NCBI GenBank assembly: GCA_038062375.1
Contig: JBBTXG010000005.1
Location: 121,210-185,209 of the forward strand
Direction: 5' to 3'
DNA: 64,000 nt
Source of the DNA: Patescibacteria group bacterium
GTDB taxonomy: Bacteria; Patescibacteriota; Minisyncoccia; Minisyncoccales; UBA10102
Shown: in pieces, positions 1 through 64,000 of the stretch
Numbering within the stretch: the stretch's first letter is position 1
How the letters are laid out: the number at the start of each line of letters is the position of its first letter
Translations under genes and position numbers: made by a program
Notes under the pieces: generated by a model
Seen by the model: only the letters and a program-made list of their open reading frames with translations
Database searches by the model: none
Told to the model about the DNA's origin: nothing

Positions 1-156
1 GAGATCGAATCGAAAAACTCCTCCAAATAAAAGAGTGCTCATCAATTCGACGGCAGACAACGAAGACGTCGGATGCCCTGATCCTGCCTCGCTAGTCGAA
101 AGGAGAATGTAATATCGAATTAACTTTGTTAATTGTTCGAGTTTAGGAATATCCAT
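1..156 (-). CDS. tkt: transketolase, N-terminal section (5' part only; runs off the window start)
   Basis: Minus-strand translation from the ATG at 156: MDIPKLEQLTKLIRYYILLSTSEAGSGHPTSSLSAVELMSTLLFGG. This contains the thiamine-PP enzyme motif SGHP..SLS. The start overlaps the gnd stop (ATGA). Confidence 0.75.
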   Translation of the reverse strand, partial: MDIPKLEQLTKLIRYYILLSTSEAGSGHPTSSLSAVELMSTLLFGGVFRFDL

Positions 157-1061
157 CATATATGATGTCCTCCAAAACGATTTCGCAACGCAGAAAGGAT
201 TTTTCCAGTATAGCTTGGGTGTGCCGCAGATCGAATTCGAAAATCAACCGCCCCTTTGATGATCGGCACAGGAATTTTTAGTTTTTCTGCCGTTTTCAAA
301 GCCCATTCCCCTTCTCCCGTATGCGCGGCAGAACCTGAAACATCTTTGAGCTCTTTGTCGAATTCGCAGAATGCCTCCTCAAGCCAGTCCATAAGGCGAG
401 ATTCAATTACGCTTCCGTGATTGTATATTTTTGCAGCTTCTTGCAAATCGAGTTGGAAGCCTGATTGTTTCATCACCGCAAAACCTTCTGCGATTGCCTG
501 CATCATTCCGTATTCAATGCCATTATGCATCATTTTTACAAAATGCCCTGCGCCAGACACTCCCATATATCCGTATCCATCTTTTGCCGCAAGATCATAG
601 AAGAGCGGTTCTAATTTTTTGAAGACTTGCTTTTCACCCCCGATCATCAATGCAGCTCCTTTTCGAGCTCCTTGCGGACCTCCCGAAACTCCCACATCCA
701 AAAAATGAATTCTCTTGAACGCAAGTTCTTGTGCGCGCCTGATCGAATCTTCGTAATGCGAGTTTCCACCGTCAATAAGAATATCACCCTTCGTGAGATG
801 GATCAGAAGCTCTTCAATCACTTCTCCAACTGCTTGGAATGGCACCATAATCCAGATAATGCGCATTGGAAAAAGAGAAATTACAAGCTCTCGGAGATTT
901 TTTGCACTCCCTCTTCGATGGGTATCGAATGTCACCACTTTCCATCCTTTCTCCTTCAAATGTGCCACCATATTCTTTCCCATCTTCCCAAGTCCGATGT
1001 ATCCTAATTCTTTTTTTAATGGTTTTCGCTGCATTTGGAGAATTCCATTCTTACTCATCAA
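156..1061 (-). CDS. gnd: 6-phosphogluconate dehydrogenase-like (short decarboxylating type)
   Basis: 301-aa ORF with a Rossmann motif (IGLGKMGKNM) and a 6PGDH helical domain (HFVKMMHNGIEYG). It follows zwf with an overlap. Confidence 0.8.
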   Translation of the reverse strand: MMSKNGILQMQRKPLKKELGYIGLGKMGKNMVAHLKEKGWKVVTFDTHRRGSAKNLRELVISLFPMRIIWIMVPFQAVGEVIEELLIHLTKGDILIDGGNSHYEDSIRRAQELAFKRIHFLDVGVSGGPQGARKGAALMIGGEKQVFKKLEPLFYDLAAKDGYGYMGVSGAGHFVKMMHNGIEYGMMQAIAEGFAVMKQSGFQLDLQEAAKIYNHGSVIESRLMDWLEEAFCEFDKELKDVSGSAAHTGEGEWALKTAEKLKIPVPIIKGAVDFRIRSAAHPSYTGKILSALRNRFGGHHI

Positions 1062-2499
1062 TGGGCAGTGGGACCTTTATGATTTCTGCGCTGTTGGATT
1101 TGTACCTTTTCAATGGCACAATGTTTTTCTGCCACGCGCGCAAGATAGGGTCAATAAACTTCCAGCTCGCCACGATCTCTTCGGTGCTCACAAAGAGTGT
1201 CTGATCTCCCTGAAACGCACTCACCAAGAGCTTTTCATACGCGTCTGCAAATGAATCTTCTCCAAATGCTTTTTTGTAATCGAAAGAGAAGCTTTTTTCT
1301 TCGAGAATCATTTCAGGCCCCGGCTTTTTCGCCCAGAACATAATGTCAATTCCTTCGTTGGGCTGAATACGGTAATGCAAAACATTCCGATAATGTTTTT
1401 CTGCTCTAAGCGGGCAGAGACATGGAGTAGGATGGCGAAATCGAATTCGCACCTCTACGCGATCTTCTGCCATTGCCTTTCCACTTCCCATAGAGATCGG
1501 AATGCCCTCCCATCGCGGAACCCCGAGATACGCCTTCATGAGGAAATACGTTTCGGTGCGGGATTTGGGATCAACATCCTTTTCCTTTGTATATCCCTTA
1601 TACTGACCCCTCATGGTCATTTTCGCAATTTCCCGGGGACGATAGATTTTTAATGCCTGTAATACCTCGGCGCGCTTTTTTCTGATTGCTTTTGCATCAA
1701 AAGTACCAGGATTCTCCATCGTAAAAAGCGCGAGCAGCTGAAGTATGTGATTCTGCCCCACATCCCGCAGTGCACCAATACCATCGTAAAAACCTCCTCT
1801 CTTTTTAATTCCCTCTTTTTCAAAAAGCTCAATATGAATGCTCTTGATGCCTTCCTTATTCCAAGAATCCTGCAAAAATGAGTTGGAAAAACGAAATGCC
1901 AGAATATTCTGCACTGTTTCTTTCCCAAGGTAATGATCAATTCGATAAATCTGTTCTTCTTGGAACAACTTTCCCAAGAGCCGATCAAGATCTTGTGCTG
2001 TTTTAAGATCTTTCCCAAAAGGCTTTTCCACGAGCACTCGCGTCCACCCTTCCTCCGGGCTGCAAGGTTCTGTAAGCCTTGATTTGTCGAGGTTTACAAA
2101 AATTGTTTTATAAAATTGGGGGGACGCGGCAATATAAAAAAGTTTATTGGAGCAGACTCGCCATTCGTTATCGCGCATGCCCAAGATATTTGCCACTTTC
2201 CGATACCCCTCTAACTGCTCAAAAAGGCCTTGCTGATAGAAAAAATAGGTAACGAATTGTTCAACTTTTTCTTTTTGCGCCCTTTCTTTTGCTCCAATCA
2301 TATCCCTCACCATTTCTCGGAATCCTTCGGTCGTCAATGCTTGTTTTGAAAAACCAACCACGTGAAAAAGCTTTGGGAGCAGCCCCTTCTCATGAAGGCC
2401 AAACAAAGAAGCCGCGAGTTTCCTGCGCATCAAATCTCCTGTTGCCCCAAAAATCACCAAGATCGTAGGAAGGAGATTTTGAGAATTGTTGTTTGCCAT
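1051..2499 (-). CDS. zwf: glucose-6-phosphate 1-dehydrogenase
   Basis: 482 aa with an NADP site (FGATGDLMRRKL) and the G6PD signature RIDHYLGKE. Confidence 0.93.
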   Translation of the reverse strand: MANNNSQNLLPTILVIFGATGDLMRRKLAASLFGLHEKGLLPKLFHVVGFSKQALTTEGFREMVRDMIGAKERAQKEKVEQFVTYFFYQQGLFEQLEGYRKVANILGMRDNEWRVCSNKLFYIAASPQFYKTIFVNLDKSRLTEPCSPEEGWTRVLVEKPFGKDLKTAQDLDRLLGKLFQEEQIYRIDHYLGKETVQNILAFRFSNSFLQDSWNKEGIKSIHIELFEKEGIKKRGGFYDGIGALRDVGQNHILQLLALFTMENPGTFDAKAIRKKRAEVLQALKIYRPREIAKMTMRGQYKGYTKEKDVDPKSRTETYFLMKAYLGVPRWEGIPISMGSGKAMAEDRVEVRIRFRHPTPCLCPLRAEKHYRNVLHYRIQPNEGIDIMFWAKKPGPEMILEEKSFSFDYKKAFGEDSFADAYEKLLVSAFQGDQTLFVSTEEIVASWKFIDPILRAWQKNIVPLKRYKSNSAEIIKVPLPIDE

Positions 2500-2966
2500 G
2501 TGGATAGTTTATCATGCTTGCAATGATTTTTCGATGAAATTCCTACAGATAATCCAACAGTGCACTGTCGTTCTCCTCTAAGAAGACTGAAAGGAAAAAC
2601 GTTGAAAAGACGAACTCGTTTACGAGTCACAATCTCGATTGTGGGGGCTAACAGAAACAATCCGAAAAAGATTACAAAGATCCCTCCGATTCGGGCAATC
2701 TCATCTCGATACGGGAATAAAAAGCTACCCCCAAGCCCAAAGAGACTCCCGAAGAAAATGAAAACGGAACTAAATCCAATAACATAGAGGAACGCATTCA
2801 AAAAAACCTTGACATGCGCCTGTTTTGATTTTTGAGGGTTTTGGAGATCAGAGAGAGACACGCCGCTGATAAAACTCAAATACGCGGGCACCAAAGGCAA
2901 GGTACATGGCGCAAGGAATATGAGAATGCCTGCGAAAAATGCTGATAGGATAAAAGCAAAATCCAT
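2454..2966 (-). CDS. CcdA/DsbD-family thiol:disulfide transporter, apparently truncated
   Basis: The N-terminus (FLAPCTLPLVPAYLSFISG) is the CcdA TM1 Cys motif. There are only about 3-4 TM segments, followed by a hydrophilic tail that overlaps the zwf start by 46 nt. I did not see the second conserved Cys helix. Confidence 0.55.
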   Translation of the reverse strand: MDFAFILSAFFAGILIFLAPCTLPLVPAYLSFISGVSLSDLQNPQKSKQAHVKVFLNAFLYVIGFSSVFIFFGSLFGLGGSFLFPYRDEIARIGGIFVIFFGLFLLAPTIEIVTRKRVRLFNVFPFSLLRGERQCTVGLSVGISSKNHCKHDKLSTWQTTILKISFLRSW

Positions 2967-3008
2967 TGGAGTATCAACCCAAATTTGTAAAGCGCGAGAA
3001 ATTGCCTT

Positions 3009-3101
3009 CTACTCTCCACATCCGCACTCACACTTTCCATCTTCGCCGTGTTCATGCCCGCAAACTGTACAGGTCGTTTGTGCCTTGATTTCTTCTCTCA
3101 T
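3009..3101 (-). CDS. candidate 30-aa Cys-rich peptide (MREEIKAQTTCTVCGHEHGEDGKCECGCGE)
   Basis: Not in the ORF track because it is under 60 aa. GGAG lies 9 nt upstream of the ATG and a TATAAT box lies further upstream. It sits between the glutaredoxin-like gene and ccdA. Confidence 0.35.
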   Translation of the reverse strand: MREEIKAQTTCTVCGHEHGEDGKCECGCGE

Positions 3102-3135
3102 ACCTATTCTCCAAAATTATACTAATAAACGACTT

Positions 3136-3390
3136 TTATTTCTTTTTCTCGCCAAGCCCCAAGAGTTGAACAAGCCTTGGTTTATCAAACCCCACCACGA
3201 TGTCTCCCCCAATATCAATCACCGGCACTCCCAACTGCTCCGATTTCTGAATCATTTCTTCTCTTGCGCGCTCATCTTGCGCCACATCTTTTTCTTCATA
3301 CTCCACATGGTTGACATTGAAGAATTCCTTTGCAGCCCTGCAATATACGCACGTGGGCGTTGTATATATGATCACTTTTTTGTTTTCCAT
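3136..3390 (-). CDS. glutaredoxin-like protein (NrdH/YruB type)
   Basis: The motif KVIIYTTPTCVYCRAAKEFF shows a CxxC thioredoxin fold. I chose the start at MENKK (internal Met of the 97-aa track ORF). Confidence 0.8.
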   Translation of the reverse strand: MENKKVIIYTTPTCVYCRAAKEFFNVNHVEYEEKDVAQDERAREEMIQKSEQLGVPVIDIGGDIVVGFDKPRLVQLLGLGEKKK

Positions 3391-3435
3391 AACTTTCGTT
3401 ATTCTTCTTATGGATGTAGTATAGATCACTTCCCT

Positions 3436-3840
3436 TTACAGAGCAATGATTTCTCCCGAGAGGCAAAACAAATATTTCTCAATGTTCTGCCTTGAAAAGT
3501 GTCTTTTGAGAAACTCTTCTGCTTTCTCGAGCTCTGCTTTTTGGAAGTTTTGTTCAGCGTCAAAATCTCCAAATGTTGCACTTCCTCCATACGCCCCGCA
3601 ATCTTCATGTTGAATAAGGATAATTTTCTCTGGCCTATGCAGCCGATTGGAAACCTTAAACTGTTCTAAAACAAAATTATTCTCTCCGTTATCTGCCAAA
3701 AGCGGTTTCACCCCTCCTGCTACGGAAATAAGGTCGTACCCATTGGGAAATCTCGAACTAAGATAGTCATTGAGTATCTTTCGAAATCGAAAATCAATAC
3801 AATGGAGTACTACCCCCTCACAGATATGTTCCTTTGTCAT
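3436..3840 (-). CDS. short beta-carbonic-anhydrase-like protein
   Basis: Shows CxDxR (HCIDFRFR) and HxxC (HEDCGAYGG) zinc-ligand-like motifs. Only about 134 aa from MTKEH. Confidence 0.5.
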   Translation of the reverse strand: MTKEHICEGVVLHCIDFRFRKILNDYLSSRFPNGYDLISVAGGVKPLLADNGENNFVLEQFKVSNRLHRPEKIILIQHEDCGAYGGSATFGDFDAEQNFQKAELEKAEEFLKRHFSRQNIEKYLFCLSGEIIAL

Positions 3841-3874
3841 AAAAAAGTATACCATACTTGATGAAATCCGTAAC

Positions 3875-4378
3875 ATGTATGATGCTAAAGATAGATCAAT
3901 CGAAGGAGGCAATGTGGAAGAGAGTGATTATTCCATACGGGATAGAGGGACCGGCAACAATCGTACAGCAAGAATCGTAGCTTTGAGAACTCAAGGGTTG
4001 CTCCTCTGGGAGATAGCAGAGCTACTGGGAATAACAAAGGAAAGGGTCAGGCAGATCCTAGTAAAGGAGAAGGCCAGAGGTAGAGGGGCAAAGTCACCCA
4101 TGTTGGTACCAACCAGCGGGGCCTTCAGGATACTGGGATTATCCCTTGAAACTCGAACTCAAACCTTCAAACGACTTATGACGAGGTTGGGTATCTATCC
4201 GATTGCGGAAAAGAAAGGTAGGCTCTATTGGCCTAGCGATATTCTCGCACAGATAAAACCTCCTGACTGCATAATCTGTAAATCGCCAATCAGTCTGCAG
4301 AGGTGTATAAGAGCATCGAGAACCTGTAGCTCTTCGTGTGCGGCTCAAGAAGGGAGGTCCCGGCGACGTCAAAGATGA
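3875..4378 (+). CDS. HTH protein with sigma-70 region-4-like motif and Cys-rich C-terminus
   Basis: LWEIAELLGITKERVRQIL resembles a region 4.2 HTH, and the C-terminus reads CIICKS...CSSSC. It is the only plus-strand gene in the first 16 kb. The start is uncertain. Confidence 0.5.
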   Translation: MYDAKDRSIEGGNVEESDYSIRDRGTGNNRTARIVALRTQGLLLWEIAELLGITKERVRQILVKEKARGRGAKSPMLVPTSGAFRILGLSLETRTQTFKRLMTRLGIYPIAEKKGRLYWPSDILAQIKPPDCIICKSPISLQRCIRASRTCSSSCAAQEGRSRRRQR

Positions 4379-4402
4379 TAAATTCCCGCGATCCATGAAA
4401 CA

Positions 4403-4428
4403 GCCAGCGTACAAGCTGGCGTTTTTTT
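4403..4428 (+). terminator. intrinsic terminator after the HTH gene
   Basis: Hairpin GCCAGC-gtacaa-GCTGGC followed by GTTTTTTT. Confidence 0.65.
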
Positions 4429-4566
4429 ACTTTAACAACTTACGCGGTTCATGTTCGGTGCACTCAAACCCTGCTTACTTTCCTTACTTCCCCTATCGAT
4501 GCTATAGCAATTATAGTACAGTGGGGACAGTTTTGATTTCATTTGATTTCAACTGTGTAACTCGTA

Positions 4567-4845
4567 TTAAAAGTTAACAAGGGCAACGACCTCATTATCC
4601 GTCACCTCTACAGTTCCACCCGTAATGGGGAGTTTCAGAACGCCCTGAGCGGAGTCGAAGGGTTGGATGCCTTCGGCAGGTTCGATGATGATATCGCCTT
4701 CCTTGAGAATCGAGACCAAAGGCGTATGCTCCGCAAGTATCTGAATTTGGCCCGTTGCGGTTGGGACGCTTAACGACTTTGCCTCGCCCACAAATATCTC
4801 TCTATCGATCGCGAAAACTCGTAAGGGGAATAGACCTCTTGACAT
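4567..4845 (-). CDS. atpC: F1 ATP synthase epsilon subunit (short, beta-sandwich domain only)
   Basis: 92 aa. GQIQILAEHTPLVSIL is typical of the epsilon N-terminal domain. Confidence 0.85.
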   Translation of the reverse strand: MSRGLFPLRVFAIDREIFVGEAKSLSVPTATGQIQILAEHTPLVSILKEGDIIIEPAEGIQPFDSAQGVLKLPITGGTVEVTDNEVVALVNF

Positions 4846-4894
4846 GTATAAATTGATTTGTTAATATTAAAATGTAGTCACGATGAAAAGCCCC

Positions 4895-5413
4895 CTATGA
4901 GGTCTCGTCCTTATGGGGTTCTTTTCTTTTATACTCAAGTTTCTGCTTTAAATCACTAGCAAAGGATATCTTCTTTCCAGCTATTTTTTCCAAAAGAGAT
5001 GAACAGCTTTGGTAAGAAGGAGCTAAAACCTTCAGTAGTTTGTTGTTTGTATCCAAATGTTTCACTAAACAGTAAAAGTCTCCGTCTCCAGTTACAATGA
5101 GTGCTTTATCATAATCACTGAAATCAACCATTGCTTGAAGGACAAGTTCCGCATCACAATTTCCCTTTACGGGATGCTGGTTATCCTGCAGAATGGGTTT
5201 AAAGATCAGCACAAAGCCGACTGTCTGAAGAAAATTGTACAACTCCTGATTGCTCGCTAAAAATCCCATAAAGATATAAGCTTTCTTTATGTCATACTTT
5301 TCCTTTAAGTATATTCTGAATCTTTTGTAATCTAACTTCCATCCCAACTCTTGGATGCCTAGATATAGATTCTGTCCATCTATAAATGCGTAGTTTCTTG
5401 CCTCCTTTTTCAT
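4895..5413 (-). CDS. NYN-domain (LabA/DUF88-like) putative ribonuclease
   Basis: 172 aa with AFIDGQNLY...ALIVTGDGDF acidic motifs of the NYN/PIN-like fold. Confidence 0.7.
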   Translation of the reverse strand: MKKEARNYAFIDGQNLYLGIQELGWKLDYKRFRIYLKEKYDIKKAYIFMGFLASNQELYNFLQTVGFVLIFKPILQDNQHPVKGNCDAELVLQAMVDFSDYDKALIVTGDGDFYCLVKHLDTNNKLLKVLAPSYQSCSSLLEKIAGKKISFASDLKQKLEYKRKEPHKDETS

Positions 5414-5682
5414 TTTGTTTTACGGACTAACATTTCAATTGCGGCGCCTTCGAATAGAAATATCAACATGTTTAGCGGGATTAGGAATAACGGCGTGGCC
5501 AAACTTGAGGCCACCAGTTGCACTGCGCTTTGATGAAACACTAATGGGCTAAAGGCAATGCAAGCTCCTTGTGATGCGTGGCAAAGCCCAAACCCATACA
5601 GCGTTATCGAGCCAAGTATTCCGTATAGCAATCCCCCTCCAGCTCCCAACTTGTATGTTTTCAAGAACTGGATTGGTCTCAT
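5410..5682 (-). CDS. small multi-pass membrane protein
   Basis: 90 aa with 3 hydrophobic segments. Its stop overlaps the NYN start (ATGA) and its start lies 3 nt after the atpD stop. Confidence 0.55.
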   Translation of the reverse strand: MRPIQFLKTYKLGAGGGLLYGILGSITLYGFGLCHASQGACIAFSPLVFHQSAVQLVASSLATPLFLIPLNMLIFLFEGAAIEMLVRKTK

Positions 5683-5684
5683 GT

Positions 5685-7064
<1,380 letters not shown>

Positions 7065-7076
7065 CTAATCTACAAA

Positions 7077-8036
7077 TTACTCTGCCGTCAATGCTTCTTT
7101 TGCCGTTGAGATTTCAGCTAATTCTTGAGTGATTGCTGCTTGGCGAGCTTTGTTCCATTGTAAATTCAAAACTCTCATTAATTCTTCCGCGTTTTCACTA
7201 GCATTCTTCATTGCAATCATGCGAGCAGAATGTTCGGAAGCATTTGATTCAAATACTAAATGAACAATTAGTACTCGTATGAGATCTCGCATCAATTGTT
7301 CTAAAATTTCCTTTGCCGATGGTTCTAACAGATACGAAACACTCCCCTGATCTTTTTTCTCTTGCTTTACAAGTTCTGAATATCTCCCTGTTTTTGGTAC
7401 GATACTCTCAATAATACTCTCGAGCCCTTCCTTTTCCAAGGGCAATATCTGATGAATTGCTGGCCTTTGAATCAAAGCAGAGATAAAGTGCATCGAACAA
7501 CATACAATTTTCTCATAGCGATTCTCATCGTAAGCCCTTCCGATCCACTCCATCAAAGGCATAATATCGGATAACATCGCAATATCAGAAAATCGAAAAA
7601 ATTCTGCTGCGATTACGGCTCCGCGCGCCCTCAAAAAATCCTTTCCCTTCTTCCCTACCGCTACAATTTCTACTTGTTTCCCCTCCTGTTCCATCTCTTC
7701 CCTCCATCTGTTCGCAAGTCTCAATACTGCACTATTAAAACTTCCAGCCAACCCTTTATCGCTCGTCACCACGACCAAGGCAACCTTCCCGAAAGCGGGG
7801 GCGATCGCAGCCCTTCCACCATTTCCAAAGTATATTCCAGAAATTCCTTCGACTTTGGCATATTGCAATAAATGCAAAAGGAGAGAAAAGGCTTTCTTTG
7901 CATAAGGCCGCGCATGGAGTGCAGCTTCCTGTGCCCTACGCATTTTGGTCGCCGCCACCATCTGCATTGCTTTGGTTATCTGCTTGATATTCCCTACCGC
8001 CCGTATTTTCGTTTTTAACTGCCTTGAGGATGCCAT
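7077..8036 (-). CDS. atpG: F1 ATP synthase gamma subunit
   Basis: N-terminus IKQITKAMQMVAATKMRRAQ and C-terminus QAAITQELAEI. I chose the start at MASSRQ. Confidence 0.92.
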   Translation of the reverse strand: MASSRQLKTKIRAVGNIKQITKAMQMVAATKMRRAQEAALHARPYAKKAFSLLLHLLQYAKVEGISGIYFGNGGRAAIAPAFGKVALVVVTSDKGLAGSFNSAVLRLANRWREEMEQEGKQVEIVAVGKKGKDFLRARGAVIAAEFFRFSDIAMLSDIMPLMEWIGRAYDENRYEKIVCCSMHFISALIQRPAIHQILPLEKEGLESIIESIVPKTGRYSELVKQEKKDQGSVSYLLEPSAKEILEQLMRDLIRVLIVHLVFESNASEHSARMIAMKNASENAEELMRVLNLQWNKARQAAITQELAEISTAKEALTAE

Positions 8037-8085
8037 AACGTAAAATTTCAATTCCGATTACAATTTCCAATCAAATCCCAATTTC

Positions 8086-8331
8086 TTAATTTTCAAACTT
8101 TTCGCCTTGGTGTTTCTTTTGTAAAACCCACACAAGTACGGCTATGAAAACAAGCGCAGCCCAAACGATTAACAAACTATTCAAGTCTCCGGGAACTATT
8201 CCTTCAAGTACCTCACTGCGCGAAATTCCCCCTGCTGTCGGATCTGCTATCCGCGCCGTATACAACATTAAGACAGCGAATGCTATCATATAAACAATTA
8301 GGGTTATTGTAGCAATGTATTTCCAGTTCAT
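8086..8331 (-). CDS. small 2-TM membrane protein inserted between atpA and atpG
   Basis: 81 aa with two hydrophobic helices. No recognisable family. Confidence 0.5.
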   Translation of the reverse strand: MNWKYIATITLIVYMIAFAVLMLYTARIADPTAGGISRSEVLEGIVPGDLNSLLIVWAALVFIAVLVWVLQKKHQGEKFEN

Positions 8332-8518
8332 ATTTTACGAAACAACAGGAAGGTTTAACGTCTGAAGTGTAGCTTGGACAGAAGCATTTTCTGCATTTGT
8401 AAATCTTACATTTTCTTGTCCAAATCGTTCCACAATTTTTGTAAGGAATTCATCTACTTTATTCTCTTCTCCCTTATCTTCCTCGAGGAACCATAGAATC
8501 TTGTTGGTATGATTACTC

Positions 8519-10066
8519 CTAACTGGAAACAAAACTTTCAATTGCTTTTTTGAGTTCGGATTTGGTGTCGTCGGATAAATCTCGAGTAGTACGAATTGTA
8601 TCCAAGACATTTTTATGATGATCTCGCATAAAATCGAGAAATTTGGATTCGAATTCACGAAGTTGAACAACTGGCACATTATCGAAATAACCTTCATTGG
8701 CGGCAAAAAGAGAAACAACCTGTTCCTCCATAGGTATGGGTTGGAATTGATCTTGCTTGAGCAGTTCCATCAACCGTTGACCACGCTCAATGCGTTTGCG
8801 AGTAGCGAGATCCAATTCCTGTGCAAATTGCACAAATGCTGCTAATTCTTGGAATTGGGCAAGGTCGAGCTTGAGCTGGGATGCAACTTTTTTCATTGCC
8901 TTCGTCTGCGCAGCAGACCCCACGCGAGAAACCGAAAGCCCGATGTTCACTGCGGGTCTCTGCCCCTTTGAAAAGAGATCGGTTTCCAGATAAATCTGCC
9001 CATCGGTAATGGAAATCACATTGGTAGGAATGTACGCCGATACATCGCCCAATTGCGTTTCAACGATTGGCAAGGCAGTCAACGATCCTCCTCCTTTTTC
9101 TTTGGAAAGCTTCGCTGCGCGCTCGAGAAGTCTTGAATGAGTGTAAAAAATATCTCCCGGATACGCTTCGCGCCCGGGCGGTCTTCTCAAGAGCAGGGAA
9201 ATCTGCCTCCATGCCCACGCGTGCTTGGAAAGATCATCATAAATCACCAGTGCGTCTTTCCCTTTATCTCGAAAATATTCCCCCATGGTGCACCCCGCAT
9301 AAGGCGCGAGATACCATAAGGAGGCAGGATCTGAAGCTCCAACAGCTACCACAATGGTATAATCCATCGCCCCTCGGTCTCGCAATTCTTTTATGAGCTG
9401 GGCAACTTTCGAATACTTCTGGCCAATCGCGACATAAATACAAATGGGCCGATTGCCCTCTGGTTCATTTAATTGATTGATAATCACATCCTCTACTAAC
9501 GCAGTCTTACCAATTTGTCGATCGCCAATGATAAGCTCTCGTTGGCCTCTCCCAATGGGAATGGCGGCATCAATCACTTTAACACCAGTAGCCAATGGCG
9601 TATTCACTGCTTCTCTTTCAATCACGGAAGGAGCAGACCTCTCAACGGGCAAGAAATTTTTCGTCTCAATACTTCCCCTTCCATCGAGCGGAACCCCAAG
9701 AGGATTTACGACTCTCCCCAAAAGCGCTTCTCCCACTGGCACTGAAAGCACCTTTCCGGTTCTTTTTACAAGATCTCCTTCTTTGATATCCTTATCACTC
9801 CCCAAAACGATGGCTCCAAGACTGTATTCTTCGAGATTCAGCACCATCGCTGGAATTGGCCGAGTATCGAAATCTGCCGGAAATTTTTGGATCTCGACCA
9901 TCTCTGAAAACACCACATTCGGCAATCCCTCGATCTGTACAACCCCGTCTCCCACACTCACCACTTTCCCAATTTCTTCTTTCGTCGGGCCTGTTTGGAG
10001 GTCTTGGAGCTCCCTTTTTAATATGTCGAAAAGAAATTCTTTGGCCATAAAATCGTGGTTTACCAT
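8519..10066 (-). CDS. atpA: F1 ATP synthase alpha subunit
   Basis: 515 aa with Walker A (GDRQIGKT). Confidence 0.97.
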
Positions 10067-10468
10067 TCAGCTCTTTACCAATTGAGCAATTCTTTGAAGT
10101 CTCCCACGCACTGTTCCATCTACAAGAAACTCTTTTTCTAAAAATATCGCTGTGCCTCCAATCAATTTTGGTTCCACTTTCTCTTCCATTCGAAATCCTC
10201 GCTGCTTCAGAGACTTCTGTAATACAAGTTTTGCGTCTTCCGCAAGCGCAAAAGCAGAAATCACCTGTGCTCGCTTTCCTTCCTTTTCTCCTTGGAAAGC
10301 CTTCAACTCTCTTATAATCTGTGACATCAACCGTAAATCTCCCCTCTTTTTTAAGAGGTGCTTGAACTTTTGAGCAATTTTTTCTATTCCTGCAGGTGGT
10401 TTTCCTTCGAGGGAGTCTAGCAAAACTCTTGCATACATCCTTGCTTTATTTTGCATACTGTTTCTCAA
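10067..10468 (-). CDS. atpH: ATP synthase delta (OSCP) subunit, short
   Basis: 133 aa with a C-terminal LIGG...VDGTVRGRL pattern. Operon position supports the call. Confidence 0.8.
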   Translation of the reverse strand: MRNSMQNKARMYARVLLDSLEGKPPAGIEKIAQKFKHLLKKRGDLRLMSQIIRELKAFQGEKEGKRAQVISAFALAEDAKLVLQKSLKQRGFRMEEKVEPKLIGGTAIFLEKEFLVDGTVRGRLQRIAQLVKS

Positions 10469-10958
10469 ATTGGTCTAATGCTTCTTTTGCCATTCGCCCC
10501 TGGTCTTCTTTCGTCAAATTGCGAGCGAGTATCTTCTCTGCCAAAAAGAAGGCAGCTTTACTTATTTCTCCGCGCGCTTCTTTCATTGCATCTTCTTTCG
10601 CCCTCTGTCCATCTTCCTTTGCCCGCAAAAGAATACTCTCTACTTTTTGCTTTGCGAGCGAAAGCGCCTCTCTCTCTTTCTCTTGAGCTGAAGTCCTCGT
10701 CTCTTGCAAAAGAGCCTCTGCTTCGCTTTTTGCCTTTTCGAGCTCGCGGCTCCTTGCCTCTCCGATGCGGTCCATTTCCCTTTTTGCTTTCTCGGTCAGC
10801 TCAAGTCCCTGTTCGATACGATTCCTCCGTTCTTCCAAATGCGCAATCAATTTTTTAAACACAAACCGATTCAGCAGCCACAACACAAGCAGAAAATTCA
10901 CTGCCTGCGCGAACAACAATTTCCCGTTTATTCCTAAATTACTGAATAATTCTGACAT
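10446..10958 (-). CDS. atpF: Fo ATP synthase b subunit
   Basis: An N-terminal TM segment followed by a long charged helix. Operon position supports the call. Confidence 0.85.
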   Translation of the reverse strand: MSELFSNLGINGKLLFAQAVNFLLVLWLLNRFVFKKLIAHLEERRNRIEQGLELTEKAKREMDRIGEARSRELEKAKSEAEALLQETRTSAQEKEREALSLAKQKVESILLRAKEDGQRAKEDAMKEARGEISKAAFFLAEKILARNLTKEDQGRMAKEALDQFEKQYAK

Positions 10959-11073
10959 AAATAAGCTTTTCAGCGAAACCTCTCTTGTCTTTCCGAGACG
11001 CGTAGGTGCCTACGTTGAGCCAGTAGGCGAAATGTGGGGTAAAGCGCGAGGAAAACAAGAAGAGGTCGAGCGG

Positions 11074-11310
<237 letters not shown>

Positions 11311-11351
11311 CTATAATTTTTGAATTATAAGTTGTGAAGAAAGAAGACCTT

Positions 11352-12113
11352 TCAATGTTGGATTTCGCTCGTCGCTACCTTCAGAAATATGAGCGTAAGC
11401 ATGGCAAATACTAATGCTTGTATAAATCCTACAAAAAATTCCAAGAAAAGAAAAGGGAGTAACCCAAATGAGGCAAAGAAAGGAAGAAGGGCAGAAACGA
11501 TTACGAGAAGCACCTCTCCCGCGAAGATATTTCCAAAAAGTCGAAAAGAGAAAGAAACCACTTTCGCAAACTCGCCAATCAGTTCGAGAATGCCAACAAA
11601 AAAGTACACCGGCCCCTTGGTAAAAGCAAAAAACTTGGACCAGTGCCTGAAAAACCCAAGTTTCCCAATTCCATAGAGTTGAATCGCAACCATGGCAATC
11701 AAGGCTAACGCAAGGGTGCTGTTTAAATCGCTGTTTGCTGATCGAAACAAAGGAATGAACTCTTCTTTGCCATCGTGCGCTTGGGCAAAACCAAGCGACC
11801 CTATTCCTGGGAGCACGCCAATCCAGTTATTTAAAAGAATGAAGAGAAAAATCGTAGCTATCAACGGGAAAAATTTTTTTGCAAGCTCCCGGACTCCTAA
11901 AACCTGGGTCATAACTTCTAAAATTGCTTCGATAATAATTTCAACCCCGCTTTGAATTCTTCCTGGAATATGCCTCAATGCCCCTGCAACCAAAAAACCC
12001 CCTCCCACAAGCACGAGAGCTGTCAACAAAGAAAGTATCAAGCTGTTCGTGATTGGCAATCCAAACATCTCTCCTAAAATTTCTGGCTTCAAACTAATAT
12101 GGATTTCTGACAT
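11352..12113 (-). CDS. atpB: Fo ATP synthase a subunit
   Basis: 253-aa polytopic protein with SFSFRLFGNIFAGE (conserved Arg helix). Confidence 0.93.
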   Translation of the reverse strand: MSEIHISLKPEILGEMFGLPITNSLILSLLTALVLVGGGFLVAGALRHIPGRIQSGVEIIIEAILEVMTQVLGVRELAKKFFPLIATIFLFILLNNWIGVLPGIGSLGFAQAHDGKEEFIPLFRSANSDLNSTLALALIAMVAIQLYGIGKLGFFRHWSKFFAFTKGPVYFFVGILELIGEFAKVVSFSFRLFGNIFAGEVLLVIVSALLPFFASFGLLPFLFLEFFVGFIQALVFAMLTLIFLKVATSEIQH

Positions 12114-12129
12114 GGTGGTGTTAAGAACT

Positions 12130-12158
12130 CAATATACTACAAATGGTTGAGCTTGTAA
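12130..12158 (-). promoter_or_regulatory. candidate sigma-70 promoter of the atp operon
   Basis: Minus strand reads TTTACA-17 nt-TATATT and ends about 17 nt before the atpB ATG. Confidence 0.45.
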
Positions 12159-12197
12159 ATCGATTTTGATGTAACTGCTCCATGGGGTTATCTGCTC

Positions 12198-12324
12198 GGA
12201 ATATAATCTGAAGGACGCGCTCTGCGCCTCCAGCGAGGCGCAAGCTTAGTTCCTCGCGAATTTTCCCTCGTCAGTCTCGGGAACCATGCAAATTCGCTGC
12301 GGGTAGTCCTTCAGATTATATTCC
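12198..12324. other. 127-nt structured element: perfect 19-bp inverted repeat closing an 89-nt GC-rich core
   Basis: GGAATATAATCTGAAGGAC (12198-12216) is the exact reverse complement of 12306-12324. The core can form GCGCCTC/GAGGCGC and GCGAATT..TTCCC/GGGAA..AATTCGC hairpins. Confidence 0.6.
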
Positions 12325-12391
12325 TCGCTTTTTGCAGGGACAAGTAAGCAGTTACGATGTACGAGGTCGAAACTCATACATCCCTCAATCT

Positions 12392-12434
12392 AATAAAAAG
12401 GGGGCAGAGAAGATATAAAGAATATCTCTGCCCC
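12392..12434 (-). terminator. intrinsic terminator downstream of 12479-13801
   Basis: GGGGCAGAGA/TCTCTGCCCC stem with a T-run on the minus strand. Confidence 0.65.
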
Positions 12435-12478
12435 TTAAGGTTTTTTCCGGCTCGACTCCTGATCAGAAAGGAGGATTG

Positions 12479-13801
12479 TTATTCAGGATGAGCCTGATGG
12501 TTGCCGCTGTGAAGGAGGCCTGCAACGCTTAATACTGGCCCTCCAATGGCATCAGTGATGTCAATGGTGGCGTGATCAGTATCCTTGCCAGGCTCTCCAG
12601 CATCAGTGAACCTGAACTTGACCTTATAGCCGGGCAGCCAGTCGCCGCCAGGGCTTTCCCGATACCGGCCAGTCCCCTTTCCTGTGAAGGTGTCAAATCC
12701 TGCTTCGGGTTGGCCTTCGTCATAGCCAGCTTCGTCGCTGCACGTTGCAGCATCTAAGCTAGTTAGATGGAAATCTTTCTTGTCCCAGTTGATCTGGAGG
12801 TTGTTTGGCAAGCTCATGTCGCAGTGCAGCTCGAAGCCATGAGTAACCCGGCTTCCAAGCACGCTGCCGCCGCCGGTCATGCGGCCCTTCATGGGTTCAG
12901 CGCCGCCGCCGTGCAAGCAGCTCCCGGATGGAATTTCGTAGGCACCGGCGAGCCTATTGTTTGCAACGAAACCAACGTTGACATCGTAGGCCTCGATAGA
13001 CCACATAACTTCCTTGCCTACCCCGGCAAAGGTTATCTCGTCACATTCGAGGTCTTCGTCGCGAATCTCGCCGATGGTAGTGACGAAATCGAACGAAGCA
13101 AATCTGGTATCCTTATCTACCACCCAGACGTGGTTGCACCCGTCGGAGCCCTCATAGAGGAGTTGACCACCGATGGCCAGACCACTGTTGTAGCAACCCA
13201 CACCACCCCAGGCAAAATGCTCCAGCTCCGCGCCTACAGTGGGTGGGGAGCCAGGGACGACGTCATAGTTGTGGATCGTCGTAGAACAATCGTCACTGAA
13301 GTAGAGCTCGTCGGTCAAACCGTCGTAGCCCAGACCATCATCTAGGTTACAGACGATCATCCCTGCTTCAGCACTCACGTTCCCCACCAGAGCGAATCCA
13401 GTGACGTTCTTGCCAGCGTCCAGTTGGATGAACCAGACGACGCCAGCTCCACCTGCCCCACCACCCCAACCCGCCCAAATGCCGTTCCTTCCGGCGTCAT
13501 AGGCGAGCGCTCCCAGACCTCCATCGATACTGTACGAGGCAGTCACCACACCATCGGTACCGGCCCGGTATAGATCTGTAGCGCTGGCGTAGCAGGAATA
13601 CCACAGGTTGCTGCCATCAAAACCAATCCCTACACCAATACCGGAAGTGCAGTTCGTGTCGAAGGTGACCGATCCGACGACGTCGCCGGTCGCCGCCTCA
13701 GCAGGCGAAATGTTGGGGTTGACCGCAAAGTAAATCACGACCCCCAATAACGCCGCCATCAGCATAATCCACCAACGCTGACTCACTTGTTGAATCGCCA
13801 T
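12479..13801 (-). CDS. secreted or membrane-anchored hypothetical protein, GC-rich
   Basis: 440 aa with an N-terminal hydrophobic anchor (WWIMLMAALLGVVIYFAV). Gly/Asp/Cys-rich. AAGGAGAG RBS. Codon usage visibly differs from its neighbours. Confidence 0.8.
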   Translation of the reverse strand: MAIQQVSQRWWIMLMAALLGVVIYFAVNPNISPAEAATGDVVGSVTFDTNCTSGIGVGIGFDGSNLWYSCYASATDLYRAGTDGVVTASYSIDGGLGALAYDAGRNGIWAGWGGGAGGAGVVWFIQLDAGKNVTGFALVGNVSAEAGMIVCNLDDGLGYDGLTDELYFSDDCSTTIHNYDVVPGSPPTVGAELEHFAWGGVGCYNSGLAIGGQLLYEGSDGCNHVWVVDKDTRFASFDFVTTIGEIRDEDLECDEITFAGVGKEVMWSIEAYDVNVGFVANNRLAGAYEIPSGSCLHGGGAEPMKGRMTGGGSVLGSRVTHGFELHCDMSLPNNLQINWDKKDFHLTSLDAATCSDEAGYDEGQPEAGFDTFTGKGTGRYRESPGGDWLPGYKVKFRFTDAGEPGKDTDHATIDITDAIGGPVLSVAGLLHSGNHQAHPE

Positions 13802-13986
13802 GTACTCTCTCCTTTTTATTTTTTGGTTCAGAATCCAAATCCTTGAAGAACCACCCTACAGGACAAGCAAATACACCACCTCCTTTCGATTATCAGATTT
13901 CTCATCAAGTCGCGAGAATTTGAAATTGTGAAGGTACTCTCCTCTCGACTTGAAAGCTACGCATCTCTCTTGCAACTTCCACAACT

Positions 13987-14025
13987 GGTTGCTTAGCCCG
14001 GCTAAGCAACCACGGCTAAGCAACC
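13987..14025. repeat. REP-like palindrome copy 1 (full 25-mer plus extra right half-site)
   Basis: GGTTGCTTAGCCCGGCTAAGCAACC at 13987-14011, then AC plus GGCTAAGCAACC at 14014-14025. Confidence 0.9.
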
Positions 14026-14341
14026 ACTGTTGGTAGCACCAGCAGGACGAATTGCATAAGTTGTGCTCTCTCCAAAAATGCGCACCTTTCAAATCGAGAA
14101 GCTCATCAAAAAAACACTGCTCCCTATATTACTCAACCAAAAACCCTTGTCAAGGCCCTGTACAAAATGAGTACATCGATGTCGAGACCGACTACCTACT
14201 TTCCGTATACCCATATAGTAAAAACGTTTGCTTAATACTTTATACGTATGTATGACTTATTAAGTAAGACATATGTGAACAATTACTCGTGATAAGATAC
14301 TGGGATTGCAAAGGATAATCGCTTGCAGAACTTCCTTCGAT

Positions 14342-14386
14342 AAAAAAACAAGGGCAGATGAGTGAGCTTTTGATTTCTCATCTGCC
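14342..14386 (-). terminator. intrinsic terminator downstream of 14423-15091
   Basis: GGCAGATGAG/CTCATCTGCC stem followed by a T7 run on the minus strand. Confidence 0.7.
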
Positions 14387-14422
14387 TCTTTGGGTTAATG
14401 TCTACAAATGTCTACAATGGGA

Positions 14423-15091
14423 TCATCCATCCTCCCCGTCATCAGCATAATGCTGAATAGTGAGATGGTAGATAACCCCAGACTCTAAACGGCCAAACCG
14501 CGGGTGTTCGATAACCGCGTGGGTTTCGATTCGATGGGTACCCTTCTTTAGCTTAAGGATTCTAAGGTACCCATCTGCATATGCCAGGCCGTAAGTTCCC
14601 GCAGGGAGCAAACCCCCTTCTGGAACCTTGAATTCAAACACGGGCGAGGGAGCCCGATTCGCGAAAAGCTCCTCGCGCGAGATTGGAACTCCGTCTACTA
14701 TGAGTTCCATCTGGCTCACAGAGTCTGCGAAGAGTGCTACAAATCCTTTCGGATCTGTAGTGGCTGGCTCCCATGCCAGCACCGAAACCAGGGGGATCAA
14801 AATCTTATTCTTTCCCTCGATCGTGCATGTTCTCTCCACCTCTCCTCCCCCAAAAGCACCCCGAAGGAAGTAAACGTTCCCGTGATCGGGTTGGCCCTCA
14901 CCGCAGAACTTTGGGTCAACATTCACAAGGGGATTTCGATCCTGCGGAATCCCGGCATTTTTCTGCCAGTAGAGAGCATTAAGTTCTCCCAGTTTTTTGT
15001 TTCTCCCCTCATCGGCGTGGACCGATGGAACTGTTAGTGCCACTCCCACGGCAAGTACCAGTAGCAAAACGATTGTCCCAGTGAGACTCAT
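14423..15091 (-). CDS. secreted hypothetical protein, GC-rich
   Basis: 222 aa with a signal-peptide-like N-terminus (IVLLLVLAVGVALTVPSVHA) and a GAAGGAGAG RBS. Confidence 0.75.
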   Translation of the reverse strand: MSLTGTIVLLLVLAVGVALTVPSVHADEGRNKKLGELNALYWQKNAGIPQDRNPLVNVDPKFCGEGQPDHGNVYFLRGAFGGGEVERTCTIEGKNKILIPLVSVLAWEPATTDPKGFVALFADSVSQMELIVDGVPISREELFANRAPSPVFEFKVPEGGLLPAGTYGLAYADGYLRILKLKKGTHRIETHAVIEHPRFGRLESGVIYHLTIQHYADDGEDG

Positions 15092-15258
15092 GCTTTTTCT
15101 CTCCTTCTTTATTTCCTTGATTGAATCTAGACACTATAGAAATACAACCAATGTCCCACCCCCTTTCTGAAGAACTAACCTCTCTTACCATATCTCAAAA
15201 ATCCCTGTCAAGCCCCCGATGTCGCGCAATTATTGCTCGAGCAGGAATTGTAATACCT

Positions 15259-16032
15259 TTAAGTACGTTCAAAACGCGAAGGTTTCCACGCCTTCTCCCC
15301 TTTTTTCCATTTCACCGAGGTGAGAAGTGATGAGTAGATATCTTCTTTGATATCAATTCTAAGGTTTTTAAGCTCTTGTTTCGTGGGATTTCGATTCTGG
15401 AATTTCACGAATGGGACATCTTCGATAAGAGCTAAAGGGGTTTGCTCTCTTCCCTCCCCCATCACCAACACCGCAGCGCTCGCTAACGCATCCATCGCAT
15501 TCACTTGAGTTACTTTGAGTATTCGCCCAAAAATATCTTTTTTCCCCCGATAGTCATTGAGCGCTGAAAATCCACTGTGGGCAAGTGCAGTTCCCGTAAC
15601 GCCCCAACGGAGAGGGGTTGTTTTACTGTCGGTGATAATCACGCCGACACGCTTGAGAGAAAACTTTTTGGAAAGATATGCTCTCACTTCGTTTGCAGTC
15701 TTTTGCGGATTTTCTGGCCAAAGGATATAATAACCATTGCCGTTTGATTCGTCTATGCCTGCCGTAGGGCAAAGTATTCCATTCTTGATCGTAAGGAAAA
15801 ATTGATATCTGTTTGTTTCTTTGGGCAGGAAATATTCGGCTTCGCGCCTCACTAATTCATCTTTATCGACAGTGCCTATTTTTATTACTCTTCCCTCGCA
15901 AATTGAAACAATCTTTGAAGTTATCACAACAACAGAACGTTCTCGGAGACCGAGGAGATAGCGATCTAAAATCGCAAACAAATTGTTATCTCTCGAGCTG
16001 ATTTTGTGGGTTTTGATTGAATTGACACGCAT
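15259..16032 (-). CDS. F420-0:gamma-glutamyl ligase-like (CofE family) protein
   Basis: 257 aa with ITSKIVSICEGR, GIDESN and VIITDS...RWG patterns typical of CofE/FbiB N-terminal domains. Confidence 0.7.
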   Translation of the reverse strand: MRVNSIKTHKISSRDNNLFAILDRYLLGLRERSVVVITSKIVSICEGRVIKIGTVDKDELVRREAEYFLPKETNRYQFFLTIKNGILCPTAGIDESNGNGYYILWPENPQKTANEVRAYLSKKFSLKRVGVIITDSKTTPLRWGVTGTALAHSGFSALNDYRGKKDIFGRILKVTQVNAMDALASAAVLVMGEGREQTPLALIEDVPFVKFQNRNPTKQELKNLRIDIKEDIYSSLLTSVKWKKGEKAWKPSRFERT

Positions 16033-16061
16033 ATTGAAATAGTGTATAGTATATCTATCCT

Positions 16062-17336
16062 ATGTTGAGCGCTATTCCTATTTTTATAGTTCTTGGAGTC
16101 CTCCTTTTCTTTTCCTTCGCAAGCGTTCTTGGAAACCTCAATCTTTCCTCCTTGAGCCATCTTAACGTTGGAAGGCTTGGGTTGGCAAGCATCGAGCAAC
16201 CTGACGAAATCCAACAAGCACGAGATTCAAAAAAAGAAACTCGGCAAGAAAAAGAGGAAGAGGTCGAAAACAGCTCGTCTCCCCAACGCAAAGCAAAGGA
16301 AAACTCCTCTTCAAATCAATCTTCGAGAAACAAAACAAGCCCGATTTCTCACCAAACCATCCCCCCACCAGTGCTTGATACCATCATCACGAAAGGGCCG
16401 AGTAACCATACCATATTTTTCGATACCACTACCGTATCATTTGAATTTGTAGGTACAATCACTCCCTCTCATACTCTTGGTGAAATCTCTTTTGAGACAA
16501 AGATAGATGGACTCCAAGAAAAATGGCAATCTACCTCAACACCAACGAGAACAATTATTCTTCCTCCGGGACCCAAGGAGTACACATTTCTCGTGCGCGC
16601 CAAGTGGAAAGAGATTGTTGATCTTACCCCTGCCTCACGAACTTTCCGCATCAACGTTTCTCCTTACTCGGGAAAGGTAAAAATTTCTCGCATCAACCCT
16701 CCAAGAAACTCTCAATCATCTCAAATCAATCTCACTACCAAACTCCTGAAAAACGAAGCGGTGAATATTACCGGATGGAGGTTTGAAGGGAGGACTGATC
16801 AGTATAGTATCCCAAAAGGGGTAAGACAATTCGCAAAGTTTGATACCTCGCAGATCCTTCGCGAAGATATTATTCTGGAGCATGGAGACACCGTTGTACT
16901 TACAAGTTCCTTCAACCCCTTCGCAAACAATTTCAATTTCAAGCCAAATCAATGCTTTGGATACCTCGCAAAAGGAAAACGCGTTTCTTCTTCTATTCCT
17001 ACGTCTTGCCCCTTTGCGAAACCCTCAAAAGAAGAACTTTCTCTTTTCTCTCCCTCGTGTCAAGATTTTATTTCAAAGAACATACGAGGTTGCGAAATTC
17101 CAGACTATTCACAGAACCTTCCCATTCTCCGTGACTTCGATTGTGTGACTTACCTAAAAAACATCGAAAACCAACTCACCTACGAGGCTTGTTTCCAGCG
17201 ATATTCGAGGGATGAGAATTTTTTCAAAAATGAATGGCATATCTTTACGGACGGAGAAGAGTTCCTTAGATTAGGACATGATTACATCGTCCTTCGCGAT
17301 CAAAACGGCTTATTTGTAGATACATATATCTACTAA
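16062..17336 (+). CDS. membrane-anchored hypothetical protein with Ser/Glu/Lys-rich linker
   Basis: 424 aa with an N-terminal TM segment and a low-complexity region, followed by a Cys-containing globular part. Confidence 0.6.
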   Translation: MLSAIPIFIVLGVLLFFSFASVLGNLNLSSLSHLNVGRLGLASIEQPDEIQQARDSKKETRQEKEEEVENSSSPQRKAKENSSSNQSSRNKTSPISHQTIPPPVLDTIITKGPSNHTIFFDTTTVSFEFVGTITPSHTLGEISFETKIDGLQEKWQSTSTPTRTIILPPGPKEYTFLVRAKWKEIVDLTPASRTFRINVSPYSGKVKISRINPPRNSQSSQINLTTKLLKNEAVNITGWRFEGRTDQYSIPKGVRQFAKFDTSQILREDIILEHGDTVVLTSSFNPFANNFNFKPNQCFGYLAKGKRVSSSIPTSCPFAKPSKEELSLFSPSCQDFISKNIRGCEIPDYSQNLPILRDFDCVTYLKNIENQLTYEACFQRYSRDENFFKNEWHIFTDGEEFLRLGHDYIVLRDQNGLFVDTYIY

Positions 17337-17498
17337 AGTGACACCACAACTTTGAGTGCTTGAGGCTCGTAAATAAAAAACTTGCCTTGATTCTCTTTTC
17401 TTTTCCATGCTACCTTAAAGGTAGCTTCTTTCGAGAATTCTCTATAAGAGGAGGCTTGATGGATACTTTCAGAAAACAGTTATAGAAAGGAGGTATAA

Positions 17499-18908
17499 AT
17501 GAGGTGGGATGAAAGACTTTCGCCGGATGACATTCCTGATGGGTCTGGCACTGTTGTTGTGGGCCTCCTCGAGGAGGAAGAAGATCCGATTATACCGTAC
17601 CTCGAGGAAGATAACCAGCAATTGGATCAGCAGGATACAGGTGATCCGGTCAGGATATATCTACGAGAGATCGCGCGAGTGCCCCTTCTCACTGCCAAGC
17701 ATGAAAAAACTCTGGCTCGGAAAATGGAGGGTGGAAGACACCTGGAAAATCTGGAGAAACGGTTGCAGGAGGCTGAAGGCCGTCTCCCCAAAGCCTGGGA
17801 GATGTGCGTCGCTCTCCTGCGACGCCTGGGCCAGGCCGCTCCTCTGGTCGGTTCTTTGGGAGAAAATCTGGACCTGCCCCACAACCTGACCCTTTCGCAG
17901 ATCACCGACCATCCCAAGCTCCGAGCTGCTATAGATGGTAAGCTTGACCCGGACCTGATGGCCCTTGTCGCTAAAGATTTGGATATATCACTGGACGAAG
18001 TAAAACAAAGCGTCATCCAATTATCTCTGCATAGCTTTGTCCTCCCCACTGACGTGATAGATGCGCTGGAGGACTGCGCTCTGGGGCAACTGATGAAAAT
18101 GCTAGATACTCCTGATTGCTGCTCCAGACTTCAGTCCATGGACAAGCTGTTCCAGGCCTACTTTGATCGTATCAGGGAGGAGGGCCTGCGCGCCCAGAGA
18201 CACCTGACAGAAGCCAACTTGCGGCTGGTGGTAAGCGTAGCTAAGAAATACATTGGCAGGGGTATGGATCTGCTGGACCTGATCCAAGAGGGAAATATCG
18301 GCCTCATCACGGCGGTGGAGAAGTTCGAGTATCGCAAGGGCTTCAAATTCAGCACCTACGCCACCTGGTGGATACGGCAATGTGTCACCCGCGCTATCGC
18401 CGACCAGGCTCGAACCATACGCATCCCAGTGCACATGGTGGAGACCACAAACACGCTGATGCGCCAGCACCGTCGCTTGATCCAAGTGTATGGCAGGGAG
18501 CCTACCCCGGAAGAGATCGGCAGGGCTATGGAGATACCGCCTCATAAGGTAGAAGAGATTCTGAAGATCTCTCAGAAGCCGGTCTCTCTGGAAACCCCTG
18601 TAGGCGTGGGAGGAGATACCCACCTGGGTGACTTTATCGAGGACGAGAGCACTCCTGCCACCGCGGACGCCGCCTTTTTCCAGTTGCTTAAAGAGCAGAT
18701 ACAGGAAGTGCTGGATACCCTCACCGAAAGGGAGAGTCGGGTACTTCAGCTCCGCTTTGGGCTGGAGGATGGCCGCAGCCGCACCCTGCAAGAGGTGGGA
18801 AGGGAGTTCGGGGTGACGCGAGAGCGGATACGGCAGATTGAGGCCCAGGCGCTGAGAAAACTGCGCCACCCAAACCGCTCGGATAAGCTGCGGGACTTCC
18901 TTGAGTAA
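17499..18908 (+). CDS. rpoD: RNA polymerase sigma-70 factor, group 1-like, GC-rich
   Basis: 469 aa. Region 1.2 (VRIYLREI), region 2 ([35 protein letters not shown]), region 3 and region 4.2 ([20 protein letters not shown]) are present. AAAGGAGG RBS. Confidence 0.93.
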
Positions 18909-18922
18909 ACTGGGGACTAAAA

Positions 18923-18954
18923 AGAGTGATCCTTCAAGATCACTCTCTTTTTTT
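18923..18954 (+). terminator. intrinsic terminator after rpoD
   Basis: AGAGTGATC-cttcaa-GATCACTCT followed by CTTTTTTT. Confidence 0.75.
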
Positions 18955-18977
18955 GCCCTAGTACTGCAGTCAAATTC

Positions 18978-20099
18978 TTATCCCTTCTCGATTCTTTTTC
19001 GAATATCTCCAAACAAATCCGCAAAAAAGAAGAGGTTGTGATAGGTGGCGAGGTAGTAGCCGAGGAGTTCTCGTTCCTTAAAGACATGATGGAGAAAAGA
19101 GAGAGAAAAGTTTTGGCAGGTGTAGCACTTGCAATCTCTTTGAATGGGATTTTTATATCGCCGATACCGAGATTTCATCACGTCTATGCGAGTAAAGTTT
19201 CTGCCGGCTTTTTGAAATACAACGCCCTTGCGCGCCAACCGTGTGGGCTCCACGCAATCGAAGGTATCGATCCCGTAGGGTACGGCATCCAGAATATCCT
19301 CTACCCTCCCTACTCCCAAGAGATGTACTGGTTTGTTCTCGGCGAGATAGGGAGCTACCCATCGCACTTGTTCTCTTAACTCTTTTTTACTCTCCCCTAC
19401 CGAAACTCCCCCAATTGCAACCCCGTCGACTTCCTGGCGCGCAATAAATTTCGCAGATTCAATCCGCAGATCCTTGAACATACCTCCTTGAATGATTCCA
19501 TACAGATATTGGCCGTTTGGACGCTTGGTTTTGATGCATCGTAAAAGCCATCGGTGCGTCCGCTCGGTTGCTTCTTTTGTATATTCGCGGTTCGCTCCGT
19601 AATAGATGCACTCATCAAATGCCATGATAATATCTGCCCCGATCTTCTCTTGATTGCGAATCGAAACCTCGGGTGTAAATATCATCTCTTTTCCGTCTCT
19701 GGGCGAACGAAACCATACGCCTTCTTCGGTGATTTTCTTGACTGGAATTTCATCTTCCTCTCGATTCCTCACTGCTCTTTCCGGCTTTTTTCCTGCAAGC
19801 GAAAACACCTGAAATCCCGCAGAATCGCTCATGAGGGAGATATCCAAGCTCGCATACTTGTGTATTCCTCCGAGCGCCTTGATCACATCAACTCCTGGAT
19901 GTACCGTCAAATGAAATGTATTTACAAACGCAGCTCGCACTCCTATTTCTTTCAGATCTTTTGGTGGAATTGTCTTGAGCGTCCCTTTTGTTGCCACTGG
20001 CACAAATGCCGGAGTCTCAATCATTCCGTGGGGCGTCTTCATAACGCCGATCCTTGCTCTCGATTTTTTGCTTTTCTTTAAAACCCTAAAAAACTCCAT
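18978..20099 (-). CDS. tgt: tRNA-guanine transglycosylase
   Basis: 373 aa with ETPAFVPVATKG and the Zn site CKCYTCQNFSLSFLHH. Confidence 0.92.
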   Translation of the reverse strand: MEFFRVLKKSKKSRARIGVMKTPHGMIETPAFVPVATKGTLKTIPPKDLKEIGVRAAFVNTFHLTVHPGVDVIKALGGIHKYASLDISLMSDSAGFQVFSLAGKKPERAVRNREEDEIPVKKITEEGVWFRSPRDGKEMIFTPEVSIRNQEKIGADIIMAFDECIYYGANREYTKEATERTHRWLLRCIKTKRPNGQYLYGIIQGGMFKDLRIESAKFIARQEVDGVAIGGVSVGESKKELREQVRWVAPYLAENKPVHLLGVGRVEDILDAVPYGIDTFDCVEPTRLARKGVVFQKAGRNFTRIDVMKSRYRRYKNPIQRDCKCYTCQNFSLSFLHHVFKERELLGYYLATYHNLFFFADLFGDIRKRIEKG

Positions 20100-20107
20100 A
20101 GATTATT

Positions 20108-20132
20108 GGTTGCTTAGCCCGGCTAAGCAACC
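20108..20132. repeat. REP-like palindrome copy 2
   Basis: Exact GGTTGCTTAGCCCGGCTAAGCAACC. Confidence 0.95.
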
Positions 20133-20135
20133 AAC

Positions 20136-20855
20136 TTATTCCAAAAGTAGATGTTCAATGCTTCTATATTTTTTATCTTCTAAAATTCTCCTTACAAAGC
20201 CCTGATATTCAGACGGATTTCGAAAGAAGCTACCGCATATCCCCTTATCAATAATGCGTGATTCTCTCTTCCCGAGATACTCTTGGTGAGTACTCCAAGG
20301 ATATTCTGCTGCAAATTCCATAATTTTTCCCAAATCTCTTATTCCTTCTTCTTTGAGTTTGGGCTCCAATAGCTGGCCGGGGTTGAGAACGTTGATGTAT
20401 ACCAAAAGATATTGAAGATGAATATCTTTATCGACCTGGACAGCCTGAAATCGTCCCTGAAAAAGTCCGCCAACCCGGTCATATTTTTTGTTGAAATATT
20501 TTACATACCCAGTACCCAGTTTATGCATAAACTTTGTAATACCATTATCAATCAATTCTTCGAGCACTAAATGATAGTGATTAGGCATTAGGCAATCCGC
20601 CATGATACGCACGAGGGGTGATTGATTTTTTTTCTTTTTCTGAAAATACTCTCTTAAAACACGAAAATTCACCTCCTTGCGCGTTTTCTCCAATTGCCAT
20701 AAAAGATTTGCGGTCGCCTGTTTGTCGTTGAACAAACACAACCCTTGAAGGAAACGCCATCGATCATTCTCGTCTCCAAAGATGCTGCGCTTCTCTACGC
20801 CTCTATTATAAATATGGTAAATTTGATTCTTCGCAAACTGAACTTTTCTCTTCAT
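20136..20855 (-). CDS. IS200/Y1-family transposase-like protein (RAYT-like)
   Basis: 239 aa with HUH motif (PNHYHLVLEE), GGLFQGRF, and a Tyr helix (QYLLVYINVLNP) comparable to YIYINPV of E. coli RAYT. Confidence 0.75.
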   Translation of the reverse strand: MKRKVQFAKNQIYHIYNRGVEKRSIFGDENDRWRFLQGLCLFNDKQATANLLWQLEKTRKEVNFRVLREYFQKKKKNQSPLVRIMADCLMPNHYHLVLEELIDNGITKFMHKLGTGYVKYFNKKYDRVGGLFQGRFQAVQVDKDIHLQYLLVYINVLNPGQLLEPKLKEEGIRDLGKIMEFAAEYPWSTHQEYLGKRESRIIDKGICGSFFRNPSEYQGFVRRILEDKKYRSIEHLLLE

Positions 20856-20864
20856 GAGCCGAGT

Positions 20865-20889
20865 GGTTGCTTAGCCCGGCTAAGCAACC
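20865..20889. repeat. REP-like palindrome copy 3
   Basis: Exact GGTTGCTTAGCCCGGCTAAGCAACC. Confidence 0.95.
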
Positions 20890-21088
20890 ACGCTTCTTCT
20901 CTCATAAGGGTAGGATAAACAAAATTGCCAAAATAGAAAAGTCACAGAGAAACAGTATACGTGTTCCCTGTGGCCGCGCACTTACTCCTCTACAACCACT
21001 GTATCCTTCTCAAGGACCAATCCTCCACCATATCGTTGCCAAAAAACTCTGCGGCCTCCATAAAGGATCCATTTATTAAAAGTCAAGA

Positions 21089-21532
21089 TTATGGGGTAAG
21101 CATCACTTCGTCGCCAATGGAGATGTTGTGGTTTTTCGCCCAGTTGGCATTTACTTCGAGAACATACAACACCGGCAAAGATGGCTGGAAAATGTCAGGA
21201 TAGGTTTGGGGCGCTACGTTATCTTCGATGCCAACAATTTTTCTATTTTTATCAATCCAAATAATATCTATGGAAAAACGCATATCCGGCATCCAAAAAC
21301 CCGGTATAAAAGGCTTCTTGTATACAAAAAGCATGCCTGCGTTTTCCGCGAGTGACTCGCGGCCCGAAAGCCCAACCGACTGCTCCTCTGGGGTACGAAC
21401 CACTTGGAGCCCAAGCTCATGCCCGTTTATAACCGCAACTGGTTGCTTAGCCCGGCTAAGCAACCACGGGCTAAACAACCAGACTGCAATTAAAATGCCG
21501 AATCCTGTAGCTGCAAGCAAGAGATACTTCAT
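21089..21532 (-). CDS. DUF192-family protein with N-terminal anchor
   Basis: 147 aa with EQSVGLSGRESL...GMLFVY...FWMPDMRFSIDIIWID, typical of DUF192. Confidence 0.7.
   Translation of the reverse strand: MKYLLLAATGFGILIAVWLFSPWLLSRAKQPVAVINGHELGLQVVRTPEEQSVGLSGRESLAENAGMLFVYKKPFIPGFWMPDMRFSIDIIWIDKNRKIVGIEDNVAPQTYPDIFQPSLPVLYVLEVNANWAKNHNISIGDEVMLTP
21442..21481. repeat. REP-like palindrome copy 4 (full 25-mer plus degenerate half-site), inside the DUF192 CDS
   Basis: Exact 25-mer at 21442-21466, then GGCTAAACAACC at 21470-21481. Read in frame it encodes VWLFSPWLLSRAKQP. Confidence 0.9.
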
Positions 21533-22593
21533 GAGTGTTTAATCTCAATGACATCTCCGTCTCGCACCACATACTCTTTTCCTTCCGTGCGGATCCAGCC
21601 TTTTGTCATTGCTTCTCCAATGCTGCCTGCTTGGAAAAGTTTGTCCCATGGTATCACCAATGCTTTAATAAATTTTTTCTCAAAATCACTATGGATTACC
21701 CCGCCTGCCTGCGGGGCTTTTTCCCCTCGTCTTATGGTCCATGCACGAGTCTCGTCGGGACCGGTGGTGAAAAAAGTAATCAGATCTAAAAGTTGGTATG
21801 ACTTTGCAATAAGCTCTCCCAGCCTGGAAGGCTTCAGTCCAAGTTCTTTGATTTCTTCAAGGGCAAGTCCCGCAACATCAAGTTCTTCTTTCAGATTCAC
21901 TACCACAAAAGGGGCACCGAGGCTATTCGCCTTTTCTTTCGCTCGAGTCGCTTCGTTCGAGGAGTTTGCATTAAAAAGATAGAGAATCGGCTTTGCAGAA
22001 AGAAGAAATAACGGTTTGAGGATTTCCGTTGATTCCAGATGCTCTTGCATAAAAGAAAAAGAAGGCTTTCCCTTGTTCATAAATGACTGCAAATCCTGCA
22101 GCATAGCTACCTCTTCTACTGCTTCTTTTTTCTGTCCTCGAACTTCCCGTTCAAGGTTAAAAAGCCGTTTGGTGATGGTTTCTAAATCTTTCAAGATCAG
22201 TTCGGTCTGGATCGTTTCCATGTCGCGTATCGGATCAACTCCTTGTTCCACGTGCACAATATCCGGATCTTCAAAGCATCTCACCACTTGAACAATCGCA
22301 TCTACCTCCCGGATATTCGCCAAAAATTGGTTGCCCAATCCCTCTCCTTTATTGGCGCCTCGCACCAGTCCCGCGATGTCCACAAACTCTACCACTGCGG
22401 GAATTATTTTTGCTGAACGCAAAAGAACGGCTAATTTCCCGAGCCGTTCATCGGGAACTTTCACAATCCCCACGTTAGGATCAATCGTGCAAAACGGATA
22501 ATTCGCGATGTCTACCTTCTTTCTTGTGAGGGCTTGAAACAATGTGGACTTGCCGACATTGGGCAAACCAACAATGCCAATGGATAATGCCAT
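21529..22593 (-). CDS. ychF: ribosome-binding ATPase YchF
   Basis: 354 aa with GIVGLPNVGKSTLF and a C-terminal TGS-like domain. Confidence 0.92.
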   Translation of the reverse strand: MALSIGIVGLPNVGKSTLFQALTRKKVDIANYPFCTIDPNVGIVKVPDERLGKLAVLLRSAKIIPAVVEFVDIAGLVRGANKGEGLGNQFLANIREVDAIVQVVRCFEDPDIVHVEQGVDPIRDMETIQTELILKDLETITKRLFNLEREVRGQKKEAVEEVAMLQDLQSFMNKGKPSFSFMQEHLESTEILKPLFLLSAKPILYLFNANSSNEATRAKEKANSLGAPFVVVNLKEELDVAGLALEEIKELGLKPSRLGELIAKSYQLLDLITFFTTGPDETRAWTIRRGEKAPQAGGVIHSDFEKKFIKALVIPWDKLFQAGSIGEAMTKGWIRTEGKEYVVRDGDVIEIKHS

Positions 22594-22609
22594 ACAAAAA
22601 ACAACGAAC

Positions 22610-22834
22610 CTAATTACTCTCCGTTTCCTCCTCTTCCAATTCCGCCTTGATCTCCTGGAATTCGTTGTCCAGTTCTCGCAGCCTTTCCTTGAGAGATTTG
22701 ATCAAGACAGCTCCTTCTTTGACTTTCTCTAATCCCTTCTCCACATCCACTTCTTTCTGCTCTTGAAACCAAAGCGTAATTTCTTCTAATTTCTTCAACG
22801 AAGCTGCAATGTTTTCTTTTTTATTCTCACTCAT
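22610..22834 (-). CDS. xseB: exodeoxyribonuclease VII small subunit
   Basis: About 74 aa from MSENKK, helical, with an 8-nt overlap with xseA. Confidence 0.75.
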   Translation of the reverse strand: MSENKKENIAASLKKLEEITLWFQEQKEVDVEKGLEKVKEGAVLIKSLKERLRELDNEFQEIKAELEEEETESN

Positions 22835-24116
22835 AGTGGTTGTCCTCAATTTTTTGAACTTGAGAAGAAAACTCTCCTTGCGCAACTCGCGCAGATACAA
22901 TCTCTCCGACGCGCAGGTTTTCCACATTTTTTACCACCTTTTGCTGCCCATTCCAAATAATGCTGTAGCCAAGTCGCAAATTTCGTTCAGGACTCACTGC
23001 CAAGAGATACTGCTGACTTCTCTCCATAAGCTGTTTCTTCTCACGGAACGCATCATCCATTCGTCTCATCAGCTGCAAGCGTGCCATTTCGGTTTTCTCC
23101 TCTATCTCTTTTCTTTTGGAGCAAAGCACATCGAGCGCATTTCGTATTGCGTGTTCAAATTGCCCAAATATCTGGAGAACCATCCTCGCTTTCGAGAAAA
23201 TCCTTTCTGCGGTTACTTGGACTCGCGACTGCGTACTCGTAAACCATCGTTCGTAGATATGAAGTAAAACTCCTTGGAGATGCGGCAACTCCCCTCTCAA
23301 GGAATCCCAAGATTGGTTCACCGCAATCGCGGCTGCCGTAGGAGTAGAAACAGAAACATCGGCAGCCAAGCACGCGATCGGCACATCCACCTCGTGGCCT
23401 ATCCCACAGAGCACGGGAATTTGAGAAGCAAAAATAGCTCGGACTACCTTTTCATTGTTAAACGCCTGCATACTTTCGAGACTTCCTCCTCCTCTGATCA
23501 GAACGAGCACGTCAAGATCCCTCCGATGCATCCCAAGCCACTCAAGCGCTCCTACCACGCTGGAAACTGCTCCCCTTCCTTCCATTCTGGAATCCACAAA
23601 AGAGATTTGAAAACCCAATGGGTTGAGATTTTTCATAAAATCGTGAATCACCACTCCGCTTTTTGATGTAATCAGCCCTATCTTCTCGATAAATGAGGGA
23701 AGCGGCCGTTTTCGAGCGAAAAGACCTTCTTTCTCCAATTCTTTCTTGAGCAGTTCATACGCTTGTTTCAACGCGCCTTCCCCTATTGGTTCAAGTGTCT
23801 TGGTTCGAAAATGCAATTCTCCCCAGGGTTTGTAGATTTCAGGGTGTCCTCCTACTTTCACCTCCATCCCTTCTTTAATTGGCATTCCTATCTCTTTGTA
23901 CGTCCAAAGCCACATGGCACAGCGAAGAATACTTCCATCTTCTTTATCTTTAAGATCGAACTTAATAAATTTTTTAAAGGATTTCAATCCGCTCACCTCT
24001 CCCTGCACGAATACATCCTCTGCGACGAGAACCTCATTGAGAACATCTAAGAAGTCGCTTACCGAAAATATATGCCCTTCCTCTCTTTTGAATGGTTGGA
24101 ACAACAGGGGTTGCAT
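22827..24116 (-). CDS. xseA: exodeoxyribonuclease VII large subunit
   Basis: 429 aa with an N-terminal OB fold (VFVQGEVSGLK) and RGGGS. Confidence 0.88.
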   Translation of the reverse strand: MQPLLFQPFKREEGHIFSVSDFLDVLNEVLVAEDVFVQGEVSGLKSFKKFIKFDLKDKEDGSILRCAMWLWTYKEIGMPIKEGMEVKVGGHPEIYKPWGELHFRTKTLEPIGEGALKQAYELLKKELEKEGLFARKRPLPSFIEKIGLITSKSGVVIHDFMKNLNPLGFQISFVDSRMEGRGAVSSVVGALEWLGMHRRDLDVLVLIRGGGSLESMQAFNNEKVVRAIFASQIPVLCGIGHEVDVPIACLAADVSVSTPTAAAIAVNQSWDSLRGELPHLQGVLLHIYERWFTSTQSRVQVTAERIFSKARMVLQIFGQFEHAIRNALDVLCSKRKEIEEKTEMARLQLMRRMDDAFREKKQLMERSQQYLLAVSPERNLRLGYSIIWNGQQKVVKNVENLRVGEIVSARVAQGEFSSQVQKIEDNHYE

Positions 24117-24118
24117 GG

Positions 24119-24835
24119 TTAGAAAATAAGGGTTCCTTGAAAATCTTTTCCCTCGATTGCCCGCTTGAAATTTTGCAAATCAGTTCCCTGAATAGTTTTT
24201 ACGGTAAGTTTTTGTTTTTCCGCAAAGTGCGCGGCAATGGGATCTACGGGACAAGAGAGTCCGGGAGTCCACTTGACAGGGATCAATTTTCGGTATTCTC
24301 GCCAAGAAATCTCACGGATGGGCTTGGCGTCTCTCCATATTTTAGGATCCTTGTCGTATACAAAAGGGATATTGCTCGCGTTGATAATTTCTTTTGCTCC
24401 AAAACGATATGCGAGCCGCATTGCCACGTGATCAGTGGATTGTCCCGGCTGCCATCCTGAAGCAACAAGTACGTTCTTTCTTTGTTGTTGTAAGCGCTGA
24501 ACCTCCCTTATCGAGGGTTCACGGTCAATAATTGCACGATATGCTTCTTTCTTGAATATGGTGTACAGCAAATACGCGTTGAGCCTTGTCGCGTAGATTC
24601 CTATCCAATCAAGATCATCGCTTGTACTCTCCCCTGTCTCGGAGGCAGTTTTTTGGTACATGCGCGCAGTCCTCCCTCCTCCAGCAACAATAACAAATCT
24701 TTTCTCTTTTTTGATTTCTCTCCTCAAAAATTCCCTCAAACTCTTTAGAAAAGGTACATTAATCCCCCCTTCATCTGAAAGATGCGGCACTATGAGAGAC
24801 CCTCCGAGTGAAATTACAATAAAATTTCGTGCCAT
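24119..24835 (-). CDS. pyrH: amino-acid-kinase-family UMP kinase-like protein
   Basis: From MARNFIVISLGGS...VIVAGGG. A GGAGAAGG RBS precedes this Met. The longer track ORF would read through the REP copy. Confidence 0.7.
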   Translation of the reverse strand: MARNFIVISLGGSLIVPHLSDEGGINVPFLKSLREFLRREIKKEKRFVIVAGGGRTARMYQKTASETGESTSDDLDWIGIYATRLNAYLLYTIFKKEAYRAIIDREPSIREVQRLQQQRKNVLVASGWQPGQSTDHVAMRLAYRFGAKEIINASNIPFVYDKDPKIWRDAKPIREISWREYRKLIPVKWTPGLSCPVDPIAAHFAEKQKLTVKTIQGTDLQNFKRAIEGKDFQGTLIF

Positions 24836-24890
24836 ACCTTCTCCTCTATCGTATCTCCCTCCCTGTGTGTTGTCCAGCGCCGCCATGAAG

Positions 24891-24949
24891 CGTTGCTTAT
24901 GGTTGCTTAGCCGGGCTAAGCAACCAATGGAACTAAGCAACCAATGGAA
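24891..24949. repeat. REP-like palindrome copy 5 (opposite orientation) with 17-nt tandem duplication
   Basis: GGTTGCTTAGCCGGGCTAAGCAACC at 24901-24925 (central G). CTAAGCAACCAATGGAA occurs twice in tandem (24916-24932 and 24933-24949). A degenerate left half lies at 24891-24900. Confidence 0.9.
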
Positions 24950-24994
24950 GGGTTGACCCACAAAGTAACATTCGCGCTCTCCAAAAACAGATAA

Positions 24995-25807
24995 TCAAAA
25001 CTCAAGCAGCATGCGCTCTAAAGCCAATCTTGTATTTATATTCGTGCTTCCAAGGAGAAAAGAAATACCCTGAATTGTTCTCACTGTGCGCAGGAGCTTT
25101 GGCACATCTCCAGAGTTCTCCTTTACTTTCTCGAGCAGGCGTATTCTCGCGTATCGAAGGAAATCTTCGAGAGTTTCTTGCATATGTTCTGGCGATTCTG
25201 AAAGTTTCTTTGCCCAGACAAATCGCTCTTGGATGCTTAAAGTATGAAGTTTCTCAAAATTTTTTTGAGACTCGCTTGACGCCTTCGAAAACTGCTTGAA
25301 ATTGTAAAACTTTATCTCCTGCGCTCGCGAACGAATCGTATCCAAAAGTATTTGAGAGTAATCTGCGAGTAAGAGAAAAAGGGTATTTCCTTTTGGCTCT
25401 TCTAACAACTTCAAAAATGCAGATTGCGCCTCTTGGTTCATCGCGTGAGCTTTCTCCATAATGATAATCTTCCAAGGAGAAACCCATGCTCCCAAGCTTA
25501 GATACGCAGAAAGTTCTCTTATCTGCGAGATTTTAATCTCTTCTTTCCTCCAGGATGCTTCCTCGTCAACCGCAGGTTTGAGGAAAGTTACATCAGGAAA
25601 TCGACGCCCCTCAATTGCCTTGCAAGATTTACAGACATCGCATGGCTTCCTCTCTTGCTGTTCGCAATTGAGAAATTTTGCGAGACGAAAAGCAGTATCT
25701 CTTTTCGCTTCACGATCATTGCCAGAAAAAATATAAGCGTGAGAAAGTCGTCCAAGTTCAGCAGATTTTCTCAAAAATTCCCACTGATGAAGAAAGAACT
25801 GTTTCAT
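24995..25807 (-). CDS. holB: DNA polymerase III delta-prime subunit
   Basis: 270 aa with HAYIFSG and CDVCKSCKAIE. Confidence 0.8.
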   Translation of the reverse strand: MKQFFLHQWEFLRKSAELGRLSHAYIFSGNDREAKRDTAFRLAKFLNCEQQERKPCDVCKSCKAIEGRRFPDVTFLKPAVDEEASWRKEEIKISQIRELSAYLSLGAWVSPWKIIIMEKAHAMNQEAQSAFLKLLEEPKGNTLFLLLADYSQILLDTIRSRAQEIKFYNFKQFSKASSESQKNFEKLHTLSIQERFVWAKKLSESPEHMQETLEDFLRYARIRLLEKVKENSGDVPKLLRTVRTIQGISFLLGSTNINTRLALERMLLEF

Positions 25808-25822
25808 GCACGTGAACTACTT

Positions 25823-26830
25823 CTATTTTTTGCTCATGATGCTTTGCTTGTATATTTCCAGACTATCTAACACCACGCCTGTTCCCCTTGCTACACAGGC
25901 GAGAGGGTCGTCTGCGATAAAGCAAGGAACTCCGATTGACTGGGCAATGAGTTGATCGATACTCCTCAACAATGCTCCCCCTCCGGTCAGAACCATTCCT
26001 TTATCCATAATATCTGCAGAAAGTTCGGGAGGAGTGTCTCGTAAGAGAGTTTTTATGCTCAAAATGATCTCTTCTAAAGGCTCTGCAATTGCTTGCGCAA
26101 TCTCATTGGAAGAAACTTTGATGTTTTTTGGCAATCCATGCACCAAGTCTCTTCCGCGGATTTCTACAAATGTCTCTGTCTTTTCCGGAAGCGCTGTTCC
26201 AATTTTGATCTTAATCTCTTCTGCGGTATTTTCTCCGATCGCTAAATTGTGCTTTCTCTTGATGAATTCTGCAATTGCTTGATCGAGCTTATCTCCCGCA
26301 ACCCTCAAGGAGCTTACCACTACAATACCGCCCAAAGAAATAACTGCTACTTCGGTGGTTCCGCCTCCAATGTTAACCACCATGTGCCCCGAGGAAGAAT
26401 TGATGGGAATGCCCGCTCCAATCGCAGCCAAGATTGGTTCTTTTGCTACATAAGCTGCCTTTGCCCCTGCGAGTTGCGTAGCTTCAATAACTGCTCTTTT
26501 CTCGGTGGACGTGACGCCGGCGGGTATTGAAACTAACACTTCGGGCTTTAAGAACTGATATCGAGGAATAACTTTTTTCAGAAAGTAGCGGATCATTGCG
26601 AGCGTTACTCTGAAATCTGCAATCACTCCTTCTCGGAGAGGCCGATATACTCGAATGGTGTCAGGCGTGCGGCCGGTCATTTCCTTTGCAGCTTCTCCCA
26701 CTGCCAAGATTCTATTGTCTCCAACACCAACCGCGACAACGGAGGGTTCGTTAAGCACTACCCCTTTTTGAGGAATAAACACCAAGGAATTGCATGTTCC
26801 CAGATCAATGCCAACTTTAGTGACAAACAT
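25823..26830 (-). CDS. mreB: rod-shape protein MreB
   Basis: 335 aa with actin-fold motifs (GIDLGT, NIGGGTTEVA). Confidence 0.95.
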   Translation of the reverse strand: MFVTKVGIDLGTCNSLVFIPQKGVVLNEPSVVAVGVGDNRILAVGEAAKEMTGRTPDTIRVYRPLREGVIADFRVTLAMIRYFLKKVIPRYQFLKPEVLVSIPAGVTSTEKRAVIEATQLAGAKAAYVAKEPILAAIGAGIPINSSSGHMVVNIGGGTTEVAVISLGGIVVVSSLRVAGDKLDQAIAEFIKRKHNLAIGENTAEEIKIKIGTALPEKTETFVEIRGRDLVHGLPKNIKVSSNEIAQAIAEPLEEIILSIKTLLRDTPPELSADIMDKGMVLTGGGALLRSIDQLIAQSIGVPCFIADDPLACVARGTGVVLDSLEIYKQSIMSKK

Positions 26831-26837
26831 AACGGAA

Positions 26838-28112
26838 TTAACCCTTTACTCGTTTAATATCTGCTCCCAATTTCTGCAAACGTTCTTCGATGCGTTCGTA
26901 TCCTCGATCTACCTGATAGATATTGGTAATCGTGCTTTTCCCTTTTGCCATCAGAGCTGCCATGATCAGTGCAGCGCCGCCCCGCAAATCAAAGGTCCCA
27001 AGATCGGCGCCATAAAGTTTTGTAGGCCCGTTGATAATCGCTCGATGGGGATCGGTAAAGTAAACTTCTGCCCCCATTTTATTCAATTCTTCCAAGTACT
27101 TCAATCTCCCTTCGTAAAGGGGATCATGAAGCAGGGTTGATCCTTTCGATTGAGTCGCGAGCACGCCGAGAACACTTTGTAAATCCGAATGAATGCCGGG
27201 GTACATTAAGCTTTGAATTTTATCGATCTTCAATCTTTTTGCGGGGAAGATTCGTACTTCTCCCCTCCTTGCATGAGGAAGAATTTCTACGTTTGCGCCA
27301 AAATCTCGTAGCTTCTTTAAGAATAACTCGAGAAAACGAATCTCCACGTTCTTTACTGCCATAGTTCCTTTTGTCCCAATGCCAAAGGCAATAAAGGTTC
27401 CCGCTTCTATGGGATCTGCAATAAGGTAATGTCGTACTCCACGTAAGCGTTTCGCTCCCTCGATCACAATCGTATGAAGTTCAGGGATGCGAATCCGAAC
27501 CCCCATTTGTTCAAGAAATCGAATCAACTCTTGAACTTGATAGTCTTGATCTGCGATTTTAAGAGTGACGGGCGTGTCAAGCAAACTCGCAAAGAGCAAT
27601 ATATTTTCTGTCGCAGTGACGGAAAACTCATTCAAGATGACTTCCTGATTCTTGAGTTCTCCAGAAAATTGCATTTCAAATCCCCCTCGGGTTGGAGAAA
27701 TCTGAACACCCAATTGAGAAAACGCATCGAGATGCGTATCGATCGGCCTTGCGCCAATAATACAGCCGCCTGGTTGGGGAAGATTTATTTTCCCAAACCG
27801 AGCAAGCAACGGCCCAAAAAACAGCACCGAACCCCGCAGCATGGAAATGAGCTTTCTGTTGATCTGCGAGGGATCGAGATCTTTTGTATTCACCCGTACC
27901 GTTCTTTCCTCAAGCCAATCAATCTTTGCACCCATACTCTCTAAAATATCTACAGTTCGAGATACATCCTCAATGAGCGGAAGATTCTCAATAATGCAAT
28001 CTTCTTTGGTAAGAATAGTTGCAGCCAAAACCGGGAAAGCAGCATTCTTTGCTCCCTGCACCTCAATCTCCCCCTTGAGGGGATTGCCTCCATGAATAAC
28101 AAATCTGTCCAT
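26838..28112 (-). CDS. murA: UDP-N-acetylglucosamine 1-carboxyvinyltransferase
   Basis: 424 aa with GAKNAAFPVLAA and PGGCIIGARPID (catalytic Cys). Confidence 0.95.
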   Translation of the reverse strand: MDRFVIHGGNPLKGEIEVQGAKNAAFPVLAATILTKEDCIIENLPLIEDVSRTVDILESMGAKIDWLEERTVRVNTKDLDPSQINRKLISMLRGSVLFFGPLLARFGKINLPQPGGCIIGARPIDTHLDAFSQLGVQISPTRGGFEMQFSGELKNQEVILNEFSVTATENILLFASLLDTPVTLKIADQDYQVQELIRFLEQMGVRIRIPELHTIVIEGAKRLRGVRHYLIADPIEAGTFIAFGIGTKGTMAVKNVEIRFLELFLKKLRDFGANVEILPHARRGEVRIFPAKRLKIDKIQSLMYPGIHSDLQSVLGVLATQSKGSTLLHDPLYEGRLKYLEELNKMGAEVYFTDPHRAIINGPTKLYGADLGTFDLRGGAALIMAALMAKGKSTITNIYQVDRGYERIEERLQKLGADIKRVKG

Positions 28113-28174
28113 CGCCGCCTATTGTAGCGCAAAATTTTTCTCATTGCAACTCCCATTTTTTTGTCAAATTTTGG

Positions 28175-29584
28175 TTGATGCATTATACTATTCATACCAT
28201 GACCAAACACCAAAGGATCGTTTTATTGTTAAGTTTGACTCTTGTGTTCTTTCTTGCCACCCCCACCCTCATACTTTACTCTCAAGGATATCGAATTGAC
28301 TGGAAAGCAAAACGAATTACGCAAGTCGGAGCCTTCTATCTCAAAATAACCCCGTCTCGAGTGAATGTCTTTGTTGATGGCAAGCTCGAGGATACAACGA
28401 GCTTGATTTCTGACATTTCCGTAGTTGAAAATCTTATTCCTCAACGCTATGCCATCCAAGTTTCCAAAGATGGGTACCATCCCTGGAAAAAAACGCTTGA
28501 AATACATCCAAAGCACATAACTTCGGCGAAAAATATTCTCTTGATTCCGAGCGAAATCAAAACACGAACTCTCGCAAGCCGAGTTCAAAAGTTCTGGATT
28601 GCTCCTCATGGACGGGAAGCAATCCTTCAAAAAATGAATTCTGAAGGAGAATGGAAACTCACTAAGTGGGATTTGGAGAAACATAGTGAATATAAGGTCT
28701 TTGAACCAAAAACACGCAAAGAGAATCTCTGGAATCTCCAGTGGTCTCCAAGTGGAGATGCAATCCTCCTCGAAATCAACGCGGGCGAAACCATACATCG
28801 TTCTATTACGCAATTCAACTCAAAAACTTCATATGATCTTGAATTTCTTGGGCGCCAAGGAGATGAGATCCGTTTTCTCCCAGGGACAAAAGATACAATC
28901 CTTTTTATCCAGCATCTCCCGACTTCTTCTATCCTTATGGAGGCAAATTACACAACCAAAAGCGCCGTTCCTGTCGGACTGGGAAACGTCGTAACATTTG
29001 CGCTCGAGGATAATGAGATTCTCTGGCTCGATACCAAGGGATTTATCTGGCGAAAAAAGATGGGTTTCAATTCAAGTTCGAGTGCCCTCAATACTCAACC
29101 CTTCCCCGTACATTCGGAAACCAAATACGAGATTCTGCTCTTGAATAAAAGGGTTTTTCTCAAGGAGAACGAAAAAGTTTTTCAATTGAACGATGGAACA
29201 AAAAACTTCCAAGAGACTTCTTCTTCTGCGCTTTACGTCTCCTTGAGTCCTGACGAAAAGAAGATTGCGTTTTCAGATGGCTCTGAAATCTGGATCTCCT
29301 ATCTTGAGAACCAAAATGAACAACCTCAACGAAAAAAGGGAGAGAAGGTATTTCTGACGCGCGTAAGCCAACCGATCGAAAACGTCTCATGGCTTGACTC
29401 CCATCATCTTCTCTTTTCGGTTGGAGATACAATCAAAGTCGCTGAAATCGATGATCGAGACACCATCAATATCGTTGATGTCCTCCAAATGCCAAAACCT
29501 CAATTCTTCTGGCAGCCAGAAAATAAAATCTTCTATATCTTAAGTGAAGGAAAATTTTCCGTTTCAGAGAAATTGATCAGATAG
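28175..29584 (+). CDS. membrane-anchored protein with PEGA-like domain and probable beta-propeller
   Basis: 469 aa with a TM anchor and VNVFVDGK...IQVSKDGYHPW (PEGA-like). The C-terminus looks like WD40/TolB-like repeats (inference). Confidence 0.55.
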   Translation: MMHYTIHTMTKHQRIVLLLSLTLVFFLATPTLILYSQGYRIDWKAKRITQVGAFYLKITPSRVNVFVDGKLEDTTSLISDISVVENLIPQRYAIQVSKDGYHPWKKTLEIHPKHITSAKNILLIPSEIKTRTLASRVQKFWIAPHGREAILQKMNSEGEWKLTKWDLEKHSEYKVFEPKTRKENLWNLQWSPSGDAILLEINAGETIHRSITQFNSKTSYDLEFLGRQGDEIRFLPGTKDTILFIQHLPTSSILMEANYTTKSAVPVGLGNVVTFALEDNEILWLDTKGFIWRKKMGFNSSSSALNTQPFPVHSETKYEILLLNKRVFLKENEKVFQLNDGTKNFQETSSSALYVSLSPDEKKIAFSDGSEIWISYLENQNEQPQRKKGEKVFLTRVSQPIENVSWLDSHHLLFSVGDTIKVAEIDDRDTINIVDVLQMPKPQFFWQPENKIFYILSEGKFSVSEKLIR

Positions 29585-29588
29585 AAAA

Positions 29589-30056
29589 CTAGCGTTTTCT
29601 CCATTGACGCGCTCTCCGCGCCCGCCGCAATCCAAATTTCTTTCTCTCGCGCATCCGCGGGTCTCGAGTCAAAAACCCAAAGGTCTTCAAATTCGACCTC
29701 AACCCCTCATCAATCTTAACCAAAGCCCTCGCGATACCTTGTCGGATTGCCTCGGCTTGCGCATGAAGTCCTCCCCCCTCTACTTTTACTGATACGGCAA
29801 ACGATCTGCCAGATGCTCCTTTCCCAAGCGACTCTTGAGCTACTCTCTGATACTCTTTTTCTTGAAAATAGTTTTCCAAGGATTGCCCATTTACGGTCAT
29901 GCTTGCGTTTGGATCTTCATGCACGCGCACATTTGCCACCGCTTCTTTCCGCCTCCCTACCATTTCATAATATGTCTCCTTTTTGCGAGGGGCCTCGACT
30001 TCCTTGATTTCTTTTGGAGACTTCTTTATTTCTTTTTTGCGTACGATGCGTGGCAT
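29589..30056 (-). CDS. rpsI: 30S ribosomal protein S9 (with basic N-terminal extension)
   Basis: C-terminus reads LTRDPRMRERKKFGLRRARRARQWRKR. Confidence 0.92.
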   Translation of the reverse strand: MPRIVRKKEIKKSPKEIKEVEAPRKKETYYEMVGRRKEAVANVRVHEDPNASMTVNGQSLENYFQEKEYQRVAQESLGKGASGRSFAVSVKVEGGGLHAQAEAIRQGIARALVKIDEGLRSNLKTFGFLTRDPRMRERKKFGLRRARRARQWRKR

Positions 30057-30060
30057 GGTG

Positions 30061-30408
30061 TTATTGCAAACGAAACCGTTGTATTTGCTTTGGCCTTAAC
30101 CGATTCTCCGGAAGCATCCCCCATACGGCCTTTTTGAGTACTTTCTCTGGATTGCGCGAAAAGAGCTTTTCTAATGTCTCCCCTTTCATACCCCCGAGGT
30201 ACCCTGAATAACGATAGTAAATCTTTTGCTTACCTTTCTTCCCGCTCCACTTCATTTTCTGAATATTTCTCACGACTACAAAATCACCGTCATCTCGATA
30301 CGGCGCAAATTGAGATTTATGTTTCCCGCGAAGCAATACTGCGATTTTGGTTGCAAGTCTTCCTATGTTTTGATCTGCGGCATCAATGATATGGGTTTTC
30401 CGATCCAT
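30061..30408 (-). CDS. rplM: 50S ribosomal protein L13 (short)
   Basis: IIDAADQNIGRLATKIAVLLRGKHK. Confidence 0.9.
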   Translation of the reverse strand: MDRKTHIIDAADQNIGRLATKIAVLLRGKHKSQFAPYRDDGDFVVVRNIQKMKWSGKKGKQKIYYRYSGYLGGMKGETLEKLFSRNPEKVLKKAVWGMLPENRLRPKQIQRFRLQ

Positions 30409-30418
30409 ACTTCTTTTA

Positions 30419-30781
30419 TTACTTTATCAGTTCAAGGATTGCCATCCTTCTCCCATCGCTTTCTTGGGGACCAAGTTTGGTAATTCGAGTATATCCCCCC
30501 TTTCTTTCTCGATACAAAGGGATAATCTCTTCCATGATTTTTTTTACAAGCGAACCTTGAAAATGTTCTCGTAACTTCCGATGAGCCGATAAGTCCCCTC
30601 GCTTTGCTTTCGTAAGAAGCCTCTCTGCGAAAGATGAAATCGCTCTTGCTTTTGCCTCGGTCGTTTCAATCTTTCCCTTTTGAAAAAGAGCTCTTGCGAC
30701 CGAAAACAGCATTGCCCTTCTTTTGTCGGCTTTCCGAGAAAATTTACGAACTCTTTTTCGTTTTTTCATAAAAGATTGCAC
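30419..30781 (-). CDS. rplQ: 50S ribosomal protein L17
   Basis: KRRAMLFSVARALF...GGYTRI. Confidence 0.88.
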   Translation of the reverse strand: MQSFMKKRKRVRKFSRKADKRRAMLFSVARALFQKGKIETTEAKARAISSFAERLLTKAKRGDLSAHRKLREHFQGSLVKKIMEEIIPLYRERKGGYTRITKLGPQESDGRRMAILELIK

Positions 30782-30787
30782 GAAACT

Positions 30788-31549
30788 TTATTTCTTCGAT
30801 TTTTTCGTTTTGGAAGTCTTTCTCTTTTTCTCTTTTCCTTCCCTTTTTTCTTCCTTTCCCGTCTGCTCTTGCAACCCTTCCATGACCACTTGGAACTGTT
30901 TCCCAAGAATGGAACTTGCCCGATACAACGCCTCTTGAGGAGTTATGGTCCCGTCGGTCTCAATTTCGAGGGTGAGGTGATTAAAATCAGTGCGCTCCCC
31001 TACCCGCATATTCTTTACCACAGAACTCACCTTCTGAATAGGAGTGAATATAGCATCGAGAGAAATGATTCCCACTTCCTCCTTTTCTTTCTTTCGTTCT
31101 TCTGCCGGCACATATCCCACCCCTTTCTCAACTTGTATCTCCATCTCCAATTCAGCGGATTTACTTGTAAGATGCGCGATGGGGAGATCTTTATTTACCA
31201 ATTCAATCTGTGAAGGAAATACAAAATCAGACGCCTTCACTTCTTTTTCACCTCTTACCTTGAGGGTGGCCTTCTGGGGTTCATCTGAAAATAGTTTGAA
31301 GCGCATCTGTTTTATATTGAGAAGGATCATCAACACGTCTTCTAACACTCCAGGGATAGTGGAAAATTCGTGTGGCGCTCCTTGTATTCTTACTTGGGTC
31401 ACTGCTGCTCCCTCGAGAGAAGAGAGAAGCACTCTTCGAAGACTATTCCCAATCGTATAGCCATATCCCGGATAAAGCGCCTCAACTTCAAAAACTCCTT
31501 TGGTACCTTTGTGCTCAAGAACTTTTGGTGATTTGGATAAAGGAATCAT
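30788..31549 (-). CDS. rpoA: RNA polymerase alpha subunit, N-terminal domain only, with Lys-rich tail
   Basis: From MIPLSK: GYGYTIGNSLRRVLLSS. The protein ends in KEEKREGKEKKRKTSKTKKSKK with no recognisable alpha-CTD. Confidence 0.88.
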   Translation of the reverse strand: MIPLSKSPKVLEHKGTKGVFEVEALYPGYGYTIGNSLRRVLLSSLEGAAVTQVRIQGAPHEFSTIPGVLEDVLMILLNIKQMRFKLFSDEPQKATLKVRGEKEVKASDFVFPSQIELVNKDLPIAHLTSKSAELEMEIQVEKGVGYVPAEERKKEKEEVGIISLDAIFTPIQKVSSVVKNMRVGERTDFNHLTLEIETDGTITPQEALYRASSILGKQFQVVMEGLQEQTGKEEKREGKEKKRKTSKTKKSKK

Positions 31550-31565
31550 AATCGTGAAAAAATTA

Positions 31566-32090
31566 TTATTTTGAATAAAACTCAAAAAGAAGGGGGATCG
31601 CGAGTTGAGAGGCAAGTTCTTTGACTGTTGGTTCTCCCACAATCGTAGCCTCAACCCTTTCCTTCTCTAACTGAATCCATGCTGGCGGCTGATATTTTTT
31701 CAATGCCAATTTTAGATGTTCAAACGCGGGTTCTTTGTGAGAAGAGGGGTGGAGCGTAATGAAATCCCCTTTCTTCACGCAATACGAAGGAATCGTAACC
31801 CTCCTCTGGTTGATCAGGAAATGTCCGTGGGAGACAAGCTGCCTTGCGTGTTTGCGTGTCTGCGCCATTCCCATTCGAAATACGACATTGTCCAGTCTCT
31901 TTTCCAATTGTCCAAGCAAAAGCTCGGCAACGTCTCCCCTCCGCGATTTTGATAAAATCTTTTTCACATAGCGCTTTAGCTTACGCTCCTTGAGACTATA
32001 TTCCTGTTTTAACCCTTGCTTCTCGTGTAACTGCCTTGCGTATTCAGAAGGCGGACTTGATCTTCTTTTTCTGATAACTCCTTTTTGCAT
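31566..32090 (-). CDS. rpsD: 30S ribosomal protein S4
   Basis: 174 aa with an S4 domain (RLDNVVFRMGMAQTRKHARQLVSHGH). Confidence 0.9.
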   Translation of the reverse strand: MQKGVIRKRRSSPPSEYARQLHEKQGLKQEYSLKERKLKRYVKKILSKSRRGDVAELLLGQLEKRLDNVVFRMGMAQTRKHARQLVSHGHFLINQRRVTIPSYCVKKGDFITLHPSSHKEPAFEHLKLALKKYQPPAWIQLEKERVEATIVGEPTVKELASQLAIPLLFEFYSK

Positions 32091-32119
32091 AAGAATTGAC
32101 TTCGTGAATCGTTCTCGTA

Positions 32120-32581
32120 CTATACTCTTCTGGCCTTTGGTGGTCTGGGGCCGTTGTGAGGGATTGGGGTAATATCTTTTATGGAAACAATCTCAATTCC
32201 TTTTCCTCCGATGGAACGCAATGCAGCATCTCTCCCTGAACCAATCCCCTTCATCAACACTTGGATCTTCTCAATGCCTTTATTGCGCGCGATCTGAAAA
32301 AGTGCTTCCGCAACCTTCGAAGCTGCAAAAGGGGTGGCCTTCTTGGTACCCTTAAAACCAATCGATCCTGCGCTTACATTCGAAATAACGTTGCCCGCAA
32401 GATCGACAAGGGTCATGAGCGTATTATTATAAGAAGAATTAATATACACTCTCCCCTCCCTTAATTTCTTTTCAGGGGTCGCGGGAAGCGCTTCTTGAGG
32501 TGCGGTCTTCGGGACTACCAAAGCTTCCCCTTCTTGGGAGAGCTCTTGTTCCCCTTTTTGAATTACGCGTTTTTTTCCCAT
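32120..32581 (-). CDS. rpsK: 30S ribosomal protein S11 (N-terminal extension)
   Basis: GFKGTKKATPFAA...TPIPHNGPRPPKARRV. Confidence 0.92.
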   Translation of the reverse strand: MGKKRVIQKGEQELSQEGEALVVPKTAPQEALPATPEKKLREGRVYINSSYNNTLMTLVDLAGNVISNVSAGSIGFKGTKKATPFAASKVAEALFQIARNKGIEKIQVLMKGIGSGRDAALRSIGGKGIEIVSIKDITPIPHNGPRPPKARRV

Positions 32582-32674
32582 CCTTCACGTCTCGCTTCAC
32601 TCAAAGCTGCGGATGGCAAGGTATGAAGCAAAACGCCTTTCCGAAGCTTCAGCAAAGGAGGATTATAGTATGTA

Positions 32675-33064
32675 TTATGTCGGCGATGCAGCCGGCTTCC
32701 TGCCCGAGGTTACGGTTTTCCGAACATTCCCTCTCACCGTTCTTGTATTCGTTCGCGTACGCTGACCGCGCACGGGCAAATGTTTGGTATGCCGCAATCC
32801 CCTCCAAGAACCAATCTCTCGCAACCTTCGAATGCTTGTCATTATCTCTCGCTTCAACTCTCCCTCGACTCGATAATTTTTTTCAATAATCTCTTTGAGG
32901 CGATTCACCTCCTCTCCATTGAGCTTTGAGGCTCTTGTCGCAGGATCGATTTTTGCTTCTTGGAGAATCTTCTTACTCAATGAATTTCCAATGCCATACA
33001 CATAGGTTAGCGCGACACCTATGTGCTTCTGATCTGGAATATTTACACCCATGAGTCGAGGCAT
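32675..33064 (-). CDS. rpsM: 30S ribosomal protein S13
   Basis: MPRLMGVNIPDQKHIGVALTYVYGIG. Confidence 0.93.
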   Translation of the reverse strand: MPRLMGVNIPDQKHIGVALTYVYGIGNSLSKKILQEAKIDPATRASKLNGEEVNRLKEIIEKNYRVEGELKREIMTSIRRLREIGSWRGLRHTKHLPVRGQRTRTNTRTVRGNVRKTVTSGRKPAASPT

Positions 33065-33075
33065 GTGTTTGAAGG

Positions 33076-33195
33076 CTATCCTTGACGTTGTTTATGCTTT
33101 GGACTTTTCTTGCATATGATATAGATCCTCCCTCCTTTTCTTCGCACTACCTTGCAGTCTTTGCATATCTTTTTCACCGACGATTGAACTTTCAT
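33076..33195 (-). CDS. rpmJ: 50S ribosomal protein L36
   Basis: Not in the ORF track. Hand translation gives [39 protein letters not shown]. The start overlaps the infA stop. Confidence 0.9.
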
Positions 33196-33419
33196 AATTT
33201 CATTCGATATACAATCCTTCCTCTTGTCTCATCATATGGACTTGTCTCGACCGTAACATGATCCCCTGGCAAAATGCGAATGTTGTGCATTCGGAGCTTC
33301 CCGGACAGATACGCCAAGATTTCTTTACCGTCTTCAAGCTTAACTCGAAATTGTAAACTCGGCAATGCTTCAAGCACCTCTCCGATTTTTCGTAAATCTC
33401 TCTTTTCAGGACTGTTCAT
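33192..33419 (-). CDS. infA: translation initiation factor IF-1
   Basis: From MNSPEK, with an S1-like fold ([30 protein letters not shown]). Confidence 0.9.
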
Positions 33420-33483
33420 TGATATTTTCTTCTCCGCCGCTATGGTATCAAAAATGTGGAGGGCCGTCAACTGCCCCGGGAAA

Positions 33484-34728
33484 TTACAACCGAAATTCAA
33501 CTACAATACGTTCTTGATCTTTCGGAACACGACGAGCCCAAAACGGCCAGAATGAAAGCTCGGCTTTCGCTAAGTATGGGTAGGCAGATAAAATGTTGAT
33601 CGCTTGCGCCTTTGAATTCCCTCCGACGCGCTTTTGGATATTGCCAAGATCTACTTGGTGGTAACTTTTTGCAAACATATCCGCACGAAATGAGAAGGCA
33701 TCGGAATTCTGGCGGATATCTTTTTCAGGATATTCAATCTTGATGGTTCCTTCCTGCAGCCTTTCTCCCTCTCCAAGCTGTTCTCGGAGAATACGTTCGG
33801 CAAGAACCTTTACATCTTCCTCATGAAAAAGTATTCCTTTTGCCCTTACCGTAGCACCATAGGCAAATTGATCGAGTTCCGCACCTGCTTTTACCAGAGA
33901 ATTCTCCGCGACAATCTCTGAAAGAAGCGATGCTGCCAAAAGGATTTTGCCCAAGGGGATTTTTGTGGAGAGCTCCTCTTTTGTTTGCGCTTGGAGACTT
34001 TCGAGCAGCCTTGCGCGCGCATCATTCAAATCTTCTTCCTTGACGATCGCAACCTCCTTTTTCAGGCCGCCTTTCATGTCTTCAAGAGACTCTCCATAGA
34101 TCTTGGTGTAAAGGGGAGACCCCACCAAACCAGGAAGGGAAAATTTCGATGGCGTACTATTGTACTCCTCTCCTGATTCTGCCGCGATAACCTCCAAGGA
34201 AAGAACTCCCGGAATGAATTTTCCCTTTTCATAATGTCCCCCGGGAACAGTTACTCTTGTTTTGGAATGAAAAAGTTTGCCATCTTGGGATATAAAACGA
34301 GTGTTCGCCACAAGAGACTGGGGAGTTATCCCGTTGGTATTATACACCCGAATAACTCCCTGCGCTTTTGCTTCTTTCCATTTTCTTCCGGAGGCAGGAA
34401 ATACTCTCGTCACTTCCTTCTCTACTTGGAGAATTTGGCCAGGAATGATTTTCTGCTCCCCATGAATTTTCTCTTGTCCCACCTGCACCTGGATTGTCGC
34501 TTGCACCTGGAGTTCTCGCTTCTGCGGCCAGACGGAAATCAGAGTTTTCGCAAACACAAAATGGAGTACCCCAAAGAAGAGTACGAGGAATGCGCATACG
34601 CCAAAGACTCCTCTTGAAATAAGAAACAAAGAAGATTTGGATTGCTTGGTCAGAACGGAAGGCATCTGGACCAAGGGATTCTTCCGAGATCCTCCAGGAG
34701 GAATAATATCAACAACTTTTTTCTTCAT
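33484..34728 (-). CDS. membrane-anchored hypothetical protein
   Basis: 414 aa with one TM segment near residue 40 and a large extracytoplasmic domain. Confidence 0.6.
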
Positions 34729-35873
34729 TCTGGAATGAGTAGAAATAGCAAGGTGTATTGGGGATTGGTTTTATGGGGTGTATCAATACTCCGTACATCT
34801 TTTGGATAGAGAAAAGAAACTTCCGGAACTCGAGAAAATGGCAAATTCTTCAAGTCGTCTCCTTCAAAAATTTCATGGATTTCCTTTAAGAAACTTCCTC
34901 TTCCAAACATAAAAATGCGGGGCGAAAAAACACCTTCAATATCACGGAGCTGCTTCTTCACTAGTGTAGCAAAGTTCTTCACGGCGGGCAATAAAAGCGC
35001 TTTCAGCTTCGTTCGCAGCTCCTCGGAAATCATTCCTCGAAAGTATTTCTCTTGAAATTCTCGTGCGATGTTTTTTTTCATCCCAAGACTCTCGACAAAA
35101 ATTTCTGTAAAATGATCCCCTCCCATCGGAATGCTGCTCGCGAAAGAAAGTCTTCCGTCTCGTATTGCAAAAATCTGACTCGTTTCGTCTTCGATATCAA
35201 GATACAGACCTCCTTTTTGCGTCTTTTGCGCAAAGTTTTCAACGGCTTGAGCCGGATGCAAAATTTTGAAGGTTCGTATTCGATATTTTTGAGTGAACCT
35301 CTGAAGAATCGTTCCGTACGAACGAAGAAGAAATATCCCCAAAAACATAAACTCAATGCGCGATCCTTTCAATCCTTCGAGAGAAGATACGACGTACCCA
35401 TCAACCTTTATTTCCTTGACGGAAAGATCTACTCTCACAAAGTCTTCTGGCAAAATCCCGGAATCTGCCGAAAGACTCGCGCGCATTTCTTGGAGAGCGC
35501 CTTTGAGCACGGTCTTCTCAATGAACTCTTTTTCTCTCCTTTGAATAGGAATTTTGGGGTTTGTTGGACGAAATACCTGCGTCACAAACTTCGCTTTCAG
35601 CATCGGGGAGGGAAAACTAAAAATGATCTTATGGGGCTGAAATTTCTGGATTTCCAGATACAGATATTCGAGCGTTCTCTCAAAGGAGAGTGTGGCCACT
35701 TCTCTCCTCTCCAAGGAGAGCATACGGAGTTTTTCGTCGCTTCCCTTCTCTCCGAGCGCAGAATCAAAAGATGCATTCGAAAGATCCAGTACGAGGAATC
35801 GTTCTTTCTGCGATCTCGTGGAAAAAAAAGAAACCTTCATATTTCGTATCATACTATAACGGAGGGGGTTCAC
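34725..35873 (-). CDS. FtsA/PilM-like actin-fold ATPase (divergent)
   Basis: 382 aa with LYLDIEDETSQIFAI, IPMGGDHFT and MFGRGSFL, which resemble actin-fold phosphate/adenosine motifs. Confidence 0.5.
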   Translation of the reverse strand: MNPLRYSMIRNMKVSFFSTRSQKERFLVLDLSNASFDSALGEKGSDEKLRMLSLERREVATLSFERTLEYLYLEIQKFQPHKIIFSFPSPMLKAKFVTQVFRPTNPKIPIQRREKEFIEKTVLKGALQEMRASLSADSGILPEDFVRVDLSVKEIKVDGYVVSSLEGLKGSRIEFMFLGIFLLRSYGTILQRFTQKYRIRTFKILHPAQAVENFAQKTQKGGLYLDIEDETSQIFAIRDGRLSFASSIPMGGDHFTEIFVESLGMKKNIAREFQEKYFRGMISEELRTKLKALLLPAVKNFATLVKKQLRDIEGVFSPRIFMFGRGSFLKEIHEIFEGDDLKNLPFSRVPEVSFLYPKDVRSIDTPHKTNPQYTLLFLLIPE

Positions 35874-36292
35874 AAAATCGAGCTATGCAGCACATCTGGT
35901 TGATAGGGCTCCATGAACGAGATCGGGATCTTCTTTGCTTTTCTTTGCATCCACATTTGCAAATCTTCCCCGAGCATTTGCTGATCGTATCCCAAACAGA
36001 TATGATCCGGATTCAATTCTTCGAGCACACGATAACTCGACTGCTCTTCATCGCCCAATACCGCGCCATCTGCCATGTGCTCTCGCAAAACCAGTTGCAA
36101 ACGCTCCCTTTCTGAATATCTCGGTTTTTTATTTTTCAACTGGAACGCCGCTTTGTCTCTCCCAACAATCACCATAAGTTCCTCCCCATGCGCTTTTGCC
36201 TGCGTAAATAGACTCCGATGTCCTTCGTGAATTCCATCAAAAATGCCAAATACCACTACTCTTTTTTTTCTTTGAGAAATTTGTGCTTCCAT
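35870..36292 (-). CDS. cytidylyl/adenylyltransferase-family protein (RibF N-terminal-like)
   Basis: VVVFGIFDGIHEGHRSLF matches the nucleotidyltransferase HxGH motif. Confidence 0.65.
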   Translation of the reverse strand: MEAQISQRKKRVVVFGIFDGIHEGHRSLFTQAKAHGEELMVIVGRDKAAFQLKNKKPRYSERERLQLVLREHMADGAVLGDEEQSSYRVLEELNPDHICLGYDQQMLGEDLQMWMQRKAKKIPISFMEPYQPDVLHSSIL

Positions 36293-36330
36293 AAAAATAA
36301 CTCTGTATCTTTTCAATTCTAGCAAAAACG

Positions 36331-36365
36331 AAAATAAATGAGGAGCAGAAATCGCTTTCTGCTCC
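36331..36365 (-). terminator. intrinsic terminator downstream of the RTX-repeat gene
   Basis: GGAGCAGAAA-tcgc-TTTCTGCTCC followed by a T-rich run on the minus strand. Confidence 0.7.
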
Positions 36366-36390
36366 TGTTTGTCATGTTTTGCGAAATGAA

Positions 36391-37884
36391 TTAGACTTCG
36401 CAGTCTACTTCGATTTCCGCATCACAAGTATCGATCCCTCCTGTACCATCTGCGCTGTCAAAGCCAGCGTCGCCAGTCAGGCTGTCGTTGCCGTCGTGGC
36501 CCACCATTGTATCGTCTCCGGGGCCGCCGTTGATGGTGTCGTTACCACTGCTACCCCAGATGATGTCATTGCCAGAACCACCATTAAGGGTATCAGCTTC
36601 GTGATCCCCGAAGAGTTGGTCGTTGCCGTCGCCTCCAAGGACTACATCGCGACCCGTATTACCGCTAAGGTCAGGATCGTTGCCTGGGCCGCCATCAATG
36701 TAGTCGTTGCCGCCAAGGCCGCCGTTGATGGTGTCTTCGCCACCTTGGCCAAAGAGGCCGCCATCTTTGCAGCCTCCCAGGACACCGTCGGTGGGACGGT
36801 CGTCGCCACCACCACCGTCTATGTTGTCGTTGCCGTCGCCACCCTCCACGCGGTCGCAGTCGGGTCCGCCATACAAGAAGTCATGGCCTGGGCCGCCAAA
36901 TATGTGATCCTTGCCGCCCTCACCCTGGCAGTCGGCATCGTCTCCGCCCTCGCAAAAGACAGTGTCATTGCCGTCGCCAGCCCAAACGGTGTCACTCCCG
37001 CCTCTCGCGCAGATGATGTCGTCCCCGCCCTTGCCATAGATTTCATCAGGTCCATCGCTTCCGAGGATAATATCGTTACCTCCGGTTCCAACGATCATCC
37101 CGGATCCTGTGATGGTAGGCTTCGCACAGGGATCTCCGCCTCTCGCTAAGATATACGGCCGGTCTGCGGGAGTTCCTGAAGTTTCCTTGACCAGCACCTC
37201 AAATGAACCGGGGAATGTATCGAACCACTCGTGCATCGAACAGCCCCAGCCCGAAAGAGATGCGTTGGTCGACCCTGCCATGGCAAGGTGGGCCGGGTTC
37301 ACGATGACTGCCGAGTCGGGGCAGCCGTTTTGCCCTTGTACCTTGAAACTACCAAGCTGGTCCAAAACCGGCACGGCAGTGCTTGCCCCCACATTGAAAT
37401 AGTAACAGCTGAGGGTCACGTACAGCCCTGTTCCCGAGCCGCTTGCAGCAAAGTTGATCCCGTCCTTTGTGAGTTGGGTACCACCCTGGAATTGGTGGAA
37501 TTGGGGATCAGTTCCAATGATCACGACATTGCCCCTGACCATCGGGCCCCAGACAGCCCTGTTCGCTTCTGCCGCGGCGAGCGGGCCTGGACCCACGACA
37601 CAGTTTGGATCTCCCAGGACGATCGCCTTGTAGCTCGCGAAATCAGCGGCGGTCATATCCGCCCATTGAGCAGGGGTTCTCACATCAGACGTCAGTCCGA
37701 GGGCCGTCGCCTGGGTAGACTCAAAACCGCCACCCATGGTAGTGCTCAAGATGAGCACGTCCCCTCCAACGCCTGGATGAGAGGCCTCGGCTACTTGGCT
37801 TTGAGCGATCACTACGCCCAAAAACGCTACGAGCAGACAGGCAACAAGGATCCAACCCTGGAGTTTTTTATGGATGAGACTCAT
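36391..37884 (-). CDS. secreted protein with RTX-type (GGxGxD) calcium-binding repeats, GC-rich
   Basis: 497 aa with an N-terminal anchor (WILVACLLVAFLGVVIA). The C-terminal half is full of GGDGND/GGSGND/GGPGND nonapeptide-like repeats. Confidence 0.85.
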   Translation of the reverse strand: MSLIHKKLQGWILVACLLVAFLGVVIAQSQVAEASHPGVGGDVLILSTTMGGGFESTQATALGLTSDVRTPAQWADMTAADFASYKAIVLGDPNCVVGPGPLAAAEANRAVWGPMVRGNVVIIGTDPQFHQFQGGTQLTKDGINFAASGSGTGLYVTLSCYYFNVGASTAVPVLDQLGSFKVQGQNGCPDSAVIVNPAHLAMAGSTNASLSGWGCSMHEWFDTFPGSFEVLVKETSGTPADRPYILARGGDPCAKPTITGSGMIVGTGGNDIILGSDGPDEIYGKGGDDIICARGGSDTVWAGDGNDTVFCEGGDDADCQGEGGKDHIFGGPGHDFLYGGPDCDRVEGGDGNDNIDGGGGDDRPTDGVLGGCKDGGLFGQGGEDTINGGLGGNDYIDGGPGNDPDLSGNTGRDVVLGGDGNDQLFGDHEADTLNGGSGNDIIWGSSGNDTINGGPGDDTMVGHDGNDSLTGDAGFDSADGTGGIDTCDAEIEVDCEV

Positions 37885-38125
37885 TCTCTTCTCCTTTTAT
37901 TTTTTGATGTCTCTCCAGATATTGCCTTTCATGCAACAGAAACTCACGGAGCTCTCGGCATATTCATGCAATCCTCCTTGCTCGCAAGGCACATAAAAGA
38001 GAGGTTTCCCCTCCCCTATATGTGGCTTGAGTAAATTACTCTTTCATATTAGATGCGAAAGAGCTACCATTTATTATTTTCCTTCCAGAACAATGTGTCA
38101 ATTGTGAATAACTTGGCAATGTAAT

Positions 38126-39988
38126 TTATTGAACAACTGCTCGGAGGCGGCGGACTCCTGCTCCCACTGCTTCTTCTTTGAGAATTTTGAATTTGCCGAG
38201 TTCCCCTGTATGGGTTACGTGGGGACCGCCGCAAAGTTCTTTCGAAAATACTTCTCCTGTTTGAGGATCGTACGCGCGGTACACCTTTACCATGGGAGGA
38301 TATTTTTCTTTTTCAAAATAGAGGGCGCCAGTGTGTATTGCCTCTTCATACGGCATCTCTTTATATTCCATCGGCACATCTCTTCGGATTACTTCGTTCA
38401 CCCAATCTACCACCTGTTGTAATTCTTCTGGAGTAAGTTTTCGATCGAACGTGAAATCAAAACGCATACGCTCTGCCGTAATATCAGACCCTGCTTGATG
38501 CAGTCTCTCGCCAAGCACCTTGCGCAACGCCGCCTGCGTCAAGTGAGTAGCCGTATGGAGCCTCGTGACGATTTTTAGTTCCTCTTCATCTACAGCTTTC
38601 AGTTCTCCTGTATCGAGCAACAAACCATGCCCCCCAAACTTTCGTTCTTGTCCTGCGCGAGAAATCTCACGATGCCTTTCAAACTCTTCAGCAACTTTTG
38701 CTCGAAATTCATTCTCATCAAATTGATATAACCTTTCTTCCAACAATTCTTTAATCACCTCCACTGGGAATCCACAGCTTTGATATAAATCGAAAGCGTC
38801 CTTTCCAACCCTTTGACCTACAATAAATGACTGAAGTGGTCGTCCTGGAATTACACGCTGGGTCTTGGCACCTGGATATCTCTTATCAAACTCTTTGAGC
38901 CCTTTTTCTAAGGTTAAAGCAAACTTATTCGCTTCTCTTTCGAATTCTCGCAATATCACTTGTTGATTATCTTTGAGTTCACTGTAAAAATCTTCATAGA
39001 ATTTGATTACATTGTTTATAGCCTCAATCACAGACTTTTGCGGAATGAATAACTTCTTTGAATGGACCAAGAGGCGTCTTATGACTCGCCTCAACACATA
39101 TCCCGCTTCTTTATTGGATGGCCGAACTCCATCTGCAAGCAAAAATATGCTGCCTCTTAGGTGATCAAACAATATGCGATTACTTCTACTTCTTATATCC
39201 GCTCCCCCAGGAGTTGATAAGAGACGTCCGAAGGGTACCGTAAATAAATCGGCATCAAAAATAGTTGGTACACCTTGGCTTACCATCGCGAGCCGCTCCA
39301 AGCCCATGCCCGTATCTACCCCTTGAATTTTAAGGGGCGTGAGTTTCGCATCTTTATCGCAATAGAATTGGTTAAATACGATATTCCAAACTTCAATACC
39401 TTCGATGTAAATCTCTGTGGTGGGGCCACAGGGACCTTCTTTTCCGGTTGGCCCCCAAAAGTTATCGATGCCCTCGCGACGAATTTTTGATTCGGGCATG
39501 CCGATTTCCTTCCAAAGTCCGTATGACTCCTCATCGAAGGGCACGCCATGTTTTCGCCAATCCCCTTCTGGCACTTTTGCAGGATCGAATACCGTGACGT
39601 AGTCAATTTCCAATCCCAGCACATTTTTCAGAAAGTCATAAGCGTAAGCAATCGCCTCCCTTTTGAAATATCCCCCAAAACTAAAATTTCCCATCATTTC
39701 AAAGAAGGTTAAATGTCGTTCATCTCCTACCTCATCAATATCAGAAGTACGAAAACATTTTTGAATGGAGGCTGTATTATAGCTCCCCAGCGATTTTCCA
39801 CTCAACGTAGGATGGGACGAAACCATGGGATCTGCCTGCCCTGTGTAATAGGGTTTGAACTGCTGCATTCCCGCAGTGGTCAAAAGCACTGACGGATCAT
39901 CAGGAATAAGAGAAGATGAGGGAACAATCGTATGCCCTCTTTCGCGAAAAAAGTCAAAAAATTTCTCTCGCAATTGTTTTGAACTCAT
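38126..39988 (-). CDS. alaS: alanine--tRNA ligase (short form lacking the C-terminal C-Ala/DHHA1 domain)
   Basis: 620 aa with FFRERGHT, the class II core, and the editing-domain HxxxH (HTATHL)...CGGPHV. Confidence 0.93.
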   Translation of the reverse strand: MSSKQLREKFFDFFRERGHTIVPSSSLIPDDPSVLLTTAGMQQFKPYYTGQADPMVSSHPTLSGKSLGSYNTASIQKCFRTSDIDEVGDERHLTFFEMMGNFSFGGYFKREAIAYAYDFLKNVLGLEIDYVTVFDPAKVPEGDWRKHGVPFDEESYGLWKEIGMPESKIRREGIDNFWGPTGKEGPCGPTTEIYIEGIEVWNIVFNQFYCDKDAKLTPLKIQGVDTGMGLERLAMVSQGVPTIFDADLFTVPFGRLLSTPGGADIRSRSNRILFDHLRGSIFLLADGVRPSNKEAGYVLRRVIRRLLVHSKKLFIPQKSVIEAINNVIKFYEDFYSELKDNQQVILREFEREANKFALTLEKGLKEFDKRYPGAKTQRVIPGRPLQSFIVGQRVGKDAFDLYQSCGFPVEVIKELLEERLYQFDENEFRAKVAEEFERHREISRAGQERKFGGHGLLLDTGELKAVDEEELKIVTRLHTATHLTQAALRKVLGERLHQAGSDITAERMRFDFTFDRKLTPEELQQVVDWVNEVIRRDVPMEYKEMPYEEAIHTGALYFEKEKYPPMVKVYRAYDPQTGEVFSKELCGGPHVTHTGELGKFKILKEEAVGAGVRRLRAVVQ

Positions 39989-40008
39989 ACCTGCATACGT
40001 AAGGTTAT

Positions 40009-40098
40009 TTATTCTACCACATAGATTCGATTCCAGTCACCTTCGTCCAGGATTAGGTCACCACCACATTTGCTACAACTTCTGAGCAAAAAAGCCAT
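40009..40098 (-). CDS. candidate 29-aa peptide (MAFLLRSCSKCGGDLILDEGDWNRIYVVE)
   Basis: Not in the ORF track. A strong GGAGGGAGG RBS lies 5 nt upstream of the ATG. It lies immediately upstream of alaS. Confidence 0.3.
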   Translation of the reverse strand: MAFLLRSCSKCGGDLILDEGDWNRIYVVE

Positions 40099-40143
40099 AT
40101 ATTCCTCCCTCCTTATAAAACAAAGATATAGAAAAGAAAAGTG

Positions 40144-41205
40144 CTACTCTATCACTCCTGCTCCAAGAAGCTGATCGCCCCGATAGATCACGGCGATCTG
40201 CCCGGGAGTGATAGCCCGCTGTGGTGCTTCAAATATTATACATACTTTGTCCCCAGAGTCAATATGAAGAGTTGAGCGTGCAAAGGGCTGACGATATCGG
40301 ATCCTCGCCGCAACATTCCCAAAAGATCTCTCGCTTGGAGAAACAAACCAATTGATGTCTCGCACTTTTACTTCTTTTTTATACAAATCTTTCTCATCCT
40401 TGCTCACCACCAAGAGATTTTGTTCCATGTCCTTGCCTATCACATAATAAGGTCCTCCGGACAAGCGAATCCCCTTTCGCTGGCCAATGGTGTAATAAAA
40501 TACTCCTTCGTGTTTACCTAATGTATTGCCGCTTATATCTACAATATCTCCTGTCTGCGAGGGGATGTATCGCATGAGAAATTTCCTGAAATCGACTTTC
40601 CCAACAAAACAAATCCCTTGGCTGCTCTTGCGCTCGGCATTTGGCAAACCGAACTTCCGAGCCATCGTCCTTACTTCTTCTTTGGTATGATCCCCGACGG
40701 GAAACAATACCCGAGAAAGAACTTCCGGCTTCACAAATGAGAGAAAATAAGATTGGTCCTTGTTCTTATCCTTACCTGCTAAGATACTCATTCTGCCATC
40801 TGTATGCTCAACTCTTGCATAGTGCCCGGTTGCAACAAAATCTGCGCCAAGGATCATTGCCTTCTCAAAAAACAACCCGAACTTAATCTCTTTGTTGCAT
40901 GCAACATCAGGATTCGGAGTAATCCCCTTTTGATACCCTTCGAGCAAGTATTCTACCACTCTTTCTCGATATTCTTTGATAAAATTCCAAGTGTAAAATG
41001 GAATTCCCAAGTGCGCTGCCGCTAATCTTGCCGATCTCTCGTCATCTACTGAAGTGCATCCTCTATACAAAGGGTCATCTGCGTTCCAACACTTCATGTA
41101 TATTCCGACCATGTCAAATCCGCCCTTCTTCAAAAGCGCTGCCGCAACGCTACTATCCACTCCTCCTGACATTGCTACGAATACTTTTGCTTTTTTCTTG
41201 GTCAT
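40144..41205 (-). CDS. mnmA: tRNA-specific 2-thiouridylase
   Basis: From MTKKKAKVFVAMSGGVDSSVAA (PP-loop). Confidence 0.92.
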   Translation of the reverse strand: MTKKKAKVFVAMSGGVDSSVAAALLKKGGFDMVGIYMKCWNADDPLYRGCTSVDDERSARLAAAHLGIPFYTWNFIKEYRERVVEYLLEGYQKGITPNPDVACNKEIKFGLFFEKAMILGADFVATGHYARVEHTDGRMSILAGKDKNKDQSYFLSFVKPEVLSRVLFPVGDHTKEEVRTMARKFGLPNAERKSSQGICFVGKVDFRKFLMRYIPSQTGDIVDISGNTLGKHEGVFYYTIGQRKGIRLSGGPYYVIGKDMEQNLLVVSKDEKDLYKKEVKVRDINWFVSPSERSFGNVAARIRYRQPFARSTLHIDSGDKVCIIFEAPQRAITPGQIAVIYRGDQLLGAGVIE

Positions 41206-41306
41206 CCCACTTATAGAAAACAATGTTTCCATAAAAAAATCAAGCCCATGTGGGCTTGAATATCGAAGCGAAGTACCAGACAAATCTGATTTCGCGCTAC
41301 GGTTAT

Positions 41307-41726
41307 CTACCCTTCTATCACCCTATATATTCCCCGAAATCTAGCTTTATCATACCCTAAAAATTCTTGGTAGCCCTCCCGTACCACCGTCCCCTTCCTC
41401 GACGAAGCATGAATCACCATGCCCCCTCCCGCGAAAATCCCATTATGTCCTACTCCATTCTTTGCTCTCTGCTCATCGCGGTATGCGCCCCAGCGGCAAT
41501 CACCAATAAATAGGAGATCGCCTGGCCTCCATAAGTCAGGGGCAACAGGATCCCCATAATACAATTGTCCTATAAGACTTCTCGGGAGAAAGATACCGCA
41601 TTGTGCAAATATCCACTCAATCAATGTGTAACAATTCACCATAGAAGGCGGGCGAGAGTTTTCCTCCCAGAAATTGTACCGGGAAACTCCCACGCACCCT
41701 TGAGCGACCTCAACTGGACTTCTCAA
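41307..41726 (-). CDS. NlpC/P60 (C40) family peptidase-like protein
   Basis: 139 aa with a Cys in NCYTLIEWIF and a His in GHNGIFAGGGMVIHAS. Confidence 0.65.
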   Translation of the reverse strand: MRSPVEVAQGCVGVSRYNFWEENSRPPSMVNCYTLIEWIFAQCGIFLPRSLIGQLYYGDPVAPDLWRPGDLLFIGDCRWGAYRDEQRAKNGVGHNGIFAGGGMVIHASSRKGTVVREGYQEFLGYDKARFRGIYRVIEG

Positions 41727-41764
41727 CGCTCCCTCCTTTCCGGATTGAAAGTGCTATGAAAGAA

Positions 41765-42283
41765 CTAAGAGAATCGATCCGCAACCGTAGAGGCGGCAAA
41801 AGACTCCGGTTTTATTTTTGGCTCAAAGCCGTTCCCTCGGATGAGACCAGTTACTTCTCGAATCATATCTTTGGTTGCTCCGTTTTCGCCAATGTCTGCA
41901 TGGATGTATTGGAATTGATAGTTTACTTGAAGCACTCTTTCTTGGAGTTTTGTTGCAAAGTTATCTCGCAACCATAAAGCGAGTTGACAGGAAAGCAACA
42001 CTTCCTCTAAAATCCTGTCGTGAAGATTATAAAACTTTCTTGGGGCAGGATAGTGAATACGCTTTAAGAAAAATCTCCCTCCCTCTCCTTTTCTCAAAAC
42101 TACAATCACCGTAGGAAAGGTTGGGTCTTCGCTCGCAGAAGAGTCGCATCCCACGACAATTTCATATGATTTGGTGGGCTTTTCTCCCATATAGCAGATT
42201 ATCTCCTCGATTACTTCTTCCAAAAAGAGATTGCCCTTCGTCGGGTTATAGAATTTTCCATCATTAAAAAAATCCATGTTCAT
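41765..42283 (-). CDS. DUF458/YkuK-like RNase H-fold protein
   Basis: 172 aa. YEIVVGCDSS...TVIVVLRKGEGGRFF resembles the YkuK family. Confidence 0.5.
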   Translation of the reverse strand: MNMDFFNDGKFYNPTKGNLFLEEVIEEIICYMGEKPTKSYEIVVGCDSSASEDPTFPTVIVVLRKGEGGRFFLKRIHYPAPRKFYNLHDRILEEVLLSCQLALWLRDNFATKLQERVLQVNYQFQYIHADIGENGATKDMIREVTGLIRGNGFEPKIKPESFAASTVADRFS

Positions 42284-42288
42284 TTACT

Positions 42289-43053
42289 CTACCCTACTCT
42301 CGCATTTTTCACAAGTGAGATAAATTCTTTTGCATCTAAAGAGGCTGAACCAACCAAAGCGCCTTGAGCTTTTCCCTCCTCGATAAATTCTTTTATATTT
42401 TTGCGATTCACGCTTCCCCCATATAAAATCCTTATGTTTTCTCCAGTCCCTTTTCCAAACATCGTATCAAGAACAGCACGGATGGAAAAGAGAGACTGCC
42501 GGATTCTTTGAGGAGAAGCGGGTTCAGCCCCCTCTGTGGTACTTATTGCCCATTCTGGTTCGTAGGTGAGTACAATCTTTCGGACTTCTTGGGAGCTCTC
42601 CATACCCTTGAGGAGGGCTTCTAACTGCTTCTGGAGTTGTCTTTGATTATTTTCTGAACTCCTCTCCTTTTCTCCAACACATACAATAGGAGTAAGACTT
42701 GCTTCCAAAACCGCATGGAGTTTTTTGTTGATCATCTCGATTGTTTCCCCAAGGTAATTTTTTCTCTCTGAATGTCCCAAGATGACATACGAACATCCCA
42801 AACTTTTCAACATCGAGGGTGATACTTCTCCTGTAAAAGCTCCTTTCGTCTCCCAAAAACAATCTTGAGCTCCAATCGATATCTTGTACCTCCCGTGCGG
42901 GAGATTGGGAAGATGAACAAAAGGAGGACAAATCGCCACTTCTATTTTTTGCAGGTTCTCCACGCCCTTCGCTACCATAGTAAAAAGCTCCAGTGCTTTA
43001 TGTTCTGTCTCGGGATTCATCTTCCAATTTCCTACAATAAATGTCTTACTCAT
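42289..43053 (-). CDS. tpiA: triosephosphate isomerase
   Basis: 254 aa with GNWKMN, ILGHSERK and YEPEWAI. Confidence 0.95.
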   Translation of the reverse strand: MSKTFIVGNWKMNPETEHKALELFTMVAKGVENLQKIEVAICPPFVHLPNLPHGRYKISIGAQDCFWETKGAFTGEVSPSMLKSLGCSYVILGHSERKNYLGETIEMINKKLHAVLEASLTPIVCVGEKERSSENNQRQLQKQLEALLKGMESSQEVRKIVLTYEPEWAISTTEGAEPASPQRIRQSLFSIRAVLDTMFGKGTGENIRILYGGSVNRKNIKEFIEEGKAQGALVGSASLDAKEFISLVKNARVG

Positions 43054-43676
43054 GATCTATTTTTACTTTTGAGATTTCGAAGGTGTCTCTGTATCCACCA
43101 TATTCCCAAACCCCCTATCATTGCAATAATAACCCAATCGAACTTGCGAACATAACCTTCGAGAAAGTGCCAATTCTCTCCCATTACAATCCCTGCATAA
43201 ACGAGAAGGAAACTCCATATCAGAGAACCAACAAAAGTATAGAGAGAAAATTTCCAAATATTCATTCGTGCAACACCGGCGGGAAAAGAAATAAATGTTC
43301 TCACTACCGGAAGCATACGAGCTCCAAAAGCAGTAATCGCCCCATATTTTTGAAACCAACGATCCGCCAATTCCAAATCGTGTCTGCTGATGAGAAAAAA
43401 CTTTCCGTATTTTTCGAGAAAAGGTCTCCCTCCGAAAAATCCAAGATAATAAGAAACAAGAGATCCTGCCAGATTTCCTATTGCGCCCCAAAAGACAACC
43501 CAACCAAGAGAAAGTTTCCCCTGAAACACCAAAAATCCAGCAAAGGGCATGATGATCTCCGAAGGAATGGGGATGTTTGCGCTCTCCAAAGCCATAAGGA
43601 CGCCTATCCCCGCATATCCTATTGTTGCGATAACAGAGATTACGAATGATGCGATCCGTTCGAGAATAAACTCCAT
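43050..43676 (-). CDS. DedA-family membrane protein
   Basis: 208 aa with the DedA-type pattern (PIPSEIIMPFAG...RMLPVVRTFISFPAG). Confidence 0.85.
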   Translation of the reverse strand: MEFILERIASFVISVIATIGYAGIGVLMALESANIPIPSEIIMPFAGFLVFQGKLSLGWVVFWGAIGNLAGSLVSYYLGFFGGRPFLEKYGKFFLISRHDLELADRWFQKYGAITAFGARMLPVVRTFISFPAGVARMNIWKFSLYTFVGSLIWSFLLVYAGIVMGENWHFLEGYVRKFDWVIIAMIGGLGIWWIQRHLRNLKSKNRS

Positions 43677-43837
43677 GAAGTTCGAAGGATAGATAATTTT
43701 TTATATTTTATCACGGATTTCCGTAAAAAGAAAATTATGTCGAGGTCATCTCAAAACCCTTTATTCTCCTTAGTCAAATACCCTGCGGTCTTCGCGCAGG
43801 GAACTTTATCTGCACCAGTGCGGAGTTACGCTAATTT

Positions 43838-43868
43838 TACTTGTGCTAGGCTTAGCCTAGCACAAGTA
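43838..43868. repeat. perfect 14-bp stem / 3-nt loop hairpin
   Basis: TACTTGTGCTAGGC-tta-GCCTAGCACAAGTA. Confidence 0.8.
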
Positions 43869-44008
43869 GTCAAAGCGCTACTACCTCACCTTACACAATT
43901 CTTCACACAATTCTTCTATCTCGTATTATTTGCATATGCAAGAATTACGAGACGCGTTCGAAAAAAGTCATGAAAGCCCGCTTGGAATTTTCTTTGCGTG
44001 GCTGGCGC

Positions 44009-45169
44009 TTACGAGTTCGATTTTTTCTCGAAGTACTGCATCAGACATGTCTTCAATTGATCCAAATTTTCGTTGCTTGTGCGAAATCCTGAAGCTTGAG
44101 GATGCCCACCATACGTATGGAGAAACTTTGCACAATGCTGCATTGCATCTACCGTATCCAAACCAGCAGGCGCGCGCACACTCCCGAGACTTTCCTTACG
44201 AGTTTTTTTGAAAAGGAACACCGGTTTTCCCGATTCTCTTGAGATGATGGAAGCTCCCGCGCCAAGCAATTCATAATCAAATGATTCTCCCCCTTCGAAC
44301 ACCGCGGAATCTGCATTCTTATGAAAAATGCGCGTTCGAAGTTCTTCTGCGATTTTCTTAATCTGTTCTTTGCGGATTTTGCTTTTTTCCGTAAATGTTT
44401 TGAGCATTCTCTTTACTTTCAGCAACGAAGGACAAGTCAAAAAGCGAAAAGCGCCTGACAATCCTTTCTTGGTATCTCGCACATTTAAAATAGAAATCAT
44501 CTGCTGCACCTTTTCTTGCAAAGGCCACGGCTCTCCAAAAAGATCCGACTCAAGAAATGCTCTGATTCCCGGCCTCCAAGAATATGGTAAAGCATCGAGT
44601 CCCTCTTGGATAATTGCAACATTGTCAGCTTCTCTTGCCATCATATCTGCGATCGTCCCCAAGGCGGCTAGCTCCACCATATTTTTGCGGAGCGAATCTG
44701 AGAGATCTCTTCCCAACAGTTCTTGACCCAACCGAAAAGCCAAACCGCAAGCCGCGAATTCCTTAAAAGGATATTCATCTCCCGGCTGTTTTGGATCTAC
44801 CACAATATCCGCGTCTGGAAGCTTCCCTAATACTTTGTGATGATCAATCACAATAACTTCAAAACCGAGCCCCTTGGCAATTGGAATCTCTTCAAAATTC
44901 GAAATGCCCAAATCGAAACAAATCAGCAGCGCGGGCGCGTGATGTTTCAAACGAGCGAGCGCTTTGCGCGTGATGCCGTATCCTTCCTTCTCTCTATCGG
45001 GAAAATAAAACGCTGTTATGATACCGCCAAGACTCTTGATCGCCTCTTGAAGAATGATCACGGAGCAGATGCCGTCTAAGTCTCCATCCCCATAGAGGAT
45101 GATATGCTCTTTCTCTTTGATTGCCTTTTTAATTCTCCTTGCAGCTTTGGTAAGATTTTTGATTTCCAT
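44009..45169 (-). CDS. DHH/DHHA1 phosphoesterase (RecJ/NrnA-like)
   Basis: DGDLDGICS, VIVIDHH and GGHPQASGF motifs. Start chosen at MEIKNL. Confidence 0.8.
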   Translation of the reverse strand: MEIKNLTKAARRIKKAIKEKEHIILYGDGDLDGICSVIILQEAIKSLGGIITAFYFPDREKEGYGITRKALARLKHHAPALLICFDLGISNFEEIPIAKGLGFEVIVIDHHKVLGKLPDADIVVDPKQPGDEYPFKEFAACGLAFRLGQELLGRDLSDSLRKNMVELAALGTIADMMAREADNVAIIQEGLDALPYSWRPGIRAFLESDLFGEPWPLQEKVQQMISILNVRDTKKGLSGAFRFLTCPSLLKVKRMLKTFTEKSKIRKEQIKKIAEELRTRIFHKNADSAVFEGGESFDYELLGAGASIISRESGKPVFLFKKTRKESLGSVRAPAGLDTVDAMQHCAKFLHTYGGHPQASGFRTSNENLDQLKTCLMQYFEKKSNS

Positions 45170-45185
45170 CTCTTTCACAAAAGAT

Positions 45186-46259
45186 TTACAAATTACCATG
45201 AAGGGCTTCTAATCCTGGCAATTTTTCTCCTGCCAGAAAGGCGAGCATTGCTCCTCCTCCTGTGGAAACATGATCAAATTGGTCGCGCAAACCATATTCC
45301 CCTAAAAACGCAACCAGATCTCCTCCCCCTGCAACAGAAAAGGCTTTGCTTTTCAGAATAGTTTTTGCGATTGCGAGGGAACCTATAGTATATTGTTCTT
45401 CCTCAATTTTCCCAAGAGGCCCTGCCCAAAAAACAGTGTTTGCGCCTCTCATTTTCTCCTGAAAAAGCGCAATGGTACGCGGTCCGATGTCGAGCGCTCC
45501 TTTCTGTTGAGGAATCCCATCAACTGGTCCTATGATTTTCTCCGATCCGCGAAACGAAAGTCCTTTCTGTACAATCTCCTCATACACGGGATTTCCTGTC
45601 AGAATCGTATCAGCACGAACAGACATTTCGTCAAGAAAATCTGCTTTCGTCTCAACTTTTGTTCCCCCAACAATCACCACCATTGGTTTTTGAGGATGCT
45701 CTCGAATCTCCGAGAGTATCTTTATTTCTCTTTCCAGCAGAAATCCTGCCCCAGAGGGCAAAAAAGAAGGAATTCCCGCGATAGACGCATGGGCTCGGTG
45801 ACACGCGTCAAACGCGTCATTGACAAAGATATCTCCTAACCCTGCAAGACTTCTTGCAAAGTCATCATCGTTTTCCTTCTCTCCTTTCAAGAATCGAAGA
45901 TTTTCAAGCAGCATCACTTCTCCAGGCTTCATTGCTCTGACTGCTTCCTGAACTCTTTCTCCTCCCCAATCATCGAGAAACATCACCCTTTTTCCTAACA
46001 ACTCTTCGAGCCGTTCTCCTACTTTTCTCAAACTTAACTTTTTATTTTCTATCTTTTGTTTTTGATTTTCCTCTGGTCTTCCCAGATGGCCAATAAGGAT
46101 GCACCTTGCTCTCTTTTCTATCGCATACTGAATGGTAGGAATACTCTGGCGCAGCCGAAAATCATCTTCGATACTTCCATTTTCCCCAAGAGGCACATTC
46201 AAACTGGATCTGATCAACACTCTTTTCCCTTCAATCACAAAATCTCTTATTGTCCTCAT
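45186..46259 (-). CDS. pgk: phosphoglycerate kinase
   Basis: 357 aa with RSSLNVPL, GHLGRP and STGGGA. Confidence 0.93.
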   Translation of the reverse strand: MRTIRDFVIEGKRVLIRSSLNVPLGENGSIEDDFRLRQSIPTIQYAIEKRARCILIGHLGRPEENQKQKIENKKLSLRKVGERLEELLGKRVMFLDDWGGERVQEAVRAMKPGEVMLLENLRFLKGEKENDDDFARSLAGLGDIFVNDAFDACHRAHASIAGIPSFLPSGAGFLLEREIKILSEIREHPQKPMVVIVGGTKVETKADFLDEMSVRADTILTGNPVYEEIVQKGLSFRGSEKIIGPVDGIPQQKGALDIGPRTIALFQEKMRGANTVFWAGPLGKIEEEQYTIGSLAIAKTILKSKAFSVAGGGDLVAFLGEYGLRDQFDHVSTGGGAMLAFLAGEKLPGLEALHGNL

Positions 46260-46277
46260 GCCTTTTTGCTCTGGGAA

Positions 46278-48002
46278 TTATTCTTTAAAATAAATCGTCT
46301 CTCCTGGCTGGAGAACTCCTTTCTTCTTCTCCCCTCTCTCCAAAGGATTCTTCGTGGTCGGCCCACCGGCTAATGCTTCTCTCAAAATTTGCCTAAGCGC
46401 TTCACGATTTGGCTCTTGAGGCTTTGAGACATTCCCTTGTCTTTCATTTCTTCTTTGTGAATGAAAAAATTGAGGTTCGTGGTGCAAAGCTTCTTTGAGT
46501 GAAATCGTTCCCCCAAGATCTCTCCTCGGAGGTCTCTCTTCCCCTTCACGAACAGGAGCTCTCTTGGTAAGCATTAACTTCTTCCTGCAGGATTTACAAT
46601 ACGTGGGGCGTTTTCCATCCGGAGGAAATACCACTTTCGTGTCCCTTCCGCACTGTGAACATCTTGCGTCATATAAAATCTGCTCCTGGGCTCGCGGAAT
46701 TGCTGCTGGCGGACCTTGCTGCGCTGGTTCTCTGATGAGAGACCATTCCGCAATACTTTTTTCCACGAGCTCAACTGCTGTGCCGTATCGATCTCGAGAC
46801 GCCTGTATAATTCTTTCTCTCTGCGATTCTTTCAGGACATCCAAAGGAGGAAGAGTTTCAGCCGAGAAAGGATGGCTTGCAATTCCGTCGATCATAAGCT
46901 TCACATAAATTTTGTATTTTCCGAGATTTACAAAATCTTCTTGGGTGAACTCTGGAGTGAATTCCATTTCGAGAGCTTCCGCATCCTCGGCCCCTATGCG
47001 AAACGATACAATCGTGCCCACATTCCCAAATACTGCGTCGCGGACCGTTTCGTCTAACTGCGCAATATATTGATGGCTCAAAACAAGCGCCAAACGATAC
47101 TTTCGAGCTTCCGAAAGAATATTCACAAAGCTCTCGGTCGCAAAATGCTGAAACTCATCGATATAAAGGAAAAAATCTTTTCGTTCTTCCTCTGGGATAT
47201 CAACCCGCGACATTGCCGCCAACTGTAACTTGGTGACGAGAAGACCTCCGAGGAGACGGGAATTGTCCTCCCCTATTCTTCCCTTGGAAATATTCACAAG
47301 AAGAATCTTCTGCGTATCCATGAGCTCTCGCATATCAACCGTCGTATGGGTTTGCCCTATAATATTCCGAATAAGGGGGTTGGAAACGAATTGGCCAACC
47401 TTGTTTTGGATTGCCGCAGTTGCTTCCACCTCATATCGTTGAGTATATCTTGCGTATTCTTGGAACCAAAATGCTTTTACCACAGGATCTTTTACTCTAT
47501 CCAATACTTCTTTTCGATAGTCAGGATCCGCAAGCATTCGATTGATTCCCAGAAGGGTGGAACCTGGATATTCCAGAAGAGCCAAGATTACATTATTTAA
47601 AATATACTCCATGCGAGCCGACCATACATCGGGCCATATTTTCTTAAACACCGACATTAAGCCGGAGACTACAATATGTCTTTTTTCTGCAGCTACTTCT
47701 TCCATCACATTAAACGCGATGGGGTATGTAATATCTGCGGGATTAAAATATACCACATCCCCAATGCGTTCCCTCGGAATAAAATCTAAAAGTTCTTCGA
47801 CTGCTTCTCCGTGGGGGTCAACAAAGCCCGTTCCATGACCTGCCAGAATATCTTGAATTGCCATGGTTTTTAACATTTCGGTCTTGCCCATCCCTGTTTT
47901 CCCAATGACATAAAAATGCCGACGTCGATCGTCGAGTTTGATGCCGAATTTCCGTTTAATGTTCCGGAAGTCTGTTTCTCCAAAGAAATTAATTTCAGCC
48001 AT
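46278..48002 (-). CDS. VirD4/TraG/TrwB-like P-loop ATPase with C-terminal CxxC...CxxC zinc ribbon
   Basis: 574 aa with Walker A (GKTGMGKT), Walker B (FLYIDEFQHF), and a tail reading CSQCGRDTKVVFPPDGKRPTYCKSCRK. Confidence 0.75.
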   Translation of the reverse strand: MAEINFFGETDFRNIKRKFGIKLDDRRRHFYVIGKTGMGKTEMLKTMAIQDILAGHGTGFVDPHGEAVEELLDFIPRERIGDVVYFNPADITYPIAFNVMEEVAAEKRHIVVSGLMSVFKKIWPDVWSARMEYILNNVILALLEYPGSTLLGINRMLADPDYRKEVLDRVKDPVVKAFWFQEYARYTQRYEVEATAAIQNKVGQFVSNPLIRNIIGQTHTTVDMRELMDTQKILLVNISKGRIGEDNSRLLGGLLVTKLQLAAMSRVDIPEEERKDFFLYIDEFQHFATESFVNILSEARKYRLALVLSHQYIAQLDETVRDAVFGNVGTIVSFRIGAEDAEALEMEFTPEFTQEDFVNLGKYKIYVKLMIDGIASHPFSAETLPPLDVLKESQRERIIQASRDRYGTAVELVEKSIAEWSLIREPAQQGPPAAIPRAQEQILYDARCSQCGRDTKVVFPPDGKRPTYCKSCRKKLMLTKRAPVREGEERPPRRDLGGTISLKEALHHEPQFFHSQRRNERQGNVSKPQEPNREALRQILREALAGGPTTKNPLERGEKKKGVLQPGETIYFKE

Positions 48003-48005
48003 AGT

Positions 48006-49316
48006 TCATTCTTCTTGTACAGGCAATCCTGCAGGTGCTTGCCCTTTCCTTACCTCTACTCTTGGTGCAGCACCAGAAGGAAATGTGATCTTGCTTGGGA
48101 AATGAAACATAGACGCGAGCTCTTCAATATTTAACACAAAGGAGCCACCCCCAAATGCTGGCCAGTAAGGACCAAGTCGATTGATGTGCCTCACAAAAAG
48201 ACGACGCCTGCGCACATATCCTCTCCTCCTATCAAGGGGAAACGTAAGGATCGTGTGAACCTTTGTTGTCTCTAGAGGTCGCAGAAAATTCGCGTGAGCA
48301 GTGCTAAACTGCTGAAAGTAACTCATGGCAAGCGCTTTTGCCGAGCTGTCGTACTTATCGGTCCTCGCAATATAGACAAATCGAAGCACGGTGTCGAACG
48401 AGGGCTTCGAGAGCTTTTCTTCAATTCCGGAAACAATTTCTCTTTCTCCTGGCGTTAACTTCATCTCGGGCGGAATAATTTCTTGCTGCTGTTGAGCTTG
48501 AGGGACCTCGGGAGCCTTTCCCGTGACCAATACGGACCCTACGCTTCCAAGATCTTGCCAAACCGTAGATGGTTTTACTGGCTCTGGCCTTCGCACCAAT
48601 TTATCAACAATTTTTCTTCCTTGGGCAACATAGGGCTTTCCTGCCTCATCGACGGGGGAGAAAGGTGTCATAAGAAAATGAATCCACATGTGCTCCCCTT
48701 CTCCCAATCTCGACAGCCCCTCTACAAGAATTGCTATGGGATCTACGCGTTTTTCTTCTTTTGTGTCAGGACTCACCTCAAAAAACTTCGAATAGGTTTT
48801 GATAGGATAACAGGAGGGATTATTGAGCTTGTAACTGGCACCCCACATGCGCCAATCTTTATTGGGGATATTCTGGGGGATTGCTTTCGTATAATCTTCC
48901 ACTTCCTGAAGTTCTGCATCCGGGTATTGAGAATAGACCGCTGATTCAAAGAGTTTACGCTGGCTTTTGGGAATTCGAAGATAGAAATGCACCTGTCCCT
49001 CAACAGAGACAATCTCGATGGCAAATCCTAACTGATACTGACCCTCCAGCCATTTCTCTCTTGGGTTGGGAGGATCGTAGATCTGCCAAAAACCTGAAAA
49101 AACGCTCTCCATCGCTTTCAGGGGCTTCTCTACGTTTTGAGGCATTTTTATCTCAAGGGTAATACGAGGAGTTCTTGCATCAAAGAGGTCACTCCTCCAG
49201 TACAGCCAGAAATAGATAAAAGGACGAAACAGAAAAAATGGAGGGAATATCCACCACCATGTTTTCAGAAATCCCCACACAAACGCCAGCAGAGGATTAA
49301 GGAAAGAAATATCCAT
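48006..49316 (-). CDS. membrane protein partner of the VirD4-like ATPase
   Basis: 436 aa with an aromatic-rich N-terminal TM pair. Only a 3-nt gap separates it from the ATPase gene. Confidence 0.6.
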   Translation of the reverse strand: MDISFLNPLLAFVWGFLKTWWWIFPPFFLFRPFIYFWLYWRSDLFDARTPRITLEIKMPQNVEKPLKAMESVFSGFWQIYDPPNPREKWLEGQYQLGFAIEIVSVEGQVHFYLRIPKSQRKLFESAVYSQYPDAELQEVEDYTKAIPQNIPNKDWRMWGASYKLNNPSCYPIKTYSKFFEVSPDTKEEKRVDPIAILVEGLSRLGEGEHMWIHFLMTPFSPVDEAGKPYVAQGRKIVDKLVRRPEPVKPSTVWQDLGSVGSVLVTGKAPEVPQAQQQQEIIPPEMKLTPGEREIVSGIEEKLSKPSFDTVLRFVYIARTDKYDSSAKALAMSYFQQFSTAHANFLRPLETTKVHTILTFPLDRRRGYVRRRRLFVRHINRLGPYWPAFGGGSFVLNIEELASMFHFPSKITFPSGAAPRVEVRKGQAPAGLPVQEE

Positions 49317-49331
49317 TTTTGATTTTGGATT

Positions 49332-50390
49332 TCACGAAGGTGTCGTCTCCATCAGTGAGTATCTTCCCTCTGCGTCTTTGAAAAAACAATTTCGATCTTG
49401 CAAATTTAACACGACGGTGTTTTCTTTCACCTGACGCTGCTCTAATGTTTTCTTCACGAGCACCTCTTTTTCCATCGAGACTCCATTTTCTTTGAGGATC
49501 TGCACCATTACTTCTTTTACGGTACCGGGTTTATACCCCCACTCACTCAAAGCATAAGTCCCTCTTCCCACAAGCACGAATCTGGGATCTTTGATCAACT
49601 CATTATGCACGGTCTGCGACAATACCTCTTTTTGCTTCTGATCAACCAACGCTTCCTGCAATTCTTTAATCAACTCTGCGACTTGGGAAAAATGGAGAGG
49701 TCGCTTCGTTTGTTTGAATACGAGGTATGCCTTATCTTTTATTCCCCGGGGGCGCACTTCAGCCCATCTCTTCAGTCCCCAATATCCATCGTATCCCTGT
49801 CCAATGCGCTTGGAAACCTCAAGAAAAGAAAGGAGGGTATGAGAAGGAACTTTTACCTGTGTTGTCTCCTGGAACTTTCCAAGCAAATCTTCTTTGAGCT
49901 GATCAAAGGGAATGGCTTTCTCTTTTCCTTCAAAATACTTCAACATCTCTCTCGCAAGATCGGATGCGCTCTCAAAGAATTCTTTTTTGTTTGACCAAAA
50001 GGGATGGAAGTACTCCGTTTCTCTCTGCCCATGGAATTGCTCGCCCATATGCAAAAGAAAGATTATGTGGTTTGGCATGGGCTCCGCATCAATAGTCTTT
50101 ATGAATAAATCTTCTCGTTTCAAATGACCGAGCTTCTTTAAGCTATCAGAGAAATATCGCAGTGCTTCCTGTGCTCTTGCCTGATAGCTGATCTCCTCTC
50201 GTATTTGCGCAAGTCCTGCCTCCACAATCTGACGCACTCTTTCTCTGGTGATTCCATGAATCTGCCCGACCGCTTCGAGAGTCTGGGGCTCTTGGTCATT
50301 CAAACCAAAACGCCTCGTCAAAATATCTTTTGCCCGGGAAGGCAAGTCAGAAATAAGAGTAAAGCAAATCTTTCGGTAAGGATATGTCAT
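49332..50390 (-). CDS. DNA-binding protein with sigma-70 region-4-like HTH and HARE-HTH-like C-terminal domain
   Basis: LEAVGQIHGITRERVRQIVEAG near the N-terminus. The C-terminus (HFSQVAELI...FVLVGRGTYALSEWG) resembles RpoE-delta/HARE-HTH. Confidence 0.55.
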   Translation of the reverse strand: MTYPYRKICFTLISDLPSRAKDILTRRFGLNDQEPQTLEAVGQIHGITRERVRQIVEAGLAQIREEISYQARAQEALRYFSDSLKKLGHLKREDLFIKTIDAEPMPNHIIFLLHMGEQFHGQRETEYFHPFWSNKKEFFESASDLAREMLKYFEGKEKAIPFDQLKEDLLGKFQETTQVKVPSHTLLSFLEVSKRIGQGYDGYWGLKRWAEVRPRGIKDKAYLVFKQTKRPLHFSQVAELIKELQEALVDQKQKEVLSQTVHNELIKDPRFVLVGRGTYALSEWGYKPGTVKEVMVQILKENGVSMEKEVLVKKTLEQRQVKENTVVLNLQDRNCFFKDAEGRYSLMETTPS

Positions 50391-50423
50391 GTTGGGTTAT
50401 TAAAACAAATGTATAAAACTCTG

Positions 50424-51302
50424 TCAAGATGCCCTCCTGCTCCCCACCCACGTGATAAGGAGCGCGGGAGCCATGAAAAGCGATGAATAGCTGCCAGCCC
50501 CAATTCCAATGAGCAAGGTTAAAGAAAAGTATCTCACGGTCTCTCCTCCAAAGAAGAATATGGCAAACAAAGAAAGCATAACCGTAAAAGAAATACTAAA
50601 TGATCGAAAAAGAGTCTGGCGCAAACTCTTGTTTACCGTGTCTTGAAAATCGACTCCTGTTTTTCTAACCAGATTCTCTCGTATTCGATCGAACAGAACC
50701 ACGGTATCATTAATCGAATATCCCACAACCGTAAGGAGTGCCACCACAATGGGAATTGTAATCTCGACTCCTTGCAACTTCCCGAGCAGAGCGAGCACCC
50801 CTAGAGCTACCAGTACGTCGTGGGCAAGCGTGAGAAAAGCTGCTCCGCTCCATTGCCAAAATTTTACTGGCTGCGTAACCTTGCGAAAGGCAAACGCAAT
50901 ATAAAGGCTGATGACTACGAGGGAAAAGAGAGTAAGAACAATTGCTTTCCCTCGAAGTTCTTCTCCAATCGCCGGACCAATAGACTCGAACCGTTTCTCT
51001 ATCGCTTCACTCCCCAATTTCTCGCGCACCTGTTGGATTTCTCCGGAAAGATGCTTCGTTCGGATAATCACACCTTTCTCTCCGATGGGCTGAATAATCG
51101 GGAGACCAATATCTAATCCCGAGAGTTGTTCTTGAATCGTCTGATTGGAAGGTCTTTCTTTCGCATACTCAATCTCCAGGATGCTTCCTCCTTGAAATTC
51201 GATTCCCACATCCAATCCAAACACGGCAATGCTTGCAATGCTTGCGACAATCACAAATCCCGAAAAGAAAAGATATAATTTCGTGTAGCGAAAGAAGTTC
51301 AT
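50424..51302 (-). CDS. secF: protein translocase subunit SecF
   Basis: 292 aa with 6 TM segments and GVDFQGGS-like IEFQGGS. Confidence 0.9.
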   Translation of the reverse strand: MNFFRYTKLYLFFSGFVIVASIASIAVFGLDVGIEFQGGSILEIEYAKERPSNQTIQEQLSGLDIGLPIIQPIGEKGVIIRTKHLSGEIQQVREKLGSEAIEKRFESIGPAIGEELRGKAIVLTLFSLVVISLYIAFAFRKVTQPVKFWQWSGAAFLTLAHDVLVALGVLALLGKLQGVEITIPIVVALLTVVGYSINDTVVLFDRIRENLVRKTGVDFQDTVNKSLRQTLFRSFSISFTVMLSLFAIFFFGGETVRYFSLTLLIGIGAGSYSSLFMAPALLITWVGSRRAS

Positions 51303-51305
51303 GAT

Positions 51306-52685
51306 TTATCTCCAAAGCCATGCGATCCGTTCCAGTCTTGTATTCGCAAAAACTCGCAGGAATGTCTTGGTTACAAAAATTGCGGAAATCATGCTTACGA
51401 AAATTCCAATGCAGAGCGTAAGCGCAAATCCTTGCACAAACGAAGATCCAAACCAAAATAAAATGAGTCCCACCAATAAGGTCGTCACGTTTCCGTCTCG
51501 GATCGAAGGCCACGCGCGCCGAAAGCCTTCCTCAATACTCCCGCTAAAACTCCTTTGATCTCGAAGTTCCTCTCGCATCCTCGAAAAAATGAGAACATTC
51601 GCATCCACCGCCATGCCGATGGAAAGGATAAATCCCGCAATTCCAGCTAACGTGAGCGTAACGGGGATAAATTTGAAAGAAGCAAGCATCAAGAATACAT
51701 AGATAAGAAGAGCTATGGAGGCGATAAATCCGGGAATCCGATAAAAAAGAATCATAAACGCAGCCACAAACAAAAACCCAAACAGAGACGCGCGGAGACT
51801 TTGCTCAAGAGAAACTTTTCCTAGGGTAGGTCCCACGTTCTGCTGGGAAATCAGAGTAATGGGCACGGGCAAGGCTCCGGCATTTAAGTCTCTTACAATA
51901 CGCTGTGCCTCCTGGAGAGTAAAACGTCCCGTAATCTGAGCCTTTCCTCCAGAAATCACTTCCTGGACCACGGGAATTTGAAGGGGTTGACCATCTAAAT
52001 AAATCGCAAGGGGGCGCTGCACATTACGGCCAGTAATCTCTTCAAACAACTTTGCGCCCTCATCATCAAATTCAAGCTCAATAATCGGCTCTTGTGCGAC
52101 ATTGCCGAATCCTACGGTCGCTTTTTTCAAAAATCTTCCGGTCAAGGGCGTTGACTGAAAAGGATCTTCTATTTGTCCTTTTTCCTCTTGGAGAACTTTT
52201 CGATTGTTCTCTCTAATCGCCTCATAATTTTCTTTTGGTTCTCGAAATTCGAGAAATGGGGTTTGGCCAATCAATTGAATCGCTTCGTTAGGATCGATAA
52301 TTCCAGCCAACTCCACGATGAGACGGCGCGTATTGCCCGAGCCCTGAATCTGTACCAGTGGCTCTGCAACCCCAAAAAGATCCACCCTCCGTTCAATTAC
52401 GTCACGGAGCCCCTGCATCGCGGAATCATGCTCCCCCTGTCCAATCTGCGAGAGATCCGCCTCGTACACAAAATGAATCCCTCCTTGGAGATCCAGTCCA
52501 AGACGAAAGGGAATCAACGGAACACGAGGCACATTGGGAAGCTTTTGCAACACAGAAATTTCATTCTTCTTTGCGTTCACCGCATCAATGCCGCGATTGA
52601 CGTACCCCGGAAAAACAAAGGCACCGGCAATAAGGGCTCCCAGAAAAATAACAAACACCGTAGCCCAAATCCTGCTTTTCTTCAT
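51306..52685 (-). CDS. secD: protein translocase subunit SecD
   Basis: 459 aa with LGLDLQGG and a C-terminal 6-TM domain. Confidence 0.9.
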   Translation of the reverse strand: MKKSRIWATVFVIFLGALIAGAFVFPGYVNRGIDAVNAKKNEISVLQKLPNVPRVPLIPFRLGLDLQGGIHFVYEADLSQIGQGEHDSAMQGLRDVIERRVDLFGVAEPLVQIQGSGNTRRLIVELAGIIDPNEAIQLIGQTPFLEFREPKENYEAIRENNRKVLQEEKGQIEDPFQSTPLTGRFLKKATVGFGNVAQEPIIELEFDDEGAKLFEEITGRNVQRPLAIYLDGQPLQIPVVQEVISGGKAQITGRFTLQEAQRIVRDLNAGALPVPITLISQQNVGPTLGKVSLEQSLRASLFGFLFVAAFMILFYRIPGFIASIALLIYVFLMLASFKFIPVTLTLAGIAGFILSIGMAVDANVLIFSRMREELRDQRSFSGSIEEGFRRAWPSIRDGNVTTLLVGLILFWFGSSFVQGFALTLCIGIFVSMISAIFVTKTFLRVFANTRLERIAWLWR

Positions 52686-52715
52686 GGTTCACAGTGTACC
52701 ATCCAAACCCAAAAA

Positions 52716-53174
52716 TTACCAGTCAATCTTCAAGATCTTATACTCCATTTCTCCGTCGGGCACCTGCACTTTTACTTTCGCGCCCTCTCTCTTTCCCAAA
52801 AGCGCAGAACCAAGAGGTGATTCAACGGAAATTTTCCCTTCCAAAGGATTCGCTTCCTGCGCGGTAACGATGAGAAAGGAGATTTTCTGGTTATCGCTCT
52901 GGACCAAGACCTTCGACCCTATCTGCGTTTTCCCTGAAGTTGCTGTCGCAGAAACGATTTTCGCATCTCTTATCTTGCCTTGGAGTTCTCTGATTTTCAT
53001 TTGCAACGTTACCTGTTGCTCTTTTGCGTCTGCATAATCAAAATTCTCGCTCAAATCTCCGTGAGCAATTGCTCTTCGGAGTCGCTCGGCGAGTTCCTGC
53101 TGCTTTACCGTCTGTAAGTATTCCAATTCCGCTTTTAATTTTTCGAGCCCCTCTGGGGTAATAAATTGAGACAT
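52716..53174 (-). CDS. greA: transcription elongation factor GreA
   Basis: From MSQFITPEGLEKLKAELEYL, with a coiled-coil plus FKBP-like C-terminal domain. Confidence 0.9.
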   Translation of the reverse strand: MSQFITPEGLEKLKAELEYLQTVKQQELAERLRRAIAHGDLSENFDYADAKEQQVTLQMKIRELQGKIRDAKIVSATATSGKTQIGSKVLVQSDNQKISFLIVTAQEANPLEGKISVESPLGSALLGKREGAKVKVQVPDGEMEYKILKIDW

Positions 53175-53185
53175 CTTAGGAGATG

Positions 53186-55174
53186 TTACTTTTTTGTGAA
53201 ATACCATTTCAATACTTCCCTTGCAACAGGAAGCACCGTAAAACTTCCTTCTTTCGTTTCCTCAATTAAAATCGTCAGAACGACTTCGGGAGTCTCGTAG
53301 GGCGCAAACACCGTAACCCAGCTGTAGAGATAATCTTTTCCTTCTTCGTCTTTCCTGCCTGTTTGAGCAGTTCCGGTTTTCGCCGCAACCGCTTCTGGCA
53401 ATTCGTTGAGCATCACCGCAGATCCTCTCGTCACGGCTTGAAGCATTCCCTCTCGAATCACTTTCAGATTCTCGGGATCTATAATATCGGATCGAATCGT
53501 TCGAGGAGCAATCAAAACCTTTTTCCCTTCTTGCCTGTCGGCCCCTCCGCCTTCTCGAAAAAGCACATCTGAATTCTTTATGATCTCTTTTGCCATCATC
53601 GGTTCATAGAGTGTCCCGCCGTTTGCCACCGCTCCAAAAGCTACTGTCACCTGCAAAGGAGTCGCAAGCAGATCACCCTGTCCAATAGAAAGGAAGTAGG
53701 TGTCGCCATCCCACCATCCCTCCCCTTTTGCTTTCTTTTTCCAATCGGGATCTGGAATGAGACCACGAGCTTCCCCCGGAAGATCAAGGCTAGTCTCCTT
53801 ACCCCAACCAAAAAGCGACAGATACTTTTTTATACGTGATGGCCCGAGTCCCTCCTGATCCTGAAACCCCCCTCCAATCATATAAAAGTAAGCGTTACTT
53901 GATACTGCAATTGCATCTCGCATTGCAACTGATCCGTGGTTCTTCCAGTCGTGGAAGGTGTAGACAATTTCGGGATTGTAGCGGTGTGGCACTTTGATGA
54001 ATCCCTCGGTAACAAGGCTTTTCGCTGAATCTATAATACGCTCTTGGAGAGCAGCTGCTCCAATAAGTGGTTTGATGATGGAACCGGTCGGATAAAGTCC
54101 AGCGATTGCTCGATTAAAAAAAGGGCTCAATGGATCTTCGACGATATCTTGGTATTGTTCATAGCTTATGCCTTGAGAAAATAAATTGTTATCAAATTCA
54201 GGAATACTCACCATGGAAAGAATACCCCCGGTGCGAGGGTCCATGGCAATCGCTACGCCCTTTTTCGCTCCTATCTTCTCGAGGTTTTTCTGGAGCGCTT
54301 CCTGGATCTTCTGCTGGAGTTCCAAATCCAACCAAAGCACAAGACTTTCCCCGGACCTTGAAGGTGTCTGCCCCTTCTCTCTTATGACGTTTCCCCATGT
54401 ATCCCTTTCCACGAAACGCTTTCCTGGTTCTCCTCTCAAGACTTCCTCATACGACTTCTCAACTCCTGTTTTTCCAATTTGATCAGTAACAAAATAACTC
54501 TTCCCTTTTTTCAATTCCTCTGGAGAGATTTTTGCCGTGTAGCCCAACACATGAGAAAGTCCTCCTTCTCTCACATATTCTCTCAAGGTATTTCTCCGAA
54601 CCTCACACCCTTCTAAAAGTGGTGTTTTTGTTTCTGCTCGAATTAATTGATCACGGGAAAGATTTTCTCTCACCAGAATCTCGGATTGATTGGTTCCATC
54701 GAAAGCAACCTTCAAGTCTCCGAGTGAAGTTCCAAAAAGATCAGCCACATCTCTCAATACCTTCTCTCGCCGTTCTCTCCCTTGCGGTATGTATCTTTTG
54801 TCGCAGACAAAATCAAAACTCGGTTTGTTAAATACGAGTTGGCGCATAAAGTTGTCGTAGATCACTCCTCGCTCCGATCGAATAGGGAAACTCCGAATGG
54901 TATTGCTCTCGGCCTGTGCGCTCAATGTTGAGCCCGCCACAATCTGAAAATAAAATGTTTTTGATAAAAAAAGAATTGTAATCAGAAGAAAAATACCATA
55001 GAGCGTCCCAAGGATTCCCTTCGAAAGAGGAACCTCGAGCTCTTGGGTAGGATTTTGGACAAAACGATCAAAAAAAACTTCTTGGAGTTCAATCTCTTGC
55101 CCCGGTCGCTTCACGGATAAGTGTTTAAGATTTTTGAATGAAAGGAAATCGAACATAATAATGGAAAACGACAT
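53186..55174 (-). CDS. mrdA: penicillin-binding protein 2 (elongasome transpeptidase)
   Basis: 662 aa with SxxK (GSIIKP), SSN and KTGT motifs. Located next to mreCD. Confidence 0.88.
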   Translation of the reverse strand: MSFSIIMFDFLSFKNLKHLSVKRPGQEIELQEVFFDRFVQNPTQELEVPLSKGILGTLYGIFLLITILFLSKTFYFQIVAGSTLSAQAESNTIRSFPIRSERGVIYDNFMRQLVFNKPSFDFVCDKRYIPQGRERREKVLRDVADLFGTSLGDLKVAFDGTNQSEILVRENLSRDQLIRAETKTPLLEGCEVRRNTLREYVREGGLSHVLGYTAKISPEELKKGKSYFVTDQIGKTGVEKSYEEVLRGEPGKRFVERDTWGNVIREKGQTPSRSGESLVLWLDLELQQKIQEALQKNLEKIGAKKGVAIAMDPRTGGILSMVSIPEFDNNLFSQGISYEQYQDIVEDPLSPFFNRAIAGLYPTGSIIKPLIGAAALQERIIDSAKSLVTEGFIKVPHRYNPEIVYTFHDWKNHGSVAMRDAIAVSSNAYFYMIGGGFQDQEGLGPSRIKKYLSLFGWGKETSLDLPGEARGLIPDPDWKKKAKGEGWWDGDTYFLSIGQGDLLATPLQVTVAFGAVANGGTLYEPMMAKEIIKNSDVLFREGGGADRQEGKKVLIAPRTIRSDIIDPENLKVIREGMLQAVTRGSAVMLNELPEAVAAKTGTAQTGRKDEEGKDYLYSWVTVFAPYETPEVVLTILIEETKEGSFTVLPVAREVLKWYFTKK

Positions 55175-55433
55175 GAAGAAGAAGAGAAATTCCCGCTAGT
55201 ATCAACACCCAAAACCCTAGAGGAGTTCCAGAGAAAACGTCGAGGAGAAATCCTCCTAAAAAAGCTCCAAAAATTTTCATTTGGAAGTCCGAGATCTTCA
55301 AAATACTCATGAGAAGCACTGCGATCATCACAAGATTCACGATTCCAACTTTCGGAAAAAGAAGTGGAAGGAAACTCGTCTGGAAAGCAACAAACAGACA
55401 GAGCAGAATTCCCACCACAAGAATTTTTTTCAT
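55125..55433 (-). CDS. mreD: rod-shape protein MreD (probable)
   Basis: 102 aa and very hydrophobic. Position between mreC and PBP2 supports the call. Confidence 0.6.
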   Translation of the reverse strand: MKKILVVGILLCLFVAFQTSFLPLLFPKVGIVNLVMIAVLLMSILKISDFQMKIFGAFLGGFLLDVFSGTPLGFWVLILAGISLLLHVVFHYYVRFPFIQKS

Positions 55434-56221
55434 AAGGAAGTAATGACAAAGAGAGAAGCTTGCGATCTGATATCAAAAAATGGGGAAACGGAAGCTCTTT
55501 GAAAAGGTTCTGCGCCGCCTTTCACGATATCTTCCACTTTGCCAACCAAAAGATTTTCAGGGAAAATCCCTCCCAAACTACTCGTGACAACGAGGTCTCC
55601 TGCTTTAAGTATTTCTTCTTGCGGTACAAAATCAAGGAGCAATCGATACCTTCCTTGCCCCTTGATCACACCGGTAACCTGTCTTCCTGAAATTTGAACA
55701 TCAAACGTGCTCTTGGGATGAGAGAGAAGTTGAACTCGAGAGGAGTTATCGAACACCTCCAGCACTTTTCCTACCACCACCTTCTCTGATGTGATCAAGG
55801 ACATTCCCTCCCCAATCCCTTGTTCTTTACCTCCTTTCACGATGATGACGTCTTGCCCAATACTCTTGCCTATAATCTCTGTAAGTACCATTTGAAAATC
55901 TTTCTCGATTCCCAGATTCAAAACTTCTCTCAATTCTTTGTTCTCTCTCTGGAGATCCTCCAGTTCAGCAACCTGCCCGAGCAATACAAGGTTTTCTTTT
56001 TCAAGCATCTGATTCTCTCTCCTTACATCATTTCCCTGAAAGATTCCTCCAAAGAAATCAGAAACATTCCATCCCACGTCCCACAATGTCGATTGGAGAG
56101 GAGAAAAAAACGAATACAAAAAGTTCCGAACCTCTCTCGAAAAAATATTCAAAAAGAGAAGAGAAAAGAGAAGTAGTAAGATAATCGAAATCCTCTTTCG
56201 CAACAGAGGTAACCTCATCAT
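55430..56221 (-). CDS. mreC: rod-shape protein MreC
   Basis: TM anchor, coiled coil (LEKENLVLLGQVAELEDLQRENKELR) and beta domains. Start chosen at MMRLPL. Confidence 0.85.
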   Translation of the reverse strand: MMRLPLLRKRISIILLLLFSLLFLNIFSREVRNFLYSFFSPLQSTLWDVGWNVSDFFGGIFQGNDVRRENQMLEKENLVLLGQVAELEDLQRENKELREVLNLGIEKDFQMVLTEIIGKSIGQDVIIVKGGKEQGIGEGMSLITSEKVVVGKVLEVFDNSSRVQLLSHPKSTFDVQISGRQVTGVIKGQGRYRLLLDFVPQEEILKAGDLVVTSSLGGIFPENLLVGKVEDIVKGGAEPFQRASVSPFFDIRSQASLFVITSL

Positions 56222-56319
56222 TGTATTATAGATTTCCCTTTCTCCTTGGCAAGCGAGGAAAACAAAGAACATTGATGGCGACTACCATATCCCTTCCAGG
56301 ACATACTTCCGTGTTCTCT

Positions 56320-56441
56320 AATGCAAAAGTGGGGACTACCTACTCTCGCCTTGCGACTACCATCGGCCTTGCCGTATTTCACTTCCGTGTTCGGAATGGG
56401 AACGGGTGGGACAGCGGCAGTATAATCCCCACTTTTACATT
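56320..56441 (-). rRNA. rrf: 5S rRNA
   Basis: The minus strand contains CCCACCCGTTCCCATTCCGAACACGGAAGTGAAATACGGCAAGGCCGATGGTAGT. The termini form a 16-bp helix I (AATGTAAAAGTGGGGA / TCCCCACTTTTGCATT). Confidence 0.9.
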
Positions 56442-56952
56442 CCACTGTTCGGAATGCCAAACGAAGTGGATCCCCGTACTCAACTCGTAGAAGGATTAGG
56501 GGTTTGAAATGATTATGAATTGCTAGCCGACTTTCTTGCTTCGATCATTAGTACTCCTCGGCTTCACCCGTTACCGGGCTTCCACCTGGAGCCTATCCCC
56601 CGCAGAATCACCTTGCGGTGATCGCGGGGTTCCCATCACTTTCAGCAAAACCACAGGATTCCCACAATGTTTGCGGGAGTCCCGAGATTGCTGAAAGCAA
56701 TTTTTCGGGAAACCTCGTAGTCTTCGAGGGATCTATTACCAGTGCAAAGCACTGGATCGAGTCCTCATCTTGGAGTTGGCTTCGCGCTTATATGCTTTCA
56801 GCGCTTATCGAAACCCAACTTAGCTACCCAGCAATGCTCCTGGCGGAACAACTGGTACACCAGAGGTTGGTTCGCTGAGGTCCTCTCGTACTGTCAGCGA
56901 CTCTCCTCAAGACTCTAACGCCTACGGTAGATAAGGGCCAACCTGTCTCACG

Positions 56953-57656
56953 CTATCTATTTTCATTTGTTACCAAATGGATCGGACTATACCACTACCC
57001 AATCTAATCACCAAATGGGTACCGACGTTTTACGAAAGATTTCTCTTCCGTCTATCCATCTTGATAGATAAGTCTCTACGGGGTCAATATACGCTTTTTT
57101 CGTCGCTTCGAGTAGTTTAAATCTCGAAAACGATCCACCAATTGAGCAAGTCTTGCGAAATCTTCTTGATTCTTCACTCTTTCTTTTTGTGCAAGAATTT
57201 CGAACATAAGATTTGCTTGATGTTTTTTAAGAATCAGAAATGGTTTTACCATCTTCAGAAATTTGGTTAGGTCCTCTTTCTTGCTGATTATATATTCTAG
57301 AATTCCATCCTTCCTTACTCTTAAATGACCAAGTCCGATCAGTGTACAAATTTCTTCGAACTTCTTCTGATCTTTTTGCGACTGAAAGAGTACAATATAC
57401 GGCGCTACCTGAAATCCATACCGATAGGTAGGATTAGGTTTCAAGCGTACATAGATACTTCCGTCGCCATCAAGAAATCCTGCAAGATATGCTCTTTGAT
57501 ATGTTGTAAGCATATACGACTTCCCTCGGTATTATCCTAACATATGACAGGTTGTAAATCAAAGTGTTAGGACTTCACCGATATGAGTCGGTTTTTTCGA
57601 TCCGCTTTTCAGCGGAAAGCCGCCGTGTGTTACTCGACATCATGGTTCATTTGTTG
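56953..57656 (-). mobile_element. group I intron at the I-CreI-type 23S site (about E. coli position 2593)
   Basis: The exons join as GGGTTCAAACCGT|CGTGAGACAGG. The 5' exon ends in T and the intron ends in G. Confidence 0.8.
57076..57513 (-). CDS. single-motif LAGLIDADG homing endonuclease (I-CreI family)
   Basis: 145 aa with YLAGFLDGDGSIYVRLKPN...FLILKKHQANL, collinear with I-CreI. Confidence 0.9.
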   Translation of the reverse strand: MLTTYQRAYLAGFLDGDGSIYVRLKPNPTYRYGFQVAPYIVLFQSQKDQKKFEEICTLIGLGHLRVRKDGILEYIISKKEDLTKFLKMVKPFLILKKHQANLMFEILAQKERVKNQEDFARLAQLVDRFRDLNYSKRRKKRILTP

Positions 57657-57749
57657 ACGGTTTGAACCCAGCTCACGTACCACTTTAATTGGCGAACAGC
57701 CAAACGCTTGGGAGCTTCTCCACCCCCGCGCTGTGATGAGCCGACATCG

Positions 57750-58592
57750 CTTGTCGACATTTTTCTCTTCTTACGAAGAGGATCGGACTATATCTTCATC
57801 CTCCAAAGCTCACGTGAGCGACGGAGGAGTCGGCGTATTAGTTCTCTCTTAAGAGAGAACTCTGATTCTTTCAAAATCAAGTCTCTACGGGGTTATAACC
57901 CAATTTGTATCTCATTGAAGGAATAATATTCTGCTGTAATATTTCCCTCAAGGCAGGAACTGCCGAAGAAAGAAACCTGATACGATAGTATTCCTTGTCT
58001 CTGTTGAGGCGAGCTTGAAGTCCTAACGTATAGAGTTTTTCTACTAACCTTTCCTGATCTTGTAAGCTGAATTGTTGTGTGTTGAGATAGAAATTCGAAT
58101 TTCCACACTTACTTCCGTCATCCATAAACCATACACTCAAGACCACAGAATCCAAGGTAAGTTCTTCTGGGACAATTTTCTTACCGGCTCGGTAGAAAAC
58201 TCCAAGTAACTTACTCAATTCTGGATGCTGTCGCGTGAAAAAACGATACGCTATTCTATTTCCATTCCCGAATCTTCTTTTTGGTTCTGAAATGCAGAGG
58301 TTCTGCAGAATTCTGAATTTCCAATCAACATATTCTTTTGCTTTCCAGGAGTGATTACACTCAAGAAATGCATCCTTTCTTCCAGGCATGATTCGTAAAT
58401 ATCCATCTCCCAACAACGATCCAACAATAAGAGATCTTTGCAATTGGGTCAAACTTCCCACGGTATTGTCCATATGTACAGGTACATTATAGCACATGGA
58501 GTTCACCGTTATAAGCCGATTTTTTGTTTTTCTTCGAGTGCTTATCTCGAAGAACAGGTATGGCATTACTGCCATAGCACCCCGATATGTTA
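57750..58592 (-). mobile_element. group I intron in the peptidyl-transferase loop (about E. coli position 2500)
   Basis: The exons join as GTTCGGCACCT|CGATGTCGGCTC. The 5' exon ends in T and the intron ends in G. Confidence 0.8.
57877..58473 (-). CDS. double-motif LAGLIDADG homing endonuclease
   Basis: From MDNTVGS, with LIVGSLLGDGYL and VWFMDDGS motifs. The 3' end overlaps the conserved intron core (ACCCCGTAGAGACTT, shared with intron 1). Confidence 0.85.
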   Translation of the reverse strand: MDNTVGSLTQLQRSLIVGSLLGDGYLRIMPGRKDAFLECNHSWKAKEYVDWKFRILQNLCISEPKRRFGNGNRIAYRFFTRQHPELSKLLGVFYRAGKKIVPEELTLDSVVLSVWFMDDGSKCGNSNFYLNTQQFSLQDQERLVEKLYTLGLQARLNRDKEYYRIRFLSSAVPALREILQQNIIPSMRYKLGYNPVET

Positions 58593-61340
58593 AGGTGCCG
58601 AACAGGGCCGTAGATATGGACTCGCGGGCCCTACCAGCCTGTTATCCCCGGGGTAACTTTTGGTTGATGATCTTTGCGTTTTCTAAAAAAACACATCGGT
58701 TCACTAAGTTCTGGTTTCCCAACTGCTCGACATATCCGTCTCGCAGTAAAGCCGGCTTGTGCCTTTACACGACCGCTCCGATTTCCATCCGGAGCTAGCC
58801 GACCTTTAAACGCCTCCGTTACTCTTTAGGAGGCTGACGCCCCATCAAAACTGCCCACCACCTACTGTCTCCCTCGATAGGGATTAGTTTTATTATTTCG
58901 ACAGATGGGTATTTCACTGACGGCTCCTCTACCGCCGAGACGGCAGACTCAAAGCCTCCCCACTATGCTACGCAGTCAAAACAATAGAACAATAAGAAGC
59001 TACAGTAAAGCTCCCGGGGTCTTTCCGTCTAGCCGCAGGCTAACCGGCATCTTCACCGGTATTGCATTTTCACCGGGCTGCTCCTGGAGACAGTTCTCAA
59101 GTCGTTACGCCTTTCATGCGGGCCTGAACTTACCAGGCAAGGGGTTACGCTACTTTAACACGGTTATAGTTACCGCGGACGTTCACTGGGGCTTCGGGCA
59201 CTCACCCCGCTGCACAGCAGCGGAAATCCCAATTTCCAACGGTCATTGGAGTTTGGTCATTCCCGATGCTGTACATCGGAGCGGCACCGTTAACACTCCA
59301 GCACTGGTCAGGCGTCGGCCCCTATACATCCTCTTTTGGAGTTGAGCAGGGACCTGTGTTTTTGTTAAACAGTCGCCAGAGAAACGTTTGCTGCGACCGC
59401 CAACATTCTTCTCCGAAGAGAAGTTTTGGCGGTAGTCCTTATTGCGAACTTACGGACACTTTTTTGCCTAGTTCCTTCAGGAGGTTTCACCCGTTCACCT
59501 TAGTGTACTTACACTAAACCACCTGTGTCGGTTTACGGTACGAATTCCGCTCTCTCATTTCCGGAAAACTTTTCTAGGAAAGTTGCTCACTCAAATTTTC
59601 TTAGCCGAAGCTAAAAATTTTCTTGCCCCTTGGAAAATCCTTAGAGCAAAAACTCAAATCCATTTACAAGCTTGAGCTACTAACTTTCGTCCTTTTCCTA
59701 CAGAAAAAGCGGAAGGGCCGGAATATGAACCGGCTGTCCATCAGAAGGTACCATTCGGTACATCCCTAAGGATCGCCTAACCCTTGGATGATCGACATTG
59801 CCAAGGAAACCTTGGGTTTTCGGTGTACAGGGATCTCACCTGTATTGTGGTTACTCATGCCAACATTCTCACTCCTCATCGCTCCACCCTTGCCTTACGG
59901 AAGAGCTTCACTGCAATGAAGACGCTCCCCTACCGCAGAGTACCGTCTGGTACCCTGCCCTTATCTTCGGTATCAAGCTTGAGCCCCGTTAAATCTTCGG
60001 TGCAGAATTCCTTAGCTAGTAAGCTGTTACGCACTTTTTAAAGGATAGCTGCTTCTGAGCGAACCTCCTAGCTATCACAGGAACTCCACTTCCTTCCTAT
60101 GCACTTAGCTTGATTTAGGGACCTTAGATGAAGATCATGGGCTGTTTCCCTTTTGAGCATGGAGCTTAGCCCCCATGTTCTGACTCCCTTCTCTCTTTTT
60201 CCCCGCGGCATTCGTAGTTTGGTAAGAAAACCTGGATTGCTCCACGATATTCTTTCCAGAGCTCTACCTCCACAGGAAAGAGAAAGGGCTAGCCCTAAAG
60301 CTATTTCGGGGAGAACCAGCTATCACCAAGCTCGATTAGCTTTTCACTTCTTACCACAGCTCATCCCAAGGCATTGAATCGACCTACGGGTTCGGGCCTC
60401 CGACCGCCTTTCGGCGGTCTTCACCCTGGCCATGGCAAGCTCGCTTGGCTTCGGGTTTTACACGTACTGCGTTCGCCTCATGGGCGGATCGCGCTTTTCG
60501 CACTCGGTTTCCCTTTGCCTTCGTCCCAGAAGGACTTAGACTCGCAATACATATAAACTCGTTGGCTCGTTCTGCAAAAAGCACCTCATCATCCACCACA
60601 ACTTCTTTCGAAGATATTGGCGGACTCTGAGTCTTTGTAGGCGAAATGGTTTCAGGTTCTATTTCACCGCCCTCACCGGGCTACTTTTCACCGTTCCCTC
60701 ACGGTACTGGTTCACTATCGGTGATATCAAGTATTTAGCCTTGGCCGATTAGTTCGGCCTGCTTCCCACGAGACTTCCATTTCTCGAGGTACTTAAGATA
60801 TAGTAACGAGAAGTATCAAAACCCGTTTCACGTACAGGGCTATTACCTTCTATGGCCTACCTTTCCAGGTATGTTCTGTTACGGAAGTTTTGAATTTTTC
60901 CACTCCCCACCCTTTCGGATGTGCTACTACCTTGCAACCCCCTGCACCGTATTATAGTACAGAGTTTGGGCTTCTCCCTTTTCGCTCGCCGCTACTAAGG
61001 GAATAATGTTATTTTCTTTTCCTCCGCTTACTGGGATGTTTCACTTCAGCGGGTTCGCGTCCCACTTCACTCCTTACGGAGCTCTGCGGGACGACTGCGC
61101 TTTCGCGCAATCGAGTTTCCTCATTCGGACATCCTCGGATCAAAGGTTGCTCACCACCTCCCCGAGGCTTATCGCAGGCACGCCACGTCCTTCGTCGCCT
61201 TGATATCCCAAGGCATCCACCATCCGCCTATAATAATGCAATATGTCGGCTAGCAATTCTTAATCACTTCTTTTAATCACTTCCAAAATTTGTTGCGCAA
61301 ATTTTGGAGACCCCATTTTTCAGTTGTCAAAGAACTCACG

Positions 61341-61369
61341 AGAAAAGAAAAACCGCTTTTCGCAAGCGG
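61341..61369 (-). terminator. terminator-like hairpin in the rRNA leader / downstream of 61501-62193
   Basis: Minus strand reads CCGCTT-gcgaa-AAGCGG followed by TTTTTCTTTTCT. Confidence 0.5.
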
Positions 61370-61450
61370 CTCTTCTTCAAGCCAAAAAAGAGGTCGTTCT
61401 TTAGCCGCTTTTCATCTGTTTCGTTGTTCTTCTATTTCTCATGTGATTTT

Positions 61451-61479
61451 ATTTTAGCCGAAACAAAATATCCTGTCAA
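61451..61479 (-). promoter_or_regulatory. near-consensus sigma-70 promoter upstream of 23S
   Basis: Minus strand reads TTGACA-17 nt-TAAAAT. Confidence 0.5.
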
Positions 61480-61500
61480 TAGCGGCTATGCCAAGAATGT

Positions 61501-62193
61501 TCATTCCTTCATTTTACTCCTCAAGTCGCGCAAGATTTCTGCTGCAATCTCTCTGCCTCCCAGGCCAAACGCGAGCCCTCCTCCCAACGCAATCATCGCA
61601 ACAATCCCCACAAAGATCGTTTGAGGAAGGGCCCCTGCCAAATGGAGTTGATCCAAGACAACCACGATCGCCAAAATCCAAATCGACCATCGAATGATCG
61701 CTCCTATGATGCGTCCGTACCCTGCTTGAGTGCCTTCGATCGTAACGCGTAAAATCTTCTCGATAATATCAGCAAGAATAACGGCAACGATAAAAATGAA
61801 AGCAGAAACCACGATATTGGGCAAAAAAGTAAGAACGCGATCATTGAGAAGCCGAGTGAATTCCTTAAACCCTAAGATCTCCAAAGACGCCGAAAGGAAT
61901 ACGAAAACAAACAGCCATTTCGCGATTGATCCAATAAAACCGGCGGGATCTATTTTCAGATTTGCTTTCTCCAATGCTTGCTTCCAGTTCCCTCTCTCGA
62001 AAATTTGATTAAATTTTACTCTTCTCAAGATATCCATCACCAACTTTCCTATCCCTGCCGAAACAATCCATCCAATCACAAATACGATCACGGCTCCAAT
62101 CAATTGAGGAAGGAATCTCAAGAGAAATCCTTCCCACAAACCTCCAAGAGCGCTCGCTGTAATATCGTACCAATTTGATATTCCCGGATTCAT
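61501..62193 (-). CDS. membrane protein with repeated conserved-TM-helix (MscS-associated type) segments
   Basis: 230 aa with repeated LPxLIGAVIVFVIGWIV-like helices. Confidence 0.5.
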   Translation of the reverse strand: MNPGISNWYDITASALGGLWEGFLLRFLPQLIGAVIVFVIGWIVSAGIGKLVMDILRRVKFNQIFERGNWKQALEKANLKIDPAGFIGSIAKWLFVFVFLSASLEILGFKEFTRLLNDRVLTFLPNIVVSAFIFIVAVILADIIEKILRVTIEGTQAGYGRIIGAIIRWSIWILAIVVVLDQLHLAGALPQTIFVGIVAMIALGGGLAFGLGGREIAAEILRDLRSKMKE

Positions 62194-62269
62194 ACATTAT
62201 TTATTTCTATTCTCTCTCCTATTATACCTCTCCACAAAAACGACCTTTCTTATTGGAAAGGCTTCCTCT

Positions 62270-62593
62270 TCATCTTTTCTGGTGTTTCCTCTCCTCACGA
62301 ATTATCCTCGCCTTTCCCAAAATCGCATTCCTTGGAATCCATCCAAAACTTCTGCTATCTACACTGCTTTCTTTATCCAAGCCTTCTACCCAGTAAAGAG
62401 AACTCTGCTCTTTGCATTTCTCTTTCAGAATATATTTCAGTATCAGCCGATCTTCTTGAGAGTGGCGAATCACCACCACATCTCCGGGCCGAGGCCGAAA
62501 GAGAAGGTAGGACAATTTGTCGAGTAGAACAAAATCACCTTCTTTACACAAAGGTTCCATACTCTGTCCTCTTACAATGAAATATGCCAGCAT
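62270..62593 (-). CDS. sodX: S26-family Ni-SOD maturation protease
   Basis: 107 aa with GQSMEP (Ser nucleophile) and DSRSFG. Adjacent to sodN. Confidence 0.75.
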   Translation of the reverse strand: MLAYFIVRGQSMEPLCKEGDFVLLDKLSYLLFRPRPGDVVVIRHSQEDRLILKYILKEKCKEQSSLYWVEGLDKESSVDSRSFGWIPRNAILGKARIIREERKHQKR

Positions 62594-62647
62594 GACAGAC
62601 GACTAATGACCAGTACCATTATAGAGCTCATTGTCATAGGTTATAGG

Positions 62648-63112
62648 TTATTTCTTCTTCGCTTCTTCTGCCTGATTGAATAATTCCGCAATTCCCTCTA
62701 CCGCCCTCAAGAGTTCCTGCGCAGCTTCGAGATTTACCTCCTGCTTTACCTTCGAGCACAGTTTTGCAGCCTTCCAAAACATCTCATGCAAATTCGGAAA
62801 CATTTGCAAGTGCTCTGGCTTAAAGTAGTCGGTCCACAGAATCAAAAGCTCTGTCTTGCACCTTTGCGCATGCTCTTCTTTTACTTGCACGTACCTAACC
62901 ATAGCATTTATCTTTCCTTTTGCCTCTGCGATATTTGGTATTGGAAAACTTGGGGGTTCCAACTCTTGGATTTTTTCTACCATGCGAATTACTGTTCTTG
63001 CCGCGGTCAATGCTGGTTCTGGCGTATAAATCCCGCAGGGAATATCACAATGCGCAAAAACCTCTCTTGCGGGAAATACCTTATTGAGGAAACGAAAAAG
63101 GAAGCGCCACAT
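62648..63112 (-). CDS. sodN: nickel superoxide dismutase precursor
   Basis: Leader followed by the Ni-hook HCDIPCGIY, plus LWTDYFKP (compare Streptomyces LWSDYFKP). Confidence 0.88.
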   Translation of the reverse strand: MWRFLFRFLNKVFPAREVFAHCDIPCGIYTPEPALTAARTVIRMVEKIQELEPPSFPIPNIAEAKGKINAMVRYVQVKEEHAQRCKTELLILWTDYFKPEHLQMFPNLHEMFWKAAKLCSKVKQEVNLEAAQELLRAVEGIAELFNQAEEAKKK

Positions 63113-63272
63113 ATTACTTTAGTGTACCCTATCGAAAATACTCGTCAATAGAAAATGAACAACTGCTCACTTCTCGCCAGAACCGCAGGGTATTCGGTCA
63201 AGGAGAATAATAAACACCCGCTCTCGCCAAACTGGTTCGAGCGGGCTTATAGTCCAAAGATTTTACTCCTCG

Positions 63273-64000
63273 CTACTCTATGCGCTCACCTGTGAGGCGG
63301 AAATAAGCCTCTCGGTAGCGCTGGGAGGTCTTTTCCACCACATCTTTAGGTAGCTCCGGAGCCGGAGGCTCATGGTTCCAACCCTGGGAGTCGAGCCAAT
63401 CCCTGACATACTGTTTATCAAAGTTGGGCAACGAGCGTCCTGGCTCGTACCCGGCGGCATCCCAGAAGCGGCTGGAGTCAGGGGTGAGCAGCTCGTCTAT
63501 AAGGATCAGCTTCCCATTCAGAAGGCCAAACTCCATCTTGGTGTCGGCCAGTATGATGCCCCGCCGCTGGGCATAATCTTGGGCAAAGCTGTAGATAGCC
63601 AGGCTTTTCTCCTCTAGCTGGCGGGCCAACTCTACACCCACCATGTCCTCTACTTGCTGATAGCTCATATTCTGGTCGTGGCCCACCTCGGCCTTGGTCG
63701 TAGGGGTGAACAGTGGCTCTGGTAAGGCCTCTCCCTCTTTAAGACCCTGGGGCAACCTCTGGCCCCAGACAGTGCCATTCCGTCTATACTCGGCCCATGC
63801 CGAGCCTGCCAGGTAACCCCGTACGATACATTCGATATCGATCCTTTCGGCGCGCCTGACAATCATAGCCCGACTTGCTATCTCTGAAGGAAGGTTGGCG
63901 AGAACTTCGTTATCTCGATAGATAATCTGAACATGAGGAGCATCAGCAAAATCTGCAAAGTGAGTCTCCGAAACACTCCATATTTTCTTAAACCAGAAAC
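63273..64000 (-). CDS. purC: SAICAR synthetase (5' end beyond the window)
   Basis: IECIVRGYLAGS, LFTPTTKA and ILADTKMEFG. The frame stays open upstream of the track ATG to the window edge (...FWFKKIWSVSETHF...). Confidence 0.88.
   Translation of the reverse strand, partial: FWFKKIWSVSETHFADFADAPHVQIIYRDNEVLANLPSEIASRAMIVRRAERIDIECIVRGYLAGSAWAEYRRNGTVWGQRLPQGLKEGEALPEPLFTPTTKAEVGHDQNMSYQQVEDMVGVELARQLEEKSLAIYSFAQDYAQRRGIILADTKMEFGLLNGKLILIDELLTPDSSRFWDAAGYEPGRSLPNFDKQYVRDWLDSQGWNHEPPAPELPKDVVEKTSQRYREAYFRLTGERIE

Follow-up and report, generated by a model that had tools for sequence, protein, structure and literature searches.

A second, primary-type sigma-70 gene of probable Dehalococcoidia origin in a groundwater CPR bacterium

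The sigma-70 gene and its surroundings

The window, i.e., the whole stretch of 64,000 nucleotides analysed here (G000:C5:121210-185209), belongs to a CPR genome (G000) assembled into 16 contigs with a total of 670,814 bp, 45.2% GC, 86.6% completeness and 0.8% contamination. An intact open frame of 1410 nt with an ATG start occupies positions 17499 to 18908 of the window, and its product of 469 aa is referred to here as P0001. The features of the gene and its borders are listed below in window coordinates.

16062-17336, plus strand: orf424, the native upstream neighbour (GC approximately 43%), left border of the insertion site
17337-17498, plus strand: AT-rich leader of 162 nt (GC 35-37%)
17499-18908, plus strand: acquired primary-type sigma-70 gene (P0001), 5'-truncated xenolog of Dehalococcoidia rpoD
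17643-17738, plus strand: region 1.2 (aa 49-80), Pfam PF00140, E=1.4e-11
17739-18182, plus strand: non-conserved region of all-helical structure (about aa 81-228), an insert that Dehalococcoidia RpoD also has
18207-18416, plus strand: region 2 (aa 237-306), core binding and -10 recognition, Pfam PF04542
18441-18656, plus strand: region 3 (aa 315-386), Pfam PF04539; the tip of its sigma finger is altered
18708-18869, plus strand: region 4 (aa 404-457), -35 recognition helix-turn-helix, Pfam PF04545
18923-18954: hairpin AGAGTGATC-loop-GATCACTCT of 9 bp followed by a T-run, read from the sequence
18978-20099, minus strand: native tRNA-guanine transglycosylase (TGT) gene, Pfam PF01702, right border of the insertion site

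We found that all four sigma-70 regions of P0001 score above their Pfam cut-offs, while the approximately 150 aa between regions 1.2 and 2 have no Pfam match. The NCBIfam equivalog domain RpoD_Cterm (TIGR02393) matched with 368.2 bits against a cut-off of 354, and the full-length models PRK09210 (476 versus 572) and PRK05658 (468 versus 555) remained below theirs. Region 1.1 (PF03979) was absent from P0001 by Pfam search. The N-terminus consists of an acidic stretch of 48 aa that is predicted to be disordered (pLDDT below 45 in the AlphaFold model). In the same model the insert (aa ~80-230) is all-helical with a pLDDT of 95-97 and the remainder of the protein is poorly modelled. A structure search with this model returned housekeeping sigma structures only, at low TM scores because the domain arrangement of P0001 is not modelled, and so gave no information that the sequence had not already provided.

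The gene has 55.5% GC and 64.0% GC3, compared to 45.0 ± 3.2% GC and 44.8 ± 5.5% GC3 for the genes of the genome, represented by a rough set of 613 non-overlapping ORFs (100 aa or longer) from the 670 kb. It thus lies approximately 3.3 standard deviations (GC) and 3.5 standard deviations (GC3) above the genome means and has the seventh highest GC content. In windows of 200 nt, GC is 35-37% across 17200-17499, 50-62% within the gene and 41% across 18900-19099, and the step coincides with the start codon and the stop codon. A DEAD-box helicase gene of this genome is equally GC-rich, yet family-native; high GC by itself is no proof of foreign origin here.

The leader contains a hairpin (17409-17425) and an upstream ORF of eight codons with its own Shine-Dalgarno sequence (17446-17485). 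The Shine-Dalgarno sequence of the sigma gene, AAAGGAGG, follows at 17486-17493, 5 nt 5' of the ATG, and an in-frame TAA immediately precedes the ATG. We found no second copy of the leader elsewhere in the genome and no homology to donor DNA. A structured regulatory leader was considered and rejected, as folding of 17380-17530 did not reach significance (z=-1.28). Upstream of the gene we recognised no consensus sigma-70 promoter, and its transcription may come from read-through from orf424 or from a weak promoter. Past the stop codon, the hairpin and T-run may act as a terminator that also serves the convergent TGT gene. These findings confirm what the original prediction had described, a complete rpoD-like gene with regions 1.2 to 4 and a long insert, a composition shift bounded by the start and stop codons between AT-rich flanks, and a strong ribosome-binding site and terminator. 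The gene is also GC-rich as had been stated, although the figure of 58% was a local count rather than the value of the whole gene.

TGT orthologues with 57-74% identity are present in 17 family genomes, and in none of the 17 does a sigma gene stand beside them. The order in these relatives is YchF-(DUF192)-TGT-(orf424)-F420-ligase-like, where TGT and orf424 lie tail-to-tail, approximately 12 nt apart, or TGT abuts the next (F420-ligase-like) gene. In G000, 1,641 bp (17337-18977) separate the stop codons of orf424 and tgt. Judged by gene order, the relatives carry the empty version of this insertion site. The flanks of the inserted segment contained no repeats and did not recur in the genome, and orf424 has no Pfam match. 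A RAYT-like Y1 gene lies at 20136-20855, 1.2 kb from the sigma gene, and no link between it and the inserted segment was found.

The identical P0001 protein is encoded on nine contigs, five of which were inspected: two from ENA assemblies (filter fractions of Hainich well H51), two from Logan assemblies (separate runs) and one from an NCBI MAG. These five agree at 99.96-100% identity across as much as 21.4 kb; the flanks are the same, and neither the gene nor its junctions contain a SNP.

Relationship to Dehalococcoidia RpoD and to the native RpoD

Among 5.8 billion proteins, the best 120 matches to P0001 measure approximately 517-535 aa and share 66-80% identity with it, and many of them lie on contigs of 0.2-3.5 Mb, far above the size of any CPR genome. 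In GTDB contigs (one genome per species) the best matches are all labelled Dehalococcoidia, and the donor taxonomy rests on these named loci together with the tree. Amino-acid identity between P0001 and Dehalococcoidia RpoD is 73-80%, and the nearest sampled donor-type sequence is at most 80% identical. The nearest full-coverage homologue (P0004, 75% identity) is encoded directly after a dnaG of 672 aa on a contig of 57.5% GC and is therefore the housekeeping sigma of its organism. Its gene has 56.6% GC and 65.9% GC3, close to the values of the P0001 gene. Nucleotide homology to donor-type genes begins within the ORF and extends to 18907, at the stop codon (78.7% identity over 1266 nt). The proteins align colinearly, the whole insert included, and P0001 starts at a conserved Trp that corresponds to approximately residue 55-60 of the donor proteins, which indicates that about the first 55 donor codons were lost.

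In our tree P0001 is nested in a clade of 13 Dehalococcoidia-type proteins (SH-aLRT 98; 99/97 in a second tree), far from the clade of CPR RpoDs (100/100). We also used the insert alone as a query: it matched in all five Dehalococcoidia genomes that served as a control and, within the order of the window, in 4 of 401 genomes (G000 counted, all in family f1), while a sample of 400 further genomes from across the phylum gave no match. The nesting in the tree, the distribution of the insert and the donor matches together support a transfer from Dehalococcoidia to CPR. On the grounds of its sequence, the gene is a xenolog of Dehalococcoidia (Chloroflexota) rpoD. Since it shows little GC amelioration toward the 45% of its host, the transfer would be recent relative to amelioration.

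A Sigma70_r2 search of the whole assembly gave three loci. Besides the gene in the window, these are:

contig C2: ECF-like sigma gene, 168 aa, found by its Sigma70_r2 match
G000:C4:505-1743, minus strand: native rpoD, 412 aa, directly downstream of dnaG

The native rpoD has backbone composition (44.5% GC, 42.9% GC3), and its product contains region 1.1 (PF03979) and lacks the long insert. Its closest relatives are assigned to Candidatus Wildermuthbacteria, Paceibacterota or Parcubacteria (72-83% identity), and it groups with the canonical RpoDs of family relatives in the 100/100 clade. P0001 shares 55% identity with it over regions 2-4. The P0001 gene sits between orf424 and tgt, not beside dnaG. 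The two genes are on separate MAG contigs, so that their linkage rests on binning and on the rpoD matches of relatives, 36 of 40 of which gave a canonical rpoD-type match. Our data indicate that the P0001 gene is not the only primary sigma of the cell, which has kept its native dnaG-linked rpoD.

We compared the residues that contact the promoter, assigned in P0001 after the sigma structures of E. coli, Thermus and Bacillus. Those checked for contact with the -10, extended -10 and -35 elements are unchanged in P0001, and the core-binding motifs checked are kept as well. The 13-residue motif of region 2 is retained, the 12-residue motif of region 4 is identical to that of B. subtilis SigA (PDB 7ckq_F) and of the native RpoD, and a motif of 17 residues is conserved relative to the same two proteins. 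At other positions P0001 has changed more than its donor-type relatives. It carries 19 private substitutions in the 224 columns with a conservation of 97% or more among 116 relatives, whereas the median of the other proteins is 0. Its private changes include R271T (region 2.2), A295C, I296V, I317T and K319T, of which A295C and I296V adjoin the -10 recognition residues, and at the tip of the sigma finger the donor GEEEDSH has become GVGGDTH (EEED to VGGD). Tajima relative-rate tests of ten in-clade proteins with three outgroups each gave 49-62 unique changes for P0001 compared to 13-31, with p<0.05 in 30 of 30 tests. P0001 evolves two to four times faster than its donor-lineage orthologues. Private changes at otherwise invariant sites could reflect early decay.

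Second sigma factors in related genomes and the other GC-rich genes

An insert-bearing second sigma factor stands beside a canonical rpoD in five other genomes of the family (G007, G017, G023, G004 and G020), each of a different genus, and these proteins are 37-56% identical to P0001. Their genes are GC-elevated over their flanks (49-55% versus 43-45%; 55 versus 53% in G004) and have a GC3 of 49-57%, compared to 64% in the P0001 gene. G007 and G023 share downstream neighbours, as does G020 in part, and the second sigmas of these three genomes are therefore orthologous. The copies of G004, G017 and G000 are at other loci. The P0001 insertion site is empty in G007, G023 and G020, and in G000 we found no sigma gene or remnant at the second-sigma locus of G007 and G023. 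Shared synteny between the P0001 locus and the second-sigma loci of the relatives was looked for and rejected.

The second sigmas of the relatives fall, like P0001, within or next to the Dehalococcoidia-type radiation and not with CPR RpoDs. When all six were placed in one tree, the long branches (1.4-8 substitutions per site) wandered. Over both trees the terminal branch of P0001 was 0.4-0.5, compared to 1.2-8 for the others. One tree pairs P0001 with G023 (85/92), and some derived residues are shared, such as Y282F (P0001, G007 and G004) and AIDG. The AU test did not reject the six CPR second sigmas as one clade (p=0.08). With the three longest branches left out, P0001 and G007+G017 fell into different starred Dehalococcoidia-type clades, and P0001, G007 and G017 as one clade was rejected (p=0.006). 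We read this as at least two captures in this CPR family, with P0001 the most recent.

The other GC-rich genes have mixed histories, and a single donor for all of them was rejected. The DEAD helicase has 58-66% identity in 16 CPR relatives versus 38-41% in Dehalococcoidia, and pyrF has 81-85% in two family members versus 57% in Dehalococcoidia. The case of purC is ambiguous, with 67-69% identity in G023 and G007 and 60-66% in Dehalococcoidia. The best sigma-70 consensus scores upstream of 14 GC-rich ORFs did not differ from those upstream of 254 others (Mann-Whitney p=0.23). Given that the promoter-recognition residues checked in P0001 are those of the native RpoD, that the GC-rich genes have no special promoter and that their histories are mixed, the suggestion in the original prediction that P0001 could drive these genes was not supported. 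Its two other suggestions on the status of the gene were alternatives: an acquired second sigma is what the genome search and the tree point to, and the idea of a xenologous replacement of the only primary sigma gave way to the native dnaG-linked rpoD of backbone GC in the CPR clade. The guesses of a CPR host and a Chloroflexi-like donor also fit, the native RpoD being CPR-like and P0001 Dehalococcoidia-like. The prediction had named clustering with rpoD of closely related CPR genomes of the same composition as evidence against itself. The five GC-elevated second sigmas of relatives correspond weakly to this description, but grouping with the two best-behaved copies, those of G007 and G017, was rejected by the AU test above.

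Proposed history and comparison with known sigma factors

Our data suggest, with considerable confidence in the explanation as a whole, that the gene reached the cell from Dehalococcoidia by horizontal transfer, as a second sigma-70 of primary type. A piece with most of a Dehalococcoidia housekeeping rpoD, lacking approximately its first 55 codons and ending at the stop codon, was inserted between the converging 3' ends of orf424 and tgt in a groundwater CPR bacterium similar to Candidatus Wildermuthbacteria, which has retained its own dnaG-linked rpoD. A new ATG and a strong Shine-Dalgarno sequence stand at the head of the truncated frame. P0001 is predicted to bind the CPR core RNA polymerase in competition with the native RpoD and probably reads the same -35/-10 promoters. 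It would serve as an alternative housekeeping sigma of the group 2 kind rather than control a regulon of its own. The features that set it apart, namely the missing region 1.1, the shortened and acidic N-terminus, the Dehalococcoidia-type helical insert and the reduced acidity of the finger tip, are presumably regulatory or kinetic; the altered sigma finger would affect initiation or escape, and the missing region 1.1 would affect autoinhibition. The faster evolution of P0001 may reflect relaxed or new constraints after it ceased to be an essential sigma. The insertion is probably lineage-specific and, because codon composition is still donor-like, fairly recent, and it would be an event distinct from those behind the older second sigmas in two or more sister genera.

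We considered whether the gene might be a neutral passenger heading for loss, whose product does not work with the CPR polymerase. The truncated 5' end, the 19 private changes in near-invariant columns, among them R271T and the finger tip, the raised rate and the failure to find a clear promoter upstream would all fit such a fate. However, the frame of 1410 nt has stayed open although its protein differs from every known relative by 20% or more, it has a strong Shine-Dalgarno sequence and a terminator, the checked promoter contacts are kept, the gene is identical in all population assemblies and comparable second copies are intact in five other genera, so that we regard this fate as unlikely. 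A single old capture by the ancestor of the family, followed by vertical descent, would instead make P0001 a slowly evolving and relocated orthologue of the other five copies. Such a history would account for the presence of these sigmas in six genomes of one family and in none of approximately 780 other Patescibacteria sampled, for the six-sigma clade that the AU test tolerates, for the pairing with G023 and the derived residues in common, and for the shared neighbours, a sign of vertical descent among G007, G023 and G020. It is difficult to reconcile with the rejection of P0001+G007+G017 and their separate starred clades, with a GC3 that is donor-like in P0001 (64 versus 66%) and not in the other copies, with a terminal branch so much shorter than the others, or with the empty site in three of these genomes and the lack of a remnant at their locus in G000. 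We consider a single old capture distinctly unlikely, and favour separate captures.

Whether P0001 could be the only primary sigma of the cell, as in a xenologous replacement, is a question raised by its group 1 type and by the separate contig of the native rpoD, linked through binning. Against this stand the CPR-like dnaG-rpoD pair of backbone GC on C4, a MAG contamination of 0.8% and the canonical rpoD-type matches of relatives, which include all five carriers of a second sigma; replacement is accordingly very improbable. The sharp composition step at both gene ends is also what one would expect if a Dehalococcoidia fragment had been misjoined into a CPR contig during assembly or binning. 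An assembly chimera is nevertheless very unlikely, to the point of having almost no weight in our assessment, because five independent contigs from different samples and assemblers reproduce both junctions with identical sequence. Furthermore, the gene is 5'-truncated with a new start and Shine-Dalgarno sequence within AT-rich DNA, no donor above 80% identity occurs in the collections searched, and the flanks are syntenic with CPR relatives. Acquisition of a second sigma from Dehalococcoidia remains the explanation that we prefer. On top of it, two or more captures by one family, with copies kept in six genera, could mark a lasting physical tie, as between episymbiont and host, with Dehalococcoidia. 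The captured sigma might then serve a host-related role beyond the mere duplication of RpoD, such as the expression of host-type DNA that the cell has scavenged, or an action on transcription machinery like that of the host. None of the other genes tested points to a Dehalococcoidia donor; the picture for purC is ambiguous, and neither pyrF nor the DEAD helicase does so. No secretion signal was seen in P0001, and we hold this extension to be quite improbable.

Horizontal transfer of core transcription genes is considered rare, and the regulators of CPR bacteria are very few. Here a reduced genome with three sigma-type genes has gained a whole second housekeeping-type sigma from another phylum, and its relatives would have done similarly at least once more. 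The native and borrowed pair, with the same contact residues and with different N-termini, insert and finger, offers a case of a foreign sigma on a divergent core polymerase, and the gene might help to trace the ecological partners of uncultured groundwater CPR. Our literature searches gave no account of a CPR bacterium with a Dehalococcoidia-type sigma, and a search on rpoD transfer in general gave nothing on CPR. Acquired sigmas and primary-like second sigmas are both already known kinds, and P0001 leaves the current understanding of sigma factors unchanged; the added interest lies in the apparent repeated capture within one CPR family.

Among known systems, the Dehalococcoidia RpoD/SigA shares with P0001 the helical insert of approximately 150 aa between regions 1.2 and 2, regions 2-4 and a similar GC and GC3, and P0001 departs from it by the loss of the first ~55 residues, a locus away from dnaG, the 19 private changes and the two- to fourfold rate. 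The native RpoD of G000, like that of Candidatus Wildermuthbacteria, has regions 1.2, 2, 3 and 4 and identical -10/-35 motifs; it differs in its region 1.1, its dnaG linkage, its GC of 44.5% and the lack of a long insert. The second sigmas of G007, G017, G023, G004 and G020 resemble P0001 in insert architecture, raised GC and the canonical rpoD alongside, yet they are only 37-56% identical to it, occupy other loci and have longer branches, and those of G007 and G017 belong to another subclade. Group 2 sigma-70 factors, which are primary-like and non-essential, include RpoS, Mycobacterium SigB, Streptomyces HrdA/C/D and cyanobacterial SigB-E. Like P0001 they stand beside a group 1 sigma, have regions 1.2-4 with housekeeping-type promoter residues and have no recognisable region 1.1. 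The general view of group 2 sigmas is that they are paralogues which originated inside one lineage, whereas P0001 was captured from the group 1 gene of another phylum.

Leader and relatives of the sigma gene

The acquired second sigma gene of G000, the CPR genome under study, is preceded by a short uORF.

Window 17446-17485: uORF of 8 codons (MDTFRKQL), ahead of the sigma gene

We found that this uORF has its own SD, AAGAGGAGG, and that the SD of the sigma gene begins 1 nt after the uORF ends. The predicted RNA fold of the sigma gene leader was not significant. Second sigmas are also present in five genera of the same family.

Second sigmas of five family genera
L097:7424-8833
L098:4736-6133
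L100:8937-10298
L096:9161-10690
L099:4095-5414

All of these copies have a GC content above that of their flanks, and their sequences are strongly diverged. Neighbouring genes are common to the copies of family genomes G007 and G023 and, in part, to that of G020. An ORF of 57% GC outside the window (G000:C5:20715-21257), located between orthologues of the genes that flank the second sigma of family genome G004, looks like a putative PlsX fragment.

A further Dehalococcoidia-type sigma is encoded on a 358-kb non-CPR contig.

L134:6001-7479: gene of P0076, Dehalococcoidia-type sigma

The P0076 gene adjoins a PP2C/SpoIIE phosphatase gene rather than dnaG, and its product carries numerous private substitutions. 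Together with two loci in the Dehalococcoidia genome G410 that bear the Dehalococcoidia-type insert between regions 1.2 and 2, these data suggest that the donor lineage itself may have sigma paralogues.

GC-rich genes outside the window

G000:C5:35377-36606: DEAD-box helicase gene, 56% GC
G000:C5:107846-108583, minus strand: pyrF, 60% GC

The helicase is 58-66% identical to its counterparts in 16 CPR relatives versus 38-41% in Dehalococcoidia; judged by these identities, the gene is native, which indicates that high GC does not equate to foreign origin in G000. For pyrF, identity is 81-85% to the genes of two family genomes (G015 and G020) and 57% to Dehalococcoidia, and its distribution is patchy, with the gene found in 5 of 35 other family genomes.

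rRNA genes and purC

Window 58557-61243, minus strand: 23S rRNA gene
Window 56327-56433, minus strand: 5S rRNA gene
G000:C5:184482-185405 (window 63273-64000): purC, GC-rich

The GC bump at 59-61 kb of the window is due to the 23S and 5S rRNA genes; a GC-rich ORF at 58905-59345 is spurious, being explained by these minus-strand genes. The GC-rich purC is present twice in an apparent tandem duplication in the assembly (G000:C5:182473-191786, window 61264-64000 onward; 4,658 bp, 99.96% identity), which may be real or an assembly artefact. The product of this purC shares 67-69% identity with the copies in G023 and G007, 60-66% with those of five Dehalococcoidia, and only 42% with PurC of other family members. 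By these comparisons, the GC-rich purC may represent an older transfer into a sub-clade of the family.

Follow-up and report, generated by a model that had tools for sequence, protein, structure and literature searches.

The locus and its genes

The window, meaning the whole 64-kb stretch of DNA that was analysed, comes from a tiny groundwater bacterium. It contains one gene for a Y1-type HUH protein, which is bracketed by two copies of a short palindrome and stands between two co-directional neighbours. Three further copies of the palindrome are solitary. The features are listed here in order of position.

13986..14026, no strand assigned: solitary palindrome (13986-14012) plus right arm (14015-14026)
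18978..20099, minus strand: tgt (queuine tRNA-ribosyltransferase family, PF01702), 36 nt downstream of the Y1 stop and co-directional
20107..20133, no strand assigned: 3'-side palindrome of the Y1 gene, 27 nt, starting 2 nt past the stop
20136..20855, minus strand: Y1 HUH gene (RAYT-like, class-2 TnpA_Y1), 239 aa, identified by its ORF, PF01797 and fold match
20864..20890, no strand assigned: 5'-side palindrome of the Y1 gene, 27 nt, perfect, ending 8 nt ahead of the ATG
21089..21532, minus strand: DUF192 gene (PF02643), upstream of Y1 and co-directional
21440..21481, no strand assigned: solitary palindrome (21440-21466) plus slightly degenerate right arm (21469-21481)
24900..24943, no strand assigned: solitary palindrome with centre base G (24900-24926) plus right arm (24933-24943)

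The 239-aa ORF contains the NHYHLV and LVYINVLNP motifs that a preliminary description of the locus had pointed out. H93 and H95 make up the HUH motif in NHYH(LV), and the putative catalytic Tyr153 lies in YINVLNP. Pfam family PF01797 (Y1_Tnp), which that description had proposed as a search profile, matches the protein at 30.7 bits (GA 23) and matches 87/87 relatives at E <= 0.01; no other Pfam family reaches that E-value among the 87 members. H93, H95 and Y153 do not vary in either of two alignments, one with 20 and one with 87 sequences. A Y1/HUH fold is detected as well. An AlphaFold2 model of the protein (pLDDT 86.7) has as its top Foldseek match in the PDB 4ER8, which is E. coli TnpA_REP with a REP hairpin (E 4.6e-5), and the next matches are the TnpA proteins of IS608, ISDra2 and IS200. 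When sequence profiles are compared with PDB sequences, the profile from the 87 relatives finds 4ER8 marginally (E 0.027), with the HUH and YI..NP motifs aligned, and the close-clade profile has no match.

The earlier reading as a Y1/RAYT-like gene is supported, with a correction. The closest fold of the protein is TnpA_REP, but it is not a classical RAYT: it scores 26.3 bits against the RAYT equivalog NCBIfam NF047646, where the cut-off is 80, its palindromes have no GT[AG]G foot, and the Tyr motif of its clade is YINV[LI]NP, that is Y-x4-NP, which aligns to the class-2 Y-x3-NP with a one-residue gap. The wider CPR family has Y[IV]HLNP. Matches of the relatives to NF047646 are weak too, with 1.8e-13 as the best E-value.

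Palindromes in the window

The palindrome is a perfect one of 27 nt, TGGTTGCTTAGCC-S-GGCTAAGCAACCA, and occurs five times in the window, where the chance expectation is none. Its 25-nt core, GGTTGCTTAGCC-N-GGCTAAGCAACC, starts at 13987, 20108, 20865, 21441 and 24901; every stem is perfect, and an outer T/A pair lengthens the core to 27 nt in all five copies. Five exact stems had been reported before, and a pattern search finds the same five, with one start corrected from 21442 to 21441. The 25-mers also lie 3 nt past the stop and 9 nt before the start of the 239-aa ORF, just as described. Past the T/A pair the flanks of the five copies have nothing in common, and neither degenerate palindromes nor isolated half-sites were found elsewhere in the window. 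The centre base is C in 4/5 copies and G in the copy at 24901. Identity of this base in the two flanking copies, which had been noted as a feature of the unit, holds in the window but is not a conserved trait, since the flanking copies have complementary centre bases in the ortholog L008 and in 22/47 relatives.

The palindrome does occur away from the gene flanks, as three solitary copies per 64 kb, each <=6.2 kb from the Y1 gene. All five copies are confined to 11 kb around this gene, with 0 in the remaining 53 kb, so the picture of widely dispersed hairpins has to be replaced by one of few copies that, in the window, cluster near the gene. The solitary copies (3/3) have an additional direct right arm 2-7 nt downstream. 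The copy at 13986-14012 lies in a 620-nt intergenic region with no Y1 remnant close by. The copy at 21441 lies in frame within the DUF192 ORF, in the N-terminal linker, where it encodes the peptide ...VWLFSPWLLSRAKQP..., and the copy at 24900-24926 precedes a pyrH-like (AA_kinase) gene by ~60 nt, counted from what is likely its true start. When the GTDB species representatives, to which the source genome evidently does not belong, were scanned with the 25-mer, there was 1 match, in another MAG.

A bracket found across the Patescibacteria

The same lineage-specific palindrome is present on both sides of the gene in 47/79 Patescibacteria relatives, compared with 4/312 control ORFs; 32/79 relatives fall below this both-sides criterion. 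The REPtron-like arrangement that had been proposed from one locus is thus seen family-wide, with palindromes specific to lineage and paralog. The accompanying remark that such repeat units are unexpected in a CPR-like genome does not hold: CPR genomes commonly have them, and as many as three paralogs can lie within 45 kb. Across the family the flanking palindromes are 19-31 nt long, mostly of odd length with a 1-nt centre, and the downstream hairpin starts at a median of 2 nt past the Y1 stop codon. Among 94 family hairpins there are no conserved flanking positions and no GT[AG]G foot; a shared GGGGCACTT extension beyond the palindrome, in L001, is the only case seen. Head-to-head doublets resembling REPINs adjoin some relatives. 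Most relatives' 20-kb loci hold no solitary copies.

Pairing of gene and palindrome extends to paralogs. As an example, one 45-kb contig has three Y1 paralogs that are 31-58% identical and have three different palindromes. Two of them share 31% identity, and each has a palindrome of its own at both flanks; the third, 58% identical to one member of this pair and 32% to its partner, has its own hairpin detected downstream only. Palindrome arm identity is 0.64 at protein identity >=60% and ~0.33 below, and in a Mantel test of arm against protein identity 11/2000 permutations reached the observed correlation.

The family comprises 694 clusters (50% identity; E <= 1e-30). All named relatives are Patescibacteria; cluster look-up named 1/10 of the distant members, as Paceibacterota. 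In several lineages the Y1 neighbours are ComF-DprA, ComM, RecA/SSB or type IV pilus genes. A fixed partner gene is ruled out, as 150 neighbouring ORFs matched 142 Pfam families. Carriage by phages was also rejected: viral contigs lack the palindrome and gave a single protein match, at 24% identity. The full-text literature searched does not describe REP/RAYT-type systems from CPR, which is no proof of novelty.

Palindromes are awkward for assemblers, and one could suppose that the whole pattern is a chance similarity or an assembly artefact. Breaks in short-read contigs do fall on palindromes, as in L007 and, at both ends, in L006. This explanation is nevertheless effectively refuted by the recurrence of the architecture in dozens of unrelated metagenomes (47/79 against 4/312), by 100 dinucleotide-preserving shuffles in which the 25-nt pattern had 0 matches even when 3 mismatches were allowed, and by six independent assemblies of the same population, from different samples and pipelines, which concur at 99.96-100% identity with no indels. 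Such a degree of identity makes these six contigs uninformative on insertion polymorphism.

Close relatives and the question of mobility

The order DUF192-Y1-tgt is common to relatives at 84%, 78% and 77% identity. The second of these levels is represented by L008, a syntenic ortholog (78% aa) for which dN/dS is 0.04, lower than for the neighbouring ychF, at a dS of ~2.8 where synonymous sites are saturated. The gene is under purifying selection, and the palindromes outlast the saturation: L008 and the window have three palindromes with identical stems, centre base aside, while the intergenic DNA next to them is unalignable. At the orthologous position, L008, L104 and L105 have the 5'-side palindrome unchanged, L008 and L105 also conserve the 3'-side palindrome, and in L008 and L104 the DUF192 ortholog likewise carries the palindrome in frame. 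There is no palindrome upstream of the L008 pyrH ortholog, so the copy at 24901 is without a counterpart there, and the extra-arm duplications appear and disappear among close relatives. At greater distance, in L101 (68% protein identity), the palindrome differs at 3/12 arm positions, and 3/3 changes are compensated in both arms and in both flanking copies.

It has to be asked whether the 785-bp palindrome-gene-palindrome block is an autonomous IS200/IS605-like insertion sequence that transposes as a unit, with the palindromes as its end hairpins. A Y1 HUH fold with hairpins at both ends of the block is common to both, and the fold resembles IS608 and ISDra2 TnpA too. One contig may even show a block in a new place: L103, with a protein 87% identical to that of the window, aligns from 60 to 862 with window positions 20891-20107 at 82.9% nucleotide identity, a span that begins immediately outside the upstream palindrome and stops at the outer limit of the downstream one, and has no homology to the window outside the block, in a different genomic context. 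Distant relatives sit in many contexts, as the diversity of neighbouring Pfam families indicates, and several paralogs can occur on one contig. However, L103 may be a chimeric assembly: the contig has 1.4 kb and 2x coverage, and its breakpoints coincide exactly with a repeat. Four other close relatives are syntenic. The preliminary description had raised the copy number of the 782-bp unit as a question, and in the 64-kb window the unit is single-copy, with one Y1 gene and no second copy, remnant or pseudogene, and the identical protein on 12 contigs has one context in all of them. Proteins occurring on several contigs keep a single context in 5/5 cases checked. The synteny of orthologs at 77-84% identity, a dN/dS of 0.04 at saturated dS, solitary palindromes without an adjoining gene, and paralogs within one genome that are only 31-58% identical and have their own palindromes all speak against an insertion sequence, as does the virtual absence of the family from viral contigs. 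IS200, IS608 and ISDra2 differ further in their class-1 proteins of ~150 aa with a Y-x3-Q motif, where the window protein has 239 aa and a class-2 ...NP motif; in being multi-copy and near-identical within genomes, which was not seen within the DNA examined here; and in their imperfect, asymmetric end hairpins with guide tetranucleotides, often with tnpB, none of which was seen here. Taken together, we regard a transposing unit of this kind as unlikely, but not negligibly so.

Copies in coding regions and expression signals

In 23/47 relatives the palindrome of the own lineage is found in frame inside the Y1 gene itself, at aa 52-70, and 4 relatives have a second in-frame site at ~aa 158 in addition; the window's own Y1 gene has no in-frame palindrome. 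L072 and L094 have four copies at matching positions, with outer stems in common and an apex that is lineage-specific. In another MAG a palindrome of the window type lies in frame in a ComF gene, and the Y1 gene of that MAG is bracketed by a different palindrome. It would be tempting to see the coding copies as simple 27-nt insertions. This idea was dropped, as the ComF segment from the palindrome is equal in length to that of a palindrome-free homolog. No clean insertion indel was seen for any coding copy, and the DUF192 linker is too variable for judging.

The position of the hairpins close to start and stop codons raises another possibility, that they are immobile host cis-elements, either operators for a Y1 repressor or mRNA stem-loops for Y1 and its neighbours, and that Y1 is a domesticated DNA- or RNA-binding factor. 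Their placement relative to these codons is tight family-wide, their positions stay fixed past synonymous-site saturation, and the genes run in one direction with little spacing between them. The window hairpins end about 8-9 nt before the Y1 and tgt starts and could occlude ribosome access; the 3'-side palindrome, at its full 27 nt, ends 7 nt ahead of the tgt ATG, and as ssDNA it folds at -14 kcal/mol (z = -8.3). The tgt start codon at 20099 is indeed 8 nt from the 25-mer, as first described, but the missing Shine-Dalgarno sequence to which weight had been given there says little, because such motifs precede only 9/40 long ORFs in the window. Intrinsic terminators are ruled out by the lack of a T-run past the hairpins on the gene strand; the sole terminator-like call is antisense. 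Promoter-like matches in the window do not exceed the shuffle expectation, and the known RNA families in it are only 23S and 5S rRNA. Further points against immobile elements are the copies inside unrelated ORFs (DUF192, ComF) and inside the Y1 gene, the presence/absence difference upstream of pyrH and the varying extra arms. The catalytic His, His and Tyr, invariant in 87 sequences, argue that nuclease and ligase chemistry has been retained. We therefore think it rather improbable that the palindromes are cis-elements of this kind.

Comparison with known systems

REPtrons outside the Proteobacteria are already known (Quentin 2018, PMC6006769), and the view taken at first, that the REP/RAYT pattern is mainly proteobacterial, needs to be corrected accordingly. 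REPtrons such as E. coli yafM and those of group 3 in Pseudomonas and Stenotrophomonas share with the present unit a low-copy class-2 Y1 HUH gene, an own palindrome family for each paralog, mostly vertical inheritance and housekeeping-like selection, and 4ER8, the best structure match, is one of their proteins. The group 3 REPs are short perfect palindromes (PMC8266576), and the REPIN-like doublets of some CPR relatives are a further likeness. In contrast, the GT[AG]G guide tetranucleotide, which is essential in studied TnpA_REP systems (PMC8266576), has no counterpart in the CPR palindromes; these are perfect, mostly of odd length with a 1-nt centre, and fold alike on both strands. REPtrons have >100 dispersed copies, whereas only a handful was seen here, near the gene. 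Besides its low RAYT equivalog score, the window protein differs in having a ~50-aa insertion after beta1 and a ~75-aa C-terminal helical domain. The CPR hosts have ~1-Mb genomes, whereas non-IS Y1 genes are reported to favour large ones (PMC6006769).

TIRtrons with their TIRYT proteins (Di Nocera 2013), which correspond to subclass 2.1 of Quentin 2018 (PMC6006769) and to Bertels group 1, are close in other respects. Their proteins have ~238 aa, NH[YF]H and an 'FQ' motif (PMC6006769 Table 1), to which the 239 aa, NHYH and GLFQG of the window protein compare well, as does Y[IV]HLNP in the wider CPR family. They have no GTAG REPs, and their flanking repeats can be wholly self-complementary; outside the unit the genome has few or a moderate number of these repeats, or none. 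These flanking repeats are long terminal inverted repeats, often with a GGGGWSAS motif, unlike the short palindromes of the CPR family, which also lack this motif. The CPR members have no Pfam-detectable C-terminal HTH (Bac_DnaA_C, HTH_23 or HTH_28), and the Tyr motif of the window clade is one residue longer.

In subclass 2.4 TnpA_REP of Cyanobacteria and Bacteroidetes, the cognate palindrome is likewise found in frame inside the nuclease gene, in surface loops, and there are symmetric 'double-foot' REPs. The internal copies lie between HUH and Tyr there, but before HUH (aa 52-70) and after the Tyr helix (~aa 158) in CPR; the window gene has none, and the CPR palindromes have no GTAG feet.

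Interpretation

In our view the locus is probably a REPtron/TIRtron-like unit, in which a class-2 Y1 HUH endonuclease, encoded by a single-copy resident gene of mostly vertical descent, is paired with its cognate hairpin. That it is resident and not hopping is indicated by the single context, the syntenic relatives, the dN/dS of 0.04 and the lack of a second copy in the window. That the hairpins are actively maintained or mobile is indicated by the stems kept in L008, the copy at 24901 that L008 does not have, the copies in ComF and inside Y1 genes, and the apexes of L072 and L094. By analogy we infer hairpin binding, cleavage and strand transfer, and also the direction of causation. In single-stranded DNA, for instance at replication forks, the 27-nt palindrome would fold into a hairpin with a stem of ~13 bp. 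The Y1 protein may recognise stem and apex, in the manner of TnpA_REP and IS608 TnpA, and could then cut beside the hairpin by means of Tyr153 and a metal bound by H93/H95, and rejoin the strands. Through such cutting and rejoining the two bracketing copies would stay identical to each other and evolve in concert with the protein; occasionally the same activity might seed extra copies, preferably near the gene but also in frame inside ORFs.

Several observations fit this unit less well. There is neither a guide tetranucleotide nor a conserved flanking motif, and since the palindrome is perfect, the hairpins of the two strands are nearly the same and would offer no evident basis for choosing a strand or a cleavage site. 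The coding copies lack a clean insertion indel, and the both-sides bracket is missing from 32/79 relatives. With three solitary copies per 64 kb, and none in most 20-kb loci of relatives, the copy number is low, and the palindrome may not be spread genome-wide. Occasional movement of the whole unit may also happen, as the different context of L103 suggests.

A more far-reaching version of the resident unit would make gene and palindrome a CPR-wide, vertically inherited and self-maintaining pair, with a limited, unchanging set of hairpins that the enzyme would keep rewriting. This would be host-level editing of ssDNA hairpins with a cellular role, and not a relic transposon. The rewritten set may consist of the gene flanks, one or two in-frame sites in the own gene and a few neighbouring sites, and the role may be, for example, in processing replication forks or transforming ssDNA. 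We regard this version as quite doubtful.

Significance

When domesticated bacterial transposases are discussed, REP/RAYT systems are the usual example. The results add a large CPR family whose hairpin brackets occur in bacterial genomes that rank among the smallest. The keeping of brackets in such small genomes argues that the pair of gene and hairpin is retained for a function, and is not tolerated junk. With a perfect palindrome, few copies and no guide tetranucleotide, the system is simple, and it could become a clean model for substrate choice and repeat homogeneity. Homogenisation is directly testable, as palindromes at matching positions differ between lineages and agree within each.

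It is worth noting that these palindromes also have practical effects on genome data: they break short-read assemblies, shift the calling of gene starts, and add 9-residue peptides to proteins such as DUF192 and ComF.

A palindrome bracketing the Y1 gene

The 25-nt palindrome GGTTGCTTAGCC-N-GGCTAAGCAACC is present in five copies in the window, at 13987, 20108, 20865, 21441 and 24901. All stems are perfect, as the preliminary description had it, with the fourth copy placed at 21441. An outer T/A pair extends it to a 27-nt palindrome. The 25-mer was not matched in 100 dinucleotide-preserving shuffles, even with up to 3 mismatches tolerated, and as single-stranded DNA it folds at -14 kcal/mol (z = -8.3). 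Two copies bracket the 239 aa Y1 ORF (20136-20855, minus strand), one 3 nt past the stop codon and the other 9 nt ahead of the ATG, so that the bracket proposed earlier is present. The five copies are confined to an 11-kb stretch around the gene; the other 53 kb of the 64-kb window have no copy, and neither degenerate copies nor lone half-sites turn up elsewhere. With uniform placement of the three solitary copies, clustering like this would have a probability of ~(13/64)^3 or about 0.01, a rough and post hoc estimate.

Copy 21441 is translated in frame within the DUF192 ORF, as ...WLFSPWLLSRAKQP..., and copy 24901 is probably intergenic, because the 280-aa GTG-start ORF covering it over-extends a pyrH-like gene that starts with MARNFIV. 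This gene (24119-24961) has been called as 238, 255 or 280 aa depending on reading through the palindrome, and the short-read contigs L006 and L007 (Logan) start or finish exactly at palindromes. Palindromes of this kind therefore disturb both assembly and annotation.

The Y1 protein and its family

The earlier assignment to the Y1/HUH fold held when the Pfam Y1_Tnp model was run (30.7 bits against a threshold of 23), while the cut-off of the NCBIfam RAYT equivalog was not reached (26 bits against 80). An AlphaFold2 model built with 20 homologs as input was confident (pLDDT 86.7), and its best PDB match was 4ER8 (E. coli TnpA_REP in complex with a REP hairpin), ahead of the TnpA proteins of IS608, ISDra2 and IS200. 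A profile of 87 relatives also had 4ER8 as its top sequence match (E 0.027), with pnHfH aligned to PEHMH and YihlNP to YIYINP. Invariant in the 87 sequences are H14, R18, N43, H93, H95, N122, G129, Y153 and N158. Compared with the core of roughly 150 aa, the model has ~50 added helical residues after beta1 and a C-terminal helical domain of ~75 aa that has no Pfam match.

The database record of the identical protein reads "MAG: transposase [Patescibacteria group bacterium]", and the contigs carrying it come from Hainich groundwater metagenomes. All 12 have the context YchF-DUF192-Y1-tgt; six were retrieved, and these align to the window without indels at 99.96-100% identity. The window Y1 has more than 3,300 matching database proteins; the best 120 of these have 58-100% identity and are mostly 234-260 aa long. 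Matches named to a taxon are all Patescibacteria (Paceibacterota, Wildermuthbacteria, Nealsonbacteria, Parcubacteria). A full HMMER scan of 50%-identity representatives gave 694 clusters at E <= 1e-30, and 9,381 when the limit was E <= 1e-10. In viral contigs the palindrome was absent, and the Y1 protein had a single distant relative.

Brackets and palindrome turnover among relatives

Relatives were sampled from 80 metagenomic loci (33-62% identity) together with the loci of named homologs, and 79 Y1 genes flanked by 60 nt or more on each side were tested for upstream and downstream hairpins with a common 9-mer. Such brackets were found at 47 of the 79 Y1 genes; among the 312 other ORFs of 150 aa or more in these loci, 4 had them. 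The hairpin-bracketed Y1 gene is well supported as a real, conserved feature. The palindromes are lineage-specific, for example TTGTGCTTAACT-W-AGTTAAGCACAA, TGATTGAGGTC-S-GACCTCAATCA and TCACTTGGCGGTT-W-AACCGCCAAGTGA. Their perfect stem has a median of 11 bp, 66 of 94 hairpins have a one-base loop, and the apex is loosely R-R-G-Y-Y. The downstream hairpin starts a median of 2 nt past the stop codon, and the upstream one ends a median of 23 nt ahead of the start codon. The preliminary description had taken the two flanks to have the same orientation, which is not conserved: flanking-pair centres are complementary in 22 loci, the same in 20 and undecidable in 5.

Palindromes and proteins change together. 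Arm identity is 0.64 where protein identity is at least 60% and about 0.33 below that, and in a Mantel test of palindrome arms against protein 11 of 2000 permutations reached the observed correlation. A series of relatives graded by protein identity shows this turnover.

Protein identity to the window Y1 and palindromes of relatives (locus handles)
L103, L104, L008, L105: 87, 84, 78, 77%; palindrome that of the window
L101: 68%; palindrome TGTGGTAGCTCGGCC-G-GGCCGAGCTACCACA
L001, L012, L016: 59-63%; different palindromes

In L101, 3 of 12 arm positions differ from the window palindrome, each compensated in the opposite arm and in both flanking copies. A 45-kb Wildermuthbacteria contig has three Y1 paralogs. 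The first and second share 31% identity, and each has its own palindrome on both sides; for the third, with 58% identity to the first and 32% to the second, a hairpin of its own was detected on the downstream side alone. This agrees with the REPtron rule that every tnpA_REP has its own REP family (PMC6006769).

Copies inside genes

Of the 47 loci with paired flanks, 23 have an in-frame copy of the lineage's palindrome inside the Y1 gene, always at aa 52-70, and 4 of these 23 have a second internal copy at about aa 158; the window's own Y1 gene has none. On the AlphaFold2 model these positions fall in the helix-rich insertion after beta1 and at the end of the Tyr helix. Loci L072 and L094, about 57% identical, have four copies at matching positions, with common outer stems (ACTTGG...CCAAGT) and a lineage-specific apex; the copies belonging to one unit have evolved in concert. 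The only match to the 25-mer in a set of 185,579 species-representative genomes was in L001 (CAZALP010000004.1, a MAG labelled Saccharibacteria), where a window-type palindrome with centre A (1953-1977) lies in frame in a ComF gene; the stretch that it encodes has the same length in a palindrome-free homolog, which gives no sign of a simple insertion. The L001 gene string is ComF-DprA-Y1, and its Y1, 59% identical to that of the window, is bracketed by a different palindrome. The ComF copy possibly reflects a second, window-type Y1 paralog at another site of that genome, inter-lineage transfer or bin contamination.

As a raw occurrence, Y1 genes are often near ComF, DprA, ComM, YraN, RecA/SSB/FtsK, type IV pilins and the prepilin peptidase PilD; these DNA-uptake and ssDNA-processing neighbours were drawn from loci L014, L016/L017, L001, L099 and L101 and 150 neighbouring ORFs.

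A probably resident gene with maintained hairpins

The syntenic ortholog L008 has protein identities of 78% for Y1, 74% for tgt, 68% for YchF and 61% for DUF192. Its DNA is about 70-73% identical to the window, synonymous sites are saturated (dS about 2.8), and dN/dS is 0.04 for Y1 against 0.07 for ychF. The stems are nevertheless identical at both flanking palindromes and at the DUF192 copy, amid intergenic DNA that is unalignable; either strong constraint or continual re-copying must therefore act on the palindromes. The centre base differs only at the downstream-flank and DUF192 copies; such orthologous copies switch between C and G. No counterpart of copy 24901 is found ahead of pyrH in L008. 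The Y1 gene is probably resident, with hairpins that would be actively maintained.

Movement of the whole unit, palindromes included, is a less probable but live alternative, and mostly the unit does not move. Within the 64-kb window it is single-copy and without remnants, as a check proposed earlier found, four close relatives are syntenic with the window, and five proteins present on several contigs each have a single context. On the other side, L103 (87% aa) matches the window at 82.9% nucleotide identity over a block that begins just outside one palindrome and stops at the outer edge of the other, and nothing beyond this block matches. The unit could have been relocated or transferred there. 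The contig, just 1.4 kb long with 2x coverage, could also be a chimeric join at a repeat.

Relation to known systems and a possible mechanism

Five subclasses of REPtrons have been distinguished (Quentin 2018, PMC6006769), REPs inside tnpA_REP are known from subclass 2.4 (PMC6006769), and TIRtrons were described by Di Nocera 2013. The family's kind is thus already known. By its motifs it looks closest to subclass 2.1/TIRYT, with which it has in common NH[YF]H, FQ, YIHLNP and a length of about 238 aa, although it is without the C-terminal HTH domain and GGGGWSAS repeats of that subclass. The REP/RAYT pattern suggested at first stands for the bracket, the solitary copies and the Y1 fold. Unlike classical RAYTs, however, the family misses the NCBIfam cut-off and has no GTAG foot, since no flanking position is conserved around the 94 hairpins. 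Where classical RAYTs go with an abundant, dispersed repeat family, the 64 kb examined here have three solitary copies, all within 6.2 kb of the gene. The window palindrome is symmetric apart from its centre and is without a guide tetranucleotide. No description of REPtron/RAYT-type systems in CPR was found in the full-text papers searched.

By analogy with TnpA_REP and IS608 TnpA (PMC8266576, PMC6006769), the Y1 protein would bind the hairpin formed on ssDNA, cut near it via Tyr153 and the HUH metal site, and rejoin strands, so that bracket copies are homogenised and new copies occasionally seeded, preferentially in cis. Such a cis-preference would account for copies inside the gene as well as for their clustering around it. 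It is also possible, and compatible with the proposed nuclease activity, that the hairpins are cis-regulatory at the RNA level: at Y1 and at tgt they end 8-9 nt ahead of the start codon. On the gene strand they do not act as intrinsic terminators. The missing Shine-Dalgarno motif at tgt, from which a position inside a transcription unit had been argued, is a weak clue, as such motifs are rare in this genome anyway (9 of 40 long ORFs).

Extra arms and other features of the window

All three solitary copies (13986-14026, 21440-21481, 24900-24943) have a second, direct copy of the right arm 2-7 nt downstream of the palindrome, which, in a fold computation, is about as good a partner for the left arm as the first. 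These "one-and-a-half palindromes" are also seen at some copies in relatives (L104 1439-1475; L094 ~5428-5475), with an overall gap of 0-7 nt. They vary between close relatives, L104 having them at both flanks and the window at neither. They might arise by nascent-strand hairpin slippage or by half-site strand transfer, both of which are guesses.

The window also has rRNA genes:
58557-61243, minus strand: 23S rRNA
56327-56433, minus strand: 5S rRNA

These are about 2.1 kb apart, with ORFs 57076-57513 and 57877-58575 between them; the second ORF and the 23S match share 19 nt. The 23S and the ORF insert are enclosed by a 26-nt inverted repeat (56506-56531 / 61245-61270, 92% complementary), and a 32-nt direct repeat is found at 56960 and 57761. 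The region (56327-61270) may have an ORF-bearing insertion or intron within the rRNA processing stem. ORF 36391-37884 (minus strand) has repeats of a 27-nt (9-codon) period whose units contain GGCAACGAC (Gly-Asn-Asp) on the ORF strand; it resembles RTX-type nonapeptide repeats. A 36-nt inverted repeat (43761-43796 / 63175-63210) is 81% complementary, with its arms 19 kb apart.
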